Shown: positions 1 to 32,527 of the stretch, piece after piece
How the letters are laid out: every line of letters begins with the position of its first letter
Position numbering within the stretch: the first letter of the stretch is position 1
Assembly (NCBI GenBank): GCA_025201805.1
Contig: MU619361.1
Coordinates: 61,990 to 94,516 of the forward strand
Direction: 5' to 3'
Length of the DNA stretch: 32,527 bases
DNA from: Parasitella parasitica NRRL 2501
Lineage: Eukaryota > Fungi > Mucoromycota
Program-made: the position numbers and the translations under genes
The notes under the pieces: model-generated
What the model was told of the DNA's origin: nothing
Database searches by the model: none
Seen by the model: the letters and a program-made list of their open reading frames with translations, nothing else

Positions 1-51
1 AATTATATTAGTACGTTTGTATTACTCATCTAGATATCCAAGATTACATAC

Positions 52-423
52 CTCCCAATCAAGGATTACGGGTGCGTAAGCATTGAATGTTGACTGAGTC
101 TTGTCGATGAATAGCCAATGCAATGCACGACCAACATCATTTTCTTCACTCAGGTCGAGTAGTTGTCCCGATGTCGACTCTTTTAACTTTTTAGCTGTGG
201 CAAAGGTCCGAGGACGGAAACGTAAAGATTCGTTGGATTCATCAGCTACGACCATTGAAGATGTGGATGCTTCTTCTGGCATGACCTGAACGACCTTTTT
301 GGGGCGGCCACGACCCCTAGGAGCTGGCTGAACTGGCTGATCTGACATTTGGTCTTCCTCTTCATTATCAATAGCAATAAGGCGTCTTTTGCGACCATTA
401 AAAGCGGATGATATAGATGACAT
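52..423 (-). CDS. First exon of an AT-hook protein, possibly Crypton/Ndc10-like tyrosine recombinase; continues beyond window start
   Basis: ORF from ATG 423 contains AT-hook PRGRGRPKK and ends ...KTQSTFNAYAPVILDWE. It is followed by a GTATGT donor at 51 and a branch-like ACTAAT near the window edge. The exon end resembles the T-x-x-A-Y...W start of tyrosine-recombinase core-binding domains (family call is inference). Confidence 0.5.
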
Positions 424-853
424 GTTATTAATAGGATTAAAAGTGAAAATAGTAGTGGTTGATATGTATTGTTTTTTAATAGAATAAATCGAAAATGTGA
501 AGGTTTATACATGATTTCTAATTTCAGGGCTCTAATAATAACGAGATTTCGTGGCAAGTCAGGATTTAATTTTACTGTCTCAAATGCAGGGAAATATTTA
601 GTATCTTTCACTCGAATATTAGTACAATATCATTCATTCATTTACCTTTTAAATTTGGATGGTTTTTGAATTTTTTGAATTTTTTCATTGGTTGAAAAAA
701 AAATATAATTTCCAAATTTTATGTTAACAATGCAATATATTGTTGAATGCTCTTCATTAGATCATTAGCCAATCTACTAGTACAATTTATTTTATTATGT
801 ATAAAATGGATGGATAGCAGCATAATTTACCAGCGTCACACAAAGCAGCTCAA

Positions 854-2774
854 TCAAGCATATCGTGAAACTGCTTTCCAGAGCTGATCTACCAAGTATG
901 CATGTCGTTTACGCATTGTCTCTTCATTTTCGATTTGCAAGTTTTTGATAAGTCCAACTAGATCCGCATAGGGTGATTTAGATTCTTCAGTATCGTCATA
1001 TTGGATAGTACGAGCAAACGGGATGCTATGATTTGATGCACTGTCATCATGATTATCATCCGAACTGGGTTCATCTGATTGATCTTTGTCTTCTTCCTCC
1101 TCCTCATCTACTTGTTGATCTTCATTTTCTTGTTTATAATTTTGACTAGTTTTTGATGATGAAAACACATTCATCATGTGCATTAATTCCTTCTTTTTAT
1201 CGAAAGAAACAGCCGAAGATTTGTCATAAACTGGCGTTAACGAGGGAGCTTCAGCAAAACTTGTTTCAAAAATTCTGTTGGGTTCATTGGAATACTTGGG
1301 AGTGTTTGCAGCAGGTGATGAAAAATCAATGGCATCGGATGGCTTGGTACATGGTGTTGGTGAAGAAGACAAAGTGGAAGACGAGGTAGCTGAAGCAGAA
1401 GAAAATGCACTTGCATTGAAAGCTGGTGAATGAATATAACAAGGAGACCAAAACTTCGATGCGGTCGCTACTGTTGCTTTTGCTGTCGCTGAAGGAATAG
1501 GAGTAGTAGAGGTGTGTGCAACAGATGATTCACTGGGTGTTAGACTCTGATGCTGGTAAGAAGCTGGACTGATATCGTTGCTATTGACGATGGGCGAAGA
1601 GAAACTCCATACATCAGGACCATTAAATTTTGGATATAAATCATAGTCATCAGTAGATAATAAATCAATAGGCTCTTTTGTTGTTGATGACGAAGGGATT
1701 GTGATATCAGGATAGATGCTTTCATCGGTTTGAATGTTGGCCGATAGTTGCTCAAGCCAATTTTGCAATGCAGGTAGAGCCTCAGGTTCGCAAGGCAATG
1801 TCCAGTTGATATTTTGCTGGTGTTGATATCGCAATGCAGGACCAATTGAGTTGAGTTTATCCATCATTTCTATGTATTAAGGATTTCTGGGTTTAAGCAT
1901 GCCAAGACTTTCTTTTCAACTTTTTTTCGCTTTCTGAATACCTTCATCGTATGCTGGCAAGGATTGGTTTTGTAATACATCCTCAATAAAATCCTGGAGG
2001 GGATCTTGATGTTGTAGGTAATTGCTGTACTCGTTCGTTTGCTTGGATTGAGAAGATACGCTTTGATAACTAGAGCTGTATAAAGATAAATCTGAGGATG
2101 ATATCTCTAAAGTATCTGATAATAAATCGTCAACAAGTGCTTGTATAGTCCGCGCTATGAATGTACCTTTTTGCGGTGAAGCGTATGCTGTTTGTTGCTG
2201 GTCATTGCTATGTTTAGTTTTGGCCTTTCTACGTCTGCGTACTGCTTTGTATCCAGGTTGGTTGCTTAGCAATGATGCTAAAACGTAAACAAAAAGGGGT
2301 TGACCTTCTGATCTGATAAGGTTTGTTGTGTAATTCGTTTACCTTGATGTTCTACTGTATGGATTTTCTCATGTTTCTTCAAGTCTTGAGGTCTCTTGAA
2401 ACCTTTACTGCAGAGCTATATACACAATGTATTATGTCATGTTATTCAATTATAATGCGTTCTTCAAAACAATCGTAATCTTACGGGGCATTGGTGTGCT
2501 ATACAACGAAGCGTGTTAGTGCTATGTCTGCGTTATTCTTCTTAATTAATTTCTTACGTTTCAATGGTAGATGCACTCTTAAATGGCTGGCTAAATGATC
2601 TCTCTTTGCAGCCACAATGCCACAATTATTCCATTGACACTGCAAGCATAAATTATTTGTTGCTTTTCTTCCTACATGATCATCTGAAAGATGATTAAAC
2701 AAATCTTCTGGATTATTAAATTTTCTTTCGCAAGATGTCCATTGACAAGAAAACTTGCTTGTCTTATCCATCAT
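854..2774 (-). CDS. pacC: pH-response C2H2 zinc-finger transcription factor PacC/Rim101
   Basis: Exons 2774-2558, 2498-2485, 2415-2343, 2277-1942, 1869-854 (all GT-AG). They give three fingers with PacC signatures: CQWTSC...[24 protein letters not shown]...[40 protein letters not shown]. The low-complexity C-terminus has a YPDI (YPxL/I) motif. Confidence 0.92.
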
Positions 2775-2953
2775 ATAATAATGCAAGCCGAAAAGAAAAG
2801 AGAAAAAAAAATTCATGTGCTAAGCTTTTTTTTTTATATAAATAATTTTGGAAGCGCCAATTGTCTTGTGTTGCAATCTATTTGTTTGTCTTGGGTTGTT
2901 CGACTTATGCATAAACATAGCGTATCCATTTGTATGAAAAATGACATTTTTGT

Positions 2954-5078
2954 CTATTCTTGCTTTTTGCTATTGTTGGTAACTGTATTTTCAATGAATT
3001 TTATGAACCTTTGGCCATATAAATCTGGTTTAATCGCAGAAATGGTAGTCTAAGCAAGAAAATTTAGCATTTACTTGGTATTTCTTGATTATTTTTTTTT
3101 TACCTTGTTTTGAGTAAAACTTTTTATAAAATGTTCGCCTTTTTTGACATAGTTATAAGGAGTTAATATGTCGATTACGCCTAGAAAATAAAGCTTGTCT
3201 GTGGTTTGATTATTTTCATTTGTTGATTTGAATCCACCATCTTCCGAGTAAAATACGCAATATTTCCTTTCATCAGAGGGTGTTTCTGGCAGCTGGGATG
3301 AATCTAACTGAACGGGATTTGCATGAAGAATTGCTTTTCTGACAATATCTGCTTTGCTTTCTCGTCTGCCATTTCGCGTTGATAAAGACCTATCTAGGCT
3401 CTTTGTGTGAGGCTATATTGATTGGCTTAGTGAGATGATGGAGACGTTCAGTTTTACTGCTCTATTACCGTTACAAAGTGGAGATGAGTGTCTCGAATCC
3501 CCTCTGTATTTCCTCTCTTACTATCATGTATGCCAATCAATAAACTATAATCCATGATGTTCAGCGCTGATAGTAAAGCAACATCTTTGTGCAATTGAGA
3601 GAGAAATATGTTTTTTTTGGTCGATCCAAATTCTAGCCTTTTGTTTTTTTCAACCCAATTCAAATCTTTGAGAACAGCATGTGGATTCTTTTGTATTTCC
3701 TCTTCAGTTGTCACTCGCCCAAATGTTGACCCCTTCAAATCGTACGTTTCATGTACATCTTTGTTGCTGGGAAAGACATTTCCCATCACTACGAAATGGA
3801 TCTTTCGTCCATGCGGTAACTTGATGCGATGTAATCCATAAAAACGGCAGAGTAGAGTGTTGGCGTTTTCGCAGACATGCTATATAAAATTCAGGTATAA
3901 GCTTAGATTGCAGAAAATTTGATTTGGGATAGCAGCATAGGCTCTTCCCCTTGAAACAACTAATTACCTCGTAATACTGCTTCAATATTTTGCGCATAAA
4001 TTTGTGCTCTGAATGATGAATCGTCTTGATAATAAATCGGTAGTCTCTCGAATAGTAAAAGAAGCTGCCACTTTTGCCAGGAGAGCCTAGCTCTGACAAG
4101 ATGTACTTGTTTGTCAGAGACATCTGTATAACCGCGCATCAGCACCATTTTTCACAATATATTCTCGACAACATTTTACCATATAATCAGCAGGATCAAC
4201 ATGAAATTTTTCTCGAAGATATCGAAATACCCAAGGAGAATAATCTTTGAATTTAAAATCGTACTTGACGCCGGGCGTTAACTCATTTCCAGTTCTATAT
4301 TGCGACTATTTAGCCCACATCAAGCGCTACCGATAAGCAAAACTAAATCTTACACATCAAACACTAATTTATGTGCTGCGGAAAAGTCATCATGGACTAA
4401 ATCTTTACGAATTTTGGCAGACACTCGACCGACCTAAAGTAGAGTGTATCAGTCATGTGCTTGTGATGTCTTGAGGAGGTATTTCTTACTGCAATTCGAA
4501 TGCCTGTCAACATGTCGTACCTGATATAAGGAAAACAAGTCAAAAAAACACATCCAAATTTATATATACAGTAGATGCACAAAAATCTCATACATCAAAT
4601 GGTAGTTACGATGTCCTTCTGATACACGAGTGCCAATCACTACACGATCTTCATCTTCATCATTGCCATATTCGCTATCATCTCCTAAATCGGTGCTTAG
4701 TAGTCTTTTAGATATTCGACGAGCTTGTCTTCTGGCTTTGATCTCTGTTTCCAATGCCACTTGCTCATCGGCATTCAATGTTCCTAAATCGGGGATTGTT
4801 GTACGACGTCGTCCTTGCAGCTGCTGTTGATGTCGTCGATAATGGGTATCCGAGATGATCGACGACCTTCGATCATTTGCAAGTGGTAAAGGGCTCGATT
4901 GAATGTATTCTAATGGGTATAATATAGGCGAAATTGGCACTGATTTCCTTCTGTTGGGCCACGGCCTAGTTGTTGTCTCTTGGTCCAATGGCCCAATATC
5001 GTTGTTTGTGTTGGCAACATCTAATTTAATGTCGTCGGAGAGTTGTGTTTGGCTATGTATTGTTGTCGACATCTCCAT
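2954..5078 (-). CDS. MSS4: Phosphatidylinositol-4-phosphate 5-kinase (Mss4/Its3 family)
   Basis: Exons 5078-4594, 4520-4490, 4433-4354, 4294-4180, 4123-3968, 3879-3469, 3412-3104, 3049-2954. Motifs [65 protein letters not shown]. Confidence 0.93.
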
Positions 5079-5276
5079 TTAAAGCAAATACTGCTAAAAT
5101 GGTGTTTTAGGAGAAAGAAAAGAGTGGAAGAAAGAGAAAGAAAAGGAGTTGTTTATAATGAACAGATAGCAGCTTATACAAAATATACAACAACTTGAGA
5201 TGAAATCTCTCGGTGACTATTAATAAAATTCATTGTATTCTCTATTTAGACATGTAGACCGAAAATGGATCTGCTA

Positions 5277-5470
5277 CAGCTGAAGAAAATAGGTTGGGCC
5301 ACACAAAAAACATTTTGGGCCATGTCAAAAAAAACTGGTCCACCAATTTTGATTCAAGACACTAATATTGAAAGTGGGACAACCAAGGAAATTTGGGACA
5401 CTTCTTTGAAAATGGGTCACTTTTTTCAAAGTGGGGCATTCAATTAAAAGTGAAGATTTAATAGTTTTAT
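5277..5470 (+). repeat. Left terminal inverted repeat with ~19-21-bp subrepeats
   Basis: Reverse complement of 10354-10592 apart from a 38-bp and an 11-bp indel and a short divergent patch. TGGGNCA-like cores at 5295, 5316, 5336, 5375, 5394, 5413, 5432. Confidence 0.9.
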
Positions 5471-5471
5471 A

Positions 5472-6080
5472 CAGTGTTTTCCTTTCATTTTCAGACTTTT
5501 TGAAATTTTTTTCGGACTTTTAGATTTTAAATTCAGACACAAATTTTTATTTTTCAGACTAACAAAAGTTGCTTTTCAGATTTTGCGATTGAAAAAATCA
5601 GACTTTTATTATGCCCATATTCAGATTCTTTACAAATATATTTGGACTTAACATAGCAAAAGTTCTTTTGATAAACATCTATCCCAAAATGTTTTGAATG
5701 TTTAATCCAACTTTGACAATCTTCAGCAGTAACAGTAGCGCATGCAGCAGCAATTCTGGGTGTAAGCTGATCTACCTTACTCAATTGATGTCTTTTAGTA
5801 TTTTTCTTGACTTTTGCTCAACACTCTTCAACAGGATTAAGAAATGGTGAGTAAGGTGGTGGAAAAAGAGGCTTATAACCACGTTTGTTAATTGCTTCTA
5901 TAACAAAATCAGAGTGATGAATCCTGCAATTGTCCATCACAATGAAAACTCCTTTTTTGTTCTGTCTATCTAAAATGTCCATAGTTGCTTCAATAAATTT
6001 CACAACATGACAGGCTGTTTTACCTTTTTTCACCTTTGGCTTGGAATCTTCTTCTGTGTTCGCTTTTCTTTTTCTTTTTC
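5472..6080 (-). mobile_element. Truncated nested Tc1/IS630-like element (3' end plus transposase C-terminus)
   Basis: Begins TA|CAGTG at 5470-5476 (classic Tc1 terminus), followed by a periodic TCAGAY array and the transposase remnant. The matching opposite end was not found in the window. Confidence 0.7.
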
Positions 6081-6318
6081 TACCACCTTACTCGCCATTT
6101 CTTAATCCTGTTGAAGAGTGTTGGGCAAAAGTCAAGAAAAATACTAGAAGACATCAATTGAGTAAGGTAGATCAGCTTACACCCAGAATTGCTGCTGCAT
6201 GCGCTACTGTTACTGCTGAAGATTGTCAAAGTTGGATTAAACATTCAAAACATTTTGGGATAGATGTTTATCAAAAGAACTTTTGCAATTTTAAGTCCAA
6301 ATATATTTGTAAAGAATC
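5624..6318. repeat. Inverted duplication: 246-bp arms (5624-5869 and 6073-6318) with 203-bp loop
   Basis: Arms are reverse complements with 6 mismatches by manual count; the same peptide appears on both strands in the ORF track. Confidence 0.92.
5648..6080 (-). pseudogene. DD34E transposase C-terminal remnant (DDE_3-like)
   Basis: KRKANTEEDSKPKVKKG...FIVMDNCRIHH...PPYSPFLNPVEEC, with 34 residues between D and E. TGG>TGA stop at 5818-5820. A 1-nt deletion near 5690 breaks the HSKTFWDRCL frame; corrected stop at 5648. Confidence 0.88.
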
Positions 6319-7655
6319 CCTATCAAAAAGCCGCCGTTTTTTTAAAGTCAGAAATGATTTTTTAGATGATTATCTGTAGAAAGCTCATCATTCTTATGGG
6401 TTTGTACTAATAAACAGATCACAAAAACTTGATAATAGCTTCTTGGTGTTATATAATACTATTATTCATAAAAAAACTGGAAAAAACTAAAAAATTGGGA
6501 TCAATAGCAAGTGTTTCCACCCTTTGCATCAATTACAGCCTCACACCTTCTAGGCATGGATCTGATCAGTTTGTCAAAGGCATCCATATCAATCTTGACC
6601 CATTCTGACTCAAGATATTTTCTGAGGTCTTTTGGGTTATTGATTAAGTGCCTTTTGACCATAGCCCAGACATGTTCGATAGGATTAAGGTCTGAGCTGT
6701 TGGCGGGCCAGAAATCGAACCCCTTAATCATGGCTCTTTTTTTTCCACCATGTTGTGTACGTCCCTGTATGAAGGGTCGCATTGTCTTCCATAAATATGT
6801 GTTCGTAAGTAGGATTGTCAGGCTTAAGTTTTTGAAGCCAGGAAACAAAATTCTCAGACAAGCAGTTTACATAGACATCTTGATCGACTGTGCCGTCCAA
6901 GAAGACGAGAGGACCTAGTCTACCTGCCACAAAACAGCTCCAAACCATTACAGATCCGCCGCCGAACTTCTTAACAGGTACTATATTATCAGGATTGTAC
7001 TTTTCGTTAACGAGTCTGATAACTCGTAAGTTACCATCATTTCATGCTACTCGATATCTCGACTCATCTAACCAAATTACTTGCTTCCATTGTTCGAAAG
7101 TCCCATTTTTCTTATTTTCCGCCCAAAGCAAGCGGTTTTCGATCTGAGATTCACTCAGAGCTGGCTTACGAGCTGGTACACGAGAATGAAGGCCCATACT
7201 ATCAAGAGCCTTCATCATTGTATTGCGAGAAACATCAATACTTACCGAGTGAAGATTTGATAGATGGTGCGTCAAAGGCTTAAAGGGCTGAGCTTTAACG
7301 CTACGGCTCAAGAACCTATTATTCCGCTCAGACATAGCTGGAGGACGGCCAGTTCGTTTGCTCTCATACAGTGTAGTGCCGTTAGTGTTGTATCGAGTCA
7401 TAGCGTCTCTAATGGTGCTAATTTGAATCTCGGAAATTTCGGAGATTTTTAGAGGATGATTGATGTCTGCTTTTAACATGCCTGCGATCATCCCTAAATC
7501 ATAATCAGTAAGCTGTTTTCTTTTATTTTGAGTATTTGAGCTAGACATGGCGTTTATTTTGATATTTGGAAGTTAAAAAATAAGATATCTGAAAGGGACA
7601 GGAGCAGTTTATGAGAATGAAGGATAGAAAAACGGTGACTTTTTGATAGGGGGTT
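6318..7655 (-). mobile_element. Tc1-family transposon with short TIRs; left terminus clipped
   Basis: CCCTATCAAAAAGCCGCCGTTTTT (from 6318) vs AAAAACGGTGACTTTTTGATAGGG (7628-7651), 2 mismatches. Right end GATAGGGGGTT followed by TA at 7656-7657. Confidence 0.85.
6501..7548 (-). pseudogene. Tc1-like transposase (DD35E after frameshift correction), inactivated
   Basis: HTH region and RTGRP linker, ARKPAL, W-x-DES, MVWSCF, EDNA..H, WPANSSDLNPIEHVW, SMPRRCEAVIDAKGGNT. In-frame TGA at 7042-7044 and a +1 frameshift in an A8 run near 6740. Confidence 0.92.
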
Positions 7656-7673
7656 TATGTATGAATACACAAC

Positions 7674-8127
7674 CACACATTTCATTCGTGCATACGACTA
7701 ACAGGCTCCATTGCTCCATTAATCATATACACAAAGTTTGCTATAATAGTAAAGTGATCTTTAATGAGGTGTCACTCAACAATAAAAGACCGTTCCTGTC
7801 CTCTACTAAGATTACTTCATAAAGAAGTAAACCTCAGACCGCCATGTCTGGAACAGCCAATGTGTGTTGAAATAAACACGAAGAGCAAATACCCATAAAC
7901 ACTAAGTATATTGATGTGTACAATATATTTTAGCCTACACACATTTCATTCGTGCATACGACTAACAGGCTCCATTGCTCCATTAATCATATACACAAAG
8001 TTTGCTATCATAGTAAAGTGATCTTTAATGAGGTATCACCCAACAATAAAAGACCGTTCCTGTCCTCTACTAAGATTACTTCATAAAGAAGTAAACCTCA
8101 GACCGCCATGTCTGGAATAGCCAATGT
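7674..8127. repeat. Direct repeat pair, 190 bp each (7674-7863, 7938-8127), 74-bp spacer
   Basis: Copies align without gaps at offset 264 with 4 substitutions. Confidence 0.92.
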
Positions 8128-8509
8128 ATGATATAATGATGGTGTTATCTATGGAATAAACAATTGAAAAATATACTGAGTGAAAAAATATGTTAGTTTT
8201 TTTAAATAAAAAATGGAGCAATAGACTTAGTATACTTATCAGCTAATAAAAACAAATTTTTGAATACAGTATTTGTATTGTATAACTATTTGTATGATAT
8301 ATACTATAGGAAAGTGTCTAAGTTTGAACTAGGAAAAAGAAAGTTACAAGGGTTGAGTAAAAAATAAAAATAAAAATACTACGTACATTCCTAGGAATCC
8401 CGCGCCTACTTCGACGTCACAATTTTATTTTTGGAGAGTGTTCTTGGAGCACCCGCAGTATTATCCTAATTTTTGGCATCAACAAAATTTTTCCACCTCT
8501 CTTCACAAA

Positions 8510-10186
8510 ATGACTGAAAACCCCCAAGTGCAATGGATTTTAAAGAATTACGATGGTGACGGGACATTCCCCTCTTTGAGATTTGCCAAGTTCTCAAAAG
8601 CAGAAAACATAAAAACTTGTGAAAAGATCTTTAAGGATGCGGTGGATGACATCGCGTCGTTATCGATCAAACAATACCAAAATCATTCCAAATGGATCAA
8701 ATGGTCGCGACAAGTAAAGAAACAGCAATACGAAGTATGTATAATACTTATTTGTCACTGTTAAAAGCAAGTAATTGTTATTAACTTACATTTCCTTCCT
8801 TAGGTATTAAGCACTATTACGGTTAAGCAATATTTTTATCAGCAAATGCGTAAAAATATCCTTCTAGAAAAAATGCTTTTTGACGCAAGACAGGAAATGA
8901 GCGTGATAAAAAATGCTAACAATATTGAAGAAATCACTGGTGATTCGAATAATGAGCAAGATGAAACATTAAACAGCGAAATTCCAACGGATACTGAAGA
9001 AGATAACTCAAGACACAATCATGATCAACTTGATAATAACGAGAAGTGGTTTCTTTCAACTGGAAAATGCGTAGATGATGAATTGTTCATATTTGGAAAG
9101 CAGTGTAACTTCGACCACTCTAGCAAGTCTATGATAATTGACATTGACGACAACAATTATGATTTGTACAATGTATTCACCCCTACTGAAGTCAACGAAA
9201 TTCGAACATTCAAACCAAAACCATTACCTGTATTGCCCAAAGACATTAAAAAAATCTTAAGCCAATTCAACGTAACGACAAGCAATGAAATCAGACAAAA
9301 GTTGGGCGAGATATCAACATTCTCCAATAAATTCAATTATAAGAGCCAACATGATAACGATTGGATTGTGTTCACCATCTATTCATTGTTACGTCAATAC
9401 GAATCAGGCAACTTCTCAAAGTCACATCTGGAGCAATGGCCAGAGTCACGTTTGGTCAATGTTCGAATCAGTTTTTGAAGCAGAGGATAAGTTGGAAGCG
9501 GTTGTGTAAGTTATTGATAATTCCTATCTAAAAAATCGTTTATAAATTCGCATAGTGGCGAGCCTATGAGCTTTGCTTCGAAAACACGAAAAAACAAACA
9601 AAGAACTATCTCGGCGGTTGAAAAAATGCAATTTAGTAAGATGGGCCGTAAGATGGATCTAATATTCCGCACCTGTACCAGCACACATTCAATTCCAATG
9701 GAATTCGGCGCATCAGAGACTGGAAAGTTGATGGAAGGCAACCATTCCACAAAATACATGGAAGAAGGTCTTGTAAAATTGCCAAAGACTCTCAAAGACA
9801 TGTTGGATCAGTTGGTTATACGCTCAAACCACGACAATGACATCATGTCAAAATTGAGAGTCGTCGGTCTCGTACATTCAGGATTATCATCGACATTATT
9901 ACAAGCTGACAGACCCAGCAGATATATAACAAGAATCGCAAGATTCAAAACCCTTTATATTAGTGATAATATCAACACGTTTTTTCAGACTGTAATCCCA
10001 ACTCTATGCTCGGCTATCGTTGTTCGTGAAATCGTCAAAGAATCCCTGAATCTTGTCAATTCTCCACGCGAAAGCGATAATGAGGACTGGTTAGACGATT
10101 GCTTGACAAGTACAGTCAGCACAATAATTTCTGAGACCTCCTCATCACCTCACCGACACACAAAGAGAACCAAATATAACTGCTAG
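8510..10186 (+). pseudogene. Spliced cargo gene of unknown function with putative PD-(D/E)XK restriction-endonuclease-like C-terminal domain; one frameshift
   Basis: Exons 8510-8734, 8804-9505, 9556-10186 (GTATGT/TAG, GTAAGT/TAG). Frame break at ~9440 (EQW|c|QSHVW). Motif order GE..S.AS..RKN, GRKMDLIFR, EFGASETGK, KLPKTLKDML is compatible with an REase core (inference). Confidence 0.7.
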
Positions 10187-10353
10187 ATATCATTAAAATC
10201 ATCCGAAAAAAAAATGTATACCAAATAACTTTATCTTAAGACAATGAAACGAAAACTAAGATATGTATTATAACTGAAAGTACAGAAAAAGAAATAGTTT
10301 ATACAAACCGAATTAATAACGTGTAATTTGAACAATAAAACACATGTTATACA

Positions 10354-10592
10354 ATAAAACTATTAAATCTTCATATTGTTGTCACTTTTAATTGAAAGCC
10401 CCACTTTGAAAAAAGTGACCCATTTTCAAGCAGGTGTCCTGCTTTCAACTAAGTGCCCCATTTTCAAAGAAGTGTCCCAAATTTCCTTAGTTGTCCCACT
10501 TTCAATATTAGTGTCTTGAATTTCTCTGGTTGTCCCATTTTTGACATGGCCCAAAATGTTTTTTGTGTGGCCCAACCTATTTTCTTCAGCTG
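10354..10592 (-). repeat. Right terminal inverted repeat
   Basis: Inverted copy of 5277-5470 with two extra 19-bp units. Confidence 0.9.
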
Positions 10593-10757
10593 TAACATGT
10601 ATGATTACATTATTATGCGGTACCCCCCAATTAATACCACCACCCGTTCTCTCATGCAGAATTGTATTTCTCATGATCTAGTTAGTATATAGCGTCTTCC
10701 CTTTGCTTTCTTTTGCTTTACTTTTTCTTCTTTTCTAATTTTTTTTTAACAACTGGC

Positions 10758-12636
10758 ATGACAAAAGAAACAGACGACACCACTACAATAGAGAGCAACT
10801 ATGTTGAAGAGCCAGCAGAAGAGCCTTACTGCATATTTTCAAAACAGAAAAAAGCAATTATTGTCGCTATTGTGTCGTTTTCTGCTTTCTTTAGCCCACT
10901 GTCGTCCAACATTTACTATCCAGCACTTGAAGTGATACAAAAAGATATGAACACTACCATAAACATGATCAATATCACAATCACAATGTACATGGTATTC
11001 CAAGGAATTTCTCCCTCCTTTTGGGGAAGTATAGCTGATCTATGGGGACGACGGCCTGTTTTTCTTGCCACCTTCTTCACCTACATCGCAGCTTGTGTTG
11101 GGCTGGCTTGCACCAAAAACTATGTTACATTGCTAATACTGCGAATGTTTCAGTCATTCGGATCGAGTTCTGCCATTGCAGTAGGCGCCGGTACCATTGG
11201 TAATTAACTATGTGTGTCTGTGTCATTTTCAAAACTAGATATTAAATGAAATCATGTCATTACTAGGCGACATTTCAACACCATCAGAAAGAGGTGGGTA
11301 CATGGGTGTGTTTTCAATGGGAATCATGTTGGGCCCACTCGTGGGACCCTTTCTCGGTGAGTTTTCCATATGCTTGCTACATGCGCATTCAGTATTGTAA
11401 CGCTCAGTTCTACATGTATAGGGGGTGTTTTGACTTCTCAGCTGGGGTGGAGGTAAAGATTTACATGCATACTGCATTCAAACATTCCATTTACAGTGTT
11501 TCTTGTCTAGATGGATATTCTGGGTCTTAGTTATCATGGCGTCTGTCACTTGGATAGCACAGATATTTTTCTTGCCTGAAACGTTACGATCTCTTGTTGG
11601 AAATGGATCAGGATACGCTAACCCGACACCCTCTCAATTTTTACGTCGCCACGGCAACCGTGGGCTTGGCGAAAAAGACGGAATCAACCACGTTAACAAG
11701 CAAAGTAAATCAGTAGTTGCAGTACTCAAACAAATTGGCAGGTCGTTTGTGCACATCAAGGAAAAGGACGTCATGTGTATACTTATCTGTAATTCTGCTG
11801 ATTTTGCCGGCCTTCACTGTATTTTGTCCAGCATTGGACCCTTGTTTGCTTCAGTGTACGGCTTGGATGAGTTGACTGTGGGCTTAACTTTTCTCTCACC
11901 TGGGTTTGGCGCATTTTTAGGGTCATATGCATCTGGTAAGATCATGAACTGGAAATTCAAGCAGTTGGCAAAGTCATTGGGTATCACAGACTTGAAAAAA
12001 AGTGATTTGGATCCAAATTTTCCAATTGAAAAGGCAAGATTGGGTCTAGTGTGGTATTTTGGCATCCCCTTCAACGTCTTGTTGATAGTCTATGGCTGGT
12101 GCTTGCATTTCAAGGTGCATATGGCTGTGCCGATCTTTCTTAACTTTATTTGTAAGTGCTACATCGTCATTTTTCTTAGTGAGCTTCAAATAACAGCTAA
12201 ATTTGTAGTGGCATTTGCTACCGCTGTAGTATTCAATGTATCGAGTACTATTCTGGTTGATTTGTTTCCAAAAAGTTCGGCATCTATAGTAGCATTGAAT
12301 AACATAACAAGGTAGGGTTACGTGGCTATGAATGCAAACAAAATATCGTTGCTAAATAATACATACATTCCAAGATGTTTTACAGCCGCCCTTGCAATTT
12401 TATCCGTTGTGCCTGGCGCACAAGCGATAGGTGCAGGCTGGATTTTTACCATCATTTCTATTGTTATTCTTATTTCAAGAGCAAGTTTATTTATAGAGCT
12501 CAAGTATGGTCCTAAATGGAGACGTCAGAGGAAAGAAAAACAAGATGCAAGTACTAGCCCCACTATTAGATCAGAAGAAGAGCAGCAGCAGCAGCAGCCG
12601 CAGCCGCAACAGCAACAGCAGCAGCAAAAGGTGTAG
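10758..12636 (+). CDS. MFS drug:H+ antiporter (DHA1; Qdr/Aqr1-like)
   Basis: Exons 10758-11199, 11267-11356, 11422-11452, 11511-12151, 12209-12311, 12375-12636. Motifs SPLSSNIYYPAL, WGSIADLWGRRP, ERGGYMG, GWRWIFW, LPETLRSLVGNGS, FPIEKARL. Confidence 0.92.
12583..12627 (+). repeat. CAG/CAA polyQ tract at MFS C-terminus
   Basis: Encodes QQQQQPQPQQQQQQQ two codons before the stop. Confidence 0.85.
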
Positions 12637-14858
12637 CAAAGCTCAACCATCAAAGAAGTAAATAGTTACAAGATGCGTATATCGTAAATTAAGCTATTTT
12701 TTTTATATCATTAAAACTCTTTCTATACTTTATTTATAAATGTCGAAAACGGTGCAGGGTTAGGTTTCAATAACATTGGTCTATAATCACAAACACTATA
12801 CAAATGTGTATTGTGCATGACTTTGAAGAGCACACATCATTATCAGAATTTGACACCTGACATCAGCTACGTCTCCCATCTAATGAAGTTGCTAACAGAG
12901 TTACTAATGTGAATAAGGTCTCTGTCTGCCTCACTTTCTTTTTTCTTAATGTTATGTATATCACTCAATGCAAAGTATGTTTAAAAATCATAAGAAACTA
13001 TAAAAGTGGCCGTATGACTTTTCTGGCTCAATTCAAGGGGTCGTAGGCTATCCGTGTCTATCCACATCGATCTATTATCTGGTTACACGACATTTAAAAC
13101 AACATCTCATAGCTCTAGAAATAATAGCCTTGATATACACAATACCATTAGCCCCTCCCCTTTTTTTAGATGGATTTTGGTGGGGAAGTGCCCAGGATAA
13201 ACCTTTTGATGCCTTAATATGCCTCATAAACCCTCGCCAAAAAGAGTGCTGTCAAGTTAACATTTTGATTTTGGCAGAAAACTACTAGAGTTGCTATTGC
13301 AAACAAGGCAATAATACATAGGCTTTGACGCAAAGGAACGTATGATTTGGCTTTGCAAGTTTTTATCTGCTAAAAATAGACTTCATATCACTAAAAAGAG
13401 CCTTGTATAGTTTGGAATAAATGTACTATTTATTGAAGAAAGCTTACGTAGAAAATATTTCATTATTTAAAGCATTGGCGACATAAATATTGCTCATTTG
13501 CATCATCAGCATGTATCAATGAAAAATTTCTCATTGTTATGAATTTGTGTTCTACTGCACTTGAAGAAGCTAAGCAAATAAATTGTATGTAATACTCACC
13601 AAAATATTATAACAAATTAAGAATAGCATCTGTTCTACACTCATTTATTTTTCATTATTGTATAGTCTTCCATGATAGGTATGAAAGTGTTTTGAAGTAT
13701 CTTTTATCTTGTTTCTTTTCATGCCTACAATATCTATGAAGCCAATAGTGAGCAACAAATATTCAAATATGTAATGTTGAACACAAATCATGGCAATGCT
13801 GGGATTGACTATCTCCACAGCGCTGCGATATGTAGTAATATGAAGTCAACTAATGCTACAGCTCTCTCCCATTGCGACTCTTCGTATCAATCTTATAAGC
13901 GGTGATTATAGCTGATTGATAAAAATTCTTGCTGAATCCTCTATTATTATTGAATATCGATTTATGTAGACTAAGAAACCCCAGACGCGATGTTATCATT
14001 TTATATTGTGATCACATTGACCTCTGATCAGAATGACTGGAACTGTAGGTCAAACCCTCATTATTTCTATTTTGTTTAGCACATGTACATGAGACCAAGG
14101 CATAACTGGTGATGATTATTGATAAAGGATTATTTCGCAAAGCCTTGTATGAACAAGGGAATGGAAAACGGCCTATTCGAAGTGACATGCGACATGGGTT
14201 CCAGTCGTACCCTTACAAGTGCATGAAATATTGGCTTGCTACACTAAAACTAAGCGTTTCAGTATGTCTTCTTGAAAAATACACACCCTTCGGTAGAAGA
14301 GAACAGACTAAAAAATCTTTATGGCAGTAAACAAGCCAAACAACCACAATGGTGCATACGTACACGTTTTTGATTGTAAACAGTTTCAATTACAATAAAA
14401 ATGATGCCATGGAAACACTGCCATGCAGCTGGATACAAACCAACTCAGTATAAAGTTTATGTTTATATGGGGTCTTGATTAAGAGCAGTAGTGCACAGAA
14501 GCAACGCATTCTTGCGAAAACAAACCAATCAAATATGGAAAACATCGATGCAAATGGAAAAACAAGCCCATTTATCTAAATTGTTGTCATTCAAACCTAA
14601 CACAGATAAACCTGATCAATGGAGGACACGGACGTTTTTCTACTTATCTGTGTCGCTAATTGCAAGATGTGGCATTCATCTAACAATATATGCTGTATAT
14701 GCTCTCTGTTGAAATGTGTACATAAAACACAAGTTTCAGTCGCAGAGTCACGTATGTAAAACCCTTCGTTTTTCGTATATTGTGTTTTCCTTGATTAGCA
14801 ATCAGTTTGATAATCCACAGCTCATTTGTTTGCCCTCCAAGTGTATAAAGGAATAGCC

Positions 14859-15061
14859 ATGGCAGGCAAACGATTTTACCCCGAGAAATTAATCAAGCCA
14901 TGTCCACCATCAAATCCAGATTGTCATTGCACAGAGATTCTTACTCCTGAAGGGACGTACACACTAGTGCATGAACTGTATCAAGAAAACACACAGCCTC
15001 AGTTCAACTCGGGTACGCATGTTTCCTTTTTTTGTCCCACCTCAACAAGTAGCACTACCCC

Positions 15062-15101
<40 letters not shown>

Positions 15102-17091
15102 GAGCAGCAGCAGCAGAATGCACAGTTTCTATCGATACCCTGCAACTACAGTAGCACAACTACATCGTCAATCTCTGATGACGGTGGGGATTTCCTCAGT
15201 TCAGTAGAGGAAGAGGATTTAGACAACAAGAGCAGTAGCAATAATAGCACACAAAATAGCTCAATCGATCCTATTGAGCTGTTCTCTACCAACCGATCCC
15301 TTAAACCAACGGCAGCAGATATCACTATCGAACCCACTTTGACAAACACAAGCGCGCTCAGCTCTTTCTGGCACTCCAGCCGAAGTCATCATCATCATCG
15401 CCATCATCATAAAAAACCAAAACATAGCATATCAAAGCTCAAGTCAAGCTTCATTGAGTACATGACCCCTCATGAGCAACTACAAAAGTTGATGAATGAA
15501 CGCACATTAGAGAATTCCAATGTGTTTTACAACGTTGGATTGAACTTGATTTGGCAAGATGAGCAAGGAGAGCCCCCAGAGCCGTTCACCAAGATTACGT
15601 TTGGAAAAGCATATCCTACTTGTCATGATGTTAATGCAATGACAAGCAATGTAGAGCATATAGATGTTATTATTGGATTTTCTTCGGGTGATTTTATTTG
15701 GTACGATACTGTCTGTAATCGATTCACAAGGCTCAACAAGAATGGTATTATGAATGGATCTAGTGTAACCATGGTGAAATGGATACCTGGTTCAGAGGAC
15801 ATGTTTATGGCTTCCTTTGATGATGGAGCTATGATGATATTGGACAAGGATAGGGACGATCAAGCCTTTGTGCTGCCTGAACCACAAACGTGGGCAGAGG
15901 AGCAGTAAGTTGTCCATCGTTTTGGCTGAATAGCAAATTAACTCACGCTGGTGCAGATTTCAGATCACAAAACCCAACAAACATCACAGGCATAATCCAG
16001 TTGCTCATTGGCGAGTGAGCCAAAAGGGAATTACAGGTGAGTCATGCATGCATGATCTACACTGGAGAGCTAAAAAAAAATGCACATCAGCCTTTGCGTT
16101 CTCTCCCAACAACGAGTATATTGCGACAGTCGGAAAAGATGGGTTGATGAGAACAATTGATTACACAAATGAAAGGTTTATCGAGTGATTTTTTTTTTCA
16201 TGAGCGTAGCACCAGAATTAATCTTGTTTTATAAAATAGGTTGTGTGATGTATTTGTTGGATATTTTGGAAGATTATCATGCGTTGCATGGAGCCCTGAT
16301 GGAAATTACATAGTGGTATTTCTTTATAATTGGATTGACAAGAGAGGAATTGAACTTATCAACGCTTGTATGACAAAATATAGACGGGAGGCCAAGACGA
16401 TTTGGTGACAATCTGGTCATTTAAAGAAAATAAGATTATTGCTCGGTGTCAAGGTCATAGATCATGGGTATGATTTTTTTTTCGTTTTATCATAATAGTA
16501 CTAAAAAGAAACACACGTACATCGAACAGGTGACAGGTGTTGCATTTGATCCTTTGCATTGTGATGATAAAGATTACCGCTTTGCAAGTGTAGGGGAAGA
16601 TTGCAAGATTTTACTATGGGACTTTTCCGTCAACGCGCTCCATAAACCCAAACAGGTAAACTTCTTTTTTTTTTTTTGTGCACAGAGATATTCATATCAC
16701 ACGTACGCTTATATTACAGAAAAGAGCATCAATTACCACACTCTATGGAGACAACAAAACCCCCCAAATACCTATCCGAGATTCCTCATTCAATAAGCCA
16801 TCGCAAGTGTCCTCACCCCTCAAAACATTCCGTAAAAGATCTAGTATCTTTGGCAATAATGAATCCACCCTGCTGCTGCAGCCTGCTGAAGCTACACAAC
16901 ATGAAAAACTTCCGACGATTCATCCCGCACTACGTAAATGTCAGGTACCTTTCCTGCGGCCCATCGTAAAGCAAACCATACATCCTGATCCATGTGTAGA
17001 CGTTGTATACAGAGATGATTCCGTTATTACTACCGATCGACGGGGTAGAGTACGTGCATGGCGTCGCCCTACTATTAATTACTGCTGGTAA
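14859..17091 (+). CDS. creC: WD40-repeat protein, CreC/WDR20/Bun62 family (deubiquitinase cofactor)
   Basis: Exons 14859-15904, 15957-16036, 16091-16175, 16240-16315, 16384-16467, 16530-16655, 16720-17091. Motifs [73 protein letters not shown]. Confidence 0.85.
15066..15116 (+). repeat. (CAA)12-GAG-(CAG)4 coding microsatellite
   Basis: Perfect CAA run encoding polyQ in creC exon 1. Confidence 0.9.
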
Positions 17092-17563
17092 GATATCGTT
17101 TTATATACTGTATACACATAAATAAAACTTGGGTTCCTGTGATCTCCTTTCAAGTCATGTTACTTTACGCTGTAACCCAGAAAGAAACCATATATATTAT
17201 TTATGACGTTTTGTTACCAGCAGCTCTTCTTTTTCGACCAAAAAAAGAAAATCTTGTTACCATGACAACCTTTCTTTGATCAAGATTACTTTATACGATG
17301 AAACACTGTAGCTATTAATTGAAACTGATAATATAGCATTCATATCTTGAAAAACTCGCAAAAAAAACAGAAAGCGTAAAGATGTGAATCAACCAACTTA
17401 ATTAGTTTCTGGGGCCGCCTGGCGTATCGGGTCTCATCCCTTTCTTTGTGTGATGCACAAAGAGAAATTAGTTCTTGTTTGTATAAAACTTGATTTTATG
17501 TGATCCCACTTTTTTTTTCGTTTTCTTTTTCTTTTTCTTTACTTTATCTTATTTAATAACAAA

Positions 17564-18478
17564 ATGTCTTTCCAACAATATTGCCATCGTCCGTCTCCTC
17601 AATTGAGGATCATGCAAGACAGCTATACCCATCTGAAAGAAAACACAAAGAATCAGGATGATTCTTTAATGTCACCCCCTTTAACTCCAACTGATGCTCC
17701 ATTGAATGATTTGTGGCATTGCAATGCCAATGTAGAGCTCCCAATGCCATCAATTGAAAGCCCAAGAAAGAACAGAAAACAATTCATCAAAAACTATGCC
17801 CGCATGGTGCCCTCCCTACAAAAAAAGAAGAGAAATGCCCATGGTATATTTGCATTAAATGTCTACCGGGATATTCTGCTCAAGCAGGAGCAATTACAAC
17901 AGCAGAAGAAGCAAGACAAATCCAAGTATAATCATTGTGTTAGGTCGGACAATGCCGTGCCACATACTAAAAAGAGAAAGACGGTGGCAGAGGATGGTGT
18001 TAAAAGAAAGCGCGTTTCATCCGTTTTACCCTCTGGAAAGGATGCTGCATTAGCATTTGATGCTGTTGATATTGATACGGCGGATATCATATTCTATCCT
18101 CAAGGTTGGGCCCCTTTTAATGAAGCATTGGATCAAGTACCTGTTAAAGTGAACTGGAAAGGTAATTGATACATTCATTTGATCCAAACCGCAACTAATA
18201 CCATACCATCCACAGGTGCTCCTTTACCCATTGATGATCAACCTTATTTCGATCATTTACACCACATAGAAGCTACAATGGCTTCTGTACTAAGACTATC
18301 GCCTGTGCAATACTTGAGATGTAAACGTACCCTAATCTTGGCTGCTAGAACCTTGAAAATACAGCAGATTCCTTTTACTAAATCGGTTGCACAAAAGCTG
18401 TGCAGAGTAGATGTCAATAAGACAAGTGCTCTTTGGACAGCCTTTGGTCAATTGGGTTGGTTTGATGGTCCCATTTAA
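17564..18478 (+). CDS. SWIRM-domain protein (Fun19/YOR338W-like)
   Basis: Exons 17564-18161 and 18216-18478. C-terminal WKGAPL...LHHIEATMASVLRLSPVQYLRCKR...FTKSVAQKLCRVDVNKTSALWTAF; N-terminal SPPLTP motif. Confidence 0.85.
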
Positions 18479-21400
18479 ATTATGTTTATATATATACTAT
18501 GTATACCTTTCTTTTTTCGTTATTAAGACTTTTTATATATCTATATCCCCCCCCCTTTCACCCTCTTTTTGAATTTTCTCTGTGCAAAAACTAACGTAAC
18601 ATGAAACTATATATTAAAATTATTTATTTACTTATTCCATACTTCCACCATAATTTATCTTTCCCAAATGCCCTCTCTAGATTTCTCCCTTCCCCCCCCC
18701 CCTTTTTTTTTTACTAATAAAGAAAATGTGTTTGTTATTTTAACAACCATAAAACTCATTCGTCATATTGTTTTGTTTCATCATGTATACACAAAAAGAA
18801 AATAGAGATCAAACTAAGCACGTCCAATGTCACAGGGTCGTGTACTGTATATGTGTCTCGTACATATAAAAAAAAAAAAATACAAATGCAACACCATATG
18901 AGTCAATGGCGCAAAAAAACCCAAAAAATCCGAATTGGACTTGACAATGATTATCTATCGTTATATCACGGTTGCCTGTATATTATACAGGTCTCTTTAT
19001 CAAGACAAAATTAACTTTGTTTATGTGTAACTGGTTAAGGTTTTAATAAATTTTGATTATTATATATCGTCTTGTATCGTACGAGGATTCTTAACATTTT
19101 AGATTAAAACAAAACGAAAAAATCGGGTAACGGAGATCATGCTACGAGTACTACATAATTTAACAAATATATTATCACCCTAATGGTGGTAATTCATTTG
19201 TAAACAAAAAGTTAATTGATCCAGCTCAAGATTTTCTCGTCTACTCATTTGTTATTTTGATTTATTTGATAAACAGATTGCATACATGCCGTTTTCAAAA
19301 GAAAGGGGTAAATGGAATTCGTTTGGATCTCCGTTGTACTGCACTTATCAGGGACCATCTTCTAAAGCAACAAAATTGATATTTTCTTCAGTTAATGCCT
19401 AAATGGTTTAAAATCTCAACATTCAGACGTTTTTTTGGGTCAATTGAGCTTGGTAATGTCTAAAAAATGTATTAAATGCGAACTTTTGTTTCAGTACTAC
19501 CAAGGATCAAATATTCCATGCTAAATTTTGATGCAAAAGAGTTTCACAATGATGACTGTGCCTAAAAAATGTCATTTGTCTGGGTACATGTTGTTGTTGC
19601 ATATTATAAGATAAATAATTACAGGCTGAAGTGGTAAAACGGCCATTCGTTTCATTCATTCGAAAAAAAATTGCGATATCTTTTTTCTCTCCAAATTGTT
19701 TTCATCAGTTAAAGAAAAATGGTTCATGTCTCGAATCAAGGGCTCAATCGATAATTTTTCTACTATATTTAGCGTAGATGCATACATGCACAGAAGCAGA
19801 AACCTTAAAAAAAAACAAAGCCATTGGGCTTTGAGATATAAAGCCCAAAAACAGTTCAATAGGTTTAAATCAATTGATTCTCGTCATTCAATAGCGCAAA
19901 CATATGCAACTCATGCCTGTTTTTCTTTTCAGCATGTGCATTAAGCGAATGATGCTCTAAAATAAAACATCTAATCACCTTAAATCGAGTATCTCATCAT
20001 AAATACTGCTGCTGGCCTCTGGTCATATTTTGTGCTACAACGAGGGATACATTTGGTTATTCTTGGCTGCATACATCCTCATGACACTTGTTTATACAGT
20101 GCCAACCGGCGGTAATATTCTCCACGACACTTGGAGGCTTTGTATAGAACCAATTGGATGCCATTGCCGTAAGTGCCTTTCGTAGCATTAAACAAGTATA
20201 AACAAAGTATAAACAAATATACTAAACGTGTTTAGTGGCTTCACAAATAGTTTATACTGTAATACGTACCTGCTTTCTCTATACGATAGTAAACCATTGG
20301 ATCAATCAAACGACAAGTTTGTTTACAAATATTTACATTTCGTCGCTCTGTTTTTGTGTTCTGACTGCTCCTTAAGTTTTCATTGTCTATTAACTGTTTT
20401 TTCTGTAAACTGATAAAATTAAAGATTCAAGAAGTAATTTATAACGTATTTACTATGCATTTCTCAGATGTAACTGTGAAGAATGACTTGGGCAATGAAG
20501 CCTCTTGTTTCCGAATAAATTTTGGTGGAATATAGAACGATTACATAAGTTTACTAGATAAACTTCTACTGCCTGGAACGCTGACAAGGCAAGTTTTCCT
20601 GCTTTTATCCGTCTTCGTATCTAACACAGGTGGTCCTATTTAATGCTTTCAGACACAAATATCAACATATTTGTCTTCAATTATCGTTTTTTTGGAGTTA
20701 TTAGTACATTGTCAAATGAAGAAATTGCAATTGAGGGAGAATTGAAGGTTTCAGAATTCTTGCAAAGTAAATTTTCTTAGCCATAAATGATTTTTTTTTC
20801 AATTTATTGCGTATACGACGATTAGAATAGCTTGACTAATGTGGTTACTATCAAATGTTAAACACACGATTGTAATTCGGTGGCATGATCCTCTCACGAT
20901 ATCTATCGCCTGGGTAGAGAATAATAATGCAATCAAAGCATAACTAAACGCAGTTTTAGTAAACTCATTGACGTCCAAGCATTATTGCTTTTACAAAATG
21001 ATATTCCTGGGGTACAGCATCAGTTCGAGTGTTTCACGTATCACGTAACAGCTAGTCGTTAAGTGAATGCGTACAGTTAGAGATGAAAATTTGTTACAAT
21101 AAGCTATTATTGCGCTAAATATGTCGATATCATATAGTTTTGCAATAGCACGTACATTTTATATCACTAATTACTTGACAAAAATCAATTCTTCTATACC
21201 AAAGATACTCTATTGTTGTCACGAACGCATCATGATATATTTTAAAGAATAAATATACATATTGGAACCACTTCATATACGAAGAGAAATGTGGTTTTCG
21301 GCCAAAAGCTTATACTCTGCATAAGATGTTATTTTTGATCAATATACACTATAGTAACCACTTAACTCTTTTGGTGGAAATGCACTAGATAGTAATTACG

Positions 21401-22986
21401 AGCTCAGAGAGACCCTTTGGAGTGGTTTTGAGCCCTTGAATCAAGTCAGAAAGGTAAATATTTCATCAAAATTGTAAAATTGTTGCATCCAGAATATTAT
21501 TTCTGTATATGATAGCCCAGACAGCGATGTATTATAAAATCCATAAAAGCAATCATATTCACTTACTATTTTGAACGAATGGTCTAGTTACGCTTATTTG
21601 AATAACTGAAGCTTTTATAGGCACCTGATTCCTCACATTTAGATTCATTCCCATGTAAATGCTAATCGATAAATCTGCTGTACAATGGTTGTGTACACTC
21701 CAATACAACGTTTCAGTTTATTATGATGCAAGTTACATTATAATAATCCTAGTATAATGACTGTGCATAAGTAGATCTATAAGGTGAATCTAATGAATGC
21801 AATTCCTTAACAGATTATCACATACTGACTTTTGATGTAAAAATGTACTTTCTTTGTTTATCTACATAATGTTCATCAATATCTGAGTGCTTTGTTTTGT
21901 TGATTACTCATATTCTGACTAATTTTGGGGGAGAGCACATTTAAGATAGGATCAGTTTTGCCTGGTTTTTGCACGGCAGGTATTGTGTGTTATATCAAAA
22001 GCTACTTGCTATAAACATCTGATCATAGATATAAGACAGTCTAAATGTCACCACCTTTGACGAGCCTTGCATGCAAATAAATGTGTAACTTTGAACGTTT
22101 TCCGGCTTTTTTGAAAAGCAAATCACATACAGATCTAAGATGAATAAATAATGTAACTAATACAGTATCTTTACTCTCAATTTACTAAATTATTCTGAAT
22201 ATTTGTGTGAGATTAATTTGGCTACAGGGAGAGCTCAATCGGTCCCACCTATTATAGATGTGTGGATTAGCGATATGACGATTAGAGGTTCTTTTTTGTG
22301 CTACTTGCAAGCACCATATCGCTATTTCCATGAAATTTAGTGTCTTCCTTTTAGTCTAGTCCAACCTTGCACAAATATCTCTGATCATGTTTACAAAGCG
22401 CTTGGTCTTTCTGATACTAACATTTGGGTTAAGACAATCGTAGTTTATTCATAGGTCTATGTAGTTTATGCATTTGCATTTATTTATGTAAAAATCAGGT
22501 CATGTCTATGTACTTACGCAAACTATCTTTGGCTCCCAAGTCTCTTAATGATTGATAAATCAGTGCAAGTACACAATTGTGATTGAACTAAACAGGTTTT
22601 TTATTGTATTGATTTTCCATGATAGCTTTTATCTCAAACATCACTAATTTTTTGATTGAGAGCTGGGTAGGCTTCGTCTGGAGATTTCACTTTATAAGCC
22701 ATTCCTTATCTTGTATTGCAGCTATTTATCACGCGCTTATTGTAAGGCTTGCTTTGAGCAGAGTAGAAGGCCAAATTCTTATAACCGCTCGGATTTTTCT
22801 CTTTTTCTGTGAAACACAATTTTAAAGTTATATTTAGAAAACAGGGTCGCTTACAAGCCATGAACATAACCTTGATTTTGGGAATAAAAGGTAATTTATT
22901 AATAGCTAATATAATACAAAAAAGTAATAAGAATAAAGAGCGAGCAAAATAGTATACAATTAATGAACGAAAAGGAAGCCGCTTCT

Positions 22987-24474
22987 TCAGGAGGAAGCAT
23001 GAGAAGCAGCATAAGCTTTCTCTTCGTGTTCTACCTTAACATCTCTTTTACCATCTTCAATGGTATCGAGCTGGCCACCAACCATAACTTCGGGAGATTG
23101 GCCATCCATCAAGTTATCAACCTGTTCAACAGTGACATCAGATACTCTAAGGCAAACAATGTAAGCCAGGAGCAAACCAGCACCTTCAATAGCCAGATTG
23201 ATGTAGATTTGAGTCATGAAAGGAGTGTGAATGGCATCAACCTGAGCAGCAATAGCAGCAGCAGCGTTTTGAATTGTCTTGTAGAAACCACCATAGCGAG
23301 CCGCACGTTCGTTATCATTAGTCATTGTACCTAGCAACCAATAGATAAAGCCTTGGTAGATGGCATCGATCAATCCAAAGACAGCATACAAGATGATATA
23401 ACCAGCATAGCCAGGAGTACCAATGTCAACTTGAACATAGCCTTCAACTTTAACGCTTTCGTATGTAAATTTCTTTTGAACAAAGATAGCGCCAATCCAA
23501 GAAGCAATCAACACGATGAGAATGAAAGTGTTGCCCAGAATGGCACGCATTCTGCGGTTTCCAAGCTTGCTCCAATCAAGTAACCAACCAAAGAAACCAG
23601 CACCAACAATTTGACACAACCAGTAAACAAGATTGTTTAAAGAACGAGCACGGAGACCAAAGAATCCACCGCCGTTATAGACTTGGAATTGATAAGTGTA
23701 GAACCAATTTGAACCAGCAAAAAGAGGAATCAGGATAAGCATCTTCCAATCTGTGAACAAGCGGAAAACTTCAATACATTCACGCTTCCAGTTGGAAAAT
23801 TTGTGAAGAGAAACAGGAGATCCATTAGAACGAATGACTTTGGAAGCAGGTAAGAGAGCAAGAGACAGAAAAGCACCAAAGCCCATGATAACCATGAAAC
23901 CAATATAGGTACCAGTTTTGACAGTACCGGCACCATCATTATTCCAGTTGTTACCAAGAGGAATAGCAGCACCTACCGTGGCACCAAGATTAAAGACCAT
24001 CCAAAAGATAGAAAAGGCTTTACCCTTATCTTTTTCATCAGGGTAAGACATCATGATGCCAGCCTGGGCAGTCCATAAGAAACCGGCACCAATACCAAGA
24101 ATAGCACCAGTGGCAATGGTGAAAGCTGGGTTTAGAGTAAGATAGGAGCCAACATACAAGACGTATGCGAGCCCAGCGGGCAAAAGAATGCGGTGACCAA
24201 AGATATTATAGCTATGGCAATAAATTAGGATCCATAATATACACCGAGAGAAAAGCAAATAGTATACTTACACAGGAGCACCAATTAGTGAGCATACAGT
24301 AAACGTAACTGCCAAAGCAGTATTGGCATCGTTTGTTGTCTTTGGATCAGCCTGGCCAGCACCACCCATACCGTTTAAGGCATTGAACATACCAGGGCAA
24401 CAGAAACAAATGAAGCCAACCAAGAAGACTTGGAAGTTTGGGTCGCTATAACGAAAAGGCAACTTGAATCCCAT
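22987..24474 (-). CDS. UNC-93-like MFS membrane protein
   Basis: Exons 24474-24272 and 24211-22987. Motifs CFCCPGMFNALNGMGGAG, AGFLWTAQAGIMMSYP, IFWMVFNLG, SNWFYTYQF, ARYGGFYK. Confidence 0.88.
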
Positions 24475-24920
24475 TAATTATTATAGATATAAAGAAACGA
24501 AAAGAAAAAAAAAGTTGATTTAAAGGGAATGGATGAGAAGACAAAGAGGGTCTTTTATACCAAAAAATGGGACAGATACACGGCAATCTAATTGGGTAGT
24601 GAAAGAGGAGTGATTAAAAAAGGGTCCCTCTCAAAGTGCTAAGTGTAACTCTCGATTTGTAAAGTTTCATATAATATTACCAATGTTCTTTTTTCTTTTT
24701 GCTGTATTCCCACGCAACTTGGAAAAAACTACCATATATCTTATGCCCTTTTATTTTTCGACATGTCTAAAAATGAACCCTTAAAAAACTTTTGAAATTA
24801 TATAATACGGATGTACGCTTTTTTTTTACGCTAGCAAGAAGATGCTGCTGATTTATGCTGCAATGTTGCCCACTGATTGGCACAATCGAATGCAAATGAG
24901 TTGTAATAACAAAAGCAAAA

Positions 24921-27586
24921 CTATTTTCTTTTATTATTCTCTATTCTTTTATATTTTATAAATGCATTTAGATTCCCAAATGCCTCATCTGCTCTCATTC
25001 TTAAATCGAAATCCTTTCTTCGATCAATTGATTTCACCTAAAAATAACTCAGCATCATAAGATGAAAACAAAAAAATGGTGTGGGGTAAACTTACCATGG
25101 AACTCACTCGAGGTACAATTTGTTTCAAGTCATTTAGGAATCCGCCCTGAACAAAAACAGGGAAGTCGTAGTCGAATGCGCAATCACTGTACACATCAAA
25201 CACGAAATTAAGTGCTTCGACCATGACGCTTGCCTTTGTGGCCTTAGAACCAAGAATTTTCATTATGAACATGCCAATTGTCTTGATTGTTTCTTGACAG
25301 GTTAGCACATACAATTAGATAATTGTCGTGTGTTACTTACTTTGTTTGTCTCAACATCTCCTAACCGCATTGCAATTGGACCCAAACATCCAACTATTTT
25401 TACTCTCAAAGTTTCCAATGGAATCATTTCATAGGTCCCACATAATGCCCCCACTTCCATGTGGTCCAATGGCTGCAAATCATTAAATCAGTTGTTACCC
25501 TTAAAATAACCCTTGAATTACTTACAATATCCTGAGTGATACCTCGACCTAGCGCCCATAAACAACCGATGATCACTTCTAAAATTGCATTCCTTGCCCA
25601 TTCCTCTGTGTTGGCAGCAGCTACACTGTTGGCAATACCAAAGAGCCACCTCCACAGTTGAGTAGCATCCTGTTTGTAATGTTTGAACCAGTATTTGTTA
25701 CCAACATCGTGCGTTGCCAGTAAGAAATTGTTGAGACATTCCAATGAACGCTGATGAGTTAACACCAAATTATGTGTTACCGTTGGATGAAAGTTTGTTT
25801 GATTGTACGAGATCGGAGTAGCCGTTGCGAGGCGGATCAGCTGTGGGAAAATTTGGTGTATGTAAGCATGTAAAACAGGGTTCGATTGCAGGGCCTCATC
25901 ATCCTGGGATGTGTCGTTGAATATGGCTGGATCTACATCGTCGTCATTGTCTGCTTCTTGGGATGGCTGCTCTTCGTCTTCATCATCCTGCATCACTTGG
26001 TCTGAATCTTGGATCCCGTCTATGGGGAAATGTTAACCTTTATGCGGAATACGTACACATGTTTATTGTTACCCTCAAAATCGTCATCTTGTACACAGAT
26101 ATCAGCTAATAATTCCAAAGCCAATTGAGTGATAGATAATCTGTCTTCCACACCCTGAACGTAAATCTGTAGTTGCATGGGAAATTTTCAAGTTAGGACC
26201 CTGGATTTTTCCTTGGTTTCCTTGTTACCTCTTCATTTGTCAAGGGTTGCTTCGGTTTCGGTGTGATCTCATTTGATTCATCTTGTATATTATGCACATT
26301 CTGTATACTTTGTGTGTCAATACAAGTGGTTCATTTTCCCATCGATCTAACTTACTCCACTCTGAACTGCGGAAATTGTGTTATTGGCGGCCTCTTGAAT
26401 GTCGTAATCTAGCGCTTTGATAAGCACAGGAATCACCAGCTTATTCAATTCTCCCATATCTTGATGATCCTCATCCCAAGATGACGATAAATGAACCACA
26501 TCGCGTACATTCATCAAAATGGCTAACCCATATAAAATTAATATAAAACCATCCAGTCGTAATTGAAAAGAAAGTCTTACCACATGCCAGAACTTGGACC
26601 AAAGTATTACCATCTTGCTGATTGATGATATTCAATAACGTTTGAGTGTATTCGGGATGATTCTGGAATTCAATGAACAAATCCTTATTATCATCGGTCA
26701 ATGTATTCAAGCACTGGCCTATTTACATGTTTTTTAAATATCATTTAGTTGGCTATCTCTAATCTCTGAGTCATTAAACTCACCTGCAGCAATGATAACT
26801 CGGGTTGGGATTAGCTCACCAGATACCAGAAATGAAGATAGAAATGTCACGATATTCATCCTGTTGATAGCCTTGATATATTTATCGGATGCTTCACTAT
26901 TTGTTACATGGTTGATTAGGTATTTATCCTGGCTCCTTCTGACACTATACTTGCCAAATGCACCAAACAATATAAATAAAATTCTCGGTGACATCCCAGA
27001 TTGACTTCCTTCGGTCCCCATCTGCCTCGTCTTGAAGTGGTGCTTTTCTTAAAACCAAATCAATTGTTTGGGTAATCTAATACAGCGATTAGCAACATGT
27101 CCTACTCAGCACATCTCGTCTTATCTACCTGAGGAAGTAATGCTGATAATGGCTCCATGATATTTCGAGTATAATACTCCTTAGCCACTGTATTATCTAC
27201 AGAGGCAATGTTTCTCAAAGCACCTAATGATTCATCCCGAACTTCTTGCTGAGGATCAGCTAGTCTTTGAATCAAAACAGGGACAATGCCTTTGGATAGC
27301 AACAATTTTCGAGTAGCTGCATTTGCAAGAATCAGGTTTGAAATACATGCTGCTGCCCATGCGCGTTCAGTAGGATCTCCCGAAGAAAGCTACATGTTTT
27401 TTCATTAGATAGCGTTCTGCATAAATCAAATTATAAGCTTACCCGTTCGACAACAGGTGCTACTTGTTCACCGGTTGGTACAGGCATTTTAGAATTGGCT
27501 TCTCTAATACCTGCCTCAATGCCTTTTCTTTGAAGAGGATTGATGTGTCTTCTACTGCTCTTTTTCTTTTGTCTTTGCTTGCCCAT
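24921..27586 (-). CDS. SYO1: Symportin Syo1 / HEATR3 (ARM/HEAT adaptor for Rpl5-Rpl11 import)
   Basis: 12 exons: 27586-27443, 27389-27129, 27076-26955, 26896-26784, 26718-26581, 26522-26356, 26300-26229, 26166-26073, 26019-25526, 25472-25341, 25281-25096, 25037-24921. Basic N-terminus MGKQRQKKKSSRRHINPL, ESLGALRN, acidic loop, EALNFVFDVYSD, NLNAFIKYK. Confidence 0.85.
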
Positions 27587-28037
27587 TGTCTATATCTATA
27601 AGGGAAAGTGTTTTATGTTCAAAAAAAAAAAAAGAAAAGAAATCAAAAAGAGCTAGTGGCTTATATCCATTAAGCACCACCAAATTAAAAAGCTACACTC
27701 TATAATCAAAACTGTACAACATAATGAAAGCATTAATACGTACCAACTAGCTTGACGGAACAAAATATAATATCTACAAGAACACAGCAAAATAAACACA
27801 ATCCAGCGAGGAATAGGGTGTATAAATGCTTTGTTTGGTTTTGTAATTCCCATTCAAGTTTCGAATTTTTGAGAAGTCGGCGTTAAATCAAGTATATCTC
27901 ATTTTCAAAAACTAATTAAAAATATATAGAAGTTTTAGAAAACTATAAAAAAAATATGCGCGTATGCAACAAAGCGTGAAATAAATGGTCGTTTATTTTG
28001 ATTTGAAATAAGAGCTCTTTCAACAGAGTAAATCATG

Positions 28038-28254
28038 TTGAAAGTCGGGTGAAATAGCTTGAATCAACCAAATTAGGAGATTCGAAATCCAAAAAAGGCG
28101 ATTTTTTAAGCTGTACACTCCGTTCTAATAAACTATTGTACAATAAAGCTTTAAATCGAAGATTGAAAGTCGAGCGAAAAAGCTTGAATTTCTCGAAACT
28201 GAACATGGTCTAACTAAAAAAGGCGATTTTTTATGCGGTAAATTTGGTTCTAAT
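28038..28254. repeat. Degenerate tandem duplication, 125-bp period
   Basis: TTGAAAGTCG..GAAA.AGCTTGAAT, AAAAAAGGCGATTTTTTA and GTTCTAAT each recur 125 bp apart (28038-28129 vs 28163-28254). Confidence 0.75.
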
Positions 28255-29042
28255 TAATAATATGTTAATATGTTAATATGTTAACTCGAAGAACATTTAG
28301 AGCATATACTGGTGCTATTTTTTTCAGCTTGGAATTGTTGTAAATGTTTATATCTTATACCGTATTATTTTAAATTTTTTCCAAATGGGTTTCATGTTTA
28401 ATGAGCCGCTAGCATATTGTAATCTTTAACTAAGACTGGAAATTTTCGCATAGAAACAATAATGCTTCTATACTCAAGCATAGTAATTTTAATATGTTTC
28501 TTTCGGCATAAAAAGTGAGAAGCCGGTCCTTTTCATCAGGCATTAAACAAGAACGATAAAATTAGTACCTGAATTTTATTTTGAAACGTGCATGAAATTT
28601 TGTTGCGCATGTACGATACAAAATGTTGCCATACCCGAAATACCACATATTCCGATTTCGGAATCTTTTGTGGCTATATATTGCATGATCTCCGGAGCAT
28701 TTCTGGTCTAAAGAAAAGGTCTAAATGGCATGACTCGTCTAAAAGATGAGATGGACAGCTTTGCTTTGCTAGTGATTTAAAGTGTAAATTGTTTATAAAC
28801 ATGATGCTTATACCTATACCTATGCTACTTATTCAAAATTGGTGACACAACAATTTCACATGCTTAATTGAATGTTGATGCCCTTCTCTGTCGCATCTTG
28901 TTGTGTCGTCACTCTCGCTACCACTGTTAGGTTGTGGGTTGCAATACCCCCTTTTTTTATTCCATCAATTAAACATATATCATCGAAGTTACCTCTTTTT
29001 TGTTACCTTTCTTACCCTCTTTGTTTTTATCGGTTATACCAA

Positions 29043-31939
29043 ATGTAGGGATTCACTGCAAAACTCTACGTTTGCTTTTAAAATAACACATTGGATAATA
29101 GGACTCTTGAAGAAGTTGAACTTCCAGTTAATGAAAACATTTCATCTCACGTCAATAAGGGCTCCATTTCAACCACAAATTGGGATCAAGATACCTTGAG
29201 TATTCCTCGTCTTCAGATTGTAGATGAGAATCAAAAATTCACGTAAATTCATAACTTTGTGCAGTTAGAGCTATTTCTAACAACTTACACAGTGACGGTT
29301 TGCCAACTTATCTTTCGAAATGGAACCTTGGTGATGCAGGATTCAAATATAACGTAGTGGCAGTATTCGGGTCTCAAAGTACAGGTAAAAGTACATTGTT
29401 AAACGGCTTGTTTGGCACTTCATTTGATGTTATGGATGAAAATCAAAGAAGCCAAACAACAAAGGGTATCTGGATGTCTCGTGGCAGAGGCATGCATGTC
29501 CTCGTTATGGATGTTGAGGGCACAGATGGTCGCGAACGCGGCGAAGATCAAGATTTTGAGCGAAAATCAGCCTTGTTTTCTATGGCAACAAGTGAAGTTA
29601 TTATTTTGAATCTATGGGAACATCAAGTGGGTCTTTATCAAGGTGCCAATATGGGATTATTGAAAACTGTATTCGAAGTGAACTTGCAACTATTCCAAAC
29701 ACAAAAGAGGTTTGTTTCCTTGCAATTTAAAACAGGCGAATATTGATTTTTTTTATATATATATTCAACATTTGCAGTAAAGAAAAGACGCTCTTATTGA
29801 TTGTCATTAGAGATCATGTTGGTTCGACACCTTTGGCTAATCTAGCAAAGACATTACAATCTGATCTGGAAAAGATTTGGGCTGGTTTATCCAAGGTAGC
29901 TTAAATACAACAGCGACGAGACGATTTTGTTAACCTTGTATTTTCTACATGTAGCCCGAAGGCCTTGAAGACTGCAAAATTCACGATTATTTTGATTTTA
30001 TGTATACAGGACTGCCTCATAAAGTGCTTCTGCCTGAGAAATTCAACGAAGAAGTAGCTAACCTTCGCAAAAGGTATACATTTTCAATGGAATTTAGACG
30101 AAATATATGTTTACACTACCTTTCACAGATTCAATGACCCTCAAAATACTGATTTTGTCTTTAAACCAGAATATCATAAACGTATTCCTGCTGATGGTTA
30201 CCACATTTATGCTTCAGGTATCTGGGATAAAGTTCTGACCAACAAGGACCTGGATCTTCCTACACAGCAGGAACTGTTGGCTCAGTATAGATGTGACGAG
30301 ATTTCTAATGTAAGTTTGATCAAACCTACTTGAGATATAAATTGCATTGATTCACACAAGAATAGGCTGCTTTTGAGATATTTTCCAAAAAAGTTGCTCC
30401 TCTCAAGCAACCAATTCTAGAAAAGGCACAAGTTATCGATACTCTTGGCCCAGAAATGGTCGAAATTCGGCAAGAGGCTGTTGCTTCATTTGATAAAAAC
30501 GCATCTCGTTATCACCAAGGCGTCTATCAAAAGAAAAGAGAAGAAATGTTGGCTAAATTAAACACCCAGCTCCATGTATTATTTGTTGGCCAATTGAAGA
30601 ATTTGCATAAAAAGGCAGTTGCTATGTTTGATGAAAACCTCAAGGCTGAGTTGAAGAAACCAAATTATAATTTTGCTGTTGCTGTAGAAGGTTGTTTGAA
30701 GACTGCAACTGACTATTTTCTGGCCAGTGCTAAAGGTTAGTGCCATGCATGTAACAATACGGAAAACTCGAACTCATGCTCACTGCATAGCTATTCTGTT
30801 GTCTGAAACTGACTGGTCTTTCACTAGCGAAATCACCTCTCTCGAGGAAGAATTTTCTGAAGTGTCTGCAAAGGCTCGAGCGGAGGAATTCAAAAAAATG
30901 ACAAAGGCATTAACTGTAAGTGATGACTGAGAGATCCACTTTTTACAGAGCTTTCTAACTTTTGTCTACAGAAACAAGTCGAAAATGAGTTATCCGAGCC
31001 TATTACATTAGTTTTGAATAACCCAGGACCAAATCCATGGGATAAAATTCTTCAAGCTTATTTAAAAACGGTTGAAAATGGTCAAATTACCCTCAACAAA
31101 ATGGCCAAGAGTAGGTATAGTAAAGAAAGCATCAGTGCTACTGTATTAATCTCATTACATAATAGGCTTTAATTCATCCGATGACGAAGTACAGGATTCA
31201 ATCACTGACCTCAAATTACAAGCTTGGATTGTACTTCGCAAAAAAGTAGACGAAGAACTTGCTGATACAATGTTGTTATTAAAGCTTCGTTCAAGGTTCG
31301 AAGAAAAGTTTAGATATGACGACCACGGCCTTCCTCGTGTTTGGAAACCAGAGGATGATATTGATACATTCTTCAAGAGAGCTAAAGATGATGTAAGGTT
31401 CTGTTATTTGACTCTAGAAATTTACTAAAAGCAAACCTCTCCATTAGACATTGACTCTCATTCCGCTATTCGCCAAAATCGATTTGAAAGATCACTCTGA
31501 TTTCGAAATTGCTTCAAACGACGACTTTGATTTTGGTCAATCGCTTGTTATCCTGAGTGAAGCCAAACAAATAGACATTTCAAACCGCTTCAAGAGAGAG
31601 TCTGATGCATTTTATCTTGAAGCCAAACGGTCAGTTGTTTCAACCACTGCAAAAATTCCCACTTGGGCCATCGGTGCCATGGTGTTTTTGGGTTGGAACG
31701 AGTTTATGACTATCATCAGAAACCCATTATATATGGTCTTGTTTGTTTTGTGTATCACTTTTGGTTACGTTATATTCGCTTTGAATTTATGGGGTCCTTT
31801 GGAACGTATTATTTCTGCCGTTGTCGGTGAGGCAACGAGAATTGCAAAAGAACGCATTACAGAAGGTGTGGAACTGGCCAAAGAACAAACACATCATCGA
31901 GATATTACTAGTAAAGACACCGAGAAAAAGGATCAGTAG
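29043..31939 (+). CDS. SEY1: Dynamin-like ER-fusion GTPase Sey1/RHD3
   Basis: Coding exons 29043-29044, 29102-29242, 29293-29709, 29778-29895, 29955-30073, 30129-30309, 30366-30735, 30791-30915, 30972-31110, 31166-31392, 31448-31939. Motifs [60 protein letters not shown]. Confidence 0.96.
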
Positions 31940-32527
31940 CGTCCTTATGGATAAATTATTTGTAAAAGTCAAATAATTTGTTGAATAAATATGTTTCTTT
32001 GTCCACCATAATATTTTGAGCATTTAACACACTTGATATTAAGTTCACCAAAGTTCACTGACAAAATTCAATATTAAGACAATTCAATTCTCAAAGATGC
32101 AAGCTATATGCACTATAATTTAACCAAAAATTCTACAAAATTAACAAAATATATATTAAACAGAGCTATCATAACAACATTTATATGCCCTTTTATACAT
32201 CAGAGCTCATTAGTACAATTTTGAAATGCGAATTTGTGATATCAGCTGATAAATTTACAGATATCAATAAAAACATGGATACAAATGTGTTTTCCAGATA
32301 GCGCCAAGTCAACGCTAAGTTTTCCAAGTTAGATCGCGGTTTTGCGGTCATTTTAGCAAAAGTTATGAGCAAATATGTGATATTTATGATAAATATTGAA
32401 AAATAAAACTGGGTTTGCAGATAACTTTTGATAGAGACATCGCCCAGTAGACCCCAAGTTATGCTCATATAGCGATGATCATGCCTGTTCTTATGGCGCA
32501 TAAGACAGTGTTTATTTTGCTCTTTAT

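Follow-up and report, generated by a model that had tools for sequence, protein, structure and literature searches.

A TA-flanked inverted-repeat element of Parasitella parasitica with a putative PD-(D/E)XK nuclease as its sole native gene product

Eukaryotic cut-and-paste transposons are thought to rely on DDE transposases. As Fanzor illustrates, such transposons can in addition bear nucleases that work to the benefit of the element; Bao and Jurka are said to have described in 2013 that Fanzor1 is carried in Mariner/Tc1 elements. A restriction-endonuclease (REase) fold is found in TnsA of Tn7, a transposase subunit that works with TnsB, the DDE protein of the same element. To our knowledge, TnsA is the only precedent for a restriction fold in transposition, and we know of no restriction-fold nuclease that performs strand transfer alone. 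REase domains are also reported in Crinkler (CR) effectors (Zhang et al., 2016, via PMC5289972).

The window analysed here is a stretch of 32,527 nucleotides from P. parasitica NRRL 2501. Positions 5277-10592 form a TA-flanked element with the ends CAG...CTG (with their flanks, TA/CAGCTG...CAGCTG/TA). The preliminary description, made from the sequence alone, had reported these termini together with terminal inverted repeats (TIRs) of about 200-240 bp, and the report was borne out: in a global alignment the arms are 194 and 239 nt long with 179 matches, and they differ in length because of 38- and 11-nt indels in the subterminal 19-nt repeats. The spliced gene that it had placed at 8510-10186, near the right TIR, likewise holds. 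It has three exons, with a frameshift at about 9440, and its stop codon (10184-10186) lies 168 bp short of the right TIR. The features of the element are as follows, with the basis of the assignment in brackets.

5275-5276, no strand: TA, left copy of the target-site duplication (sequence)
5277-5470, plus strand: left TIR, starting CAGCTGAAGAAAATAGGTTGGG, with 19-nt subterminal repeats at 5394-5435 (arm alignment)
5472-6318, minus strand: nested Tc1-type remnant, a DDE_3 fragment with a 246-nt, 98% fold-back (5624-5869 / 6073-6318)
6318-7651, minus strand: another nested Tc1-type element, which has a 27-nt inverted repeat of its own; HTH_Tnp_Tc3_2 and DDE_3 frame broken by stops
7674-8137, plus strand: two direct copies upstream of the gene, each at least 200 nt, 96% alike, at a spacing of 264 nt (repeat comparison)
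8510-8734, plus strand: exon 1, encoding the N-terminal helical domain (sequence and intact relatives)
8735-8803, plus strand: intron 1, GTATGT..TAG (sequence and intact relatives)
8804-9505, plus strand: exon 2, for the helical region and the first part of the nuclease domain, with the frameshift at about 9440 (sequence and intact relatives)
9506-9555, plus strand: intron 2, GTAAGT..TAG (sequence and intact relatives)
9556-10186, plus strand: exon 3, encoding the PD-(D/E)XK core (GE.., ..MDLIFR, MEFGASE, KLPKTLKDML)
10354-10592, minus strand: right TIR; subterminal repeats of 19 and 39 nt at 10400-10541 (arm alignment)
10593-10594, no strand: TA, right copy of the target-site duplication (sequence)

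The best inverted-repeat score from flank to flank was 226 for this element, compared with 28-36 at 12 control positions in the same genome. Judged by their sequence, the ends are Tc1/mariner-like, with a duplicated TA, termini in CAG, and long TIRs in which subterminal motifs are repeated. The preliminary description had proposed a search for further copies of the TIR. At its full 194 nt, the TIR occurs once in the genome by BLAST, and relatives were found for the terminal 24-mer only, which has 48 matches with up to three mismatches (control, 0). These include a 249-bp MITE (C9:221993-222241) and a young multi-copy subfamily; the termini of the multi-copy relatives read TACAGTTGACGAAACTAGGTTGGG, with examples at C25:4799-8559, C170:11694-15376, C11:291172-294846 and C59:170480-174298.

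All DDE sequence in the element belongs to nested insertions with their own ends, the first of which opens with TA followed by CAGTG directly past the inner end of the left TIR. No close copies of the nested Tc1 elements were found elsewhere in the genome. Removal of both leaves about 3.1 kb and a single native gene, a length that had already been predicted and that fits the 2.8-3.5 kb of the siblings in which no DDE gene is present. That the DDE remnants are later insertions, as proposed from their separate termini, follows from these siblings, which have the gene and no DDE sequence. Since DDE sequence is confined to nested insertions here and is lacking in the siblings, the element is at most a non-autonomous member of Tc1/mariner.

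The element is flanked by a PIP5K gene on one side and an MFS gene on the other. A search for a second Parasitella strain gave none, and synteny with Mucor velutinosus served as the empty-site check. There the orthologous MFS and PIP5K genes are spaced by 258 bp, and the family gene is absent across 22 kb. As the two neighbours are only 258 bp apart in that species, the gene is no host gene kept in synteny. The preliminary description had named two outcomes that would speak against its reading, a syntenic host gene between independent MITE ends and the lack of an REase fold; neither was found. The insertion site of the element is the short region of divergent promoters that separates PIP5K from MFS; the two Tc1-type insertions and the frameshift came later. 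One could suppose that a host gene came to lie by chance between two independent MITE ends, as the single-copy state of the whole TIR by BLAST might suggest. But the two arms are matching inverted repeats of about 190 nt, oriented as a TIR pair should be and flanked by TA at either end, the gene is missing from the orthologous intergenic region of M. velutinosus, these TIR pieces are linked to this gene in Rhizopus delemar too, and five other family genes are bracketed alike. We give this supposition practically no credence, and it is already refuted by these results.

The contigs of R. delemar carry a TIR piece, then exon 2 (93% DNA identity), then the 3′ end with the right TIR (81-83%), so that TIRs and gene are found together in another genus as well. 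The exon 2 dS between the window and R. delemar is 0.149, whereas the flanking host genes have only 60-69% protein identity between Parasitella and Mucor. Gene and TIRs move as one unit. From the sequence comparison, the R. delemar copy is a truncated derivative of the window element, and the nuclease gene and its ends appear to have moved together between fungal genera.

The gene product would comprise about 530 aa. The frameshift splits the conserved EQW(Y)QSH motif between W and Q; the window exons were searched separately rather than joined, and alignment and folding used intact relatives, with no repaired or consensus sequence. Pfam reported no real family in the window exons, in the intact paralogue P0001, in ten long relatives or in all 50 members of the alignment, and a PDB sequence search returned nothing. 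A first structure prediction from 17 sequences was poor (pLDDT 45.8). The structure modelled was residues 150-510 of P0001, which is 38% identical to the window protein and stands in for it (pLDDT 92.9, pTM 0.91). Foldseek found nothing against the PDB at E <= 0.001, with weak nuclease-like rows only, and an exhaustive VIA search was therefore needed. Its best match was the nuclease domain of BpuSI (3s1s_A; Z 10.2, rmsd 3.5, 155 aligned), followed by DrdV (7lo5_A; Z 10.1) and then HsdR, BbvCI, EcoRI, NucC and NgoMIV; the Atlas match was PDDEXK_12 (TM 0.56). [quoted passage not shown]

The predicted layout of the family protein is a helical domain at the N terminus, followed by an acidic linker and then the C-terminal PD-(D/E)XK fold. 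The N-terminal 90 residues, the confident part of the first prediction, form a small helical bundle and gave no meaningful structural match (Z <= 5.3). The window copy retains E175, D207, E222, E227 and K247 (numbered as in the model); D207, E222 and E227 are at least 90% conserved and lie on strands 2 and 3. The canonical (D/E)XK lysine is not conserved in the family, but K247 on the following helix is.

The family numbers 1636 representative clusters from Mucorales, Glomeromycotina and Endogonales, with a great expansion in Glomeromycotina. It has no Pfam model, we found no description of it in the literature, and no paper was found that describes the pairing of TIR ends with a restriction-fold gene. 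Four further Parasitella paralogues and one copy in Rhizopus arrhizus stand alone in their own TIR pair with no DDE gene. The inverted-repeat scores are 116, 104, 67 and 65 for the own-genome paralogues L029, L030, L032 and L033, and 115 for L041 of R. arrhizus, where TA followed by CAGTGCTTCCACC is found at both ends. Among the six elements, TA is present at 10 of the 12 ends (background TA 7.5%); L029 and L032 each have it at a single end, and the window element, L030, L033 and L041 have it at both. Termini of the CAG or CAGT-like type are shared by the window element (CAGCTG...), L041 (TACAGTGCTTCCACC) and L030 (TACTGTGCTTCC); those of L029, L032 and L033 differ. The pairing of the gene with inverted-repeat ends recurs in other Mucorales, and the bracketing is ambiguous in the distant Geosiphon, Radiomyces and Jimgerdemannia. 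In Thamnidium, a 1163-nt inverted repeat (L070) was not counted as a clean TIR, as it contains Tc1 pieces. Between R. arrhizus strains, homology around the copy P0029 is lost within the element and the flanks upstream of it are not alike, which may reflect rearrangement or assembly error.

In the Parasitella genome the family copies are mostly pseudogenes, and the only intact one (C188, P0001) lacks convincing TIRs, as does an intact copy in Pilaira. Comparison of the R. arrhizus and Pilaira copies, of the kind proposed earlier, indicated purifying selection (dN/dS 0.29 over 506 codons). Four of the five TIR pairs in the own genome are private to their element, which fits a gene and ends that co-evolve as an autonomous unit.

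The private TIRs bear on the proposal that a new class of eukaryotic TIR transposons is mobilised by the PD-(D/E)XK-fold protein, acting either as the transposase or as a subunit essential for cleavage. In that case the subterminal repeats would be the binding sites of its N-terminal domain, and the TA-flanked ends would be cut by its nuclease domain. Such a role would suit a gene that has no companion in six or more TIR-bounded elements (2.8-4.4 kb), shows no DDE similarity and has paralogues that are only 35-45% identical, each with private TIRs, as expected for co-evolving ends and protein. Purifying selection, the very large family with its conserved N-terminal domain and the apparent joint transfer of TIRs and gene between genera point the same way. 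However, both the termini and the target site are of the usual Tc1/mariner kind, and the TIRs of L030 and L041 are homologous to those of DDE_3-encoding elements. Moreover, every gene-bearing lineage is single-copy in the Parasitella genome, with no burst of gene-bearing copies seen, and restriction-fold nucleases are generally known to hydrolyse DNA, TnsA itself needing TnsB. We regard this proposal as quite unlikely.

The nuclease could instead be passive cargo, a toxin-, defence- or Crinkler-type enzyme useful to the fungus that was captured once by a Tc1/mariner-derived vehicle and then spread. This we hold to be unlikely. It would agree with the expansion in Glomeromycotina, with the intact copies that lack clear TIRs, as if immobilised or domesticated, and with the resemblance of the fold to fungal PDDEXK_12 and to a cluster with Crinkler-annotated proteins. 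But the TIR association is seen again in paralogues that have diverged deeply and whose TIR sequences are unrelated, which argues against a single capture, and the own-genome copies are mostly pseudogenes, like transposon genes. The Crinkler link raised in the preliminary description survives as a weak structural likeness, the neighbour cluster (TM 0.51) having a Crinkler Pfam domain in 17% of its members; the protein has no Crinkler header and no Pfam match.

We consider it reasonably probable that the window element, now decayed and dead, belongs to a Mucorales lineage of TIR DNA transposons that target TA, and that it is a non-autonomous Tc1/mariner-type element that was moved in trans and carried a selected accessory putative nuclease. 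The element would have had no transposase of its own and would have been cut and pasted by a Tc1/mariner DDE transposase that recognised its termini. The TIR type of L030 has at least 40 copies, and its members of 1.4-1.9 kb hold DDE_3 (C33:149430, C187:39848). No partner transposase was identified for the window TIR. The accessory gene, borne by the element, may have been kept by selection, and by analogy with TnpB and Fanzor its product would most plausibly cut DNA so as to favour retention or copying of the element. Thus, between the two readings offered earlier, the non-autonomous vehicle with an REase cargo is the favoured one, on account of the Tc1/mariner-like ends and of a sibling whose TIRs belong to a DDE_3-encoding family. 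The other, a role of the protein in mobility or selfish maintenance, is supported by the long co-divergence of the gene with its private TIRs and by purifying selection, and is speculative. In its most explicit form, which we put forward tentatively and deem rather improbable, the protein works in transposition, either as a restriction-fold transposase that would define a new superfamily of eukaryotic DNA transposons or as a protein-guided retention nuclease with a TnpB/Fanzor-like role for Tc1/mariner-type elements, and spreads horizontally among Mucorales, perhaps via the fusion parasitism of Parasitella.

A protein that acts in mobility or retention would represent a new mechanism and possibly a new DNA-cutting tool; if it is only cargo, the association still explains the spread of a very large orphan protein family through Mucoromycota. 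In either case, a second nuclease fold, unrelated to Fanzor and of putative activity, is found as the sole gene of TA-targeting TIR elements. The same genome also contains Fanzor-bearing TA-flanked TIR elements (L028 256-3838).

Like Fanzor-bearing Tc1/mariner elements, the window element has a TA duplication, CAG termini, subterminal repeats and one nuclease-like gene in place of the DDE transposase. Unlike in Fanzor and TnpB, the passenger has a predicted protein-only PD-(D/E)XK fold rather than an RNA-guided RuvC/TnpB one, and no guide RNA is implied; Pfam gave no match to a RuvC-like nuclease with a zinc ribbon in the family, and the fold is REase-like. With BpuSI, DrdV and PDDEXK_12 (PF20516) the protein shares the core fold, its conserved acidic residues lying on strands 2 and 3, but it differs from these PD-(D/E)XK relatives in having no Pfam or PDB sequence match, in its unconserved canonical lysine, and in carrying, ahead of the core, about 120 residues of helical structure as well as a separate N-terminal domain. 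It resembles TnsA of Tn7 as a restriction-fold protein encoded by a transposon, but the window element has no native DDE gene, and no sequence match or specific structural match to TnsA was seen. As in Crinkler proteins, an REase-fold domain is found in a lineage-expanded eukaryotic family, but this one has no Crinkler/Ubl header and no Pfam Crinkler domain, and is the sole gene of TIR elements rather than a secreted modular effector.

The element lies in the stretch C125:61990-94516 of a 32.8-Mb assembly of Parasitella parasitica, a mycoparasite within Mucorales. Its parts, in window positions, are the following.

5272-5470 and 10354-10597: arms of the terminal inverted repeat (TIR), from an inverted-repeat search
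5472-6318: nested remnant, starting with TA then CAGTG directly after the left TIR's inner end; DDE_3 (Tc1/mariner transposase) fragment and 246-nt fold-back
6318-7651: second nested region with its own 27-nt inverted repeat; Tc3-type transposase frame, broken
8510-8734: exon 1 of the native gene
8804-9505: exon 2
9556-10186: exon 3

When 5277-5470 was aligned globally with 10354-10592 in reverse complement, 179 positions matched between arms of 194 and 239 nt; the length difference is due to indels of 38 and 11 nt within subterminal tandem repeats of 19 nt. The termini read CAGCTG...CAGCTG, with TA on either side, and the best flank-to-flank inverted-repeat score was 226, versus 28-36 at 12 control positions of the same genome. 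The TA-flanked element with CAG...CTG termini and long TIRs that the preliminary description had proposed was thus recovered, as were the separate termini of the DDE remnants inside it, seen in the start of one at 5472 and in the inverted repeat of the other. The fold-back (5624-5869 and 6073-6318, 98% alike) consists of the 3′ portion of a Tc1 transposase gene. Upstream of the gene, the native part of the element holds two direct repeats (7674-7873 and 7938-8137) that are 96% alike with a spacing of 264 nt.

The genes flanking the element in the window, PIP5K and an MFS transporter, are 198 + 5316 + 162 bp apart, while their orthologues in Mucor velutinosus are 258 bp apart and divergently transcribed, with no gene of the family (homologues of the window gene product) within 22 kb. 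The window gene is therefore not a resident host gene, and the alternative of a host gene caught between two independent MITE ends is refuted.

The introns of the window gene are GT..AG, and in the assembled sequence its frame shifts at about 9440, within a motif that intact relatives read as EQWYQSH. This frameshift and the two nested insertions would together account for the death of the element. The window exons gave no family match in Pfam. Six-frame searches located about 20 family loci in the Parasitella genome, most with stops; the locus on C188 has an open frame of 400 aa (403 aa by six-frame search), and its annotated protein, P0001, has 533 aa. At E ≤ 0.001 a profile built from 17 homologues retrieved 1636 cluster representatives, of which 848 reached E ≤ 1e-10. 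The members sampled come from Mucorales, Glomeromycotina (Rhizophagus, Ambispora, Geosiphon, Diversispora, Entrophospora), Endogonales and Umbelopsis, every one annotated as hypothetical, and our literature searches found no published description of the family or of such elements. The gene model of P0013 (Rhizopus delemar, 623 aa) joins a family protein to the C-terminus of a DDE_1 transposase of pogo type (Pfam E 1.5e-4), which suggests an adjoining pogo remnant. About 600 bp from the P0001 gene, an intact copy, lies a separate TA-flanked element (L028:256-3838; C188:25255-28837), with 204-nt, 97% TIRs starting with CAGTTTTTCTAC after the TA and a long frame whose C-terminus is Fanzor/TnpB-like (RuvC and zinc ribbon).

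The preliminary description had asked whether other copies of the TIRs enclose homologues of the gene. Elsewhere, family genes do occur together with inverted repeats. Four further Parasitella paralogues, only 35-45% identical in protein, are each the sole occupant between inverted repeats spaced 2.8-4.3 kb (scores 116, 104, 67 and 65; background 28-36). A Rhizopus arrhizus copy is bracketed likewise (score 115), with TA followed by CAGTGCTTCCACC at both ends, and neither it nor the four paralogue elements contain any DDE similarity. TA stands at 10 of 12 element ends against a background frequency of 7.5% (binomial p ~3e-10), with the caveat that the alignment placing the ends can absorb a palindromic TA. 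Finally, a truncated deletion derivative of the window element, on three contigs from R. delemar or metagenome, consists of a TIR piece, exon 2 (93% DNA identity), and then the 3′ end with the inner right TIR (81-83%). A family gene of Thamnidium elegans is bracketed by near-identical 1163-nt inverted repeats (L070:3861-5023 and 7356-8517) that include DDE fragments and outward-facing Tc1 ends, an arrangement that resembles an inverted duplication more than a simple TIR. Four R. arrhizus strains (L040-L043) agree at >99% identity over more than 7.7 kb on the downstream side of the family gene; upstream of ~5000, inside the element, they differ entirely in sequence and in gene content, through either a hot spot of rearrangement or an artefact of assembly.

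As to mobilisation, the TIR of one paralogue (L030; TACTGTGCTTCCAC) has at least 40 genome copies, and its 1.4-1.9-kb members overlap DDE_3 matches (e.g., C33:149430 and C187:39848), so at least this lineage has ends in common with autonomous Tc1/mariner elements. At full length, the window TIR proved single-copy in a BLAST search. The 24-mer at its end matched the genome 48 times at ≤3 mismatches (reversed control, 0). These matches include a 249-bp MITE (C9:221993-222241) and a homogeneous subfamily ending TACAGTTGACGAAACTAGGTTGGG, whose ends form pairs separated by 2.6-3.9 kb. A young multi-copy family bears the TACAGTTGACGAAACTAGGTTGGG termini, identical over 24 nt, on elements of 3.3-3.9 kb at these positions.

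C25:4799-8559
C170:11694-15376
C170:40504-43991
C11:291172-294846
C36:130947-134887
C59:170480-174298
C75:146443-149782
C105:15484-19400
C108:102541-106361

By profile search, these elements carry no family gene. The DDE_3 search scored 150 of 388 candidates, so they may hold a DDE gene. That the family protein is itself the transposase is improbable: four of five TIR pairs occur with their own gene and nowhere else, as this would predict, but the ends are Tc1-like and every gene-bearing lineage is single-copy. That the gene is purely passive cargo also seems unlikely. The best-supported reading is that a non-autonomous element of Tc1/mariner type was moved in trans and bore an accessory nuclease under selection.

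Ends of the L030 type also enclose other frames. ORFs resembling the family's catalytic core lie between them at L058:2147-2812 (-) (C146; hhalign probability 76%, E 2e-5 against the family profile) and L059:2123-2389 (-) (C85); both regions are composite, since DDE fragments and, by eye, apparent zinc-knuckle and helicase pieces lie beside these ORFs. A 2.9-kb pair on C161 holds a 446-aa open frame (L064:1362-2702) with no Pfam match; from its D...E-x-Q pattern (VDILLIP...VLIEIQ) it looks like another restriction-fold protein, and may be a second nuclease family carried in Tc1-type ends.

Copies from R. arrhizus and Pilaira anomala are ~90% identical in DNA (dS 0.216, dN 0.063, dN/dS 0.29 over 506 codons), and dS between window exon 2 and the R. 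delemar fossil is 0.149. The flanking host genes of a closer pair, Parasitella and Mucor, show only 60-69% protein identity, so the similarity of elements across families is far above that expected from vertical descent, and on these sequence comparisons we infer horizontal transfer of the element. Parasitella lives by fusion parasitism on other Mucorales, a plausible route.

The fold of the protein was predicted from a 50-sequence alignment for P0001:150-510 (pLDDT 92.9, pTM 0.91), from a paralogue that shares 38% identity with the window protein. An exhaustive structural search placed residues 120-340 in the restriction-endonuclease fold, with matches to the nuclease domain of BpuSI (Z 10.2, rmsd 3.5, 155 aligned) and to DrdV (Z 10.1), and after these to HsdR, TT1808, BbvCI, EcoRI, NucC and NgoMIV; mitoribosomal mL37 and mS30 scored about equally over a longer stretch. 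At the level of a predicted paralogue fold, this agrees with the PD-(D/E)XK nuclease-like product first proposed. Conservation is at least 90% at E175, D207, E222, E227 and K247 (model numbering), and the window copy has all five residues; the family does not conserve a lysine where the (D/E)XK motif canonically has one. Among predicted structures, the model neighbours fungal PDDEXK_12 (TM 0.56) and a partly Crinkler-annotated cluster (TM 0.51). By analogy with TnpB/Fanzor, the nuclease may serve the element that carries it.
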